Positions 1 to 56,479 of a stretch of 56,479 nt of DNA are shown piece by piece; within the stretch, counting starts at the first letter, position 1; each line of letters starts with the position of its first letter. Where the stretch lies: the IMG/VR virus record IMGVR_UViG_3300010160_000055, positions 1 to 56,479 of that record. The stretch is one strand, 5' to 3'. Both the position numbers and the translations under genes were made by a program. Source of the DNA: a virus. Taxonomy: Duplodnaviria > Caudoviricetes. The notes under the pieces are model-generated. The model did no database searches, was not told where the DNA came from, and saw only the letters and a list, made by a program, of their open reading frames with translations.

Positions 1-1524
1 GATAGGTATTACCGTAATAAGTCGATGTTATTTGAGATCCACTATTAAATATAATAGACCCTGTTATTGTTTGATTCCCTCTAAAAGTACTTGGCCCTAT
101 TACCTCTAAAGAACCTGTTATTTGAGCTGATCCTGTATATGGGAAAGGTGATACATATCCTGATAAATAAGATGCTGTTAAAGCATTTATTGCCCAAGAA
201 GCTGTTCCAAATAAAGAACCTGTTATTCCTTAGTAACTGTTAGTGATCCGGTTATAATTGCTGAGCCTGATATGTCTAGTTTTGCATTTGGGGTTGTTGT
301 TCCAATACCTACGTTACCTTTTAAAGCTGTAGTTATAATTGAATCATTTCCTAATGTTACTGTATTTGAACCTATACCACTTGCTTCATGTCCAATAACA
401 ATTTGGTTTGTTTGTGCATCTGCAAGAGGTATTGCAAAGTTTCCTACAAACACAGAATTTTCAGTATTTGTTACGTTTGCACTTAATGAGGTTTGTCTAC
501 CGGCGCTATGCCCTAAAGCTACGTTGTAACTTCCTGTTAAATTTGTGTATAAAGCAAATGTTCCTAAACCTACATTATAGTTCCCTAAAGTATTGGCTCT
601 TGACACCTCTAGGCCTATTGCAGTATTATAACTTCCTGAGGTGTTTAAGAATAAGGTTTCAGCACCGAATGCAGTATTTCTTGTACCTGCAGTATTTGAG
701 TAAAGTGTAGAGGTTCCTACTGCAGTATTATAACTTCCCACTGCATTATTATATAGAGATAAACTTCCTATAGCTATATTGTAAGATCCTCCTGCATTTT
801 TAAACAGAGGTCCTAAGCCTATTCCTATGTTTCTATCACCTGAAAAAGGTATAGCAGTAGAACCTTGCATAGCTTGGTATCCTATACCTACGTTATATGA
901 TCCTGATTGTTGATTGGATAGTGCAAAGTATCCTAAAGCTACTGAACCCGTTACACCACTTCCTGAGGTGTTATTCATAGCAGCGTATCCTATAGCTGTA
1001 TTAATTCTAGTTTGAGTTGCTCTTCTTAAGGCATAAGGTCCTATTGCTGTGGATGCTCCTGCTCCTGAAGATGCTGGATCTAAGCTCTCTAATGCATTCT
1101 TCCCAAATGCTTCGTTGTCTAATAGTGGGTTAAAACCAGGGTTACTGATATTTCCGTTATCGTAAACTCTAAAACTACCTGTTCCTAAGGCATTAGATGT
1201 TAAAAACGATAAACTACCTGAAGTGTTACCACTTCCTAGTATTTGAAGTTTTGCACTTGGAGCTGTTGTTCCTATACCTACACTAGTTCCATTATCATAA
1301 ATGGTTGAATTTCCTAATGTGTTATCTCCTGTAAATTTAGAAACATAGTTTGTAGTTCCTAGTATGTTTGTTGAGTATGAGCTTGTTAATGCATAAGAAG
1401 CACTTAATGCTTGAGTAGCATATGACCCTGTGCCATTAAAAGAACCAGAAAAGGATCCTGTAAAAGATCCTGTCAGATTAACCTTTATTTGCTTTCCTTG
1501 TATTAAGTTTAGGTTCTGTGCCAT
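1..1524 (-). CDS. Tail fibre / adhesin-like protein, runs off the left edge; apparent 1-nt frameshift at ~231
   Basis: GIGTT(A/T)P motifs, ~18-aa (G)SYNxAxGxxALxxN repeats and ITGSL motifs. Restoring one base at 231/232 (ACT[C]AA) continues the frame as TQGITGSLFGTASWA... to the window edge. Confidence 0.75.
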
Positions 1525-1529
1525 ATTTC

Positions 1530-2764
1530 CTAGCTAAATTTTCCTACTATTATTATTTGATCTGAACTATCAAGAGTAAATCCTAAATCATTAAACGTAG
1601 TCGTTATGTTTGCTCCTGATTGAATTGTTGTTCTATTTTCCTTAGGTATTAATATACCGTTTATATACACTTGGAAGTCTCCTTCATCCAGGGCTGGGAA
1701 TCCAGTTGGTGGAGATGGTATTGTATGGGTGTTAAATGTAGCAACTAATCCTACTATTGAATCTGCTAATGCTGTGTTCGACATTCCTACGTATGCTATT
1801 TCTGCTGCTGTCATTCCTGCTGTTCCTGTTCCACCTGATCCTCCACTATTTACTCCTGTAAGAGCTGTATCAAAGAAACGAGTTGGTGCTGCTTTGGCCG
1901 GTGTACCTGCTTTAGCGTTTAACATCTCAGAAGATCCTGCCATTTCTATTCCAAACTTTACTGCTGCTTTTGAAAAGAATTTATTTGGATTACCAACTGA
2001 TGTATTGATTCCATCCGATACAATATATCCTGCCATTTTAATTTGAAAAGTCGTCTTAACTGTACGATCTCCTCCATCTATAAGCTCAGTTGTTGTATTA
2101 TAGTTATCAATTGAAGCTCTAAACTTAAACCTTTCTGGATCTCCCCAATAAGAATCTGATGCAAAGTTTACAGATTCGACAATTTTATTCATTTGTTCTA
2201 CATATTCTGTAAAAATAACACACGTATAAACTATGTTTATGTAATCTGGCATGATTACTCCGTAGTATTCTTTGACTGGAATTCTGTTGTTTAAAGTAGA
2301 AAAGTGGTCATATACGTTTTTTTGTGAGTATTTTTTTTGAAAAACTCCAAAATGTACTGGATTATTTGCATCCATTTTATTACCTAGAGTTCTGTCTTTT
2401 TCTATAGAATCTCTCTTAACCATAATTAACGGAGTCTGAATTTTGCCGTTGTTATCTCGGTAAAATCCATCCTTTTGCATTGCTGCCCATCTTTCAGGTG
2501 ATCCATAAAGAACTGGTACGTTTATTTTTTACTGTTTTGTATTACTGAAGGTCTGATTACGTTATTAAAGTAGTAGAAGATTGATTCATCTACGTCTTTT
2601 AACCCTACTTGAAACTGTTTTACGTCGTCTCCCTTTAGTGATTTTTGATTCTCTCTTCGTTTATTAGCAGGTACAGGTCCTTTACCTTGATTCAAATAAG
2701 GTGTGATTGTCTCTTGGGACAACTCAACTTGTGATTTCGGTATAGGTTTTCTTGTTAATGCCAT
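1530..2764 (-). CDS. gp15: Tail terminator / sheath-stabiliser (T4 gp15-like) with a C-terminal extension; split by a 1-nt frameshift at ~2525-2530
   Basis: ORFs 2522..2764 and 1530..2480 join through INVPVLYGSPERW if one base is added in the A6 run. Follows gp13/gp14-like genes. Confidence 0.65.
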
Positions 2765-3252
2765 TAAATTCTTTGTTTAAGTATTCCTACTTTATCTGCT
2801 CTTGTTAAGTGACAAATACAGATAATAGATAATGTTCCTCCAAAATCTGGTCCGTAATTGGTCATAGCATAATGCTCATCTTTACCTAAGAATAGCTGGT
2901 TCTCTGTAGTGTTATCTACTTCGTAGTAATCTTCATTCCACTGTACAATATCACCTACCTCAGGGAAAGTATTTGTGTCTACTAGATCCTGTCTTAAAAA
3001 TTTAAAACTTACAGATCTTATTGAATCTGGACCGAAATCATCTACTGTTGTTTGTTGATCTCCTCTATCTATAAGACAGTTTAACTTTACTGCTGACCAG
3101 TATACTTTTTCTTGAGCTTCTCCGTAAATGTTTGTTTGAGTTTGTTCCAAAGACATTTTATAAAAAAGAACTTCCTGCTCTATTACGTCAGAAAGTAATT
3201 CTCTATTTATTCCTACTAGGAGTTTAAAATCATTTTGGCTTCCAAATATCAT
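2764..3252 (-). CDS. gp14: Neck/head-closure protein (gp14-like)
   Basis: NIYGE and PEVGDIV..YYEV motifs; position between gp13-like and gp15-like genes. Confidence 0.6.
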   Translation of the reverse strand: MIFGSQNDFKLLVGINRELLSDVIEQEVLFYKMSLEQTQTNIYGEAQEKVYWSAVKLNCLIDRGDQQTTVDDFGPDSIRSVSFKFLRQDLVDTNTFPEVGDIVQWNEDYYEVDNTTENQLFLGKDEHYAMTNYGPDFGGTLSIICICHLTRADKVGILKQRI

Positions 3253-3557
3253 TAATCTATTTTTTCAATTGATTTTAAAGAAAGCTCTACTTTCTTAATA
3301 TTAGGTACTAATTTAAAAGTATCTTTTTTTAATTTCTCAAATACAACTGTACCTGGCTTTGCTGTTAATATTTTTACTTTTAGTATAACTACATTTGTAT
3401 CTTCATTTGAATCAATTGCAGTCACTCTTGTAACACCTAGCATAGCTCTTACGAAATCGGCTACTTCTGAAGCTGTGATTTCTTCTGTATGCCCTACCCG
3501 TACCAGTCCCTGGTACATTGAAAAAGTTACTTCATTAATTAAATTTTTTATTTTCAT
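3252..3557 (-). CDS. Hypothetical protein with an MKIKNLINE leader (candidate internal head protein)
   Basis: ORF coupled to neighbours by TAATG overlaps; leader ends in I-N-E. Confidence 0.6.
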   Translation of the reverse strand: MKIKNLINEVTFSMYQGLVRVGHTEEITASEVADFVRAMLGVTRVTAIDSNEDTNVVILKVKILTAKPGTVVFEKLKKDTFKLVPNIKKVELSLKSIEKID

Positions 3558-4714
3558 TATCCTACAAATATTACCATTGGAACTTGTTTTAAAGTATCTT
3601 GCAAAAATCCAGCCTCTTGAGATTTTCTTTCCAATTGACTTACCTTTGATGTTTTTTCTAATACATCTCTTAAATTAGTAATTAATGCTTCTTTCTCCGA
3701 TCTAGCATCTGCTAATAAGTCTGCTTGATTTAATGTAGCTTCTGAACCTGGTACCGGTACTGTTGTATACTTACCTCTTACATAAGCTAAAAGTTCTTTC
3801 GAAAGAGCAAGTGCGTACTTGTATATCCACTGTCTTCCTGTAGCGTTTATATTTGCATAAGTTGGATTTTCGTACGGTACATTTGAGATATTTGAAATTG
3901 CTGATGATCCTCCTGCTGTATTTGCTGAATCGTCTAATAGTTGTTTGTCTGTTAGCTTATAGTATTCAAACCAGATTAACCCAGTTGTCTTAGGTGTTGG
4001 AAACAATCTTAATTTATTATCATGAATTTCAAAAGAATATGCTGACTTTCTTACTTGGTCGTTAAATTCAATTGCTTGTACTTTTAATAAGTCGTAAGAA
4101 ATTGGCATTAATAAAAAGTTTACCCCTGGTGAGAATGATCCAAAATCAAATGCATCCATTAAAGATTGAATACCTGTACCTGTTCCTGCATATGGGTCAA
4201 AGTATCTCATAATAGCCGGAGGTGCTTCGTAGTATACTTTTCTTATTTCTATACCTCCTGTTATTCCTTGATCTATTGCCCACTGTTTTAAATCATACTC
4301 TTGCAAACTTGAAGTAACCATTATAGACCCTTTGTTAAGAGTTACATTTCCTCCTACACCGGCTTCTGTTCCGTATGCTGATGTTATCCTGATAATATTT
4401 TGAAGGCTTGGTGTGGATACTGTACTGTTTAACGCATTGGCTGTACTACCTCCTTCTAATGAAATATAATTTTGAACTGCTAGTGCTTGGTAGACTTCAT
4501 TCCCATAAGTAGTAACTGCTTCTTCAAAGCAAGCAAAAAACGATCCTGAGTTTAATTCAACATCCATTAACGGATATCCTAGACGTATAGCGCAGAAATT
4601 AGCTACTTTTGGTGCTTCTTCTTGAAAATCTAAATCATCATCATAGAATCCAAACGGGGTTGATTGCCCTGCTGTGAATGTTGCTGTTCCATTCCATATT
4701 TGTATATTAGCCAT
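3557..4714 (-). CDS. gp13: Neck protein (gp13-like head-tail adaptor)
   Basis: RLGYPLMDVEL near the N-terminus; WIYKYALAL..E.L..VRGKY...LN near the C-terminus. Confidence 0.75.
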   Translation of the reverse strand: MANIQIWNGTATFTAGQSTPFGFYDDDLDFQEEAPKVANFCAIRLGYPLMDVELNSGSFFACFEEAVTTYGNEVYQALAVQNYISLEGGSTANALNSTVSTPSLQNIIRITSAYGTEAGVGGNVTLNKGSIMVTSSLQEYDLKQWAIDQGITGGIEIRKVYYEAPPAIMRYFDPYAGTGTGIQSLMDAFDFGSFSPGVNFLLMPISYDLLKVQAIEFNDQVRKSAYSFEIHDNKLRLFPTPKTTGLIWFEYYKLTDKQLLDDSANTAGGSSAISNISNVPYENPTYANINATGRQWIYKYALALSKELLAYVRGKYTTVPVPGSEATLNQADLLADARSEKEALITNLRDVLEKTSKVSQLERKSQEAGFLQDTLKQVPMVIFVG

Positions 4715-4725
4715 CTAGTACTCTT

Positions 4726-5148
4726 TTATGTAGTTGCTATTAAATACTCTATTTTTGCACTTGAGCCAGAAGGTTCTACTTTTATTGATCGTATAGTATC
4801 GTATGCAAAATTTGTTAAACTTCCTGTCATAAGTCCTGTGCTAAGAAAAAATGTTCCTCCACCGCTTATAAGCAAGTTTGCAGTACTTCTAGATGAAGAT
4901 ATCTGCAGATTTACATTTGAACCTGTAGTCATATTTGTAATTCTAATATACTTTGTGCTACTAGATACAAAAGCTCCTGCACCTGGTAAATTAGAAAGGC
5001 TAAATAATTCTGTAGTACTTCCTGTAGGTACATTTACTATTCTCTCATCTACATATTCTATATTAGGTATAGTAAATGAATAAGAAGTACCTCTTTCTTT
5101 ACCCTCAATTTTAACTCTTTCTTTTATATAGTATGTAAAATCTGCCAT
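4726..5148 (-). CDS. Hypothetical beta-rich virion protein
   Basis: 140-aa ORF with the late motif 17 nt upstream. Confidence 0.6.
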   Translation of the reverse strand: MADFTYYIKERVKIEGKERGTSYSFTIPNIEYVDERIVNVPTGSTTELFSLSNLPGAGAFVSSSTKYIRITNMTTGSNVNLQISSSRSTANLLISGGGTFFLSTGLMTGSLTNFAYDTIRSIKVEPSGSSAKIEYLIATT

Positions 5149-5183
5149 TTGAATTAGTTTTATTTATAAATAGCAGTTTTTTA

Positions 5184-5870
5184 TCAATCTCTAAAGTCCT
5201 GGTATACTTTTAAAATAGGGGATACAATATCGTGTCTGTGGTTAGCTTTTAATGCAAATATCCTAAATCCTTTTACTTGCTCCTCAACTCTTGTAAGAAA
5301 AGAAAACCCTGTTTCTTTTTTTACTTTTAAATCTATTTGAGCCAAATCCCCGCATATTACCATTTTAGATCCTCTTCCTAGTCTTCCCAGTACTGTCTCC
5401 ATTTGATCTTGAGTTACGTTTTGTGCCTCATCCACAATTACAAAAGAGTTAACAAACGTTCTACCTCTCATAAATGCAAAAGGAACTATTTCAATATTAC
5501 CATGCTCTAATTCTTTATCTACTTTTTCTTTACCATAAAGCATATATAAGTTATGATAGATTGGTGCTAACCAAGGGTCCATCTTTTCCTTTAAATCGCC
5601 CGGTAGGAAGCCTAGTTCTTCTTTAGCTACGGTAGGCCTTGTGATAACAATCTTCTCTACTTCTTTACAGAATAACATATCAAGGGCAGCTTGTACTGCT
5701 ACTAACGTCTTTCCTGAACCTGCCATTCCTTTTAGGACGACTACTGGGTTTTCAATGATAAGTGCTTTTGCTAATTTTTGTTCTTCATTAAGTTGGAGTT
5801 GAAACTTAATTGGGTTTTTCGGTTTTCTCTTTGGAGTAAAAACCTCATCGGTGTGATGGTTAGAAGCCAT
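5184..5870 (-). CDS. phoH: PhoH-family ATPase
   Basis: GMAGSGKT Walker A, LGFLPGDL, FMRGRTF, IVDEAQN, GDLAQID and RH motifs. Confidence 0.95.
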   Translation of the reverse strand: MASNHHTDEVFTPKRKPKNPIKFQLQLNEEQKLAKALIIENPVVVLKGMAGSGKTLVAVQAALDMLFCKEVEKIVITRPTVAKEELGFLPGDLKEKMDPWLAPIYHNLYMLYGKEKVDKELEHGNIEIVPFAFMRGRTFVNSFVIVDEAQNVTQDQMETVLGRLGRGSKMVICGDLAQIDLKVKKETGFSFLTRVEEQVKGFRIFALKANHRHDIVSPILKVYQDFRD

Positions 5871-5905
5871 AAATATAAACTGTATTTGTTTCTAATAAAT
5901 ATACG

Positions 5906-5930
5906 AAAAAAGCCTAGTGGATACTAGGCT
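5906..5930 (-). terminator. Intrinsic terminator
   Basis: AGCCTAGT-ggat-ACTAGGCT stem followed by a U-tract on the minus strand. Confidence 0.8.
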
Positions 5931-5962
5931 CTTTATTATTTATTTTTATTTATTTTAAAATT

Positions 5963-6826
5963 TTAAGTAAAATTAACAGTAAGGGCTGATGGTACTTGTG
6001 ATGCTCCGTTTACTCCAACTCCTGTATTACCTACCAGTGTTATATTGTATGGTGTAGTTTTCTCTATTCGGTAAACATTTCCGTTTGAATTCATAGCGTA
6101 TATGTTACTGTTTTCGATATAAAGTCCATATGGGTTATTAACTGTACCGCCAATGTTAATATCAACCTCTACAGTTCCAGTAGGGTAGCTAAATTGGGTC
6201 GCGTACGTAACGCCAAGTGCAGTATTTGTAGTAATTACCTTGTTGGTTGTTGTTAAAAGTAAATCACCGGCAATATACCTATTGTTCCCGCCTACTACAA
6301 GGTCAAATTTATAAGTAGAAGTTGCAGGATTATTTGTTATATCTAATGTTACTACAGTGTTTGGAGTAACATCTACATTAGTTGTAATTAAAGTTGTATC
6401 ATTAATAGCACCTAACCCTGCTCCTATGGTATGTGGTGTATTTATTAATCTACTAAATGTAGCAGTGAACGGACTTAGTGTTATATTCCACTCTGAAATT
6501 ACAGCACCTGCATTTGTCCATAATTTAGTCTGTGTATGGGCTATGTCTGCCGTATAGATGTAGGTTGAATTTGGTATACTTAACTGTGTGGATGTATTAG
6601 CGCTTGTATTGTATGTGAAGATACGTTTATCACTAGTATTAAATAGGACTGAGGCTTCTACTAGATCTGGTCCTGCTGTAAGTGATCGTCCTTTATTTTG
6701 ATGAATAATCCAATCGTTTAACTCTGTTAAATACTTATAATAATGCTCCATTTGCTGGTTTTCGTTTAGATTTCTCATTGAATCTAAAGTTCTAAACTGC
6801 TGCCAAGTTAATTCTCCTGTACTCAT
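5963..6826 (-). CDS. Putative capsid decoration protein (short helical N-module plus beta-propeller-like domain)
   Basis: Own late motif and terminator directly after the capsid gene; Thr/Asn-rich repeated beta-strand pattern. Confidence 0.5.
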   Translation of the reverse strand: MSTGELTWQQFRTLDSMRNLNENQQMEHYYKYLTELNDWIIHQNKGRSLTAGPDLVEASVLFNTSDKRIFTYNTSANTSTQLSIPNSTYIYTADIAHTQTKLWTNAGAVISEWNITLSPFTATFSRLINTPHTIGAGLGAINDTTLITTNVDVTPNTVVTLDITNNPATSTYKFDLVVGGNNRYIAGDLLLTTTNKVITTNTALGVTYATQFSYPTGTVEVDINIGGTVNNPYGLYIENSNIYAMNSNGNVYRIEKTTPYNITLVGNTGVGVNGASQVPSALTVNFT

Positions 6827-6863
6827 ACCTTTTATTTTATATAAATATAGGAACTTTTTTTAT

Positions 6864-6892
6864 AAAAAAAAAGAGAGCTAAAAGCTCTCTTT
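6864..6892 (-). terminator. Intrinsic terminator after the major capsid gene
   Basis: AAGAGAGC-taaaa-GCTCTCTT stem with a long U-tract. Confidence 0.85.
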
Positions 6893-6913
6893 AATTTTCT
6901 ATTCTAAGTCAGA

Positions 6914-8542
6914 TTACACTGTTGTTAAGTCTGAGATAAAGATTTTACCATAGAATTCTGGTCTGATCATTTTCTTAGCATAACGAGTCATGATACCTTT
7001 TCTTGGAGTGAAGGTAGCTGGATCGTATACTAATGGAGTCATGATTAATGGAATGTATGGAGCATAAACTGCACCTGTTTCCAAGAATTGAGATCCTCTG
7101 TATCCTAACAATACAACGTTTTCAGTCATGTAAGGGTTTTTATAAACTCTGAAACGAGAATTTAAATTTCCTACTTTTTGAACTCCCATTGCAAAGTCTA
7201 GTTTATCACCGTTTGTTTCTGCTGCATATCCAGGAATTGATTCTAAGATTGTAGCTACAGAAGGAGAACATACTAAGAAGTTAGCTCCACCTCTTAAAGT
7301 TTTTTGGTGAATTTTGTTAGATACTTTTTGTACTTTAGTACCTAAAGTTCCAAACCATTGACCTTGAGTGTTGTAGTAAGCTGATGCTGTAGTAGACCAG
7401 TTAGTACCTGTCCAAGTTTTGTTGTTAGCTGCTGACCATCTTTCAGTTGTAGCTGCATCTTGAATCAACATATCCATTAACTCTAAGTCAATCTCCATAG
7501 AGATGTACTCTGATAATAATGAAGTTAATTCTGCTTCAGCGTCAATTGAGTGGTAAGCATTCAAATCTTGTGCGAACTCTGGAGTCCATTGTGCTTTTAA
7601 TTTTCTTGTTTTAGCAACGATTGCTTCAGAAGCAAGAGTAACGTTAATTTCTGGGATAGAAATTGGAGAGTTAGTTGTGTTGTCCTCGAAGTCACCTCTT
7701 GAGTTATCAGCTGGTTGTTTTTGGTATTTAACTTGTGCTGTGAATGAACCAGTTGTTACTGCTGAGATACCGTTAGTTGTATCACCAGCTTTTGCTACTA
7801 CGAATACAACGTAAGCACCTGCTGCAGATTGAGATACGAATGTAAATTCTGGGTTAGTTGTTACGTTTATAGAAGCTGATTGTAATCTGAATGCTCTTAC
7901 ACCTTCCAAGTCTGCTCCTGATAAAGAAGAAGTTTGAACTGCCATAGTAAAGTAGTTAGCTAAAGCAAGATCTTGGTTATATCCAATTGAAGCAGATACT
8001 GCTGATCCTGAAGTAGTTAATACACCTGCATAAGAAGCAGAGTTAATTGAGTATCCAAATTGACCTGCACCGTATAAACCTCCGTTTACATCTTCGTCTA
8101 CTGACATTTTATTGTTAGCGTCAGATAGGTTACCGTATAAACTATCGTTTAAAGTTCTACCGTTTGTAGAAGTACCGTATTTAAAGTCTAAGTAAAATAC
8201 AAGACCTGAAGGTAAGTTCATTGGTTGTACAGAAACGAAGTCTTTAGCAGCGATTTGAGCGAATACTTTACGTACTAATGGTAAAGCTACTCCAGCCCAT
8301 TGCTCAGCACCTGTTCCACCTGCACCGTTTGTTGTTCCAATTGCTCCAGTACCTGTTTGAGAAGCCTCAGATACGATTTGTTTTGCTTGATTCTCAAGAA
8401 TCATAGCCATGTTGTTTCTTTCGATTTCGTTAGAAATACCTTCTAACAAACCTGATTTGGCCCATTTACCAGACAAACGAGCAGCATCTGCTTGTAAAGT
8501 CTTGTAATTGCTAGCCCCTTCGAATAATTGATTTAATTCCAT
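6914..8542 (-). CDS. gp23: Major capsid protein (T4 gp23-like)
   Basis: VQPMNLPSGLVFYL, AKTRKLKAQWTPEFAQDLNAYH, YAPYIPL and FTPRKGIMTRYA motifs. Confidence 0.97.
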   Translation of the reverse strand: MELNQLFEGASNYKTLQADAARLSGKWAKSGLLEGISNEIERNNMAMILENQAKQIVSEASQTGTGAIGTTNGAGGTGAEQWAGVALPLVRKVFAQIAAKDFVSVQPMNLPSGLVFYLDFKYGTSTNGRTLNDSLYGNLSDANNKMSVDEDVNGGLYGAGQFGYSINSASYAGVLTTSGSAVSASIGYNQDLALANYFTMAVQTSSLSGADLEGVRAFRLQSASINVTTNPEFTFVSQSAAGAYVVFVVAKAGDTTNGISAVTTGSFTAQVKYQKQPADNSRGDFEDNTTNSPISIPEINVTLASEAIVAKTRKLKAQWTPEFAQDLNAYHSIDAEAELTSLLSEYISMEIDLELMDMLIQDAATTERWSAANNKTWTGTNWSTTASAYYNTQGQWFGTLGTKVQKVSNKIHQKTLRGGANFLVCSPSVATILESIPGYAAETNGDKLDFAMGVQKVGNLNSRFRVYKNPYMTENVVLLGYRGSQFLETGAVYAPYIPLIMTPLVYDPATFTPRKGIMTRYAKKMIRPEFYGKIFISDLTTV

Positions 8543-8568
8543 TGTGGTTTTTGTTTTTTTATTTTCTA

Positions 8569-10032
8569 TTATTTAATGATTCCTGCTAACTTCTGCCATC
8601 TAGATACTTGCTCAGATACTTCTGATAGGATTTCTTTTGGTGCAGTTGTTTGTGCGTTACCTGTTGCTTTAGAAGCAAAAGATCTGTGCTCTTTGATTGC
8701 AGCTGGTTTAGCAACTACATTTTTAGAAACTGTTTCGAAAACTAATTTTACTTCTTTAACTGTTTCTGCTTTGTCAAAAGCTGCGATAACGTTTACTTTT
8801 TGACCTTCAGATAAGTTGTTTGCTTTAAATACTTTATTTACATAAAGTAATTTTGCATTTATAAGGTTAACTTCTTGAAGTTGGTTTCTTAAAATTTTAA
8901 CTGCTTTTAAAGCTTCGTTTAATTCCTCAGACTCTTCAGATACGTTTCTTGCTCCTGCTGCGGCATTACCAATATCGGTTAATTTATCTCCGATTTTTTT
9001 TCCTGCTGCACCGAAAGCACCGTCTTTAGCCATTTGGTGTACTTTAGCCATAATTGCTGATAATCCGAAAATTCCAGCTGAACCTAAAGCTCCAACAACT
9101 AATTGTGCGGTGTTGTTGTTTAAGAATGGGAAAGCATCAATAAGTTGGTAGATAATATCGATGTTTTCATCCATATTGTCAACTTCTTCATTTACTGCTT
9201 CAACTCCTTCTCTGTTTTGGGTAACTCTGGCTGCTGTTCCTCCGGCTTTTTGTAGTTTTTCAGCAAAAGATTTAGCTCCACTTCCAAATTTTCCAGCTAG
9301 AGCCATATCCATTACTTTAGCAACAACTGCAGAAAATGCTGTAAGACCTGCTGCGCCAAATGCTCCTATAACTAGTGATGCGCTTGACATGGTTAAGAAT
9401 GGGAACATTTCAACAAGCTGTTTAGCTCCTTCGATATACTCCGGTCCCATTTCGTTTAATTCACCTTCTTCCATGTACCCGTCGTTTGCACCTTTTTTGT
9501 CTAAATCTTTTGGATTTTTACTGTAAGATGTTTCATCCATACCTTCTAATTCTGCTAATAATTCGTTAATGTCGATCTCTTCAGAATCATCCATACTTGT
9601 CAAGTCGTCTCCTTCTGGAGCTTCTTCACCTGCTTCGATTTCTTCTTCGTGACCTACTTCTTGTGCAACGATGTCTTTAATAAGGTTTTTTAAATCTTCA
9701 ACAGACATGTCTTCAATTTCTAATTCCTCTTCTTCTTCGTTACCTTCTTCTTCTCCTTCTTCTTCAGCAGGAGTTTCTTCTTCCTCTTCTTCGTTTAAAT
9801 CTCCAATATTACCGTGCTTTGCTGGATCTTCAGAATAATCTTCTGATCCTGCTTGGTTTAATGTAGCTTCATCCATTTCATCCTCTTCCATTTCCTGTAG
9901 CTTTTGAGCTAACATTTCTTTTAGATGTGGAGTCAATGTTTCTTCTAAAGCTTCCTTAGCATTGGTAATTGCAGCTTCACGAATAGTTTTAGCTTCTGCA
10001 ATTGCTTGCTTAAATAAATCTTTGTTTGACAT
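8569..10032 (-). CDS. Prohead core scaffold (gp22-like) with two internal hydrophobic repeats
   Basis: Acidic coiled-coil protein just upstream of the capsid gene; many L/V/M-x-E sites; ends RWQKLAGI. Confidence 0.8.
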   Translation of the reverse strand: MSNKDLFKQAIAEAKTIREAAITNAKEALEETLTPHLKEMLAQKLQEMEEDEMDEATLNQAGSEDYSEDPAKHGNIGDLNEEEEEETPAEEEGEEEGNEEEEELEIEDMSVEDLKNLIKDIVAQEVGHEEEIEAGEEAPEGDDLTSMDDSEEIDINELLAELEGMDETSYSKNPKDLDKKGANDGYMEEGELNEMGPEYIEGAKQLVEMFPFLTMSSASLVIGAFGAAGLTAFSAVVAKVMDMALAGKFGSGAKSFAEKLQKAGGTAARVTQNREGVEAVNEEVDNMDENIDIIYQLIDAFPFLNNNTAQLVVGALGSAGIFGLSAIMAKVHQMAKDGAFGAAGKKIGDKLTDIGNAAAGARNVSEESEELNEALKAVKILRNQLQEVNLINAKLLYVNKVFKANNLSEGQKVNVIAAFDKAETVKEVKLVFETVSKNVVAKPAAIKEHRSFASKATGNAQTTAPKEILSEVSEQVSRWQKLAGIIK

Positions 10033-10054
10033 TTTAATTTGTGTTTGTTTGTCG

Positions 10055-10122
10055 TACGCTTATTAAGTAGTAGCGTAATAGTGTTTTACTTTGTAGTAGA
10101 TATCACATAAGGGTCGTGATAT
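10055..10122 (-). promoter_or_regulatory. Structured 5' leader of the scaffold-capsid transcript (two hairpins)
   Basis: Stems ATATCAC/GTGATAT (10100-10122) and TACGCT/AGCGTA (10055-10077) lie between the late motif at 10131 and the ATG at 10032. Confidence 0.55.
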
Positions 10123-10130
10123 ATTCTAAA

Positions 10131-10137
10131 ATAAATA
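10131..10137 (-). promoter_or_regulatory. Putative late promoter TATTTAT (representative copy)
   Basis: The same heptamer is at 5166, 5895, 6841, 13470, 15359, 16964, 18326, 23163, 28043, 32343, 38889, 40241, 49258, 51611, 55724 and 55988, mostly 14-27 nt before an ATG. Confidence 0.7.
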
Positions 10138-10157
10138 TACATATATTTTCAAAACAT

Positions 10158-10184
10158 AAAAAACCCACCTTTTTAGGGGTGGGT
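10158..10184 (-). terminator. Intrinsic terminator
   Basis: ACCCACC...GGTGGGT stem plus U-tract; near-identical to 16980-17005. Confidence 0.8.
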
Positions 10185-10207
10185 GTGTTGTTTTTTATAT
10201 GTTCTGC

Positions 10208-10468
10208 TTAGATTACTTCTCCTGCAATATCCTGTAACATCTCTATAGCAGTCTCTAATGTAACCTCTATCTCGTTGAATTGATTTTCTTCTGAGGATAT
10301 TTGGTTTTGTTCTTTATACTGTTCTATTATTTGCATTGCTTGTTTCATATGATTTAAAGCTTCATATGCCACTTCTTCTGCACTTTCATTTAATGGTTTA
10401 GAAGTATTTTCTTTTACTAGTTTTGTCAAGTGCTTTGCTTGCCATTGATGTATGTCAAAATTTCCCAT
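10208..10468 (-). CDS. Small helical protein with an MGNFDI...LVKE/LNE leader
   Basis: Coupled to the protease gene by TAATG; leader resembles those of 17022 and 29841. Confidence 0.6.
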   Translation of the reverse strand: MGNFDIHQWQAKHLTKLVKENTSKPLNESAEEVAYEALNHMKQAMQIIEQYKEQNQISSEENQFNEIEVTLETAIEMLQDIAGEVI

Positions 10469-11049
10469 TATGCTCTTAATATGTTGTTAATAATAGAATC
10501 TAATCTATCGTATTTTCCTACTACTTGTTTTCCTTCGTTTAATGAAATTGGATTCATAAATGCTCCTTGTGTAGAAGGATTAGAAACGAAATCCCAACAT
10601 ACTAATTCAAAGTCTGGTTGAACCATTAAAGTTCCTTCGTTTGTTTGTGTTACTGATCCTGTTCCTCTAGAAGAAATTCCTATTGTATGTCCTCCTTTTA
10701 GTATCTCTTTTACAATATTTCCTTAAGGTGTGTTTAACAATTCTACTTTTCCCATCAAGTCATCACCTTCCCACCATAATTCTTTTACGACGTGTGATGC
10801 ATTCTTAAGAGATACAATTGCTGATTCTGGGTGATCTAATTCTCCGTAGGCATTTCCTACCTTAACAAAATTCTCTACATAGTTTTTTACTTCTTCTTCA
10901 AGAATTTCTCTTTTATAGATTCTTCCGTTTTGGTTTTTAGCTCCTGCTCTTTGCATAATACCTGTTACCTCAAATACACCTGGTTTGGTTTTTGATTCGG
11001 TAAGAAGTCCTTTGAAAGGAGTTACATTTACTAATAATGGATTGTTCAT
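10468..11049 (-). CDS. gp21: Prohead protease (gp21-like), 193 codons with an in-frame TAA at 10723-10725
   Basis: NQNGRIY and GELDHP precede the stop. The frame continues GNIVKEILKGGHTIGISSRGTGS...WDFVSNPSTQGA...LNE to TAA at 10468. Confidence 0.9.
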
Positions 11050-11054
11050 CTTTG

Positions 11055-12251
11055 TTATTTTAATAATTCAGATAACGATTTTTTTGTTTCCATCATATCT
11101 CGTTGTGCCTGTACCCATGCATCTGAGTTCATTGCTCTATCTGATGGTGATTCGTATCCTTGGTATGCTGGATCTCCTTCGTATTCTGTGTCAATGTCAT
11201 TGTAGTCAACCTCATCCTGTTCTCTGTTATTCCAAATATGTTGAAGTTCTTCGATATCTCTTCTTAAGTCTACTCCTGGATGTTGAGCTTTTACACTTTG
11301 TAAAAAATCCCTTAATGTACCTGCTTCTTGAGCTAAAATATGAATATCACTCATTTTAGATTCGTCTAAGTCTCCATCAATAAAAGGATCTGAAAAGTTT
11401 TCATCATCGTAGTCGATTTCGTCTTGGTCTTCATATCCTCTTGGATGTGAAATATCGTCTGCTGGATCATCTCCGTACATATCGAACTCATCTTCACCGT
11501 TATAATCCTCAACATCTACTACCGTTTCTGATAATACTTTTTTGATAAGTTTTTTAAAGCCTTCTTTTAATGCAGCTTTTTTCATACCGTTAAAAGTATC
11601 AACAGTATTTTTTGCTGTTACAGGAATCATCTTATCATGAAGGTCTACTTTTGGATTAACTCCTGCTACTTGATTTGTATAGAAGATTGAATCTTTTGCT
11701 AAGTTTTTAGCTACTTTTGCTAACGCTTTTGCATACTCTTCTGCTGTCGGTGTTCCTTGTACTCCTAATCCTTCTAATTCAACTCTGATTCCTCTAAGTA
11801 TTTGTTCGTATGGATATTTGTCCATATCGTTAGTTGGCTTGTATCTGTAATCGGTTAAGCTTTTATTAGTAAGTCTTGCTTCTTTTACAGTTTCTTTTAA
11901 TTTTATCTCTCCTGATAAACCTTGTTCATCATTCCAGTACTTTATTACATTTGGCTCAGCGTTTGTAACTTTGTATTTAATGTCTGCACCTGCAAATCCA
12001 GCTAGTATACTTTCTTTTGTTTTGTCACCTGTCTTTGCTGCTTGTATTAGCTTTTCCATGTGAGCTTTTACTGGATTTTCTTTTTTAGTTTCTTGAATCA
12101 TTCCTCTGTTCTTTAGAATCTGAACTGCATCATCGTATCCGTTAAAACGAGTTACTAAATTTGGAAGTTCTTTTCTAGCATCAGCTAAAAAATTCTCTTT
12201 AGAAAATTTTCCTTCTTGAATTCCGTTATATTTTTCTTGTAATGTTCTCAT
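11055..12251 (-). CDS. Modular acidic head-associated protein
   Basis: Modules separated by LQE/IQE/VKE/LKE/LSE/LDE; the GIRVELE...NL.KD..FY module recalls DUF5661 (unverified). Confidence 0.6.
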   Translation of the reverse strand: MRTLQEKYNGIQEGKFSKENFLADARKELPNLVTRFNGYDDAVQILKNRGMIQETKKENPVKAHMEKLIQAAKTGDKTKESILAGFAGADIKYKVTNAEPNVIKYWNDEQGLSGEIKLKETVKEARLTNKSLTDYRYKPTNDMDKYPYEQILRGIRVELEGLGVQGTPTAEEYAKALAKVAKNLAKDSIFYTNQVAGVNPKVDLHDKMIPVTAKNTVDTFNGMKKAALKEGFKKLIKKVLSETVVDVEDYNGEDEFDMYGDDPADDISHPRGYEDQDEIDYDDENFSDPFIDGDLDESKMSDIHILAQEAGTLRDFLQSVKAQHPGVDLRRDIEELQHIWNNREQDEVDYNDIDTEYEGDPAYQGYESPSDRAMNSDAWVQAQRDMMETKKSLSELLK

Positions 12252-12252
12252 G

Positions 12253-12600
12253 TTATTTATTCTTTTTATCTGATGCTTTTTTAGTTTTCTTTACTAATTC
12301 GTAACCCATTTCCTCTGTATGCTTAACTGCTTCACTATTCATCATTTCTTCTTCTGATACAAAAGCATGTGGAGTGTTATAGTGAGCTTCATCTAAGTAA
12401 TCAAACATCTTAGTATGAGAAGGATGTTTTGGTCTTGGTGCTGCTTTAAACCCTAGTCTTGCCGATGCTTTAGTTGCTGCATTAGTTCCTTGCCCTGGTT
12501 TAGCAAAAGCATTTGGTGTAGAATATCCTCCTACATCTCCTGATACGCTCATTTCTTCTAATACTTCGTGTATTACTTTTACTATTTCAGATCTTTTCAT
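12253..12600 (-). CDS. Small head-associated protein (leader ...EVLEE; Y(S/N)TPxAF twice)
   Basis: ORF in the head operon; the motif repeats after LEE and LDE. Confidence 0.6.
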   Translation of the reverse strand: MKRSEIVKVIHEVLEEMSVSGDVGGYSTPNAFAKPGQGTNAATKASARLGFKAAPRPKHPSHTKMFDYLDEAHYNTPHAFVSEEEMMNSEAVKHTEEMGYELVKKTKKASDKKNK

Positions 12601-13451
12601 AAAGCTCTTAACTCGTTTACTAATTCATAGTATTGCATTAAAGAAACCAAATGATTATCATCTACCTTTTGAGTATTTCTTACAGGAATAATTGCTTTTT
12701 GAATTTCTTCTAATTTAATCTTTACTACTTTATCAGTAATGTTCTTTTTCAATTTAGAAATTTCTGTTTGCAATTTAGTCATTTCTTCGTTTACTACGTT
12801 TCTTAGTCTTGCTGAAGAGTTAACTGATACTATAAATTCTTTTAAAATGTTTTTTTGTTCTGGAAGTAGATCTTTATATTGATTGTTGAATTTTTCTAAC
12901 AGTATTTTGTATGTTAAAAGTCTTAAGTCTTTATCATATTTTGAATACTCTTCAATTAAAGCGTCTTTTACTTGTCCGCTAGCTGATTTGCTTTGAGTTA
13001 AGTGTTCAAGTATTGTAGTCTTGTTGTCAACAAATACATCTAAGTCTACAAGTCCTGCTGTTGATTGTGCTTCCATTAAGCAGTATAGAGCTGCTAATGG
13101 TTTGTAAGACTCTACTTTAATAGAGAAGAACTCTTCCAAATCGTAATGATTTTTAAGCTCTTTTATTAACTCGTACTTCTGCTTTTTAAGTAAATTAAGA
13201 TCTAGTTTTCTAGAAATCTCTATAATGGTGCTAAGTATTGATTCTGCTTTTTTTGGACCTACGCCTTTATTTTTTAATACAAAATCGTATAATTTAAACT
13301 CTCTTACTAGTGTTGTGTTTCCTGTATAAAATTTCCTTAGTACTGTTAGAGCCGGGGAATCTCTTTTAGATAAGGTATCCGCTGCTATTTGCTTTACTAA
13401 TAGTTCAAATATTAAGCCTGTGTTTTTATACTTACTGTGTTTAATACGCAT
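12597..13451 (-). CDS. Helical hypothetical protein next to the portal
   Basis: 284-aa ORF with the late motif upstream. Confidence 0.65.
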   Translation of the reverse strand: MRIKHSKYKNTGLIFELLVKQIAADTLSKRDSPALTVLRKFYTGNTTLVREFKLYDFVLKNKGVGPKKAESILSTIIEISRKLDLNLLKKQKYELIKELKNHYDLEEFFSIKVESYKPLAALYCLMEAQSTAGLVDLDVFVDNKTTILEHLTQSKSASGQVKDALIEEYSKYDKDLRLLTYKILLEKFNNQYKDLLPEQKNILKEFIVSVNSSARLRNVVNEEMTKLQTEISKLKKNITDKVVKIKLEEIQKAIIPVRNTQKVDDNHLVSLMQYYELVNELRAL

Positions 13452-13480
13452 CTTAGGTATGTCTTTGTTATAAATAGTAT

Positions 13481-15340
13481 CTAGTTATCTAAATCTTTGA
13501 TATTTGCTTCATTTAAGAGATTTGATTCTTTCTCTATCTCTTCTTCAAAGATATTTTGCTTTTTAGGTACAAATAAGTTTTTATTTCTAAGAAAAACAGA
13601 CATTGTATTATTTATACTTTCTTTTACATTTTCATTATAACTTGGATAACCGCCTTTCATTCCATGTACCCCTAATCTGTCTCTTCCTCCAGCTGGATCT
13701 TCCTGTGTACCTATTACTGAGAACTTCTCTCTCGGTCTTCCTATAGGTGACTTTTCATCATACCCTGCTGGTAGCTCACCTTGTTCTCTTGCTCCATATA
13801 TTGAAGCTAAGTCGTGGGGTGTTCCAAAAGATTGACCTGTTGTTACTGGATCGTTTCCTTCATTTTCAATTTGTGATAATCTAAATGCTCTCTTACCGTC
13901 TTCTCTAATAAGATCTCTCATCTCGTTATAACTGTCTTCTGAGATATCAAATAATTTATCGTAAATATAATCTGAGGAGAATAGCTTAGTTGCTTGCATT
14001 TGTGTTGCTAGATCAACTTTTTCTTTCCAAAGAGCTATTTTTTCTTGTTCATAAATGATAGAAGGAGTAGTTAACTTAATCTCAAAGTTTACTAAAGACT
14101 CTTTATCAAATCCTTGAGAGTATAAGTGTACTAGTCCAATTTTTGTCAATTCACTTTCTACAATTCTCTGAAGTCTTTCTACTGTTCTAGCAAAACGTAT
14201 GTCTTCTGCTGCAAGTGTTGCTTTACCTGTAAGGTCTTTTTCGTATCCAAAATATGCTTTAGGTACTTTTAAGGCAGCAAACATCTTATCTCTTAAGTAT
14301 TCAATATCGTTTGTACCATCATACTCTAATCCTTTTGTTGTTTCAATTTTTGTAGAAGTATCTCCTCCACGAACTGGAAGATAGAAATCCTCCATCATGT
14401 TTTGCATGTTGAATTTTAAGTTATATTGACCTGTTTGTGGATCAACATAAGGAGTTTTCTTAATACTATTGATAGTTTTTTGCATAAACTGCTCAACTTC
14501 ATTAGGTGGAATAGATCCTACGTTAATGTAGAACATTCTCTTTTCAGGAGCTCTCATGATTCTGTGAATCAACATTGCATCCTCCATTAAAGTTAACTGT
14601 TTGTAAATTTTACGAGCTGGTTCAATATATGATCTACCGTAAGGAAGGTAGTTTGTATCTGAGATTAATCTAAAATGTGCTACTTCGTAGTTGTCTAAGG
14701 TAATAGTCTCTTTGTTATTATTTGGAATGTAGTTTGGATCTGACGAAGCTGCTAATCCGTCTGGATCGATTGAGAATGTTACTTTTGTCGGATCTTGTTT
14801 ATCTTCTCCTTCATGTCTTACCATATGGTAAACTGTATAAGGAAGTACATTATAAACACCAAACTTTTCTGATATCTCTAATTTTAAAAAGAAGTCCCCG
14901 TACTTGCACATATTTCTAACCCATGACCATAGGTTAAATTCGATGTTTAATACATCGTAGTATAAATTGTAAAGGACTCTTTGTATGTTTTCGTCTGTAG
15001 ATTTAATTGAAAGAACCTCTCCCATTGGATTCTTTAGTGTAGATTCATCTGCTAATACATCTAAAGTTGATGCTATAATTGCATCTGTATCCATTGCTTC
15101 ATAGTCCGAGTAAAGCTGTACCCTTAATGTTTGGTAATTAAGGTTCGGATTAAATATATTCTTGTTATTATATATGTATAAACGAGAAAACCTATCCAAT
15201 AATGAATTGGTTTGGTATTTTCCTGTTGATTGAATGTGATTAACATCAGCAATCTTCAATTCATCTCCTCCTACATTTCTAACTAGTATATCTGTTGCAA
15301 ACAGTCTCTGGAGTGAATTGAATAAATTTCTTTCTGCCAT
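13481..15340 (-). CDS. gp20: Portal protein (gp20-like)
   Basis: LMEDAMLIHRIMRAPEKRMFYINVG, MMEDFYLPVRG, ALKVP and EDIRF motifs. Confidence 0.95.
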   Translation of the reverse strand: MAERNLFNSLQRLFATDILVRNVGGDELKIADVNHIQSTGKYQTNSLLDRFSRLYIYNNKNIFNPNLNYQTLRVQLYSDYEAMDTDAIIASTLDVLADESTLKNPMGEVLSIKSTDENIQRVLYNLYYDVLNIEFNLWSWVRNMCKYGDFFLKLEISEKFGVYNVLPYTVYHMVRHEGEDKQDPTKVTFSIDPDGLAASSDPNYIPNNNKETITLDNYEVAHFRLISDTNYLPYGRSYIEPARKIYKQLTLMEDAMLIHRIMRAPEKRMFYINVGSIPPNEVEQFMQKTINSIKKTPYVDPQTGQYNLKFNMQNMMEDFYLPVRGGDTSTKIETTKGLEYDGTNDIEYLRDKMFAALKVPKAYFGYEKDLTGKATLAAEDIRFARTVERLQRIVESELTKIGLVHLYSQGFDKESLVNFEIKLTTPSIIYEQEKIALWKEKVDLATQMQATKLFSSDYIYDKLFDISEDSYNEMRDLIREDGKRAFRLSQIENEGNDPVTTGQSFGTPHDLASIYGAREQGELPAGYDEKSPIGRPREKFSVIGTQEDPAGGRDRLGVHGMKGGYPSYNENVKESINNTMSVFLRNKNLFVPKKQNIFEEEIEKESNLLNEANIKDLDN

Positions 15341-15370
15341 TTCTAAAATGTTTTATTTATAAATAGTAAC

Positions 15371-16945
15371 TTATCCTAATAGCCAGGTAAGGTCTTCTTG
15401 ACCATTAGGCGTTTCCATAAGATAAGGATTATTTTGCATTGGAGCAACGTTATATACACCTTGAGTTCTTTGATTAAGACTTACAAAAGAGTTCATTGTA
15501 GCCCTAGAAAGGTCCATTCCTTGCTGTCTCATACGGATGGCTGTATCTCTAACGTATAAAGCTGTAGCAAAAGCCATAATTAAATCGTCGTTATAACCTG
15601 ATTGTGCCTGTGCCTTACCGTTTCTCCATATGAATACTCTCATTTCGGCTAACAATCGCTTAGACTGCACTATAACCGATCTTTCCCGTATGTATTCAGT
15701 CATTTTGGCAATGACTAAAGGCCTTGTTTTTAGAGACATTGTAAATCCTGGTACTAGTTTATCTCTTTCATACTTGGCCATATATGATTCAACTGTTTCA
15801 TTATCTGATCTAGATGAATAGTACAGGTTTTTATACTCTCTGGATATTACTTGCTCAATGGTTGACCATCCTATATTAGCATTTTCTATTACAAGTAATG
15901 CATCACAGTACTCTGTTGCTATTCCTACCAGTACGTTTCCGTATTCTTTAGGAGATATCTTACCTTTATATTCGGCAACTTGTGTACAACTCTCTATATC
16001 AAAGACATGGAAGCCGGAGTAATCGGTAGAATCTCCTCTAGCGACATCGGCAACAACCATATAAGACTTTTGATAGTCAGGTGATTCCCATATCCAAAGA
16101 TTTCCATCTACACCTCTTTTTTCCATTGGTTCTTTTACATATGTTTCTTCATAGAAGGCCATATTCTCAACCTCAATTACTGAATCTCCAGATGATAGGA
16201 AGTCACAATCACACTCTTGAGCGGCTTGTTTCTCTCCTAACTGTCTTGTTTGTTCATCTCTCCAGTCTTGCTTTCTTTCTGGATGTACATCCCATTTTAA
16301 TTTAACAGGTACAAATCCATTCTCTCCTGCTTCAGCTTTTTCCCATGTTTTATGGAACCAGTTTCCTACACCATTTGGAGTAGAAAGGGCCATACACTGT
16401 CCACCTGTTGCTAAGGTTTGTTGTGCTGCAGTAAATGTTTCTTCAATATTATCAATGAAGGCTGCCTCATCTATTAACAGTAGTGATACCGCTTCCGAAC
16501 GAGCTGCATCTGCATTAGAAGATTTAGCTGTTATTTTAGAACCGTTTTTAAGTCTAAGAGATAGTTTATTCTTTTCTGTAAAAGGAAGTTGTAACCATTT
16601 TGGTAGATTCTCATACATGAAAATCGTTTTAGTTACAAGGTTTCTAGCTGTTGCTTGAGTAATTGCAAGTGCTAGTACGTTTTTATCTTTATGAAAGATC
16701 ATTAACCATAGAGCATATGCTGAGGCTAATGTGGAGATTCCTAACTGTCTTGATTTGAGAGTTACTATAAACTTTTCGTCTCTAAATAAGTGAAGTACTC
16801 CTTCCTGGAATGGATAGAGGTTAAATAAAATCCTACCTCTTGTTGGATGTTGAATATAGCAATACTTCTTCATAAAGTAAGCCGGATCTTTTGCACACTT
16901 AATGTACTCTTGCGCAACTATTTGTTTTATATCTTGTTGTGACAT
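15371..16945 (-). CDS. terL: Terminase large subunit (gp17-like)
   Basis: KSRQLGIST Walker A, LLIDEAAF Walker B, STPNG coupling motif; nuclease residues VADVARG and DDLIMA; no intein evident. Confidence 0.95.
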   Translation of the reverse strand: MSQQDIKQIVAQEYIKCAKDPAYFMKKYCYIQHPTRGRILFNLYPFQEGVLHLFRDEKFIVTLKSRQLGISTLASAYALWLMIFHKDKNVLALAITQATARNLVTKTIFMYENLPKWLQLPFTEKNKLSLRLKNGSKITAKSSNADAARSEAVSLLLIDEAAFIDNIEETFTAAQQTLATGGQCMALSTPNGVGNWFHKTWEKAEAGENGFVPVKLKWDVHPERKQDWRDEQTRQLGEKQAAQECDCDFLSSGDSVIEVENMAFYEETYVKEPMEKRGVDGNLWIWESPDYQKSYMVVADVARGDSTDYSGFHVFDIESCTQVAEYKGKISPKEYGNVLVGIATEYCDALLVIENANIGWSTIEQVISREYKNLYYSSRSDNETVESYMAKYERDKLVPGFTMSLKTRPLVIAKMTEYIRERSVIVQSKRLLAEMRVFIWRNGKAQAQSGYNDDLIMAFATALYVRDTAIRMRQQGMDLSRATMNSFVSLNQRTQGVYNVAPMQNNPYLMETPNGQEDLTWLLG

Positions 16946-16979
16946 ATTATATACTTATATATTATAAATATGTAGATAT

Positions 16980-17005
16980 AAAAAAACCCACCTTTATGGG
17001 GTGGG
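16980..17005 (-). terminator. Intrinsic terminator
   Basis: ACCCACC-tttatgg-GGTGGGT stem with U-tract. Confidence 0.8.
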
Positions 17006-17021
17006 TTAGTTGCTCTTTGTA

Positions 17022-18308
17022 TTAGAATCTTTCTCGTCTACCTTGAATCTTTTCTTCTAGCATATCTAACAATGTTACTGTAAATTGGAATGTTCCTTCC
17101 ATCTCACGGTCCATTAAGGTACCTGCCGTTACTACATCATGTAATAAATTTAATGCGTTTCTAGCGTCTACTATTGCTTCTGTATATTTTCTTGGAATAT
17201 CCATAGCTTGCATTCTTTCTTCTTTCAGTAATCTTGAATTAGCAGTGATTTTATTTTCTGCTAAGAATTTTCTTAGGTCGAAAGCTCCTTCCTGTAAAGC
17301 TTCTACTTTTTCTGCTTTTGCAGCTGAAGCTGGTTTGTTGTTTTTGTTAAATTTCTTATCGAATGCTGCTTTTAACTTTTCTGCTGCTTTTTCTAACTTT
17401 GCAGCATCTGTTGCTAATTGCTTTAAGTCTTTTGGACTAATGTGTGCAGCATGTTCACTTTCTTCCATTCTCTTTGCTTTCATTCTTAGAGCTTCAGCAA
17501 TCTTTTTCATTTGCTCCATTTTATGCTTTTCTGCTACCTCGTTGGTTCCGTGGTCGATGCTTTTCATTAATTCATCGATTGAGTTGTATTCAGGTATTAC
17601 AGTTTCGTCAGCCATTTCATCTTCTACAACCATTTGAGAGGCTGGATCTGGTAATGGTTTTCCTGTTAGTGCATTAGTACCAAATTCATGGTCAGGATTT
17701 TGTGGGTGTGGGTTAGGGATTTCTTCTTCTTGTATTCCCATGGCTCTTTGAACCATTTCTACTAAACGTCTTTCTTTAGCAGTTAAGTTTGTTTCTTTCA
17801 TCATTGTATTTTCGTTTACTTGTTCATGTTTTGCTGCATTTTTCCACATTGCTGCTGCTGCTACTTTTTGTCCTGCTTCTTTTGAGCCGTATTTTTTCTC
17901 TGCTGCTTTTTCTATTTTCTCAAAGCCAGCTCCTTTTTTACCAATATCTCCACCATGTTTAGCTTTTTTTACTAAAGCTGATTTTTCTTTAGCTGTCATT
18001 CCAGCTGATGGTGCTTTTTCTTGTAAGTACAATTGATTATCGTGAATTAACTCTCCTACTAATCCGTAATTTTCTTCTTGAAATTGTTCTAATTCTTCAT
18101 CTGTTAATGGAGTTCCATCTTCGTAATCTGCTGCTACAATATATGCATCTACAAAGTCTGGGTAATCATTCATGTCGATATTATCGATTTCAATTGAATT
18201 AATGTCAACTGGTTTTCCGTTAAACTCTATTCCTTCTGAAAGAAGTTGTGCATTTTTAGTAAGTTTATTCTCTGTTAAGAATGTTCTTAAGTTAAAATTA
18301 TCTGCCAT
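17022..18308 (-). CDS. Modular putative internal head polyprotein
   Basis: Leader FNLRTFLTENK..LLSE repeats internally as FDLRKFLAENK..LLKE; acidic and basic modules are separated by x-x-E sites. Confidence 0.65.
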   Translation of the reverse strand: MADNFNLRTFLTENKLTKNAQLLSEGIEFNGKPVDINSIEIDNIDMNDYPDFVDAYIVAADYEDGTPLTDEELEQFQEENYGLVGELIHDNQLYLQEKAPSAGMTAKEKSALVKKAKHGGDIGKKGAGFEKIEKAAEKKYGSKEAGQKVAAAAMWKNAAKHEQVNENTMMKETNLTAKERRLVEMVQRAMGIQEEEIPNPHPQNPDHEFGTNALTGKPLPDPASQMVVEDEMADETVIPEYNSIDELMKSIDHGTNEVAEKHKMEQMKKIAEALRMKAKRMEESEHAAHISPKDLKQLATDAAKLEKAAEKLKAAFDKKFNKNNKPASAAKAEKVEALQEGAFDLRKFLAENKITANSRLLKEERMQAMDIPRKYTEAIVDARNALNLLHDVVTAGTLMDREMEGTFQFTVTLLDMLEEKIQGRRERF

Positions 18309-18340
18309 TGTGGTTTATTTTGTTTATAAATAGTTTATTT

Positions 18341-19474
18341 TTAGCTAACAAATCCTAACCTAGGTGTATAGTCTGATACTGTACCTAAGATTTTAATATC
18401 TACTCCTATTTTAGCTTCTAGATCTTCCTTAGTTCTAACAATAATATAGTCTGAGTTGCTACTTATAAACATTATTGGATGGTTAATTTCTTCCATATAG
18501 GCTTTAGCTAGATCCTTTGCCACTCTTAGTTGTAAGTTTTCAAATGATTTAAGATCTGCATCACCTACAGTAACAATTCCTGTTCCGTAAACATGATTAA
18601 AAAACTTTTGAAGAGCTGCTTTAAACTTATTTTCAAAATTTGTTTCTGTACTATTCTCTTTTCCGTACAGGTAGTAGCTAAATAATCTTCCTATCCAGCC
18701 TGAACCTTCTTTTTTAGAAGGTATTATTCTCTTAGCATCTTCGTCTGTAAAGAATTTTAATAGTTCATTTACTATTTGTGACGCACTACCTCCTCTACCG
18801 CCTATTGTTTTCGGTGCTAGTATCGATCCTGTTAACTTATTTGCATTTGTTATAGAAGAGGCTTTAAGCTCTACTACTCCTTCTTTTGTGCCTACATCCC
18901 CTGTCTTTGCACTCTCTGTATCTGAAAGGAAAGATACTAGTGCTATTTCTCCTCTACCTACTCCTTTTTGCCCTGCTCCTGTTGTAAACCCTATTAGCTT
19001 GCTTACATAATTAGAATCAACACCGGAAAGTTTTGATAAAGCAGTGGCGAGATTACCGGACTCTCCTAATGCGGCAAATGTGTTTGCTTTATTATCTATA
19101 GAAGCTACCATTTTATCTTCAAAATGATTTCTATCTGCATACCCTGCTACTATTAATGCCTGTTCTTCTCCTAGTTTTTTAGCTAGTAGCTTATCCATTA
19201 ATGTAGTAGTGTACCCTTTTCCTGTTTTACTTATTATATTAAAAAGTTTTTCTATTTGTTCAGGAGATAGTTCTTCAGTTTTTGCTGATAAAAGTGTTAT
19301 AAGGTCTTTTACTGTTTTAGAAGGCGCTTTTTTTGGTTCTTCTGCTTCTAATACTATTCCGTATTCTGAATAAATCTCTTTCAATATTTTCATATCGTCA
19401 GGATTATTCATATCTGGGTATCCTTTCTTACAACGGAAAGCCCATTCTGCAACTATTTTATCTACTACGCTCAT
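18341..19474 (-). CDS. Putative PD-(D/E)xK-fold nuclease with an N-terminal leader module
   Basis: GRGE...GD(x7)ELK motif order; N-module EWAFRCKKGYPD...ILKE...VLE. Confidence 0.5.
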   Translation of the reverse strand: MSVVDKIVAEWAFRCKKGYPDMNNPDDMKILKEIYSEYGIVLEAEEPKKAPSKTVKDLITLLSAKTEELSPEQIEKLFNIISKTGKGYTTTLMDKLLAKKLGEEQALIVAGYADRNHFEDKMVASIDNKANTFAALGESGNLATALSKLSGVDSNYVSKLIGFTTGAGQKGVGRGEIALVSFLSDTESAKTGDVGTKEGVVELKASSITNANKLTGSILAPKTIGGRGGSASQIVNELLKFFTDEDAKRIIPSKKEGSGWIGRLFSYYLYGKENSTETNFENKFKAALQKFFNHVYGTGIVTVGDADLKSFENLQLRVAKDLAKAYMEEINHPIMFISSNSDYIIVRTKEDLEAKIGVDIKILGTVSDYTPRLGFVS

Positions 19475-21198
19475 TATAGTGCTTCTGGTGTTTCTGGTTC
19501 TGCTCCTCCTTCTTCTCCTGCTGGTGTTTCTTCTGCTCCGAATTCAGGTGCTGCTTCTCCTCCAGCTTCTCCACCACCGCCACCGGCTGCTGGTTCTGCA
19601 GGTGCTGCTCCTAACTCTTCTCCTCCTGGCTCTTCACCTTGAGAGATTGGTCCGTTTTTAAGTATATCGTTTATTTTATCTAAAGCTTGTTGATAGTCTG
19701 ATAAGTCATTTAAGTAGTATTTTTTACCCTCTACTTGTGCTTCAAATCCTTTACCCATCCATTTTAAGTTAAACGATTGACCGTTTGCTAAATCAACTGC
19801 AAATGTAGAAGGCTTAGGTACTACCCATCTTACGTCTTTTACAAATTCTGGATATTCATGTGTGAATAGGGATACTATTGTTTTTTTAACGGTAGGAAAT
19901 TTTCCTAGTATTTCATCTGAAGATGTTGGTAATACTGCTCCTTCTTCTTCTTGAAGAACTTCAACATATGCCTCTAGCATTAATTGTTGTACCTCTTCTT
20001 TAGTTATTTTTTTAGAAACGACATCTCTTCTATGTTTTAGATACTTATCTGTCTTATCAACTTTTCCATCATTATTGATATCATCATCTTCTTTTCCAAC
20101 TGGATCTAGAGTTTCGTCAACTTTTCTAAACTCACAGCTTTTCTTACCTGTTAGGTATGGAGTTGGATGTGGTGTTCCTTTTACATGAACATGTCCACAT
20201 TTAAAGCAGCAAGTTCCTTTCTTTTCATTCAATGCTACAGCTACTGTTACAGGTGCTTGTTGATCTTCATCTTCTTCTGATTCTAAGTATCCTGCTGCTG
20301 CATCCAAATAATCTTCTGCTTTTGTTAATTTAGATTGAATCCAAGCATCTAATTGCTCATCATCTCCAATAATATCTATCAACTTACTTGCATTTGATTG
20401 AATAGACTTTAACTGTGCTTTAGCCATTGAAGATTCATCATCTGGCTGCAAGTGGTCATCTTCAGCTATATTTTTATTTAATTGTGATTCATCATGTGGT
20501 GGCTCCATTGTAGCCATTTGATCATATTCAGTATCCGATGGTTCTCCAACGTACTTCTTCATTGCATCACTTAGTTTATCTTCTAGTTCAGGAGCAGGTA
20601 GAGAAACAGTATTTCCTTGTGTTATCACAAAGTCTACTAACTCTAATGGTTCGTTTCCTAAATCTAATATAATAGCTGTTCCTTCTGGGTTTAAATTAAA
20701 TTTAAAAGTATCTTGTCCTTTTTCATTTCCATACTGGACATGTATGTTAAATTTATCAACACCTAATCCTGTAAGTTTCATACTCACTACTTCATCTCCT
20801 TCTGCTCTAAGAACTTTTAAAAGAGATTTAGCAACTGCTTTACCAACTGCTGCGGCTTCTTCTGTGGTATACTTTCTTGTTTCTTCTTTTAGTTTTTTGT
20901 TTCCAATTGAAGCATGGTCTATGTTTGGATCTGTCTGAATATTTTTAATTGTTTCAGCATCTGAAGGATCTACCTTTAATACTTTATCTGGCATACCTCC
21001 TTTATAGGAAAGTGTAGCGGGAACTGTCGCTTCTTTTAGCAGTTCTGTAAGTTTAGTTTTTACGCTTTTCAATCGTGTGATCTGTTCTTGAATTACTTTT
21101 TGCTCAGATTTTGAAGATTGAGTTTTTCTTAAACTACTAATTACTGATTCTACTTGTAGTAGCTTCTTTGAAAGTTCTGATTTTGTATATTTTGCCAT
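19474..21198 (-). CDS. Modular putative internal head polyprotein
   Basis: Segments bounded by LKE/IAE/LNE/VDE/LLE/LQE, including a CCxxC-H module and a [11 protein letters not shown]-hand-like loop. Confidence 0.65.
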
Positions 21199-21233
21199 CT
21201 TCTAAAGATATAAATTTATTTTCTATTTTTATA

Positions 21234-21896
21234 CTATTTGCAATGATAATTTAGATACCTCTGCAATGCTTTTCCATAGTGAGTACCTTTATTGTCTAAT
21301 GCAGAATGTGCTGCTCTAACTTTTGTACAGGTTAGTTTTCCTAATCTGTCTTTTAGTATTCCTGGTTTAACAGGATCATCTATTCCTTCCTCCAAAGCTA
21401 TTGTAGGGTCCGGAGTCATAAACCCCGGTTTTCTCATAATAGTTTTTGCTAGTGCTTGATTTACTTGACTAACAAAAGGTATATTGATGCTACTATTTCT
21501 ATCTTTAACAACAAATTCATGATACTTTTTAACAAAGTTTATAAAAGCATCTTTTTTACTAGCTAATCTATTAAAAAATAATACTAATTCATCTGATGTT
21601 ATTTCTTTACCGTTTCTAGGATCGTTTAATCGATCAAAGAAGTGATTACCGAACTCTATATCAATAGGGTCTAGTTCTGAATCAGCATGTCTCTCTACTG
21701 AATCTAGTTCAGAAGAGGTCATCTCTTTCATAGCAAGGATTTCTTTTCCTGCCTTTACAGCTGCTTTAAAAGCTTTACTCCCTTTTCTAGCAGGCTTCTC
21801 TCCTCTTTTATGTTTTGCATTTATATTAGCCCACAGTCCTTTAGATTCTTCTTCAAGAACTTCTCTAACTAACTTTTCTAATACACTTCTTTTCAT
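21234..21896 (-). CDS. Three-module protein: basic peptide, putative BECR-fold RNase-like domain, basic C-module
   Basis: Leader ...EVLEE; central HFFDRLNDPRN...AKTIMRK; boundaries MKE and LEE. Confidence 0.5.
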   Translation of the reverse strand: MKRSVLEKLVREVLEEESKGLWANINAKHKRGEKPARKGSKAFKAAVKAGKEILAMKEMTSSELDSVERHADSELDPIDIEFGNHFFDRLNDPRNGKEITSDELVLFFNRLASKKDAFINFVKKYHEFVVKDRNSSINIPFVSQVNQALAKTIMRKPGFMTPDPTIALEEGIDDPVKPGILKDRLGKLTCTKVRAAHSALDNKGTHYGKALQRYLNYHCK

Positions 21897-21899
21897 CTC

Positions 21900-22670
21900 T
21901 TATTTTGTACTATCTGGTATCTTAGTATCTTCTATAAATTTCTTATGTGAATTTTTATAGGACTTCTGTGTTTCATCATTTACATTCTTAGTGTATTGCC
22001 AATTCCAGTATAAGTCATTATTTGGTTTAAATCCGTAAAACTTGTGAACGTCTTTTTGTGTTTCACTAACAACTTCTCCATTCCAGTTTTGACCCACACA
22101 TATAAAACCAGATTGAACATCTTTTATAAGATTTGATTCTCCTAAAGTTGTATGTCTATTCTCAATCCAAGTTAACCTTTCAATTAACTTTTGGTAATAC
22201 ATATTTGTTTGTCCCCATCTTATTGAACTAAAGAATACTACTGCATCTGATTCGAATAATTCTTTTGAGATTTTCCATAATTCATCTTTTGGATTATTAT
22301 AGCTTGCCCAGCATCTATGATGCCCTGATGGATTTTTATCTTTGTCTTTTAGTGCTGCTTTTAGTACTCCGCAGCTATTCCCACCTGCTCTTGATACGTT
22401 TCCTTCACAAGGAAATATGTTAAGTTCTGGTACGTCAATTAGTACTGAGTTATTCACTAACTGACTGTGAAGGTACATTGCGATCATTTTTGACTTTGGA
22501 ACGTCGATAGCATTATCATCCCAATTGTATCTATTTGAACAACTTAGCAATAGTACTTTTTTCTTTTTTTTAAGAATGTCAATAGTTTTTTGTATTGCTT
22601 TCCAAGCATCGGATTGAACCAGCTCTTCTTGCAACATCATCTCATTTATTAAATCAGTTAATTTAATCAC
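21900..22670 (-). CDS. Flavodoxin-fold NAD(P)H-dependent FMN reductase / iron-sulfur-flavoprotein-like protein
   Basis: SCSNR...PKS phosphate loop, PCEG..C..HRC cysteines, ESDAVVFFSSIRWG and KLIERL; leader MIKLTDLINE. Confidence 0.7.
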   Translation of the reverse strand: MIKLTDLINEMMLQEELVQSDAWKAIQKTIDILKKKKKVLLLSCSNRYNWDDNAIDVPKSKMIAMYLHSQLVNNSVLIDVPELNIFPCEGNVSRAGGNSCGVLKAALKDKDKNPSGHHRCWASYNNPKDELWKISKELFESDAVVFFSSIRWGQTNMYYQKLIERLTWIENRHTTLGESNLIKDVQSGFICVGQNWNGEVVSETQKDVHKFYGFKPNNDLYWNWQYTKNVNDETQKSYKNSHKKFIEDTKIPDSTK

Positions 22671-22671
22671 T

Positions 22672-22998
22672 CTACCTATTCTTAATTAATAGTTCACCTA
22701 ATACTTCTAGTCTTCCTACTTCTCTTTGAAATTCAATTTGAGACATATTCAAAGAAATCTTTTTATATGTATCTTCAAACTCTTTCTGTGCTTTTTCAAA
22801 ATCAAGCTTCCCTTCAGCTGCTTTCTTATAGTAAGGTAATTTAACTTTAAAATGATGCCATGTCAATAAAGCTAATCCACCTTTCTCTTTAGCATTATCT
22901 GCAATCTTTTCAGCTCCCTTTTCACGAGTTTCTGCAAACTGCTCAATTACTTCATTAGAGTCAGCTACTACTTCCTGTATTAGTTGTGATAGTCTCAT
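22672..22998 (-). CDS. Hypothetical helical protein with an MRLSQLIQE leader
   Basis: ORF in a coupled operon. Confidence 0.6.
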   Translation of the reverse strand: MRLSQLIQEVVADSNEVIEQFAETREKGAEKIADNAKEKGGLALLTWHHFKVKLPYYKKAAEGKLDFEKAQKEFEDTYKKISLNMSQIEFQREVGRLEVLGELLIKNR

Positions 22999-23135
22999 TA
23001 CTTTCCCTGTCCTCTATAAAGCTTCTTATAATTTTTAGAAGATTTAAGTTTTGAAGTTTTACATTTTGCATGAACTCCAGGTCTTGATACTTTAGGTCTT
23101 TCTACCTTAGTAGTAGAAGGTGCTGCTTTTGCCAT
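22998..23135 (-). CDS. Small basic peptide, 45 aa, ending YRGQGK (not in ORF track)
   Basis: MAKAAPSTTKVERPKVSRPGVHAK...KNYKKLYRGQGK; late motif upstream; TAATG overlap downstream. Confidence 0.7.
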   Translation of the reverse strand: MAKAAPSTTKVERPKVSRPGVHAKCKTSKLKSSKNYKKLYRGQGK

Positions 23136-23183
23136 AAGTTAAGTACTATTTACTGTTTTCAAATAAATAGTAACAAAATTTTA

Positions 23184-23774
23184 TTACGAATCTATATGGC
23201 TTTTTAAATGCTTTAAATACTCTTGAAGATTTGTATTGATTTGTTGTTTAAACTGAGAGTTACTACTGTTCCAATCCTCAACATCTCCCTGTTCCGTTAC
23301 AAAAGTGTCTACCGATTGTAAACTTTCCAATACCCACTCTTCAACATCTTTAGCAAAAGCCTTAATACTTCCCTGCATCATATTTCTCTCGTACGATTCA
23401 TAAAGACCTGCTTTTCTTAATTCTGCTTCGTACTCTACAGTACAGGGATCAAAGCAAAAACCATGAATCTTATACATCTTTTGAGCTAAGTGGTGTTTCA
23501 TTGGCCCTCCGCACTTTGGACATGCTAATGGTATTTGTAAAGCTTTTTTTGCTAGGTCTAGTTTTGTAATGTTTTGCCTTAGTCCATTTTTAATAGTCCA
23601 GGTTCTTCCATTCTCTTCCCAGATATCTCCTTCTTTGTAAGCAACTTGTGCTTTTGAATATCCTACACCATCAACAGTCTTTGCCGAAAAATCTTTTTTA
23701 ACTAAATTTCTAGCTCTATTAACATCTCTAGATGAAAATTCTTTTTTAAGTAAGCTCTCTTTCGCCATAACCAA
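23184..23774 (-). CDS. Zn-ribbon hypothetical protein
   Basis: CPKC...CFDPC. Confidence 0.65.
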   Translation of the reverse strand: MVMAKESLLKKEFSSRDVNRARNLVKKDFSAKTVDGVGYSKAQVAYKEGDIWEENGRTWTIKNGLRQNITKLDLAKKALQIPLACPKCGGPMKHHLAQKMYKIHGFCFDPCTVEYEAELRKAGLYESYERNMMQGSIKAFAKDVEEWVLESLQSVDTFVTEQGDVEDWNSSNSQFKQQINTNLQEYLKHLKSHIDS

Positions 23775-24336
23775 GTTCTTTTAGTTTATTTATAACCGAT
23801 GAAACATCTCCATCTTTACATTCTATTGCTATTCCTCCTTTAGAAGCAAATGCCTCTAGGTTAGAAGGTTTATCATCTATTAATATAGAGTTTTCATTTG
23901 CAAAATCCGACTTAGCATCTCCGAATCTAAAAATTACTTCTGGTGCTGGTGATAAGTGATTTCTTACCCATAGTTTTTTACCTAATCTTGAAGTATCATC
24001 CTCGGATGGTGATGTAAGAAGTTTTGGTCCGTATGGTTGTATAAAGTCCCATAAGACCTGTCCTTGAGGCATCCAGGGCATATCTGACCAGAACTCTAAT
24101 CCTATGTGCTGATCAATGAATTTCCAAAACTCTTCTGTTCCTTCTAGTTTATCGAAGTGCTTAGGTCTTGTTACTTGAGCAATAACTGCTTTTGAATAGT
24201 ACTTTGGACCTTCTTTTCTTAAAAGAGTAACAAATCTTCTTTCAAAGTCTGTTAATACTCCGTCCATATCACAGTATATCTGATACTTAGGTATAAAGTC
24301 TGATTCTTCTAATAATAAGTCTGTTAAATTTCCCAT
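23746..24336 (-). CDS. HAD-superfamily 5'(3')-deoxyribonucleotidase-like protein
   Basis: DMDGVLTDF, LTSP, K..W and ILIDD motifs; leader MGNLTDLLLEE. Confidence 0.85.
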   Translation of the reverse strand: MGNLTDLLLEESDFIPKYQIYCDMDGVLTDFERRFVTLLRKEGPKYYSKAVIAQVTRPKHFDKLEGTEEFWKFIDQHIGLEFWSDMPWMPQGQVLWDFIQPYGPKLLTSPSEDDTSRLGKKLWVRNHLSPAPEVIFRFGDAKSDFANENSILIDDKPSNLEAFASKGGIAIECKDGDVSSVINKLKELGYGERELT

Positions 24337-24348
24337 AACCTTTTTATT

Positions 24349-27072
24349 TTATAATATTTGTTTTAATCCTAATGCAGGTAATCTCTTACGCCATAAGTTA
24401 AGGATTTCCTCTCTTTCTTGAGGCGTAATATCTTGAGCATCTAAATAACTGCTCACAACATCTGCAAATGGTCTTTTTTCTTTTTTAGCTCTAAAATACA
24501 TTCCCTGTAGGTTTGCATCTATCTCTTTTTTTAATTTAAAGTAGTCTCCTATTGGCTTTATTCCCGCTCTAATTTTATCTCTTTTAGATAAATCGCCTCT
24601 CATTATTTTAGAAGGGTTTGTAGATACTCCTCCTCTATTATGTGTTAAGTGTTCGATTTCATGTCTAAAAAGATCTTTTAAAGTCATTGAGACTTCTTTC
24701 CAGAAGCTAGGTAGTATTTCTGGATCTACTGCAATATCGATTATAATAAAATCTCCATCTCTATCGAAACCTGCTCCTGTACTTTCTAATACTTCCATTT
24801 TTCCTGTTCCAGGTGTTAATACTAAAGTACCTTCTACGTCGAATTCTACATCACCATTTGAATAGGTTTCTTCAAATCCTATGCTCTTTTCTCCTGCATC
24901 AAATGCTTCTTTCCAAGCTCTAAATAAATCTGATGATGCTTGATTGCTAATCTTGTCGTATCTTCCTTCTGCCATAACCTCTTTGTTGTCATTATTTTTT
25001 AACCCGTCTTCCCAGTTTCTGAATGTGATGTTACCTTTTAGGTAAGCTTCTTTTTCTATTTCCTGAAAGACGTTGTCTTCATTTGTATTGGTAGTTGCTC
25101 CTATTCCTTGAAGCCTTCCTTCCATGTTTTGCATGTGGTGAATCATTTCATGAGAAAATGATCTACAAACATCCTTTGGATGTCTTCCTAATACGTATAG
25201 AATTACTTCTTTATTGTTTGGATCATAGTATGCTGTTTTACCAAAGAAGTTATTTGCCTCATTTTCATCGTATCTAATTTTAATTTCTGGTAGTGGTTGG
25301 ATGTTCATTCCTTGGTCTAACATATACTCTATAAGAGATCCTATATATGGAGTGTAGTTGAACTTTTCTTGCTCCACTCCCTCTGGTAAGTGCTTTTGGT
25401 AAGGTGTTCCATCAAAACTTACATCTGAATAGGTTTTAATGTAGATGTCAATTCTATCCTGATTGAATACTATTGTAAATTTGTCTGGATCGATTGTTTG
25501 TTTTAAATCGTCATAAAGGTGCTCTAAAGAAGCTCTATCTTTAGAAGGAATTGCACCTCCTGGTTGAATTGGTGTTCCTGATGATCCTTCTTTTACTGTT
25601 TTAGTTTTTTTAGGAAAGAAGCCTTCAAATACTTCATCAACTGCAGCTAACATTTTATCTTCAATTGCAGGTTCTTCTTCCTGTGGTTTTATAATATCGA
25701 TAATTGCTTGCTTATCTTCTTTTGATACTACTTTTGGAATCCATTTACCGTCTAGTAAAAACTTCTCTGACTTTCTAATATCAGTTGCTGAGAATTTATC
25801 ATCTTCTTTATTCGTAATAACAGGAAGTTCTTTTATTTCTACATTCTTGTAGTCACCTTGTTTTTTCTTCTTTTCTATTCCAGAGAATTTACCCATTTCA
25901 TCAGCCATAGCTCCTGTTATAATCTTTGTTACTTTGTTTTGATTTGCATCAATCCATTCATAAGTATCTAAGATTGGAGTTACTTTACTAATATGAATCT
26001 CCATTGGTACGTTTATGTATTTAGCATAAATTTCCCAAATTGCTTTTGATTGTTCTGCTGTAATCTTTACTCCTTCTCTGATCTTAGGTCCGATGAAAAT
26101 AACAATCTTATCTGCTTTGGTAGAAAGGAATTTAGCATTCTCAAAGTGAGCAAGGTGTGGTGGTTTAAATCCTCCAGCATAAAGTGCTACAATTTCAGAT
26201 CCATCATCTAATGCTTCAGAAAGTGTTTGTGCTACTTTTTCAAGAGCATCTTCTTTACCTTTTCCTTTAGCTGTTCCAACCTCTCCTGATTTAACAGATA
26301 CCATTGATTTGAATATACCTGCTATTCTGTTCTTAGATCTCTCGTTTGTTAGTTTTCTAGCAACATCATCTAATAGATCTTCAAAAGAACCATCTATATT
26401 AAATCCTTGAAATAATATTTTAATAGTACCCCAAGCTGTTGTTGACCATACTTCTTCTCTTGCTATTTCTCTAAAGTTTTCTAATTTTACTTTTCTTAAA
26501 GATAGTTTTACCGATGATAAGTTAAATTCAAACTCTTCACCTCTTTTCAGTTTAGGTATATTTGAAATACCCATTCTTCTAAAGACATCTTGCGGATTTT
26601 GTTCCAATAGAATTACTTTTGCTAACCCTATTAATAGTCCTTGCTTTTCAGCTGGTAAATCTAGGAAAGATCCTTTAAAGGCGTGTTCTTCTTCGGTAAG
26701 AGAAATGATATTATCAACTTGAATATATTGATCTTCTTTACCTACAATCGGGTAAAGTACTGAGATTAATTCTCCTGAGTTGTAATACCTTCTGCCGGTA
26801 TATTTTTCTGATTTAAAAGGTATAATTACGTTTTGTGGAAGTGCTAAAGCTGCATCGATAAGTCTTTGTTTAACTTCTCTCTTATCGTCTCCTTCAAACC
26901 ATACTATTATATCTAAGTCTCCAAAGTCAGCTTTTGTTCCTGCTTTCACAGATCCTGATAGAGAAGCTTTTTTAAAGCCTGGTATTTTACTTAGAACTTC
27001 TTCTACGTATTTATTGAATGTAGCTTGTACATCCCCTCTTTCTATTCTATTTCCTCCTGCTACTCCTGACAT
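24349..27072 (-). CDS. Polyvalent protein: Pol-beta nucleotidyltransferase, HIGH-class cytidylyl/adenylyltransferase-like domain and two zincin (HExxH) domains
   Basis: GS...DFGDLD...QVD; YAGGFKPPHLAH...FSATDIR; SFSHEMIHH..Q...E.EAY; FRHEIEH...EIDA. Confidence 0.8.
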   Translation of the reverse strand: MSGVAGGNRIERGDVQATFNKYVEEVLSKIPGFKKASLSGSVKAGTKADFGDLDIIVWFEGDDKREVKQRLIDAALALPQNVIIPFKSEKYTGRRYYNSGELISVLYPIVGKEDQYIQVDNIISLTEEEHAFKGSFLDLPAEKQGLLIGLAKVILLEQNPQDVFRRMGISNIPKLKRGEEFEFNLSSVKLSLRKVKLENFREIAREEVWSTTAWGTIKILFQGFNIDGSFEDLLDDVARKLTNERSKNRIAGIFKSMVSVKSGEVGTAKGKGKEDALEKVAQTLSEALDDGSEIVALYAGGFKPPHLAHFENAKFLSTKADKIVIFIGPKIREGVKITAEQSKAIWEIYAKYINVPMEIHISKVTPILDTYEWIDANQNKVTKIITGAMADEMGKFSGIEKKKKQGDYKNVEIKELPVITNKEDDKFSATDIRKSEKFLLDGKWIPKVVSKEDKQAIIDIIKPQEEEPAIEDKMLAAVDEVFEGFFPKKTKTVKEGSSGTPIQPGGAIPSKDRASLEHLYDDLKQTIDPDKFTIVFNQDRIDIYIKTYSDVSFDGTPYQKHLPEGVEQEKFNYTPYIGSLIEYMLDQGMNIQPLPEIKIRYDENEANNFFGKTAYYDPNNKEVILYVLGRHPKDVCRSFSHEMIHHMQNMEGRLQGIGATTNTNEDNVFQEIEKEAYLKGNITFRNWEDGLKNNDNKEVMAEGRYDKISNQASSDLFRAWKEAFDAGEKSIGFEETYSNGDVEFDVEGTLVLTPGTGKMEVLESTGAGFDRDGDFIIIDIAVDPEILPSFWKEVSMTLKDLFRHEIEHLTHNRGGVSTNPSKIMRGDLSKRDKIRAGIKPIGDYFKLKKEIDANLQGMYFRAKKEKRPFADVVSSYLDAQDITPQEREEILNLWRKRLPALGLKQIL

Positions 27073-27073
27073 A

Positions 27074-27982
27074 TTATACTCTGTATTGTGTTAAGTTTGA
27101 ATTATCCGGTAAAAACTTACCTTTTAATCCTAATCTTTCTTGATTTTTTATCCAATAAGCTTGTAAGTCTTCTGGTATATCACATCTAGTACTATCTAAT
27201 ATTTTAAGATAAGTATCGTAAACAGCATGTAATTCTTGTTCAGATAAACCTCCTTCTAGTGTTTCTATCAACTTAAAGTAGTCTCCTATCGTATCTCTAT
27301 CTAAATTTAGATTATATGATTTGTTCAATAGGTCTATTGCTTGTTGTGGTGTATTTGCTACAATCTCTTGTGATTCTTTATCCTTTACTCCATAATTGTG
27401 AGAGAATGTAAATCCTTTCTGTGAGAATAAAGATACCAGTAATTGTGTTCTATGTAACCCTTTTACGTTTCCTGAATATGTAGCTGAATGATATGCAAAC
27501 TGTAACCAATCTACATCTCCTACATTTACATCTATTTGAACGTTTTGCCCTACTACTTCGTTATTCTCATCGTATTGTGGGAATAGAAGGAATAAAGCTC
27601 CTGCAGAAGATCCTTTTACATCTGCTATGATCTCTGTATCAGCTTCTGCAATCTTTTGTGCTATTGCTACAATTACAGCTCTTTTCATTAACTGATCATC
27701 TGAGGATGTTCTAGCTCTTTTCTTAAACCCTTCAAATAATGCTTGAACGTGTTTTTCGTCTAGTCCCCAATCTTCTACATTATCAAAGGATGACCCGGCT
27801 AGTGCTAGGTCAATATCCCCTGAATAATCTTTTTTCCCTACAGATCCTAGAGTTTTCATCTCTCTAAAGAATGGTTCTGCTTTTGGAAATATTTGTTTGA
27901 ACTGTTTAAAAAACTCTAATAGAGTTGGTTTAATATGCTCTTTTTTTATCGGTGCTGTACTATCGAATACGTTTCCTCCCAT
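27074..27982 (-). CDS. Pol-beta-superfamily nucleotidyltransferase
   Basis: LGSVGKK..SGDIDL...VQIDV catalytic aspartate triad. Confidence 0.8.
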   Translation of the reverse strand: MGGNVFDSTAPIKKEHIKPTLLEFFKQFKQIFPKAEPFFREMKTLGSVGKKDYSGDIDLALAGSSFDNVEDWGLDEKHVQALFEGFKKRARTSSDDQLMKRAVIVAIAQKIAEADTEIIADVKGSSAGALFLLFPQYDENNEVVGQNVQIDVNVGDVDWLQFAYHSATYSGNVKGLHRTQLLVSLFSQKGFTFSHNYGVKDKESQEIVANTPQQAIDLLNKSYNLNLDRDTIGDYFKLIETLEGGLSEQELHAVYDTYLKILDSTRCDIPEDLQAYWIKNQERLGLKGKFLPDNSNLTQYRV

Positions 27983-27999
27983 TATACTTTCTATTTACC

Positions 28000-28030
28000 T
28001 AAAGATATGAATATTCTTTCGATTATCCAA
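28000..28030 (-). promoter_or_regulatory. Bacteroidota-like promoter TTG-N20-TATCTTTA
   Basis: Resembles the -33 TTTG / -7 TAnnTTTG architecture; spacing identical to most other copies. Confidence 0.65.
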
Positions 28031-28052
28031 CGATTATATTAAATAAATAGTA

Positions 28053-28835
28053 CTAAAGTTTGATAGTGGTTGGATATGATGTAAACTTAGGCTCTGTTGT
28101 TGGATGCTCAAGTTCGTATAATTTATAGATCAATTTGAATAATTCAAAGTTCTTTTCTATATCATCAATCACTTTTAACTCCCATCCTTTACCTTGTAAC
28201 TTCTTCCCGGCTTTATCAGCTCCTCGAGTTGATGCTTTCAACCAAAGAATAGCTGTTCTATCAATTTTAATACCTTTTGTTTCTTCAATCGACTTAGCGT
28301 ATGCTGCCAATTGTAAGTCATATGATTTATGTAAGTGATTTGAGGTTTTAAAGTCAATCAACCAATTCTCTCCATTCATCGATACAACTATATCGGCTGT
28401 TCCTGCATACTTGTGAGTATCTGAGTAAGTAAATTCTTCTGTAAAGATTAATACAGGTTTTGCTACATCCCAAAACTCTTTAAACTTTATAATCATTCCC
28501 CATACCAGTTCATTATACCTAGCATTACCGTAATCATCCATCCATTGGATTTCTTTACCCTCTAATAACTCTTCTATTGCATTATGAGTTTGAGTACCTT
28601 CATCTCCGGCTCTTCTCATTATAATGTCTGAATTGTGTCCTACGTCTTTGAGCCAAGACTCAAAGAATTTATTCTTTGGCATGTACTGTAAGATCGAAGT
28701 AACTGAAGGGTAAAATACTCCTTCCGATCGTTGATAAACCCTTCTATCTAAGAAGTTAATTTGCTTTAATTCAGGTTTAAAGTCTAACCTTTTTTTGGCA
28801 TGTTCCGATAGAACATTTTGTCCTTTTTGTATCAT
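28053..28835 (-). CDS. PD-(D/E)xK (Cas4-like) exonuclease
   Basis: YPSVTSIL, GT.TH, YAGTAD, IDFKTS and QLAAY motifs; likely start MIQKG at 28835. Confidence 0.85.
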   Translation of the reverse strand: MIQKGQNVLSEHAKKRLDFKPELKQINFLDRRVYQRSEGVFYPSVTSILQYMPKNKFFESWLKDVGHNSDIIMRRAGDEGTQTHNAIEELLEGKEIQWMDDYGNARYNELVWGMIIKFKEFWDVAKPVLIFTEEFTYSDTHKYAGTADIVVSMNGENWLIDFKTSNHLHKSYDLQLAAYAKSIEETKGIKIDRTAILWLKASTRGADKAGKKLQGKGWELKVIDDIEKNFELFKLIYKLYELEHPTTEPKFTSYPTTIKL

Positions 28836-28836
28836 G

Positions 28837-29757
28837 TTATGATAGTTTGTAGCGGAGTAATTTTCCGAAGTCCATTTCCTCTGCCTGTTGTACATAGCGA
28901 GTAAAGCTTGCAAATCCCATCTCGCTTGGATCCTTGTCTTGCATATCTACTAGATATACTTTCTTTCCCATATTCAGAAATTGTTCTGTATATGAGAGTG
29001 CTTTTTTAAATGCATCCCTGTCTAGGGCTACGTATATGTCTTGAACCTGACTTGATACTATCTTTTTTATCAAAGATTTTGATAAAGACTTACCAAGTAT
29101 TGGTACTGCGTTTCTTTTTACTGCTATTGCATCAAATACCCCTTCCACTAGGATTATGGGCTGGGACCAATTGATTAAGTTCTCAAACCCTATTATGTCT
29201 TTAGAACACTCTGGATTTCTGTATTTGTGGTAAGCATCTTCAAATGTTCTTCCTACAAAGAAGTTTAGTTGGTTATTCTCGTTATATGATGGAATAATTA
29301 CTCTACCGGCATATTCTCCTGATGTACAGTATCCGATGTTGTATTTTAAGAAGTCTCTGTCGGTAAAACCTCTTTTATAGAGGTATTTCCTTACTTTATT
29401 TGCTATAATAGATGTGGTGGATGCTGTATAAAGTGCTTGAAACTCTTTAGGAAGTTCTACAGAAGTTGTAGGAGTATAACCTATTTCGTCACCTTTTCTT
29501 ACATATTTAAGTATTTCATATGCTTGTTCGGCAGGTACTTGTAACTGTTTAAGTAAAGACTTAATTGTACGCCCTTTAAAGCCACATACCCAGCATTCGA
29601 AAGGATTCTCTCCTTTTTCATTGGTATGCATGTTTACTTCTAGCTTTGGCTTATGGTGATTGCATTTAGGACAGGTAAAAGCATAGTTCTCTCTTGCTCT
29701 CTTGTGAGATTTACCTAAGACATTCTCTATAAACCCTAATAATATATTACTACTCAT
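28837..29757 (-). CDS. DNA primase-like protein (Zn finger + TOPRIM)
   Basis: CPKC..H / CWVC zinc site, FFVGR, VEGVFDA, LDRDA and KDPSE motifs. Confidence 0.85.
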   Translation of the reverse strand: MSSNILLGFIENVLGKSHKRARENYAFTCPKCNHHKPKLEVNMHTNEKGENPFECWVCGFKGRTIKSLLKQLQVPAEQAYEILKYVRKGDEIGYTPTTSVELPKEFQALYTASTTSIIANKVRKYLYKRGFTDRDFLKYNIGYCTSGEYAGRVIIPSYNENNQLNFFVGRTFEDAYHKYRNPECSKDIIGFENLINWSQPIILVEGVFDAIAVKRNAVPILGKSLSKSLIKKIVSSQVQDIYVALDRDAFKKALSYTEQFLNMGKKVYLVDMQDKDPSEMGFASFTRYVQQAEEMDFGKLLRYKLS

Positions 29758-29781
29758 ATTTGTACATAACTGCTTGACATC

Positions 29782-29812
29782 TTAAGATATGAAAAAAGAC
29801 TTGAATAAACAA
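29782..29812 (-). promoter_or_regulatory. Bacteroidota-like promoter TTG-N20-TATCTTAA upstream of primase
   Basis: Same spacing as the other copies. Confidence 0.6.
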
Positions 29813-29840
29813 GCCTTTCTTTACTTATTTTATACAGATT

Positions 29841-30455
29841 TTATACTGCTGCTATTTTATTTGCTAATTGTACAACTTCTGATGATTTAAAAGCAGATAA
29901 TCCACCTTCTAGTCCTTTTCCTATTAAGTTATGAGCTTCCATTGCTTCTGCACCACTTGATACTGCTGCTGCAACAAGCATTGCTGCGTATACTCCATGT
30001 GCTACTTTATACAATTCAGAGGTTTCATCATGTGGGTCTTGCTGTCCATATCTCTTTGGAAAAGCTTTTTTTACCATTCCTCCGATTACCTCTATGTACT
30101 TATGTTCTAAGCTATGTCCAAATTTCTTAAGAGCATTTCCAACTACTGTTCCACTTTTTTTATCTTTTTGGAATAAAGAAGACATTCCGTTTACTCCTTT
30201 TCCTAATAAAGAAATGATACCTGGTGCTCCTACTATTAATCCAAGAGTCATTGACTCGTCTAATTCCCCGTCTTTTGGAGATGGTTTAATTGTACTTGTA
30301 CCTTGTTGAAGTAAAGCTAAAGCTCCATTTAATCCTTGTTTTGCATCTTGATCTGCTTCAGGATCTGCTTGTGGTGCTACTTCTGCTTCTAATATTTTAG
30401 AGTTAGGTGTTAACTTATTTTCTACTAAGAATTTTTTTAAATCGAAATTATCCAT
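29841..30455 (-). CDS. Leader-bearing protein with hydrophobic helices
   Basis: MDNFDLKKFLVENK..ILE leader; hydrophobic stretches LGLIVGAPGIISLLG and GVYAAMLVAAAV. Confidence 0.6.
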   Translation of the reverse strand: MDNFDLKKFLVENKLTPNSKILEAEVAPQADPEADQDAKQGLNGALALLQQGTSTIKPSPKDGELDESMTLGLIVGAPGIISLLGKGVNGMSSLFQKDKKSGTVVGNALKKFGHSLEHKYIEVIGGMVKKAFPKRYGQQDPHDETSELYKVAHGVYAAMLVAAAVSSGAEAMEAHNLIGKGLEGGLSAFKSSEVVQLANKIAAV

Positions 30456-30573
30456 TCTGTAATTTTTTTAATATCAATTCATTCTGCTTTATTAGCTTAG
30501 CAGTTTTTGCTATTGATTTTTTTCTTTTGCTGAAATCTGTTCTTTGTGGAGAACTATGCTTACCTCTTGCCAT
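30448..30573 (-). CDS. Small basic protein, 41 aa (not in ORF track)
   Basis: MARGKHSSPQRTDFSKRKKSIAKTAKLIKQNELILKKLQNG; overlaps both neighbours. Confidence 0.55.
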   Translation of the reverse strand: MARGKHSSPQRTDFSKRKKSIAKTAKLIKQNELILKKLQNG

Positions 30574-31013
30574 TATACGTCTATTATCTTTACGTTTCCT
30601 TGTTTATCTTGCATTACATTGTCTAGCTTTATTTTCCCACCTGGTCCTTCTAGGTCAGGATAAATGTCTAGTTGATCTGCTTCTTCCATTATTTCATCAA
30701 TTGGAATTTCATCTGGATCTGCTGTATATGGTTCCAAATTTTCCATTGTAATAATTCCTAGTTTTGGATTTCTAACATCTACATCGTAAATATGCACAAA
30801 GTACTTAGTTTGAACTCCTTGTATGTTTTGAGCATCTTCTAATTATTCTGAATCAGTTGTTACTTTTAGTACTTTATTTCCTACTAAGTAAGCTGCACCA
30901 TAATCACCTGATCCTAAGAATTCCCCTCCTTGATCGATAATATCGTTAACAAGTTCTTGATATTCTTGAGTTGGTGAAATTACTTCTTTTAGTATGTTAT
31001 AAAGACTAATCAT
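30573..31013 (-). CDS. Minimal protein-kinase-like protein, 146 codons with an in-frame TAA at 30843-30845
   Basis: MISLYNILKE leader; FLGSGDYGAAY Gly loop, VLKVT, DNVM and VKIID; the frame is otherwise open. Confidence 0.7.
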
Positions 31014-31017
31014 TACT

Positions 31018-31434
31018 CTAGCTTACATCCATTTCTGCTGAACTAGCTTGAATACCTTTTGCTTTTAGAGCATCTACAATGTCAAGTATTTCTTTGTCAT
31101 CAAAATATGCTCTTGTTGGAAGATCTAATCCTGTATGGTTTTTTATAAATTCTTTTGCTGCATCAAATCCAGGTAATTTTATACCGTCTGCTCTTACTCC
31201 ATAGAATCTGCCACCAGGATAAATGTAGCTAATTTCAACGTTCTTTACATCTGTAGCTTCTTCTTGCATAGCTTTTTTCTCAGAATCATCTTCTTTAGGG
31301 ACACTCTTAGCAATTGTTGTTAAGATATTCCTAAAGTCATCTGTAGTACCTCCTTTAGTTTCTCCTCCTGGGGTATACTTTGAATATCCTTTCATCTCTT
31401 CCAAGATGATTTTTTTTAATTCTGATTTTTTCAT
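31018..31434 (-). CDS. Hypothetical protein with an MKKSELKKIILEE leader
   Basis: Two modules separated by MQEE. Confidence 0.6.
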   Translation of the reverse strand: MKKSELKKIILEEMKGYSKYTPGGETKGGTTDDFRNILTTIAKSVPKEDDSEKKAMQEEATDVKNVEISYIYPGGRFYGVRADGIKLPGFDAAKEFIKNHTGLDLPTRAYFDDKEILDIVDALKAKGIQASSAEMDVS

Positions 31435-31526
31435 TATCTAGTTTGTTTAAATTCTCTTAGGATTAGTACTACACTAAGTACGGTTACTATTGCTATCCAA
31501 AAATAAGGTATACCTCCTTCTTCCAC
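31434..31526 (-). CDS. Small single-TM peptide, 30 aa, GTG start (not in ORF track)
   Basis: (M)EEGGIPYFWIAIVTVLSVVLILREFKQTR exactly fills the gap, with a TAATG overlap. Confidence 0.5.
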   Translation of the reverse strand: MEEGGIPYFWIAIVTVLSVVLILREFKQTR

Positions 31527-31805
31527 TTAGAATTCTTGTATTAATATGTTTAACTCCCCTGTTCCTTTGATTAACCTATGATAGGTACTCTTTGGTATAA
31601 ATATTGTGTTTTTTAGTTGTTGAGGTATTTCGTCCTCTAGTTGAAACATCCAATCTGTTTCTCCTATTATTGTTACTTCTCGATCTTTCAGATCTCTATG
31701 CCACACTAATTCTGATTCGTCAATATCCTGTTTGAACTTTCTTTGGATAATGTCGAATGTTCTTAACTCCTGGTACGGTCTATCCTTTGAAGTACTTTCC
31801 TTCAT
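31527..31805 (-). CDS. Small cupin-fold protein
   Basis: WHRD..DR and IFIPK..YHRLIKG cupin motifs. Confidence 0.65.
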   Translation of the reverse strand: MKESTSKDRPYQELRTFDIIQRKFKQDIDESELVWHRDLKDREVTIIGETDWMFQLEDEIPQQLKNTIFIPKSTYHRLIKGTGELNILIQEF

Positions 31806-32325
31806 AATACAACACTTCGAAATTATTCTCTACGTTTACCAATTGTGCTGCATTTAATAGATCAGAATATTCAGCTACTGCTGCGTTCTGTATGGTTCTT
31901 AATTCTTGTAAGAAGTCAAAAGTGTTTAAATCAATCGGAAGTATCATACTAGAATCTACATTGTATTTTGTCAATAAATTATACTCTAAAGAATAAGCTT
32001 TATTTACTACATCAATAAGAGTCATAAAGGAAGGAATCATTTTAACTGGAGGGATAACTGGAACGATGTTCCATCCTACTAGGTATGTTTGAATCTTCTC
32101 TGCATGTGTTAATTCGGATGCTGCTTCGGCTGCAAAGAATGCTGCTGCTTTCATATATGCTTTGTCACTACACCAGTTTGATGCATTTCTGTAGAAATAA
32201 TGAGCTGTATACTCATCTCCCAGTCTCTCCACTAATAGCTCTGCTACCTCTGGTGAAAGAGTTCTAGGGCTTAAGATGTCAGTCTGTAGTGCAGATTGTA
32301 TCTCGTTTAGGTTTCTTTTTTTCAT
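31780..32325 (-). CDS. Ferritin-like protein
   Basis: DEYTAHYFY...EAASELTHA...LE...IQ...E ferroxidase-type pattern in a four-helix bundle. Confidence 0.8.
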   Translation of the reverse strand: MKKRNLNEIQSALQTDILSPRTLSPEVAELLVERLGDEYTAHYFYRNASNWCSDKAYMKAAAFFAAEAASELTHAEKIQTYLVGWNIVPVIPPVKMIPSFMTLIDVVNKAYSLEYNLLTKYNVDSSMILPIDLNTFDFLQELRTIQNAAVAEYSDLLNAAQLVNVENNFEVLYYEGKYFKG

Positions 32326-32349
32326 TTGTTCTTATCTTTTATATAAATA

Positions 32350-32904
32350 TTACCAATATCCTGAGAAGTTCTTAGCTCCTCCTAACGACTTCCAATACCT
32401 TCCAATATGACATCCCCAATAGTTTGGTGATAGTCTATTTTTCTCTGTAGCACATTTATGTCTTGCTGCAAAAGAGTGTCTTGCTTTTGGATCATCTATC
32501 TTAACCGATAGTCCTGTTGTACCTCCAAAGTTAACTTTTTTTATCTTTTTACTTTTTGGATCTCTAACATATACATAAAACTTTTTAGGTCCTCCTCTTT
32601 TAGGTTTTCCTAAAGTAACATTCTGACCGTGGTAGTCTGCTTCGTCTACCATTGGTAGATCTAAAGGTACTTTTTGTCCTTCGTATAGATCATACTCCCC
32701 TATATTTGTCTCCTCTAAAAGGATTCTATCCTCTTCACATAATTCTAAAGAACCGTCTCTGTTAAGTGTTCTTGCTTCATTGAACAATTGTATAAAAGCA
32801 TCAGAAGAATATCGGTAGACATTCTCAAAAATAGGGATACCATGCTTTAAATGGTAATTTAAGCCTGGTGTTGTATCAACTAGTAGGTTAAGTAGTTTTA
32901 TCAT
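32350..32904 (-). CDS. Phage protein with a basic C-terminal KKVNFG...FAARHKC...YW domain
   Basis: MIKLLNLL leader; two modules separated by VDE. Confidence 0.6.
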   Translation of the reverse strand: MIKLLNLLVDTTPGLNYHLKHGIPIFENVYRYSSDAFIQLFNEARTLNRDGSLELCEEDRILLEETNIGEYDLYEGQKVPLDLPMVDEADYHGQNVTLGKPKRGGPKKFYVYVRDPKSKKIKKVNFGGTTGLSVKIDDPKARHSFAARHKCATEKNRLSPNYWGCHIGRYWKSLGGAKNFSGYW

Positions 32905-33337
32905 AAAAATCTTTTCTAAAATATCTTCCTTCTATATTATCGTTTATGTAATTTGAATCTGGTTCTATTACTCCTTTAATAAATAGGAATTTATTTTCAT
33001 AGTACGTATGCAACTTCTTATTTGGAGTAAAGATAAGAATTTCTCTTGAGAATTCCGACTGTTTACCTTCTTTTATTAAACCTTTTATTTCTGAATGGGA
33101 TCCATAATAGGTCTTCCAATCAGATTCTTTTCTAACTATTTTAGATTTACTAGCTCTTTTATCTGTTATTAAAGCTAGTTCTTTCTTTCCTAAAGCTTTT
33201 TTTGTAACAGAAATAAGTTGCTTCTTTCCTAAGTACTTTCTACCTGTTGGCAGGTGTGTTACTTCATAGATAAACCCGAAGTTGTCTCCGGGCATATCTG
33301 ATAGTTCTTTTATTTCTTTATTTTGATATAACCACAT
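32888..33337 (-). CDS. GIY-YIG-family endonuclease (T4 endonuclease II-like)
   Basis: GFIY...KYLGKK, YYGS, REIL, E and YINDNI motifs. Confidence 0.7.
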   Translation of the reverse strand: MWLYQNKEIKELSDMPGDNFGFIYEVTHLPTGRKYLGKKQLISVTKKALGKKELALITDKRASKSKIVRKESDWKTYYGSHSEIKGLIKEGKQSEFSREILIFTPNKKLHTYYENKFLFIKGVIEPDSNYINDNIEGRYFRKDFYDKTT

Positions 33338-33348
33338 TTTTTATTTTT

Positions 33349-33669
33349 TTATAGCCAAGGAAGTCCTCTTTCTTCTGTTATAAGTTCTTTAGCTTCTTTT
33401 CGAGCTTCAAGAATTTTTTTAATTTTATTTTCAAAATCAGTAACTTCTGCAGTTCCTAATGAAGTTTTAACCCACCCCACTATTACGTCTTCTGTTAACT
33501 CTTTAAAAGGTACAAATCCAGGTGTTGTTGGATCTCCGGTTAGAGATATAGTGCCTAGTTTTCGGTCTATTTCTCCTTCAGCTTCTATTGTACATCCGTA
33601 TAATACTTCTGTAATTAGTCCGTCTGATGATCTTCTTTTTGTATCAAAAATCTGCCAAGTTATTTCCAT
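33349..33669 (-). CDS. Tail-fibre-associated small protein (chaperone-like)
   Basis: FVPFKELTEDVIVGWV...GLPW, directly after the fibre gene. Confidence 0.6.
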   Translation of the reverse strand: MEITWQIFDTKRRSSDGLITEVLYGCTIEAEGEIDRKLGTISLTGDPTTPGFVPFKELTEDVIVGWVKTSLGTAEVTDFENKIKKILEARKEAKELITEERGLPWL

Positions 33670-33681
33670 ATTTCTTTACTA

Positions 33682-36361
33682 TTATGTTATTGTTATTTTT
33701 CCCCAACCATTTCCAGCTGCTGTAACACCTCCGGTATATACATATAGGTTTAAGTTTGCTCCTGAGCTTCCTGATAATATAATACTACCTGTTGCTGCTG
33801 TTCCTGCTACCGGTGTTGTTGTAGTTGGTGTTAGTACTAGTAAATTATTTATAGTAGTTGATCCTGATACAAATAACGAACCTGTTACTGTAGTTGTTCC
33901 TATAATAGTTTTAGACCCTGTTATAAAGACTGAACCAGATATAGTTTTAGTTCCTATTAAAGTATTTGATCCTGTTACTAATAGTGACCCTGTTACTACT
34001 AGTCCACTAGTCATATTAACTAATCCCGAACCAGATATAGACATACGCTCTACTGGTGGATTTCCTGCACCTCCTGGGGATGTGTAAAATTTTAAGTTTC
34101 CTCCTCCACTATCTGACCCTCCTGGTGCACGGTCTGCAGTAGCTCTTATTTGAGCCATACTAAATGCTGTAGAGGCATCATCTTTTCCTGAGAATTGTAT
34201 AGTACCTAGAAATTCCCCAGCAGCAATTGTTGCACTAGTGTTTCTTAAGTCTAAAGTACCCCCACCAAAAACACTACTACTAAAAGCTATTATAGCTTGA
34301 GGATTAACTCCATAAGTTGGTGCACCTAATACACTAGTTGGACCTACTCTTAATGTACCTGATACACTAAATGAACCAGTTATTTGCATTTCGGATCCTG
34401 ATGCAAATATTAAATTTGATCTAGCATTATCTGCTGTACCATTTCCTACTATAAACGCAGATTGTGCATGAAGAAATATTATACTGCCCCTGTACATGTT
34501 GATTAGAACCTGATGCTACTGTGCTTAATCCTTCTGCATGTGAGTAGTCCCCTAATGCTTTTGTAGAATTTCCTTCGGCATGTGAAGCGTATCCAGAAGC
34601 TGTGGTATAGTATCCTTCAGCATGTGAACCTGTATTTGCACCAAGTGTATACATTCCTTCTGCGTGTGCATATTCAGTGGTAGCTCGTGTATATAGCCCT
34701 TCAGTATGTGAACCCCAAGCAGATGCTGTTGTATAATAACCTTCTGCGTGTGAATTTTGTCCTACTGATATTGTACCGTATCCTTCGGCATGTGAGTAAG
34801 AGCCTGATGCTATTGTAAGAGCACCTTCGGCGTGTGATGAGTTTCCTTTTGCTGCTGTACCGTTTCCTTCTGCATGTGAGTAAGAGCCTGATGCTATTGT
34901 AGATGCTCCTTCTGCATGTGATCCTAATCCAGAGGCTTCTGTACCGTTTCCTTCAGCGTGTGAGTATTGATTAGTTGCTTTTGTATAATAACCCTCAGCA
35001 TGTGAATTTTGGCCGTATGCTCTTGTCATAAACCCTTCTGCGTGTGTGTTTTGGCCGTATGTTGTAGAGATAAAGTACCCTACATTGCTTGATGGGTATG
35101 AGGTGATTTCAAACTGTGTCTGCCCTCCACCATAGCTTATAGAGGTTAAGGTGTATGTTCCATTAGTAATAAGATCTTCGTCTACTATAGTAATAGGACT
35201 ACCTGCTGTAAAATATGGTGTTAAATCTCCTGTTACTGATATAAATCCGTTATAGTCTGTATTATCATCTATAAAAGAAGTTCTATACCCTGCTACTGTT
35301 TGTTGACCTTCAGCATGTGTATAGCTTCCTCCTGCATAGGTATATGTTCCTTCAGCGTGTGTATAGCTTCCTAGTGCTACTGTATTTCCTCCTTGTGTGT
35401 GAGAGTATTGACCTATTGCTGTTGTTCCTGCTCCTTGAGCGTGTGAACCTGTGCCTGAAGCTGTATTTCCATTTCCTTCTGCATGTGCTGCAAATCCAGA
35501 TGCTACTGTATTAAATCCTTCAGCATGTGAATTATCTCCTGTTGCTTTTGTAACAGATCCTTCAGCGTGAGAAGAATTTCCTGATGCTGTTGTATATCGT
35601 CCTTCAGCATGTGAGTAACTTCCTGAGGCTATATTGATTTGTCCTTCTGCATGTGAGTAATCTCCTATTGCTCTTGCAAGATATCCTTCAGCGTGTGAAC
35701 CTACTCCTGATGCTATTGTAGATTGACCTTCGGCGTGTGCGTAACTATTAGATGCTGTTGTGATAAATCCTTCAGTATGTGCTCCGAATCCGGATGCAAG
35801 TGTAGTGTTTCCTTCAGCGTGTGCGTAGGTGTTTGATGCTCGTGTAGAGTATCCTTCGGTGTGTGTGTAATTTCCTGAAGCTGTAGTATAGTGTCCTTCA
35901 GCATGTGCTGATGTTGCTGTTGCAGTTGTGTAACTTCCTTCTGTATGTGATGTAGCACCTGTTGCTTTTGTATTCGAGCCTTCAGCGTGTGCGTAATAGA
36001 ATGATGCTGTTGTATTTGATCCTTCAGCGTGTGTTCCGTCGTATTATGCTAAAGTGTTATATCCTTCAGCATGTGAATACTGTCCTGATGCTGTTGTAAG
36101 AGATCCTTCAGCGTGCGAGTAAGTACCTGTTGCGGTTGTAGAGTTACCTTCGGCGTGTGAGTATACTCCTGTAGCAGTTGTGTTAGTACCTAATCCTAAG
36201 TTATATGGTGTAGCTGTTGCTGCTTGTACACTACTTCCTGTTGTATGGAAAACTAAGCTACTTCCTGATTGAGAGGAAGAATAGTATAGTGACGAAAAGT
36301 TTGTATCTACTTGATTGTAGGTTAGTGTTGATCCTGTTACAAGCCTTAGTGTTATTGCCAT
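33682..36361 (-). CDS. Long adhesin/tail fibre (~890 aa) with YadA-head-like 14-aa repeats; in-frame TAA at 36044-36046 and frameshift at ~34468
   Basis: ORFs 36044..36361 and 34427..35029 share one frame that is open apart from the TAA; GQYNISS joins AQSAFIVGNG across the frameshift. Confidence 0.8.
34490..36180 (-). repeat. About 35 coding repeats of 42 nt (xxxSHAEGxxTxA), interrupted by a ~75-aa insert at 35060-35290
   Basis: Recurring plus-strand CCTTC(A/T/G)GC(A/G)TGTG at a 42-nt period. Confidence 0.9.
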
Positions 36362-36371
36362 GGTTTATTTT

Positions 36372-37211
36372 TTAAATATCTATTTTAACTATAATTGTCA
36401 TTTCTGTGTTTGCTGGTTTTGGAACTGGCTGTCCCATTTTACCTACTGCAATCAGTTCGTTTGCATCATTATACAACCCTACTGTTGTTACATATGGTTG
36501 AAAAGAGCTTCCTGTTACGTTACTTTTTAGTACTCCATCGCTTACACTCCCTGTTGTTGAGTATATGTTTCCATTGTTATCGTAGATCGTTCTTAAAGAT
36601 CCACTTAATGCAGATGGATTAAATGTAAAGTTATATTCTGACTCTCTTACCTTACAGTGGTAATTATACGTATAAATAGGTTGACTTGATTTAAAAGAAA
36701 TATTATTAATAGCAACACTTGCATAATCTCCCCTTGTTATTACTGCTAGTCCATGCGGGTAGATTACATCTCCTACATAAAGTCTAGGAGTAGAGCCAGA
36801 TCTATACAAACCACCTTCTCCGTCATCTAAAATAATACCTGTTGTTTTTACAAAATCTATAGATCCTTTAAAGTTTAATGATACTTTTCCTGGCTGTAGT
36901 GCATCTCCATATAATGCTCTTGGGATTGATACAATAGTTGCAACGTTTCCTCCGTAGAAATCTCTAGACTCTGGGTTAAATAGTGTTGTTTGCGGGTAGT
37001 AGTCAAAAGAATGTGAAACTACATTACCACTACTAAGGGACTTACTGGGGTAATATAGTTGATGAAGACTGTTTATATAACTATTGCTATTAGCAGTTAT
37101 TTGCTCTATACCGTAAGTAGTGTAGTTTACTCTTGGTATAGTCCATTGTTTATGAGCAACATATGTTGTTATGTAAGCATCTTGTTTGTTTAATTTTTTG
37201 TAAGCACCCAT
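36372..37211 (-). CDS. Baseplate/fibre-attachment structural protein
   Basis: C-terminal YVTTVGLYNDANELIAVGK..P..K, paralogous to 37215..38207. Confidence 0.6.
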   Translation of the reverse strand: MGAYKKLNKQDAYITTYVAHKQWTIPRVNYTTYGIEQITANSNSYINSLHQLYYPSKSLSSGNVVSHSFDYYPQTTLFNPESRDFYGGNVATIVSIPRALYGDALQPGKVSLNFKGSIDFVKTTGIILDDGEGGLYRSGSTPRLYVGDVIYPHGLAVITRGDYASVAINNISFKSSQPIYTYNYHCKVRESEYNFTFNPSALSGSLRTIYDNNGNIYSTTGSVSDGVLKSNVTGSSFQPYVTTVGLYNDANELIAVGKMGQPVPKPANTEMTIIVKIDI

Positions 37212-37214
37212 TCA

Positions 37215-38207
37215 TTAAAAATCAAGTTTAATACGTATTAATGCTTCTTTTGTAAAATCTTTAACTAATGGTTTTGATAATTTTGCTACTCCTAACAAGT
37301 CATTATTATCGTTATATAACCCTACTGTTGTCATGTACGATTGAGGAGTGTTAACCATTACACTATGTCTTAAATCTCCTGAACCTGTAATATTTGATGG
37401 ATTAGTAGAGTAGTTAAACTCTGTATTTCTAACCCTAACAAAAACGTAGTTTGAAGTAATTGTTTCTTCAGATCTTATACTAAAATTTGACCCAGATATA
37501 ATTGCATCTGAGAATGCTTTTTTGTTACCACCTTCTGCGTTGTAACTTTCTGATACAAGAAGGTTGATTCCGTAAGTATTGTCCTTAAGAGTGTTTGTAT
37601 TAAATATAAAAACACCTACATCTGGTAAGAATTTACCGTAAGATCCTGAAATAGCTACAAAGGTACTGTTACCTGTATATACTCCGTTTGCAATTGTACC
37701 GCTCACTATATCGTAAACTCTTCCTGCATCTAAGTATGAAAGAGTGCTAACAGTTGTACTATTGTCTATTAGTTTAAGAGTTTTACTTCCACTAATTAAT
37801 GTTAATTCAAAACTTCCTGGAAGTAATTTTTCTTTAAATCTAGCTCTATTAACTGTTATAATGTGAATTGAGTTTGGTGTCGGTCCTCCGAAGTTAAAAT
37901 TTGTATTTTCATCTCCGTTAATTAAAGTTCTATACTGCCCGTATATAACTGATGAAGGAGATTTTCCTACTTCAGTTGTAGTAAGTAGTGCAGAACCACT
38001 TCCGTTTACATTTCCGTATGCTGTAGAAAATTGTACATCTGTTGAAGCTGGTGTATATACGTTATAATAATACTTCCCTGAGGCTAGGTTTGCTTGTGTT
38101 CCGAGAGCCATTGAGGTTAAGGTAGTTGTCTGGTTTGACCAAGCTGGTGCTACTATTGAGTCTGCGCTTAACGCTATGTCCTCTGTGTCGAATCTTTTAA
38201 ATGACAT
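37215..38207 (-). CDS. Baseplate/fibre-attachment structural protein
   Basis: C-terminal YMTTVGLYNDNNDLLGVAK..P..K. Confidence 0.6.
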   Translation of the reverse strand: MSFKRFDTEDIALSADSIVAPAWSNQTTTLTSMALGTQANLASGKYYYNVYTPASTDVQFSTAYGNVNGSGSALLTTTEVGKSPSSVIYGQYRTLINGDENTNFNFGGPTPNSIHIITVNRARFKEKLLPGSFELTLISGSKTLKLIDNSTTVSTLSYLDAGRVYDIVSGTIANGVYTGNSTFVAISGSYGKFLPDVGVFIFNTNTLKDNTYGINLLVSESYNAEGGNKKAFSDAIISGSNFSIRSEETITSNYVFVRVRNTEFNYSTNPSNITGSGDLRHSVMVNTPQSYMTTVGLYNDNNDLLGVAKLSKPLVKDFTKEALIRIKLDF

Positions 38208-38210
38208 ATC

Positions 38211-38870
38211 TTATTGATTTACTTTTGTAATTGTTACCGGAATTGTTAATCTAGCTCCTGAATCTCTACCTACTACTGTAATTGTTGTTTGTAAGGATGT
38301 ATTTGTTCCAAACAATGTATTAATAGTAGTAGCAGTTAAGTTAATAGAAGTACCAATTACTGTTTTAGAAACGTTTGTTCCTAATGTAGTTGTAGAATTT
38401 AAAGCTGTAGCTTCAGCTGTATTAATTCCTACTCCGTTAAATGTATTAAGAACTCTAGCATCTGCTATTGTTGCTACATATCCACCTGCTTCAAAAGTAT
38501 TTGTACTACTTAAGTAATTAAGTGTTTGAGGTGTTATCGCTAACGATGCTCCTTGCTTTAGTATTATTGCGGAATAACCTAAATCTATAACTGGTAACTT
38601 AGCAGTACCTCTAGGAAGAGTTGTAAGTTTATACTTCATAATTTGAGACTCATCAGGAAACGCTTCTAATAATGGCATAGCTTCAATAGCTTCACCGTAA
38701 TAGTCTGATCCAGATACGTGTGCTGGATTATATAATGTATAGTCTATTTCGTCATCTGCTAACGCAAATTGTGTTATTTTGAAAGAACCATCTCCTCTTG
38801 CAAGTAATTCTCTTCCTTTTTTTGTTAAAATTGCATCTACAGTTACTACTGTATTACTTAAGTATCCCAT
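38211..38870 (-). CDS. Virion structural protein
   Basis: ILTKKGRELLA...ITQFALAD N-terminus resembles tail-collar fibre N-termini; late motif upstream. Confidence 0.6.
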   Translation of the reverse strand: MGYLSNTVVTVDAILTKKGRELLARGDGSFKITQFALADDEIDYTLYNPAHVSGSDYYGEAIEAMPLLEAFPDESQIMKYKLTTLPRGTAKLPVIDLGYSAIILKQGASLAITPQTLNYLSSTNTFEAGGYVATIADARVLNTFNGVGINTAEATALNSTTTLGTNVSKTVIGTSINLTATTINTLFGTNTSLQTTITVVGRDSGARLTIPVTITKVNQ

Positions 38871-38911
38871 TTTACTTTGTTTTTATTAATAAATATATCA
38901 TTTTATTGTTT

Positions 38912-40219
38912 TTATAAAAATGCCCTAGTACTTCCACTTACTATGTACCCATCTATACTAGTAGTTAAAATACCGTCAACACCTTTTATTTTTATTCTTC
39001 CCTCTTGAACTGGTATAGTTTTTGCTTTGTCTAGTTGAAGTATCTGTACTGGTACTATTCTATATACTATGTTTCCTGCATTATAATCAGCACGAGAAGT
39101 ATTAGTATAATTTCTTGTGGTGTTTATTTTAGAGGTTTCACCTGATATATCGCTTCTTATTAAAAATTCATAAGGGGAATATAAAGCAGGTGGATTAGGG
39201 TTAGTTACTCTTAATATTTCATTATTAAAACCTCCTCCATTTGTACTACCTATTTGTAATAGGTCTCCTATTGCTATATCCTTATTTGAAGCTGGGAGAT
39301 TTATAGTAACTGTCTCTATTACAGAGCTACTATATGATGTACGTGTAGATATCGATAGATTTAAAGGTTCTACTACGTAACCTGGTGTAGCTAATCTACC
39401 TACTGCAAAATAATCTTGGTAAACAATAGTTCCTTTATCTACTAAATTTTCAATGTAAGCATCTGTTACATCTTTTGTAAAAAATGCTCCTTGAAAAAAT
39501 GCTCCCTGTAGTAATGGATCTGTTCCTTTATTTGTATTAGTATCTATTTTGCTTCCTTCATATCTTGCGTTTATCCAAGGAGTACTTGTATAGTTACTAT
39601 CTTGTATACCGGCAGGTAGTGCTGCATTATTTAAAATATTAGACAGGTTTACTGGGTTTGTTTTAGAGGAAGGTGTTGGATTTACTCTATCACATTTGTA
39701 TGTGTATAGTGACTCTCTAGCTCTACTAATTGGTGATTCTATATCGTAATTACTATTACTACGTACTATAGATGTTTTTGCATATTCTAATACTACGTTA
39801 GAGGTATACTCTTCATATCCAGCAGAACCTGTTGTTGGTTGAATGATAACTTGTCTTTGATCTTCTGGTGTGATTGCGTAAATAAAATACGGACCATTTA
39901 CAGTTTTTTCAACTCTCCTATAAGGTAGATCTGAATCTGAGACCGGTACGTTTACTATTCCTCCTGCTTTAGGTATATGAACATCTATAGAAGTAACTAG
40001 TTCTAAATCTTCTAAAGTATAGTTTGAAATCTTAATACCTATTGCATCTACTTTTATTACACCTCCTGCATAAGTATTAAAAAGTATAATAACTTCACTA
40101 CCACCTGAAGACGGTATGGTATATCCTGAAGGCCAGTAGGTAGTAGCCACGTAACTTCCTAAGGTACTTAGTCCTATGGTAAGATCTGTTGCTAGGTATT
40201 TAAATTCTGCTAAAGTCAT
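38912..40219 (-). CDS. Hypothetical virion structural protein
   Basis: 435-aa Ser/Thr-rich ORF with the late motif, inside the baseplate cluster. Confidence 0.6.
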   Translation of the reverse strand: MTLAEFKYLATDLTIGLSTLGSYVATTYWPSGYTIPSSGGSEVIILFNTYAGGVIKVDAIGIKISNYTLEDLELVTSIDVHIPKAGGIVNVPVSDSDLPYRRVEKTVNGPYFIYAITPEDQRQVIIQPTTGSAGYEEYTSNVVLEYAKTSIVRSNSNYDIESPISRARESLYTYKCDRVNPTPSSKTNPVNLSNILNNAALPAGIQDSNYTSTPWINARYEGSKIDTNTNKGTDPLLQGAFFQGAFFTKDVTDAYIENLVDKGTIVYQDYFAVGRLATPGYVVEPLNLSISTRTSYSSSVIETVTINLPASNKDIAIGDLLQIGSTNGGGFNNEILRVTNPNPPALYSPYEFLIRSDISGETSKINTTRNYTNTSRADYNAGNIVYRIVPVQILQLDKAKTIPVQEGRIKIKGVDGILTTSIDGYIVSGSTRAFL

Positions 40220-40257
40220 TATTTTTTTCTATTATTTTAAATAAATAGTTAATTCTA

Positions 40258-40665
40258 TTATTGCTGCTCAAGATTGGCAATAATTATATAGTCGTATATT
40301 ACTGTAATACCGCCTGTTGGCCATGGGGTCATTCCTAGTAGCATAAATCCAGTAGTAGTTTTACTTTTAACTACTGTAACAGTTCTAGACATATTAGTAT
40401 TACCTACTGTAGCTGTAGGAGACCCTATAACTGTATAATTTGCAGTACCTACCGGGGCTGTAAAAGTTATATACCAGTAGGCATCTCTATTTGCCCAACC
40501 GCTAAGAGTAGCAGAACCTGCGGTAAGTATTCTATTATCTATATAATTTACGATAGATGTTGCTACTGTTCTGTGGTCGTATGCAGATATTTTCTGTGTT
40601 TTACCACTTGCTAACAATGTGTCTATTTGTGCAGAAATTGCATCTTTTCTTGGTGTATCTGACAT
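40258..40665 (-). CDS. Small fibre-tip/lectin-like protein, paralogue 3
   Basis: HR.V helix plus ITF...NYTV...KT.TGF beta domain. Confidence 0.55.
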   Translation of the reverse strand: MSDTPRKDAISAQIDTLLASGKTQKISAYDHRTVATSIVNYIDNRILTAGSATLSGWANRDAYWYITFTAPVGTANYTVIGSPTATVGNTNMSRTVTVVKSKTTTGFMLLGMTPWPTGGITVIYDYIIIANLEQQ

Positions 40666-40677
40666 TTTAACTTATTT

Positions 40678-41085
40678 CTATAAATTTGTACTAAGCGATT
40701 GTGGAGTTGATATAGCCATCCATTCAAAATTTAAAGCTTGATCATCAGTAGTAAATTCTCCCATGAATATTGTAAAGTTTGTATTAGTTTTAGCAGTAAC
40801 GCACCAATTTACATCATTATCGTCATTCCAATTCCCATACGAATAAGGGTACCCTATTACTATATAATTTGAGTTTGTTAGTACTACTCCTAGTGATATA
40901 GTCCAGTAGGATTGATGATTTGCATCCACGTCTCCAATAGATATTGCTCCATTTGCTATTATTCTTCCAGCAGTATAGTCAAGCATTGCATGCTCTACTG
41001 TTCGATGTTCAGTTGCTGTAATAAGGTTACTTGTTGTGCTAAGATTAGTAGCTATTAAAGTATCCATTTCTGCTCTTGTTGCCAT
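40678..41085 (-). CDS. Small fibre-tip/lectin-like protein, paralogue 2
   Basis: EHRTVE plus NYIV...KT.TNF...W.A. Confidence 0.55.
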   Translation of the reverse strand: MATRAEMDTLIATNLSTTSNLITATEHRTVEHAMLDYTAGRIIANGAISIGDVDANHQSYWTISLGVVLTNSNYIVIGYPYSYGNWNDDNDVNWCVTAKTNTNFTIFMGEFTTDDQALNFEWMAISTPQSLSTNL

Positions 41086-41108
41086 TGTATTCTACTTTAT
41101 CGTTTAAG

Positions 41109-41480
41109 TTATAACATATCTTTACTAAATACCATATACCAAATTCTGCAGCTTAAGGTAGTAAAATTAGTAACATTTAATTTAAACCCGTTAACTGTTT
41201 TATTTGAAATTCCCCAAGCAGAGTTTCCTCCTTGTACTACTACGCAGTGTACTAAGTAGTTAGATGTATATAGCGGTGTTGGGAATGTTATATCTTGTGA
41301 CCAATAGCCATACGTACTACCTTTAATGTAGTCTCCTACATAAAGTATTCTAGCGTCTACACGGTCTAGTATTGCTGTCTCTATCTCCCTATGTTCACTA
41401 CTTCTAATATTGGGAGAACCATCTGCTAAGTAATCATTTACCAGTGTTAGTATTTCTGCTTTTGTTTTAGGTGCTGCCAT
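41109..41480 (-). CDS. Small fibre-tip/lectin-like protein, paralogue 1
   Basis: EHREIE plus ITF...NYLV...KT.NGF. Confidence 0.55.
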   Translation of the reverse strand: MAAPKTKAEILTLVNDYLADGSPNIRSSEHREIETAILDRVDARILYVGDYIKGSTYGYWSQDITFPTPLYTSNYLVHCVVVQGGNSAWGISNKTVNGFKLNVTNFTTLSCRIWYMVFSKDML

Positions 41481-41496
41481 TTTTATTTAATTTTTA

Positions 41497-44400
41497 TTAT
41501 AAAGAACCTGTTTGGTAATCAGTTGCGTCGTAATCACTTGGATTGAATATTATATTTCCTACAGATACTATTCCATCAACTCCTACAAATGTATAATTTA
41601 CTGCGGATAATCCCGTCACTACTGGACGTATATACAATCCTGTCTGTCCGTTTGCAGATGCAGTTGTGTAATTAGTTGTGTATGTTACTGTTCCTGTGAT
41701 TACACTACTTGTTGTATCATTTCCTTGAAGGTTAGTTACAGTGTAGGTATTGTTTAACGCTCCTGTAACATATCCTGATCCAGTTCCTTGTGCAATTGCT
41801 CTATCGTTAGCTGTTATTGTCAGTACATTCTTATTAATAGTATAAGGTAGTCTTGAAGAACTGATATATGGATAGAAGTTATCTGCCGGAACTGCTACGT
41901 ATACTTCATACTGTCCACTAATACTAGGTAAGTTTGATTGTGTTGTAAATAAAGATCCTGTAAAAGGTTTTCCGTAATAGTAATATAATCTACTTGATTC
42001 TGGATATGTACGGTTTAACAATGTACTTGTAGAAGGTCCTTGACTTGCACTATTAAAGAAATAGTTACTTCCTGAAGTATCTACTGAAATCTGTACTTGA
42101 GGTTGTACTAGTATATTAAGTGTTCGTTGTATACATCCACCTGTTATTGCCGGATCATTTACCTGTACATATACATAACTTCCTGTATCTTCCGTAAATA
42201 AATAACTTCCTGAGTTAGTTATATTTGTGGTTGTATTTGTGGTTGTATTATACAGAGTATATGTTAATGCGTTTACATTATTATATGTAGAAGTAAACCA
42301 TGTTGTAAGATTATATGGAGTATTTTGCTGCACGACTGTAACTGACCCTGAGGTTGTTAATGCTATCGAACAAAACCCTGTTGTATAAACTTTTGTACCC
42401 GTACACCCTCCTATACTTGTCTTTGATGCAGTAATTGCAAAAGTAGTATAGTTTGTAAGCATTGGAAAAAGGCTTGCAGTAGTTGTTATATTTGTAGATA
42501 CAGAGTAATATGTAACATACCCGTCTCCTGGTATATTAAAAGCACTTCGTATATCTACGTATTGAGGTGTTCTAATATTTACAGCAGGGTATGTAGAGTT
42601 TATTGCGCATACAGTTGGTGGGAAATCTTGTATTAAGATTACGTTTCTATTTACTTCATCGTAATCTATATGCTTGTATGGATTCATGTCATTTAACTCT
42701 CCATCACTAACTGCAATTTCTGCACCTCCTAATTCTCCTGTGTATAGTGGTTGATCTGTACCTTGGTTTTTATAGCTGTTTGCTAGTCCTTGAGGTGTTT
42801 GTAGTACTTCTGTCCAAGAAGGGTCTGAATGGCCTGTAGATGTAGTAAATACTCCTCCGTCTGATCCTGTAATAAAAGCTGTATCGATTGATCCGGTATA
42901 TTCCGGTTGTGTAACAGAAACTGTTACTGATTTTGCTTTTGACCTATTAAGAAGATTTGGTTTTATAATTACACCTGTATCTGCTGTTGCTCTAGCAGGT
43001 ATAAAGTCTTTTACTGTCTTAAAGATTGTATTATCAAAAAACTTTATCAACCTTACAAAATCTTCTAGATTGTACTGATTTAAAGATCCTAGTATTGTTT
43101 CTGATACTGCCTGTAGTCCGGAATAACTTCCTGATGTTAAGTTTGTAGGATCTCCTAAGTAATCATCTATGTTAAAATTTGATAGAGAAGCTGTAGCTTG
43201 TGATGCAGAGATAATGTAATTATCTATATTATCTGTTGGTGAAAAGCCTACTTCTATAGAATGTAAATCATCTGTATATTTACTATCTCTTTTTATAATA
43301 GAAACATAGTTTGAAAGGGTACTACCTGTTACTATGCTACCAGTATTATCCAATCGTATCTTATCTAAAGAACTTGTATAATATTGATAGTCACCATAAA
43401 ATGGTCTTTCATTTACATTTCTTCCTCCTGAAAGTTTTATGTCTAAAATGTCTCCTGGTATACCGTAACAGTTTATTAAAGCTCTTAAACCTCTCTCTGT
43501 TCCTTTTGATTTTAAAAGGATAGGTAGGTTATGGTACATTCTCTTTTGAACTTCTTTTTGATAATCATCATAGGAAGTTGGCTGTATAGAGGCATTTGAT
43601 CCTGTTAAAGAACCTGTTATGTAGTGGTTAATTACTTCACTTCCTGACTGGTAAGATTGTCCTATAAAAGTCGTAAAGAGATCTTCAGTAGATTTATTAG
43701 AAGTATATAACTTTACCCCAAAATTTCTTAAAGCTTCTGCTACTAAATCTTTTGAAATACCGTGATCAATTCTATTATCATCATCGTACTTATCTGTTAC
43801 TGCTTTAGAGTATAACCATAGGTTATCGAAATGCTGACCAACCATATATACAAAGGTTAGGTAGTTTTCGTTATTCGCATCATCTCTTAAATAGGTCGGG
43901 ATACTGTAAGCTAAAGAATTATAATTTGTTAAGTCGTATTCAATTGCATTTGTAATTTGATCTGAATACCAAGTTATTGCTTCTACACTAGTACTTGCTT
44001 TATTTATGTAAGGTTTGGTTGTATTACTTTTTGGCCAAGAACTACTTCCTGATTCATAGTAAAGGAATCTTTCGTAGTGGTCAAAATTATTTACAACTCC
44101 TGTTATTAAATTTTCATAATAAAGTCTACTTCCTGATACTCCTGTCGCTCCTGTAGTTGCTGCAGCTATAGAAGCTATACTACTTGAATAGTTATCTATT
44201 AAATCTACTTTATATTTAAAATTTAAAAGTCTTTCTTGTGCAGATGAAAAATGTACAAAATCGCTAAAAGTTGTATAATCTACACTAATATCAATACCCT
44301 TTTCTTTGACTGTAGAAAATATCTGACTATTTGCATTATTAACTGGATAGCTAAATAAGTCATCATAACTGTAATATTCTGTAGGTATTACACTATGGTC

Positions 44401-45144
44401 TATTACATCGATATTAAAATTAGGAGATCTTAAGGTCGGTGTAACTGCCGGTGGAACTACTATTTCTGCATCTACTTCATATGCTACAGAATCAGACACT
44501 ACATCTACTATATTTAAAGTGTTTTTTACTCTGTATGTAATAGGTAGCGGTTCATATAACTTAACTACAACTACTTTTCCTGCATTCGTATCTACAGTGT
44601 CAATATTTGTTGCAATAAATAAGTCATTATTTTTAAAATTTAACCTAAATCCTGTAAAATAAGATTGACTTTGTAGGTTATTTTTTATCTTAGAAGTTAT
44701 TGATGTAAGGTCTTCTGGTGTAAGAGCTAAAGTAGCTAGGCTTATCTCAGTTCTATCTTCAGATATTTCTTGTATAAAGAACTCTACTTTATTATTATCT
44801 TCTGAGTATAGATCATCTAAGAAATGGTAAAGTAGTTTTACTCCTCCATTTTCGTATCCATAAGCTTTACTATCCTGTATAGGATCTATAGTTATTACAG
44901 ATACTCCACTCTGTCCTGCAGATTGTGCATTTCCTAGTAACTTATACGAACTGTAAGTATAACTACTTTCTAGTAGTTCATCTGCTAGGGATAGTATGTG
45001 TATTTCAGAATAATGCTTAGCTGGATCAAAAACACTATTAATCTGAAAAGAACTTACTAGAGCTTTATCTTCTTGAGAGAATTGTTCAAAGCCTTCTATA
45101 TTCTCTGGTGAGTCCTGGTAAGCTGTGTAGATTATGTCTGCCAT
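41497..45144 (-). CDS. Large baseplate wedge protein with C-terminal Ig/MBG-like domains
   Basis: LLKSKGTERGLRALI motif (P2 gpI / T4 gp7 type); C-terminal LTITAND...YTV..L...D...NYTF..VDG. Confidence 0.6.
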   Translation of the reverse strand: MADIIYTAYQDSPENIEGFEQFSQEDKALVSSFQINSVFDPAKHYSEIHILSLADELLESSYTYSSYKLLGNAQSAGQSGVSVITIDPIQDSKAYGYENGGVKLLYHFLDDLYSEDNNKVEFFIQEISEDRTEISLATLALTPEDLTSITSKIKNNLQSQSYFTGFRLNFKNNDLFIATNIDTVDTNAGKVVVVKLYEPLPITYRVKNTLNIVDVVSDSVAYEVDAEIVVPPAVTPTLRSPNFNIDVIDHSVIPTEYYSYDDLFSYPVNNANSQIFSTVKEKGIDISVDYTTFSDFVHFSSAQERLLNFKYKVDLIDNYSSSIASIAAATTGATGVSGSRLYYENLITGVVNNFDHYERFLYYESGSSSWPKSNTTKPYINKASTSVEAITWYSDQITNAIEYDLTNYNSLAYSIPTYLRDDANNENYLTFVYMVGQHFDNLWLYSKAVTDKYDDDNRIDHGISKDLVAEALRNFGVKLYTSNKSTEDLFTTFIGQSYQSGSEVINHYITGSLTGSNASIQPTSYDDYQKEVQKRMYHNLPILLKSKGTERGLRALINCYGIPGDILDIKLSGGRNVNERPFYGDYQYYTSSLDKIRLDNTGSIVTGSTLSNYVSIIKRDSKYTDDLHSIEVGFSPTDNIDNYIISASQATASLSNFNIDDYLGDPTNLTSGSYSGLQAVSETILGSLNQYNLEDFVRLIKFFDNTIFKTVKDFIPARATADTGVIIKPNLLNRSKAKSVTVSVTQPEYTGSIDTAFITGSDGGVFTTSTGHSDPSWTEVLQTPQGLANSYKNQGTDQPLYTGELGGAEIAVSDGELNDMNPYKHIDYDEVNRNVILIQDFPPTVCAINSTYPAVNIRTPQYVDIRSAFNIPGDGYVTYYSVSTNITTTASLFPMLTNYTTFAITASKTSIGGCTGTKVYTTGFCSIALTTSGSVTVVQQNTPYNLTTWFTSTYNNVNALTYTLYNTTTNTTTNITNSGSYLFTEDTGSYVYVQVNDPAITGGCIQRTLNILVQPQVQISVDTSGSNYFFNSASQGPSTSTLLNRTYPESSRLYYYYGKPFTGSLFTTQSNLPSISGQYEVYVAVPADNFYPYISSSRLPYTINKNVLTITANDRAIAQGTGSGYVTGALNNTYTVTNLQGNDTTSSVITGTVTYTTNYTTASANGQTGLYIRPVVTGLSAVNYTFVGVDGIVSVGNIIFNPSDYDATDYQTGSL

Positions 45145-45483
45145 CTATACTGTCTTTGTTTCTAATGCAAGTACTTGCTGATTTAATGTAAGGTTTTCCT
45201 TTCTTAATTGAGCTATCTCATCCAATAGCGGTTGTATATCTTCTGTTACTTTGTCAAAACTTAGCAATTCAGAACTCTTTCTTACTAGATATTCATGTGA
45301 GTTTGTTTCTCCCATTACGTCTATTACGTAGTAAAGTTTCTCGTATAATCTGAATAACTCTTCCGGAGTATCAGTATCTTCAGCTGGTACCGGTTGAGTA
45401 AAAGTTTTAAACGTACTGTCAATTACTTTATTAAATTCTGTAGAACTAAAGACAGTTTTCTGTATGTTGATATCATTACCCAT
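45145..45483 (-). CDS. Hypothetical baseplate-cluster protein with a C-terminal coiled coil
   Basis: 112-aa ORF coupled to both neighbours. Confidence 0.6.
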   Translation of the reverse strand: MGNDINIQKTVFSSTEFNKVIDSTFKTFTQPVPAEDTDTPEELFRLYEKLYYVIDVMGETNSHEYLVRKSSELLSFDKVTEDIQPLLDEIAQLRKENLTLNQQVLALETKTV

Positions 45484-46587
45484 TTCTTACTACTTTAAAT
45501 ATATTCTGGTTATCTACTACTGTAGTGCTTCCATCTAAAGTCGTCTTAACTAATATACGATAATATCTCTCAGGTTGCAACCCATCCATATACACATCAA
45601 AGAATGCTCCGTTCGAATCACAACTTATCTTTGTAAAGGTTGTATCAAAATCTACAACCATTTCTTGTGTGTTTTCATCTCTCAATCCCCAATATGATGC
45701 TGAAGGGAGAGCGTAGTTTGTTAGATATGCTGAAGAGGTAGTGAAAGATCTAACTGGATATTTAGGTCTTGCTGAAACTCTAAATCTCTGTTTTCCGTTA
45801 TCTGCATACTTACCTATGTTATTTGTCAGGTTTATTATCGATACACTATTTGAAAGAACTGATAGAGATCCTGTATTAAAAGTACTATCGTCCCATTTAA
45901 ATTCTAAGAACGGTGGATAGATAGTATTTGTATCTGCACTGTAGTATTTTAATCGAATAGAGGATGTTGTATTATACTCTAAATCGTTAGGTAGTTTTAC
46001 TATAAACCCACTGTTAACTAAGGTATTGCTATTAAATAGTTGAATGGCTCTAGTTACATTTATGTTTACATCGTTTGTAGTATTTAAACCATGTGATTAG
46101 TAAATTCTAAATTTATACCTGCCGAACCTGTGTACCAATTTCCTCCTCCTGCTGTTGATCCTGACTTATAAGAACCTGTTGTATTTGCTGCAAATCCTGT
46201 TGTTGTCCATGCACCGGCTTGTCCTGCTAATTTATATTGCCAAGAAACTCCTGTGGTGTTTATAGGAGTATCGCCAAACTTTCCTACACCACTATCCCAT
46301 GATCCATAAATTGGATATGCGTAAAGAGTGTAGTCAACAGGTATCTCGTATGCATCTGCTAGGTATAAATTTAAGCTTGCACTATACCCTACTGCTCCTA
46401 TTTTGTTAGCAATTACGTCTTGGATTTCAGAGGTTCTATATTGAACAAGTATTCGGTTTGTTTCTCCTGTACCTGTGATGTCGGAGTACCCTCCTATTTC
46501 AATTATCTCATCTTTTCCTGCATTACCTGTTGGAACTTCTGATGATATGAATGTATCTTTTTCGGGAAATATTCTGTATACTGCCAT
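45476..46587 (-). CDS. DNRLRE-like-domain structural protein (~370 aa), split by a 1-nt frameshift at ~46098
   Basis: KDTFI...N.G.DE...RIL..Y. Restoring ACT[C]AA continues QSHGLN...GFIVK...TIYPPFLEFKWDD and joins ORF 45476..45685. Confidence 0.7.
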
Positions 46588-46588
46588 C

Positions 46589-48409
46589 TTATAGTGTTGT
46601 TATTCTTCCTTTAATATCTATGTCTGGGTATTTTACTTCAAATATACAAGGGTCATAGGAAGGGTACACTACGTTATCCTTAGTTGCTCCTATAATATCG
46701 TATGCATATTGTGAATATACTCCTCCTACGTTATTTACTATTTCTATTTTTTGAACTGTTTGTACACCTTTCTCTTGATCTAACAAAGTGTATAGTGTTG
46801 ATACGTTAATAGGTTGATTAATATTCCATTTCGTAATATTAAAATGATCTTTTAGTCTATTTGTACAAGCAAGTAATACGTCTCTTCCTGAGAAGTTCGG
46901 TTTTACTATTATGTCAAAATTAACACCTATATTTACTATAAAAGCGTCTTTTATATTAATAGCATCTGTCAATACCATATATTCTGAAAGATATGTTTTG
47001 AGGTTGCTTTTTAATGTACCTGTTGCTAATGTTAAGTTTTTATTATTATCGTATGCTAAAGTAAATAGGGATAACGACAGTGGATTACTGTCTACTATAC
47101 TATCTGTAGCACTATTTGGATTTGTTAATTGATCTTGAGTTATATAGACTTTTGCAATTGATCCGTACTTAGAATCCATAGATAGAGCTCTAACTGTATA
47201 ATCTTGAAGTGTTACTGCTCTACCTTGCTCATTAAAAGCTCTTAAAGAATTCTCTCTTAATTCATCTACTGTATCACCATCTCTCCCTCCTGCTGCTGAA
47301 AGTACGTTATTAAACGATACTGTGTTAAGTTGTGAGGTATCTATTGCTGTAGGTGTTCCTCCGTATCCTACTAATGTGCTTATAGAATTTGCAGGAGCAT
47401 TAGCTGCTACCCCTCCTCCTACTAGGTACTTAATTGTTAGCGTTGTATTTGAAGGTGCTAATCCGTATGATTTTGTTGATAAGAAGTTAGATGGATCAAA
47501 TGCATAATCAATTCTTGAAACTCCTTGATTTGAGCCAAAACCTACATTTGTTGGATCAGGTGTAATTATTGAATCATCTTGACCTGTAATACCTGCTCCA
47601 AATTGAATCTGCAATTGGCCGTTAGCTAAAAATCTTGTTACAAATCTTCTAGGAACTCTTTGAAGTGTTAAGCTATATGGTACTACTTGTTTATCAGGGG
47701 CGTTATTAGTATTATCTACAAAAACTGTATCTTGCCCTAAAAACGGAACTTCGTACCAAATATTTCCATTACTATCTACTATAGACTGTATACCTATAAT
47801 ATTCGTATCATCTATACTAATTGTTTTAAATTTCTCTACAGTAGTAACTACCTCTGTTAGAGTCTTTACTTCTCCAGATATTGCTCTAGCTACTTTAGTT
47901 AATCTAAACTGACTAGGATTACCTCCGGATAAAGTTTCTACAGTTACGGTTGTGTCATCATACGAGCTAGAAAAAGTAAAATCAATATGCTTATCTATAA
48001 AAAAATTTACCTGATCTGCTACTGTTGATTTTAGTTTCGTATTTGCTGGTATGTATAAGGCTTGATTCCAATTAGGTTCTCCTGCAGCTGCTCCTACTAT
48101 TTGTGATACTTCAATATCGACTTCAGAAGGAGTTGTTATCTTAGGGCGATATCCCATCATATAAGCTAAGTTGTATAGATTAGCAGGATTTTTAGCATGC
48201 TGTATATATGTTTCTTGAAGCTGTGTATCTTGGTAGAATGATAGAACATCTCCTACATAAGCAGCCATCTCGATAAACATCATACCTGGTGATGAAGGTG
48301 AAAAGTCATTGTAAGAATCTGGGAAGTAGTTCTTAGCGTACTCTATTAACTGACTTCTAAAATCTCCAAAGTCTCTATTTACATATTTTATATCTCTATC
48401 TTGAGCCAT
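46589..48409 (-). CDS. gp6: Baseplate wedge subunit (gp6-like)
   Basis: RDF...L, DF..SSPGMMFIE..AYVGDVLSFY, IQFG.G, GG.DG and RAVTLQDY motifs. Confidence 0.85.
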   Translation of the reverse strand: MAQDRDIKYVNRDFGDFRSQLIEYAKNYFPDSYNDFSPSSPGMMFIEMAAYVGDVLSFYQDTQLQETYIQHAKNPANLYNLAYMMGYRPKITTPSEVDIEVSQIVGAAAGEPNWNQALYIPANTKLKSTVADQVNFFIDKHIDFTFSSSYDDTTVTVETLSGGNPSQFRLTKVARAISGEVKTLTEVVTTVEKFKTISIDDTNIIGIQSIVDSNGNIWYEVPFLGQDTVFVDNTNNAPDKQVVPYSLTLQRVPRRFVTRFLANGQLQIQFGAGITGQDDSIITPDPTNVGFGSNQGVSRIDYAFDPSNFLSTKSYGLAPSNTTLTIKYLVGGGVAANAPANSISTLVGYGGTPTAIDTSQLNTVSFNNVLSAAGGRDGDTVDELRENSLRAFNEQGRAVTLQDYTVRALSMDSKYGSIAKVYITQDQLTNPNSATDSIVDSNPLSLSLFTLAYDNNKNLTLATGTLKSNLKTYLSEYMVLTDAINIKDAFIVNIGVNFDIIVKPNFSGRDVLLACTNRLKDHFNITKWNINQPINVSTLYTLLDQEKGVQTVQKIEIVNNVGGVYSQYAYDIIGATKDNVVYPSYDPCIFEVKYPDIDIKGRITTL

Positions 48410-48819
48410 TATTGTTCAAAATTAATTAACAATTCGTCTTGTATATTTGTCTGAGTAACGCTATATTTTATATAAACTGTTACTGTATTTGTATCAGGAG
48501 AGTTTGCAATTTTTATATCATTTACCTTTAAACTTGGAAACCAAGTTGAAATTTCTGTCCTTACTACTGCTTCTATCTCACCTTTTTTGTCTTCTGTTAT
48601 CTGATCAAAAAGTAATCTTCTTAGTCCTGCTCCTAAATTAGGGTTTAAATATCTTTCTCCTTTTTCAGTAAGAAAGTGATTAACTAAGTTTGATTTTAAA
48701 GCGTCTTGAGTTGAATATGTAGAATTAAATACAGAGGTAGAGGAGAAAGGAAGACTTACTCCAACTGCTTTCCTAGGTTGTAAATCTAGTGGATTTATTT
48801 TCTGTACATTAAATGCCAT
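48409..48819 (-). CDS. gp25: Baseplate wedge subunit (gp25-like)
   Basis: LTEKGERYLNPNLGAGL..LLF. Confidence 0.85.
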   Translation of the reverse strand: MAFNVQKINPLDLQPRKAVGVSLPFSSTSVFNSTYSTQDALKSNLVNHFLTEKGERYLNPNLGAGLRRLLFDQITEDKKGEIEAVVRTEISTWFPSLKVNDIKIANSPDTNTVTVYIKYSVTQTNIQDELLINFEQ

Positions 48820-49253
48820 TACGCTCCAAATCTCTGTTTATCTTTTTCTACTGATGCTTTATAAACATCTCCTGCTCTCATCATAAAATCAAATTGCGAA
48901 ATATCTAACCCCGGTTCTGGAGCTGGTTTGAACTGTTCTATTGGGTTCATTCCTAATCCTGGTGCTTGAACCATGTCAGAAGTTGCACTTATCATGCTTT
49001 GATAGTCTCCTTGAGTCATTGAATACTTTGTCTCATTCATTAGATCTGCAATAGGATTTCCAGTTGGAATTGGTCTTGCTACTACAGGTTTATGTTCTGC
49101 ATACTTCGTTACAGTACTAGGCGTACCTTGTCCACCTACTCCTACTGGTGTAGATTTAGGTTTTACATCTTCAGAAAGAATTATCTCTAACTCCTCACGA
49201 ACTGCTTCTTTTACTGCTTCCTTAATTAATTTTTTTAACAAATCTAACTTCAT
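48819..49253 (-). CDS. Hypothetical protein with an MKLDLLKKLIKEAVKE leader
   Basis: Late motif 4 nt before the ATG. Confidence 0.6.
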   Translation of the reverse strand: MKLDLLKKLIKEAVKEAVREELEIILSEDVKPKSTPVGVGGQGTPSTVTKYAEHKPVVARPIPTGNPIADLMNETKYSMTQGDYQSMISATSDMVQAPGLGMNPIEQFKPAPEPGLDISQFDFMMRAGDVYKASVEKDKQRFGA

Positions 49254-49270
49254 ATTAATAAATAGTTATG

Positions 49271-50089
49271 TTATATTAATTGATTATCTATTTTAAATTT
49301 TATCTCATCTAACAATACCTGTGTTGAAGAACTAAAGGATGAAGGTCCTTTTAAAACTACTATTCCTCTATTATCTATTGCTGTAGCGTACCTTTTAGGT
49401 GCTATTTTAGAAGAATCTGCATCCTGTTGGATAGCTAGTGTGTAGGTTTTTCCTGTGGTTGGGTTTGTATGTATATAGTTAGGGTCGATATTTCCTTGTG
49501 CATCTTTTGGAGTTCCTTCAGATCCTGTATTTTCTTTTGGCTGTGCTTCACTTACTATTTTAGATAAGTCTGGTGATTGTTTACTGCATTCTTGAATTAA
49601 TGCATCTAACGACTGTAATCTGCTTTTTAAATTTGCTAGAGTACTTGATGCGTTATTTACTACCCCTTCTACTCCTGCTTTATCACCTTCTAATGCATCG
49701 ACTAACTTAGTAAACTTCTCTAATGTGTCACTATATTTTATAATAATATTTATAGGTATTCCTACTCCTCCAGATAGGGGAGGTATAATTGCTGTAGGTA
49801 TAGGTAAACTCTTAATTACAGTTATTGCTGCTCGTAGAGATACTATTATTCCATCAAAAGGTGCAACTATTCCTTTAAATACAGTAATTCTACTTTCAAA
49901 AGAATCTATAACACTAATTAAATTGTTTCTTTCTTTTATTATTTTTTGCAACTCAGTTGATGTAGGGCATTGACTTGAAAATTTAGAAACCATACCAAAT
50001 ACTCTTGATTGTACTTGTGCAGTCACTTTCCCTTGAACGGATCCTACCTGTCTTGCAACTATGCCTGATATTTGAGGAAGTAGTGCCAT
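49271..50089 (-). CDS. Hypothetical coiled-coil baseplate-associated protein
   Basis: Coupled to the gp5-like gene; hydrophobic hairpin PIPTAIIPPLSGGVGIP. Confidence 0.55.
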   Translation of the reverse strand: MALLPQISGIVARQVGSVQGKVTAQVQSRVFGMVSKFSSQCPTSTELQKIIKERNNLISVIDSFESRITVFKGIVAPFDGIIVSLRAAITVIKSLPIPTAIIPPLSGGVGIPINIIIKYSDTLEKFTKLVDALEGDKAGVEGVVNNASSTLANLKSRLQSLDALIQECSKQSPDLSKIVSEAQPKENTGSEGTPKDAQGNIDPNYIHTNPTTGKTYTLAIQQDADSSKIAPKRYATAIDNRGIVVLKGPSSFSSSTQVLLDEIKFKIDNQLI

Positions 50090-51246
50090 TATTCAGTAAA
50101 TACTTTTTTAGATTGAAATAACTTATACTGTGTTTTTAGAGATTGAATTGTTGCTTTTAAACTCGGTCCTGCTGCATTAAGTGATGGCACTGGCCCTCCT
50201 AATACTGATGTTGCAGTAGTCATAGATGTTGCTACGCTATCTAATGTATCTAATAATGCTCCTAGCCAATTTTCTAATTGTTTACCCAATACTGCAGGTT
50301 GCTGTGTACCTCCTGTAGACGTTCTTGCTTTTTTTCCTAAGTATATTTTTTTTGCATCAACACAGAAATAATCTGTAGCATCTAAGTTTAAGGTCTTTGC
50401 ATTTAATCCTACAGATTCTTTTGCAGATAATAAAATACTTTCTTCTTTTGCATTAAAGTATAATCTCCCTCCATTTAATATAACTTGATTCCCTTTATAT
50501 TGATTAGGGGCTGTAGGTTTTGTGTTATAAGAATCTCTTTTAGTATTTGCTGAGGTTATATTGATTCTATGGTCTGATAAAAAGTATAGTGAGTTTGGAT
50601 CTTTATCTATATCTTCAACAATATGATCTATTCCATTATCAGTTTTTAGCTGTCCATTACTTATTAAGATAGTAGGTTTAGAGTTATTACTCTCATCCAC
50701 TAATTTATTTTCAAGTGACATATTTCCACTTAATCTAATAGACTGTCCTTGTCTACCTTCTATTAAAATATCTCCTGGGAAGGGATACATAGGATTTATG
50801 TCTGCAAGTTCTTTTACATCCTTACCTAGTATAGTGCTGATATCTGTATTAGGTTCTGGGAGTGCATTGTGGTGATTACTTCCCCATAGGTTAACTACTG
50901 TTGAATAATACATGTCCCTAGTACTAACCTTCGATTGTATATCTGAGGTAGGCCCTTGTACGATGAGTACTACTTCGTTAAGTAAAGGGAATTGCTTCAT
51001 ATTAGTATACAAAGGCTGAGCTGGGTGCTCAGTGGCACCTGTACCTTTTTCTGCAGATATATCTCTATATACAATAGTACCTATAGGGAGTATGTTGCCA
51101 GCTGCATCTTTTATCTCTGTACTTTCATCTAAAGCTATCTTAATAACTCTACCGAAAACTAAAGATCCTTGCCCAGAACCTCCTCTACCGGTAGATTGTA
51201 CAAGACCTCCTACTTGATTGCCTAGAAAATAATTACCTCCAGCCAT
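50089..51246 (-). CDS. Baseplate hub/central spike protein (gp5-like, no lysozyme domain evident)
   Basis: N-terminal OB-like GRV..I...P..NE.V, GDILIEGRQGQSIRL, beta-helix-like repeats and PAVLG. Confidence 0.6.
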   Translation of the reverse strand: MAGGNYFLGNQVGGLVQSTGRGGSGQGSLVFGRVIKIALDESTEIKDAAGNILPIGTIVYRDISAEKGTGATEHPAQPLYTNMKQFPLLNEVVLIVQGPTSDIQSKVSTRDMYYSTVVNLWGSNHHNALPEPNTDISTILGKDVKELADINPMYPFPGDILIEGRQGQSIRLSGNMSLENKLVDESNNSKPTILISNGQLKTDNGIDHIVEDIDKDPNSLYFLSDHRINITSANTKRDSYNTKPTAPNQYKGNQVILNGGRLYFNAKEESILLSAKESVGLNAKTLNLDATDYFCVDAKKIYLGKKARTSTGGTQQPAVLGKQLENWLGALLDTLDSVATSMTTATSVLGGPVPSLNAAGPSLKATIQSLKTQYKLFQSKKVFTE

Positions 51247-51596
51247 TACTCTTCGTCTTTTTTATCTAACTGCTTCCCTAGCTCTTCACTCTGTTCCATT
51301 AACTTTGCAAGTTCTTCAGGGTTAAAAAAGTCTGCTTCAGACCCCTTTGCTCCTCCTTCAAGTCTTTGAACAAGTGCTACCATTTTAATAAGATGTTCGT
51401 CATTTTTTACTCCAACTTCTAAGTACTCTTTTATCATAGGTACAACCAAAGTTGCATCACCTATGTTCTCAACAAGAGGTTTTAACTCTCCGATAAGAGC
51501 ATTGATTTGCTTTTCTTTATTCTTATAATTATCGTAAATTTCTTTTAGAACATCAGAAACAGTCTTTTTTCCAAATATTGTTGTCTCTAATCCCAT
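51246..51596 (-). CDS. Small helical late protein, function unknown
   Basis: 116-aa ORF with the late motif 14 nt upstream. Confidence 0.6.
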   Translation of the reverse strand: MGLETTIFGKKTVSDVLKEIYDNYKNKEKQINALIGELKPLVENIGDATLVVPMIKEYLEVGVKNDEHLIKMVALVQRLEGGAKGSEADFFNPEELAKLMEQSEELGKQLDKKDEE

Positions 51597-51629
51597 AGTC
51601 TATTTATTATATAAATATCTGAAGATATA

Positions 51630-52328
51630 CTATTGAATAGTAAATCCTGCTTCTTGGTAGGATTTGTATACTTTATAAAATTCTTCTTTAAGTTTTGAGA
51701 TTACCTTAGTAAGTGTAGGGGTTTCGCAATCTGTCATTTCTCTAATATAAATGTACAGAGCTTTTTTTCTAAATATTTCTAAATCGTGCCTAGTTCTAAA
51801 AAGAGTAAGTATAGCATCTGCTACTTTCTGATCCTGCTCTTTAACAAAAAGTTGATCTATATTATCATAACTGTTCTCTACAAAGATATTTACTACTGTT
51901 GCTAATGTAATTCTTCTTTCTGAATCTACTAATCCTTCTACTTCGTAAGAATCTTCCATTTCTTCAAAAGATCCTACCTGTTTTAGCTTCTTGTAATTAC
52001 GGTTATTGTAATTAATAAGCCACCTTTTTACAATAGTTTGAAAGTAAGAAAATGCTTTAGCACCATTAGTAGAATCAAATCTATGTATCTTATCTTCTAC
52101 CAACATACTTACTACATCTAATTTCAAATCTTCTATACTATCTACATCTAAGTAGTAGAATTTAAAAGTATGTATAATATTCTCTGCTAATTTATAAAAA
52201 GGGAAATATATCTCTTCCTTAAAAACCTTATCCTTAAAAACAGGATAAGAGGATGCGTTATATCTTACGATTGCATCCTCTGTTTCTTGTGTAAAATAGT
52301 AATTATCTTTATTTTGCGGCTTTGCCAT
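51630..52328 (-). CDS. gp55: Late-transcription sigma factor (gp55-like)
   Basis: KLAENII...F.Y...D...FD....KAFSYF..I sigma region-2 pattern; likely start MAKPQ at 52328. Confidence 0.7.
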   Translation of the reverse strand: MAKPQNKDNYYFTQETEDAIVRYNASSYPVFKDKVFKEEIYFPFYKLAENIIHTFKFYYLDVDSIEDLKLDVVSMLVEDKIHRFDSTNGAKAFSYFQTIVKRWLINYNNRNYKKLKQVGSFEEMEDSYEVEGLVDSERRITLATVVNIFVENSYDNIDQLFVKEQDQKVADAILTLFRTRHDLEIFRKKALYIYIREMTDCETPTLTKVISKLKEEFYKVYKSYQEAGFTIQ

Positions 52329-52602
52329 AGTCTTCTGGGAGACGGTATTCATTTATTGTTTCTTGTATTTCTTTCATAAAATTAAAGAAGACTCCAACTT
52401 CATCATCTGACCTAAATGCACCTTTCTCATCTAATTGTTCAACATAAATTTTTGATTCATTAATAAGATACGCAACATTTCTTAAATAACCTACTTGGTA
52501 TTATATAATATCCTCTTGCTTTATTACTTTACGGTTTAGGTTGTAAATAATATACCCTAAAACTAAGATAACTATAACTAATACTGATAATAAAATCTCC
52601 AT
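52309..52602 (-). CDS. Single-TM coiled-coil protein, 97 codons with an in-frame TAA at 52501-52503 (not in ORF track)
   Basis: MEILLSVLVIVILVLGYIIYNLNRKVIKQEDII*YQVGYL...GAFRSDDEVGVFF...; exactly fills the gap. Confidence 0.7.
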
Positions 52603-52605
52603 TTC

Positions 52606-53343
52606 TTAAATATTTTTTACTAAATTCATTAATCCTTCTGAAGCATTAACTGTCTTACCAGTACTTGCTTTAGTCTTCTCTGCCTTATTCTCAGTAGTAC
52701 CTCCTTGACTTTTCCAAGTATCGTATTCTATTTTAGAAGCTAAGAAATCTGCATTATGGAGAATATATACTAAATTAGTTTTAAATTTAGCATCAGGACT
52801 AAAAGACATGTAATAAGGTTTATTTACATCATCATATAATCCATCATGTAATTTAATAGCTAAATACTCTCTCTCTGTTAATGGTATTCCACATTGTTGA
52901 AGAGTAAAAAGAGAGCGGTCTTGAATAAGCATGAAAGTTAAGTCCTTATTAGGGGTATACATTTCATTTAATTTATCCTGTCTCCATTTATCTGTCTGTT
53001 GTATATAGTTAGGTTTTCCTTTAGAACCTATTTTACCTAAATCATGATTAAGAGCAGCGAATACTAACTCTTCATCGGTAAAATCTATAGAAGTACCCAT
53101 TTCCTGCCAAAGAGCTTTAGTCTTTAAAGCACAATGAACAACACGATTAACATGGTCGATATATCCTCCCGGGAAAGCATTATGGTAAAAAGTTTTACCG
53201 GAGGCAGGAGCCACGATCATTTCATCGGACAGGTCAAGGTAAAGAGCTTTTAACTTCTCTTTACGATCTCCTGTTATAAAAGTATCTACAATTTTAAGAT
53301 GCTTTTCCCAATTCTTCTCTATTTGTTCTGCCGAAAGATTCAT
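52606..53343 (-). CDS. HD-domain phosphohydrolase (YhaM-like HD domain)
   Basis: HNAFPGGYIDH...HDLGK...LHDG...HNAD. Confidence 0.85.
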   Translation of the reverse strand: MNLSAEQIEKNWEKHLKIVDTFITGDRKEKLKALYLDLSDEMIVAPASGKTFYHNAFPGGYIDHVNRVVHCALKTKALWQEMGTSIDFTDEELVFAALNHDLGKIGSKGKPNYIQQTDKWRQDKLNEMYTPNKDLTFMLIQDRSLFTLQQCGIPLTEREYLAIKLHDGLYDDVNKPYYMSFSPDAKFKTNLVYILHNADFLASKIEYDTWKSQGGTTENKAEKTKASTGKTVNASEGLMNLVKNI

Positions 53344-53516
53344 TAGTCTTGATGCTCTGTATTTAGTAGAGTTCTCATATCCCCTATCTTCTCTAATAAC
53401 TCTTCCACTTTTACATACGCTTCCGCTTGTTCATTACGGTGAATATGATATCCTATTTTCTTTACTTCGGATTCAAATCTTTCTAATTTCTGTTCAAATA
53501 AGGTTTTGTTTCTCAT
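53343..53516 (-). CDS. Small helical protein, 57 aa (not in ORF track)
   Basis: MRNKTLFEQKLERFESEVKK...TEHQD; TAATG overlap with the HD gene. Confidence 0.65.
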   Translation of the reverse strand: MRNKTLFEQKLERFESEVKKIGYHIHRNEQAEAYVKVEELLEKIGDMRTLLNTEHQD

Positions 53517-53570
53517 TTTTTTATTTTTTATTTATTAATACTTCTTTATACTTTATAAATCCATATAGGG

Positions 53571-53601
53571 GTAAGTTATGAACTTTTTTTTTGGGAAACA
53601 A
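53571..53601 (-). promoter_or_regulatory. Bacteroidota-like promoter TTG-N20-TAACTTAC (divergent copy)
   Basis: Same spacing; precedes the HD/sigma operon. Confidence 0.45.
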
Positions 53602-53604
53602 CTC

Positions 53605-54258
53605 TTATGGTTCAAATGATATTTTTAACTCTTTTGTAATAGTTTCTTTATTTTCCCCTAAAGCTACCTCTATGTAAATTGTTGCTGTCATACCTTCAAA
53701 GTCATCAAAGAATACCATAGATTGCTGAGGATGGTATGTATATTTACTGTATTTAGCAAAATAAGTACGGTATGCTGGGTGATTTACATTAACGTTAGGG
53801 TTATGTTGAATTTCATATCCTGCTAAATTCTCTATAGTAACTTGTTGTACTAGTTGAGGGAATGTATAAGAAGCAGTTCCGTAAGGAATAGGTGTATTCA
53901 TTTGACTACTATTCCAAAGACCTAGGTACGAGTAAGTAGGGTAAGTCCATATAACATTTCCTAAAGTATAGAAGAAATTAGAGTCAAAACCTGTAGAAAC
54001 TAAAGGAACTCCATTTATAACGTAGTGTGGATCCAGCTCATTTATATTACCTTTTACTGTAAAGTAATCTAAATTAGCATGCTTTATATGCCAAACACCT
54101 TGAGCATCTTGGTAAGTTCCAGGGTGACCTAAAGTATCTATCCAGAATTCAGCCCCGCAATTACCATTTAAACAAACATTAGGTTCTAATTCAGGTGTTG
54201 AACAACTAAATACAAATAACGATACTACTAATAAAAATAAAATTCTTAACTGTTTCAT
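53605..54258 (-). CDS. Lipoprotein
   Basis: MKQLR + hydrophobic stretch + VFSC lipobox. Confidence 0.75.
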   Translation of the reverse strand: MKQLRILFLLVVSLFVFSCSTPELEPNVCLNGNCGAEFWIDTLGHPGTYQDAQGVWHIKHANLDYFTVKGNINELDPHYVINGVPLVSTGFDSNFFYTLGNVIWTYPTYSYLGLWNSSQMNTPIPYGTASYTFPQLVQQVTIENLAGYEIQHNPNVNVNHPAYRTYFAKYSKYTYHPQQSMVFFDDFEGMTATIYIEVALGENKETITKELKISFEP

Positions 54259-54280
54259 AATATATCTTTTTAATTATACC

Positions 54281-54311
54281 TAAATATACGAAGAAAAAAG
54301 GGAGGGGGCAA
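54281..54311 (-). promoter_or_regulatory. Bacteroidota-like promoter TTG-N20-TATATTTA
   Basis: TATATTTAGGTAT is shared with 55274 and 56450. Confidence 0.7.
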
Positions 54312-54404
54312 CTATTTTTTAAATTATTTTCGAAGAATCGCCGCGCAAGAATTTTTATATATCCTTCCCAAATACCTGTTAAGTTCGCAATATTTTTATA
54401 TATT

Positions 54405-55037
54405 TTAATAAGTAATAGGATTTCCTACAGAAAACACTGCTCCTATCTCTCGGACCTTATCAAAAGCCGTTAAAGGATCAAGGGTGAAGAACTCTCTAGA
54501 ATTGCCATGATCGGAATCTACCCTCTCGGAGGCAAAGAAATTATGAACGGCCTGTTCTACATAAAAAGCAGTACCCTTCTCCACCGGAAGAGCAAATTTT
54601 GGAACCCACTCCTCAACTGTCGCAGTAGCGTTAATTGACGTAACTCTCCTATGAACATCGTGAATGGTCATTCCTATCTTCACAAGTGAAGGATAACCGG
54701 GATTAACCAAGATATAGATATACTCGATATTATCCTTATTCTTATCCAATACCTTCTTATTCTCTATACCGTGAAGATATCTCCAGGAATATGTATTGGT
54801 ATCTTCATTTATAATACCTTCCGATACCTCTATGAGATATCTAGCCGAAAGGAAGTTAAGGAGTTTATCTGGGGATATATGTCTATGTTTGGTTTGTAGT
54901 CGAATGAAGTTCTCCTTCCATTGTTTTCCATCATCCCCGAAAGGGGAGATAGATTCCGAGGAAGCATCGACAATGTTTATCTCTCCGGACTCTACTAAAA
55001 CTCGGGCCTTTTCTAAAGTTATTTTATCTTTAAACAT
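54405..55037 (-). CDS. T5orf172 (GIY-YIG-like) domain protein
   Basis: YIYIL.N...LVKIGMT...R...EQAVH...REFF. Confidence 0.8.
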   Translation of the reverse strand: MFKDKITLEKARVLVESGEINIVDASSESISPFGDDGKQWKENFIRLQTKHRHISPDKLLNFLSARYLIEVSEGIINEDTNTYSWRYLHGIENKKVLDKNKDNIEYIYILVNPGYPSLVKIGMTIHDVHRRVTSINATATVEEWVPKFALPVEKGTAFYVEQAVHNFFASERVDSDHGNSREFFTLDPLTAFDKVREIGAVFSVGNPITY

Positions 55038-55040
55038 ACA

Positions 55041-55244
55041 CTACTCTTTTTGTCCGAAAATAAATGCTAAAAAGAAAAATACAAGAATAATAGGCCATAA
55101 CATGGTACAACCCCAAATCTCAAGTAAAGTAAAACGCGAACTTGACTTTGTGTAGTGAATGGCAATATCCATTAAAGCCGCTACAAGTACTCCTATTACT
55201 AAATAATTTACCGAAAAAATTGTGTTTAAAATAATCTCTAACAT
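55041..55244 (-). CDS. Small two-TM membrane protein
   Basis: Y.VIG...LWPI pattern; likely start MLEII, because the promoter occupies the upstream part of the called ORF. Confidence 0.6.
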   Translation of the reverse strand: MLEIILNTIFSVNYLVIGVLVAALMDIAIHYTKSSSRFTLLEIWGCTMLWPIILVFFFLAFIFGQKE

Positions 55245-55273
55245 AACTCTTATTTTTAATTGATTTCTATACC

Positions 55274-55304
55274 TAAATATAAGAATAAAGATCGTATGTA
55301 GCAA
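55274..55304 (-). promoter_or_regulatory. Bacteroidota-like promoter TTG-N20-TATATTTA
   Basis: Exact spacing match to 54281-54311. Confidence 0.7.
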
Positions 55305-55718
55305 CTATTTTATGAAAAAAAGTTCATAAAATTTATAAATAATTGCACATTTCTCATACATTTCGATTTCTTCATAGAGATTAAGCATTTCTTCCAAAGC
55401 GTATTTAATAGCCTGGGGTCCGAATTCATCTTTTAATTCCTCTACCGTATCTGATTGTATATCTTTAACCCTCTCAAGGTAATTTACAAGGCCGTTAAAG
55501 TACTTTATCTTTATAGAATCTCTTATGGAGTCATACCTCTCTCCGTATCTATTGGCATACATCTTATCTATAATAAAATAATTCTCCACACCTCTCACGG
55601 CCATACCAAAGAGTATAAAGGAATTATCAAGTAGATCCTCTATATGGTGTTCTTTAAAAACCTCTTCATCTCTTATGGAGAATATATTGAAAAGGTCATC
55701 ACTATTGAGCTTTTTCAT
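55305..55718 (-). CDS. Hypothetical protein with a C-terminal UVR-like E.YEKCA.I motif
   Basis: Likely start MKKLNS at 55718. Confidence 0.6.
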   Translation of the reverse strand: MKKLNSDDLFNIFSIRDEEVFKEHHIEDLLDNSFILFGMAVRGVENYFIIDKMYANRYGERYDSIRDSIKIKYFNGLVNYLERVKDIQSDTVEELKDEFGPQAIKYALEEMLNLYEEIEMYEKCAIIYKFYELFFIK

Positions 55719-55807
55719 CTTATATAAATATATACTTAACCTATAATGAAAAATTTTCCGGAAAAAAAACTGGAGGTAGTTGGAAAATTGACCAAAAGGT
55801 TCTATAT

Positions 55808-55839
55808 TAAATATAAGAAACAATTCTTCAGTAATACAA
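55808..55839 (-). promoter_or_regulatory. Bacteroidota-like promoter TTG-N21-TATATTTA
   Basis: Same -7 box; spacer is 21 nt. Confidence 0.55.
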
Positions 55840-56100
55840 CAATAGAGGTAGGTTAGGGGTATAGGTGGTAACCGTGCTAGGGTTTAGCAGCTATATAGAC
55901 CAAACTTTAGAGGGAGGACACCTTAGAGGACTTGGGAGGGATCTTAAGAATCTATAACAACATTTCTCTTAAAGCTATGTAGTATATATAAATATATACC
56001 CCCATACCTCAAATTTCATCAGAAATATCCTTCTCTATGTGGCGCAGGATCCCTGAGTGCCTACCCGTTGAGGGAACTAAACTATCAAACTTCTCTCAAC

Positions 56101-56133
56101 TTGACCTCACCGTGACGTCACCTTGACCTACTG
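56101..56133. repeat. Three imperfect 11-bp tandem repeats containing the palindrome GTGACGTCAC
   Basis: TTGACCTCACC / GTGACGTCACC / TTGACCTACTG. Confidence 0.6.
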
Positions 56134-56134
56134 C

Positions 56135-56163
56135 AAAAAAAAAGAGGCCTAAGCCCCCTCTTT
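56135..56163 (-). terminator. Intrinsic terminator overlapping the stop of 56149..56421
   Basis: AAAGAGG...CCTCTTT stem followed by a U-tract. Confidence 0.65.
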
Positions 56164-56421
56164 AAATTCTACCAAGTCCGAAAACTTATACCTTATTACT
56201 ACTTTCTTTTTCATTACGTAGGTGAATCCTTCAAACCCTGTCCTAGTAACCTTAGGTACATTACATTCATATTCACTCATTACTATTCTTTCATCTAGAG
56301 AAGATCTAGTTTGTCTCATCATACATCCAGCACTCTCGTTGTAAGAATAAGTACTTGCTCCTTTGTAAGTTGGTCCTCCTACTGTAAAAATTGTTCCGTT
56401 TAAGAATTGTTCTTTTGTCAT
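56149..56421 (-). CDS. Hypothetical early protein
   Basis: 90-aa ORF flanked by a promoter and a terminator. Confidence 0.65.
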   Translation of the reverse strand: MTKEQFLNGTIFTVGGPTYKGASTYSYNESAGCMMRQTRSSLDERIVMSEYECNVPKVTRTGFEGFTYVMKKKVVIRYKFSDLVEFKEGA

Positions 56422-56449
56422 AATGTTTATCTTTTTAATTATTGATACC

Positions 56450-56479
56450 TAAATATAAGAACTATTATTTAATTAAGCA
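56450..56479 (-). promoter_or_regulatory. Bacteroidota-like promoter (T)TG-N20-TATATTTA, cut by the window edge
   Basis: Same -7 box and spacing. Confidence 0.65.

Follow-up and report, generated by a model that had tools for sequence, protein, structure and literature searches.

The window, the whole 56,479-nt stretch of IMG/VR virus record IMGVR_UViG_3300010160_000055 (a 56-kb record, about 35% of a genome), contains a head gene cluster in which a portal gene is followed by three ORFs, an S77 protease gene, one small ORF, an ORF of 487 aa (P0001), and a gp23-type capsid gene. The closest isolate to the window phage is Flavobacterium phage vB_FspM_immuto (Immutovirus), whose gene order matches that of the window, and the scaffold-position gene directly precedes the capsid gene in Immutovirus as well as in T4. 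The scaffold label was assigned to the 487-aa ORF by gene order only, and this ORF is best explained as encoding, in the place of gp22, the prohead scaffold of a T4-type myophage of Flavobacteria that resembles Immutovirus. The features of the region, given in the direction of transcription, are as follows.

10468–11049, minus strand: S77 (T4 gp21-type) prohead protease (PF03420, E = 2.8e-20 on the first 108 aa), with an in-frame TAA at 10723–10725
8569–10032, minus strand: protein at the prohead scaffold position, 487-aa ORF P0001, between the S77 protease and Gp23 capsid genes
9892–10032, minus strand: conserved N-terminal part, aa 1–47, with most columns invariant in alignment A1 and a dN/dS of 0.03–0.08
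9550–9891, minus strand: acidic spacer, aa 48–161, delimited by the charge profile and ending in a conserved EIDINELLAE anchor
8930–9535, minus strand: cassette zone, aa ~167–367, where DNA homology to relatives breaks
9466–9531, minus strand: short remnant of a basic, disordered "S" module (TSYSKNPKDLDKKGANDGYMEE; S-module HMM, E = 1.6e-11)
9451–9459, minus strand: L-N-E with Glu194 as P1, upstream of module 1; [LIVM]xE at this column in 31/34 rows of A1
9199–9438, minus strand: H module copy 1, aa 199–278 (HMM, 116.5 bits; genome search, E = 2.5e-37)
9166–9195, minus strand: inter-module linker with V-N-E (Glu282) and M-D-E (Glu289), kept in 29/34 and 31/33 rows, respectively
8926–9165, minus strand: H module copy 2, aa 290–369 (HMM, 114.9 bits; genome search, E = 1.0e-37)
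8914–8943, minus strand: V-S-E (Glu366) and L-N-E/A (Glu373) at the junction to the C-terminal part, in 22/35 and 35/35 rows, respectively
8572–8913, minus strand: conserved C-terminal part, aa 374–487, with eight [LIVM]xE motifs conserved in 35/35 rows
6914–8542, minus strand: gp23-type major capsid protein (PF07068, E = 2e-81)

The scaffold family is abundant in public metagenome proteins, with 4,683 relatives of P0001 at E ≤ 1e-3 among 8,000 scored candidates and 5,929 relatives in a search with the C-terminal part. Neither the full-length protein nor its parts nor the H module had a significant family match in Pfam or PHROGs even at E ≤ 1–10 (the best PHROG match was phrog_24278, "membrane protein", at E = 0.011), and a PDB sequence search with the scaffold and H profiles gave no match. 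P0001 and six diverse relatives had no match at E ≤ 1 to PF25623 (T4_CASP) or phrog_237, for which T4 gp22 itself scored 6.8e-89 and 1.6e-92, respectively; hhalign comparison of alignments A1 and A5 with gp22 gave probabilities of 0.6% and 4.5% and covered only 33–34 C-terminal columns. At the sequence level, the 487-aa scaffold is without detectable homology to T4 gp22.

As judged from the alignments, the N- and C-terminal thirds are conserved and make up a scaffold frame with many [LIVM]-x-E motifs. P0001 contains 25 of these motifs, 19 of which are kept in at least 80% of the alignment rows. The N-terminal part is dense in [LI]-x-E (AIAE/A, TIRE/A, ALEE/T, HLKE/M, and KLQE/M, kept in 31–35 of 35 rows), and the eight motifs of the C-terminal part divide it into pieces of at most 2.5 kDa. 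The motif counts exceeded those of shuffled sequences in the N-terminal 50 aa (207 versus 83) and the C-domain (1,015 versus 395 ± 17), where none of 300 shuffles reached the observed value, and also in the linkers (638 versus 403 ± 16 in 200 shuffles); because the sequences are related, the significance of these enrichments is overstated. Among the 120 matches listed from the C-terminal-part search, the C-terminal 120 aa were 83–99% identical and full lengths ranged from 278 to 523 aa. Outside the repeats the scaffold is strongly acidic; within aa 81–110, the net charge of 19-residue segments falls as low as −13. The dN/dS ratio was 0.28–0.45 in the acidic spacer and 0.03–0.27 in the two ends, and the EIDINELLAE anchor that closes the spacer was present in 193 of 222 sequences.

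The initial annotation had described two paralogous hydrophobic repeats of about 80 aa inside a very acidic scaffold. The charge and hydrophobicity profile and a comparison of the two halves bear this out: aa 191–281 and 282–372 share 37 of 91 positions (41% identity; BLASTP E = 3e-20), and the two repeat strings sit at aa 205–254 and 296–345. The motifs that had been named as boundaries also lie where they had been placed (LNE ending at aa 194, VNE at 282, MDE at 289, VSE at 366, and LNE at 373), and the range of 8935–9450 proved exact, as it extends from just after the LNE194 codons to those of VSE366. By profile matching, the window cassette consists of an S-module remnant followed by two anciently duplicated H copies; full-length S modules occur in the relatives P0003, P0006, and P0078. 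The H module comprises an amphipathic helix, a Gly/Ala-rich stretch of about 30 uncharged residues, and a basic helix with a conserved K-x-G-x-F-G-x-K-G-K pattern. Within the family, G28 and G52 are invariant and K41, G49, G66, and A69 nearly so. The window repeats reach Kyte-Doolittle 19-residue maxima of 1.62 and 1.97 and have about 30 uncharged residues in a row; a maximum of at least 1.6 was found in 106 of 108 unique H modules (median uncharged run, 30 aa) versus none of 138 modules of other families. H evolves fast, on par with the acidic spacer (dN/dS 0.28–0.68 in four comparisons). AlphaFold modeled the greasy stretch as two 13-aa helices in the full-length protein (pLDDT 59–73) and as one helix, residues 18–47, in the module alone (pLDDT 56–67); these models are weak (mean pLDDT 52 and 59, and below 60 in most of the module) and disagree as to a long helix or a hairpin.

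Each module is framed by [LIVM]-x-E motifs like those of the scaffold frame. All 110 unique H modules have such a motif in the column directly upstream and 105 of them in the column downstream, and the interior is nearly site-free; over all module families, a motif lies within 12 aa upstream of 245 and downstream of 238 of 257 modules. The possibility that selection keeps the modules site-free was rejected, as interior motif counts are at or above the prediction from composition (131 observed inside H, 87 expected). The low motif density in the modules is thus due to composition and not to avoidance. The gp21 protease of T4 cleaves after L/I-x-E according to sections of PMC9026906. Valine is taken to be accepted at P3 of the presumed protease because V-x-E is conserved in 76 of 76 capsid protein N-termini. 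This capsid motif (residues 57–59; window positions 8366–8374) reads V-[SAN]-E in all 76 aligned loci and is followed by variable residues; it is likely the propeptide cut, with F-L-T-E(65)-A as the counterpart in T4 gp23.

Comparison with related loci located the variable part of the gene precisely. In blastn searches against 80 related loci, the HSPs stopped at 9532–9546 and restarted at 8916–8942; only 12–16 of the 80 loci aligned across 8980–9519, compared with 79–80 across 8530–8889. The centre between the conserved ends ranges from 40 to 258 aa in length among relatives. A module census, which set aside 29 of 222 sequences (mostly fragments) lacking one anchor motif, identified at least six families and 27 architectures in 160 unique centres, bearing in mind that these sequences are related and thus non-independent and that the modules were defined from the investigator's own seeds. 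The 257 module instances belong to H (n = 114), A (n = 67), P (n = 42), S (n = 22), K (n = 8), and H5 (n = 4), and 0, 1, 2, 3, and 4 modules were found in 18, 41, 88, 12, and 1 centres, respectively. The variation in presence and copy number that the initial annotation had proposed to look for was observed: H is present in 0, 1, or 2 copies in 87, 32, and 41 of the 160 centres, a set in which H is overrepresented, as the initial search was run with the full-length query, and in 73, 17, and 30 of the 120 matches listed from the C-terminal-part search. Architectures differ in 546 of 682 pairs with at least 97% identical C-domains, and some pairs with 100% identical C-domains have H-H in one member and S-K-K-K in the other. 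Since H varies and gives way to unrelated modules between flanks of up to 100% identity, a constant core domain, the case that had been named as speaking against the original proposal, is excluded. Moreover, H occurs nowhere in two complete genomes (162–168 kb) and is therefore dispensable; in two genomes whose scaffolds are of the H type (completeness, 78% and 96%), and within the 56-kb window record, it occurs in the scaffold only. None of the families H, A, P, K, and S matched a Pfam, PHROG, or PDB entry. Together, these comparisons indicate that recombination swaps cassettes in the middle third, a zone that holds 0–4 modules of about 35–85 aa from at least six unrelated families.

Searching the H profile against 1.84 billion representatives yielded 47 matches, two of which were spurious. 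Thirteen of the 45 other H carriers start with a leader of the form N/D-F-[DN]-[LY]-[RK]-x-[FY]-[LI]-x-[ES]; T4 IPIII and IPII start with MKTYQEFIAE/A. A degenerate DNA pattern retrieved 43 IMG/VR ORFs containing NFDLRKFLAE, which is located at the N-terminus in 42 of them, and these ORFs have 29 unique bodies from 10 unrelated families. A leader shared by many bodies is thus a feature of the phage group, but not of the scaffold modules. The two H copies of the window lie within the scaffold chain and lack a separate leader. In homologues of the window ORFs at 17022–18308 and 11055–12251, an H module is inserted or appended, and an N-terminal leader of about 10 aa ending in L/I-x-E is present on the window ORFs at 29841–30455 and 17022–18308. 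A word-based search for stand-alone H proteins of 32–140 aa found none at E ≤ 0.001, and the exhaustive profile search recovered a few of 61–130 aa.

The protease gene (phrog_207, E = 1.1e-28) is interrupted by the TAA at codon 109, beyond which the family sequence resumes when the stop is read through. Ser (n = 35) or Ala (n = 20) occupies this position in each of the 55 aligned relatives, and a near-identical related locus has TCA. A changed genetic code was set aside as the cause, given that the change is one TAA at a codon that specifies Ser or Ala in relatives. A tRNA search of the window was negative, and its other ORFs are intact.

The usual view is that scaffolds are disposable aids to assembly and that the injected internal proteins of T4 are products of separate genes with a targeting leader. 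The scaffold of the window phage probably also brings accessory peptides into the capsid, because its protease-framed modules are absent, duplicated, or replaced in related phages. Like T4 gp22, the 487-aa protein is acidic and helical, is encoded directly between an S77 protease gene and a gp23-type capsid gene, and has an N-terminal I-A-E/A (L-I-A-E-A in gp22). It also shares with gp22 the many L/I-x-E motifs, so that chopping into small pieces is expected from the specificity given in parts of PMC9026906. In contrast to gp22, it is nearly twice as long (487 versus 269 aa) and holds a hypervariable central zone with foldable or hydrophobic modules; the literature searched contained no report of such a cassette zone for gp22. 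The portions of PMC9026906 on the T4 head state that gp22 is present in 576 copies per prohead and is cut into fragments, most of which leave the head. According to the same source, T4 internal proteins have a CTS of 10 aa, number about 360 copies each, are small (about 8–20 kDa) and non-conserved, are loaded via the scaffold core, freed by gp21, retained in the head, and injected, and owe their diversity to an arms race. The scaffold modules resemble these proteins (IPI, IPII, IPIII, and Alt) in being small (6–9 kDa), hypervariable, and framed by the same cut motif, and related phages place H behind a leader ending in F-L-A-E, similar to the F-I-A-E of T4. Unlike T4 internal proteins, which are encoded by separate genes and have an N-terminal CTS, the modules lie in cis and in tandem inside the scaffold, would need a cut on both sides, and include one family (H) with membrane-like hydrophobicity. 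A further parallel is offered by the ejection (E) and inner-body proteins of SPN3US and phiKZ, which are processed by a homologous prohead protease at short motifs ending in Glu, as presumed here, and which, in the material drawn from PMC10052503, have propeptides cut at several sites and form paralogous families. These phages keep a large C-terminal mature protein and discard the propeptide (13 of the 14 mapped SPN3US cuts remove an N-terminal propeptide, and the 14th the protease's own C-terminal one; PMC10052503, in part), whereas the parts presumed to be retained here are small internal modules. Neither a virion study of Immutovirus nor a paper on a scaffold with swappable peptide cassettes was found in the literature searched.

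The protease-type framing of the modules and the occurrence of H on other head-region proteins, some with a T4-CTS-like leader, support the earlier suggestion that the scaffold doubles as a cargo carrier. On balance, we lean towards reading it as a polyprotein that carries accessory peptides of the head interior, which would make it an in-cis version of the T4 internal-protein system. The S77 protease, once activated in the prohead, would reduce the frame of the scaffold to fragments of no more than 2.5 kDa, which would leave, and would free the modules as intact 6–9 kDa peptides. Their number would match that of the scaffold, amounting to hundreds per head if T4 gp22 is a guide. Like T4 internal proteins, the freed modules would remain with the DNA and pass into the host when it is injected, and the diversity of the cassettes would reflect host-specific accessory functions. 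The most likely activity of H would be to insert into or perturb the host inner membrane, which is the weakest step of this scheme. The conduit, exclusion, or effector roles that the initial annotation had suggested for peptides released into the head are hypothetical at this stage. Some points weigh against the carrier reading: hundreds of hydrophobic peptides in a DNA-filled head are physically awkward, the protease gene of the window record has an in-frame TAA, and by analogy with T4, where most scaffold fragments leave the head (PMC9026906, in part), the modules might be lost. The missing sequence link to gp22, the compositional origin of the low motif density in modules, the fast evolution of H, and the weak, conflicting AlphaFold models count on the same side. 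A more far-reaching version, which we regard as speculative, is that in one widespread group of aquatic T4-like phages the scaffold serves as a polyprotein from which the head protease, at maturation, frees hundreds of copies of interchangeable 6–9 kDa peptides for injection with the DNA, H entering the inner membrane from inside, where it might for instance depolarise the membrane, block superinfection, or disable membrane-linked defences.

Several other explanations were weighed against the carrier reading. That the 487-aa ORF encodes another abundant core or internal protein, the real scaffold being one of the three unassigned ORFs (284, 115, and 398 aa) between portal and protease genes, would fit the missing sequence link to gp22 families, but is scarcely probable given its T4- and Immutovirus-like place immediately upstream of the capsid gene, its helical and acidic character, the resemblance of its N-terminal I-A-E-A to gp22, and the fact that the only hhalign match, although weak, is to the C-terminal third of gp22. 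H might also be an address or co-assembly tag instead of cargo, its greasy helices self-associating to recruit H-bearing proteins to the core. Small-residue-rich helices often self-associate, and H is found on several unrelated carriers. However, in the two H-type genomes and in the window record, which covers about 35% of a genome, there is no H partner outside the scaffold to recruit, and H carriers often bring a CTS-like leader of their own, which makes a tag unlikely.

More weight, though still short of being probable, is given to the possibility that the modules are structural filler that tunes core volume or assembly kinetics and is degraded or expelled after cleavage, their diversity arising from neutral drift and recombination. 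The frame tolerates almost anything, with 18 of 160 centres lacking a module and lengths of 40 to 258 aa, the dN/dS of H is similar to that of the acidic spacer, motif density within modules is no lower than composition predicts, and scaffold fragments of T4 mostly exit the head (sections of PMC9026906). Filler is harder to reconcile with discrete, recurrent families that keep conserved motifs across very divergent carriers and with the precise framing (110/110 upstream, 105/110 downstream), and it would not explain why H is also attached to proteins other than the scaffold and to ones that begin with a CTS-like leader. A role of the H segments as transient anchors, holding the core at the inner membrane during assembly until the protease releases the prohead, would agree with their membrane-like hydrophobicity and with the formation of T4 proheads on the membrane, from which they detach after proteolysis (PMC9026906, in part). 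This is very improbable, since H is absent from more than half of the close relatives with 90–97% identical flanks and proteases, hundreds of copies would sit enclosed by the shell, and H also occurs on small leader-bearing proteins.

The carrier reading of the scaffold is directly testable, as a cultured relative is available in vB_FspM_immuto, whose scaffold has two A modules. Since the families H, A, P, K, and S match no database entry, they form a pool of candidate host-takeover or anti-defence peptides. If the far-reaching version holds, the cassette zone would amount to a rapidly evolving arsenal alongside the internal proteins that have a CTS. If the scaffold is a carrier, it would offer a model from nature for how foreign peptides can be packed into T4-type heads and a second, very high-copy route by which accessory proteins are loaded into capsids.

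The window record, a virus fragment of 56,479 nt, is about 35% complete by CheckV, and its minus strand carries nearly all genes. Around the scaffold-position protein, P0001, the genes are arranged as follows, in the direction in which they are read:

15371-16945 (-), large terminase, the first in this order
13481-15340 (-), T4-type portal, after the terminase and followed by three unassigned ORFs
10468-11049 (-), S77 prohead protease, after the three unassigned ORFs
10208-10468 (-), small ORF of 86 aa between the protease and the P0001 ORF, with a degenerate N-terminal leader, MGNFDIHQWQ
8569..10032 (-), scaffold-position ORF encoding P0001, 487 aa
6914-8542 (-), gp23-type major capsid protein, next after the P0001 ORF

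The corresponding order in T4 is portal, gp67, gp68, gp21, gp22, gp23, and the window's own order recurs in its closest isolates, the Flavobacterium phages vB_FspM_immuto (genus Immutovirus, 160 kb). Judged by position, composition and predicted helicity, P0001 is the presumptive scaffold, and it is very improbable that it is a protein of another kind. By sequence, it is not detectable as a member of the gp22 family: neither P0001 nor six diverse relatives matched PF25623 or phrog_237, which the T4 gp22 control matched at 6.8e-89 and 1.6e-92, respectively, and hhalign against gp22 gave probabilities of 0.6% and 4.5% over just 33-34 C-terminal columns. The Immutovirus homologue (NC_055915 125626-126867; L081 7001-8242) is annotated as 'DNA polymerase phi-like protein', an evident mislabel, and metagenome homologues bear JGI names such as 'UbiJ', 'pseudopilin PulG' and 'membrane protein YtjA'; acidic and Gly/Ala-rich stretches are the probable cause of these mislabels.

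The S77 protease gene is broken by an in-frame TAA at codon 109 (window 10723-10725, minus strand), where all 55 aligned relatives encode Ser (35) or Ala (20). Since the near-identical IMG/VR contig L001 has TCA there, the TAA represents a single C-to-A change, which may be a genuine ochre mutation, a minor variant or a fault of the assembly. L001 derives from the same phage and differs from window 5803-13036 by 10 mismatches and three 2-nt gaps over 7.2 kb, one gap being located in the last codons of the scaffold gene; these differences suggest error-prone assemblies. The capsid gene holds a variable stretch (window ~7720-8040; blastn aligns 36-38 of 80 loci, compared with 65-80 of 80 on either side) that may be a variable insertion domain.

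The initial annotation had described two paralogous hydrophobic repeats between protease sites inside an acidic scaffold, and this description was borne out. Both quoted strings are present in P0001 (aa 205-254 and 296-345), and residues 191-281 and 282-372 share 41% identity across 91 residues (E=3e-20). Kyte-Doolittle 19-residue means within the repeats reach 1.62 and 1.97, and the N-terminal half of the protein is extremely acidic. The bounding motifs are LNE (Glu194), VNE (Glu282), MDE (Glu289), VSE (Glu366) and LNE (Glu373), as had been named, and the range assigned to the repeats, 8935..9450, starts just past the LNE (Glu194) codons and ends at those of VSE (Glu366).

With the whole of P0001 as query, 4683 of 8000 scored candidates were relatives at E<=1e-3; with only its last 120 residues, 5929 of 6308 were. 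Among the 120 matches listed for this C-terminal query that part is 83-99% identical, and the proteins are 278-523 aa long; 16 relatives inspected had almost invariant ends and wholly different middles. The centre, or cassette zone (window ~8930-9535), was taken as the stretch between two anchors, LQEVNL and a conserved EIDINELLAE-type motif. Of 222 sequences (proteins and locus ORFs), 193 had both (the other 29, mostly fragments, were left out), which yielded 160 unique centres of 40-258 aa. Profile HMMs from 16 seeds were merged into six module superfamilies:

H, hydrophobic, 114 instances
A, amphipathic 'EGLxxxIK...W/FIDK', 67 instances
P, 42 instances
S, basic and disordered, 22 instances
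K, 8 instances
H5, 4 instances

Scaffolds most often have two modules (88 centres); 41 centres have one, 18 have none, 12 have three and 1 has four. The cassette of the window itself consists of a short S remnant followed by H-H. The insert varies in presence and copy number among related scaffolds, as the initial annotation had considered: H occurs zero, one or two times in 87, 32 and 41 of the 160 centres, a set in which H is overrepresented since the complete protein served as the first query, and in 73, 17 and 30 of the 120 matches listed for the C-terminal-only query. The DNA sequence loses its homology to 80 related IMG/VR loci at window 9532-9546 and regains it at 8916-8942; only 12-16 of the 80 align between these breakpoints, compared with 79-80 just downstream. 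Among C-domain pairs at least 97% identical, 546 of 682 differ in architecture, and some pairs with identical C-domains carry H-H in one member and S-K-K-K in the other. Cassette architecture is almost uncoupled from its flanks. Together with the 92-96% identity of the adjacent protease between phages with quite different cassettes, this shows that recombination exchanges the cassette zone.

In T4, as described in PMC9026906, the founding S77 protease gp21 cleaves after L/I-x-E, chops the 576 copies of gp22 per prohead into fragments most of which exit the head, and also takes a capsid targeting sequence (CTS) of 10 aa off the internal proteins. Of the 257 modules in the 160 centres, 245 have an [LIVM]xE no more than 12 aa upstream, and 238 have one downstream within the same distance. 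When 110 unique H modules were aligned with 15-aa flanks, the column directly before H was [LIVM]xE in all 110 and a column shortly after it in 105, and the interior was almost motif-free, save for V-x-E in 23. The low motif density within modules is what their Glu-poor composition predicts and not avoidance. Linkers contain 638 motifs versus 403 +/- 16 in composition-preserving shuffles, and the conserved ends 207 versus 83 and 1015 versus 395 (0 of 300 shuffles as high). None of these framing counts are independent trials, since the sequences are related. Support for Val at P3 comes from the capsid-protein N-termini, where V-[SAN]-E occupies residues 57-59 in 76 of 76 and is followed by variable sequence, in parallel to T4 gp23 F-L-T-E(65)|A. 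Predicted cleavage of P0001 at the conserved motifs would release the two modules as peptides of 7.5 and 8.7 kDa, about the size of T4 IPI (roughly 8 kDa; PMC9026906), along with an acidic piece of 12 kDa, and would cut the ends into pieces no larger than 2.5 kDa.

H contains an uncharged Gly/Ala-rich run with a median of 30 aa, and a Kyte-Doolittle maximum of at least 1.6 was found in 106 of 108 unique copies versus 0 of 138 unique modules of the other families. Its conserved positions concentrate in two elements, a basic amphipathic helix and a turn with the sequence G-x-F-G-x-K-G-K. In comparisons with four relatives, H has a dN/dS of 0.28-0.68 and the protein ends one of 0.03-0.27. These properties make putative membrane activity a reasonable guess; a soluble Ala/Gly-packed mini-domain is a possible alternative. 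Low-confidence AlphaFold2 models differ on the hydrophobic run. In the model of the full protein (mean pLDDT 52) it is split into a hairpin within four short helices per module; a model of the isolated module, made with a wider alignment (mean pLDDT 59), shows it as one 30-residue helix.

A profile of 20 H modules (alignment A2), run against 1.84 billion representatives, matched only 47 proteins at E<=1e-3. Two matches, a forkhead protein and an S-layer-homology (SLH) protein, were spurious; Pfam and PHROG gave no meaningful assignment for any of the other 45. The hydrophobic helix is immediately preceded by an [LIVM]-[NDE]-E triplet in nearly all of these. Carriers outside scaffolds include small acidic proteins starting M-S-N-F-D-L-R-K-F-L-A-E with one or two H (P0162, P0172, P0174, P0176, P0177, P0190), a homologue of window ORF 11055-12251 with H appended, and further proteins of 61-130 aa. 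An N/D-F-[DN]-[LY]-[RK]-x-[FY]-[LI]-x-[ES] leader starts 13 of the 45, and its F-L-A-E end matches the F-I-A-E of T4 IPIII and IPII, which start MKTYQEFIAE|A. A search of IMG/VR with back-translated NFDLRKFLAE found 43 loci, with the motif N-terminal in 42, heading 29 unique bodies of 10 unrelated families. In four of them (L083, L089, L095, L104), different genes of this kind occupy the position that ORF 10208-10468 has in the window, between protease and scaffold. This slot is a second variable locus: the window ORF could be aligned in no more than 4-5 of the 80 related loci. Two window ORFs start with T4-CTS-like leaders:

29841-30455 (-), leader MDNFDLKKFLVE
17022-18308 (-), leader MADNFNLRTFLTE

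No PHROG family was found for either. The former has Gly-rich hydrophobic stretches downstream of an L-D-E motif; the latter, just upstream of the terminase, repeats the leader at aa 342 (GAFDLRKFLAE), which looks like a fusion of two leader-bearing units. Comparison with P0161 and P0164 shows that the family of ORF 17022-18308 also has a cassette slot of its own. A further block of ~60 aa, shared by the window copy and P0161, is missing from P0164. In homologues at 54% identity, H is inserted before the conserved TLTAKERRLVEMV block, a point that is empty in the window copy. Based on the leader on unrelated bodies and the window leaders, this phage group appears to own a T4-like CTS system, and H travels both behind the CTS-like leader and inside the scaffold. 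No H was found in two complete genomes (162 and 168 kb), and in two others, 78% and 96% complete, whose scaffolds are of the H type, it occurs in the scaffold only; H is accessory.

The sequence comparisons show how the cassettes are built and that they are exchanged, the motifs that frame the modules, and H on other carriers. In the proposed mechanism, the S77 protease would cleave at the framing motifs, the modules would persist as 6-9 kDa peptides that, by analogy with T4 internal proteins, may stay in the head and be injected, and H would act on membranes. That the scaffold doubles as a carrier of head-internal peptides is, as a whole, somewhat probable; the full version with H as a membrane effector is doubtful. 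Rather unlikely, too, is that the modules are structural filler and are expelled, the fate of most gp22 fragments in T4. The occurrence of H on scaffolds and other carriers alike could also mark it as a homotypic recruitment tag, which is improbable. That H is a transient membrane tether is more improbable still.

In the open full-text literature, which was the scope of the search, no description of variable cassettes inside a phage scaffold was found, judged by titles and the first lines of abstracts, and no study of the virion of Immutovirus and its isolates. With the scaffold as a proposed carrier of peptides, the system resembles the known head core and internal proteins of T4, and the module families are new.
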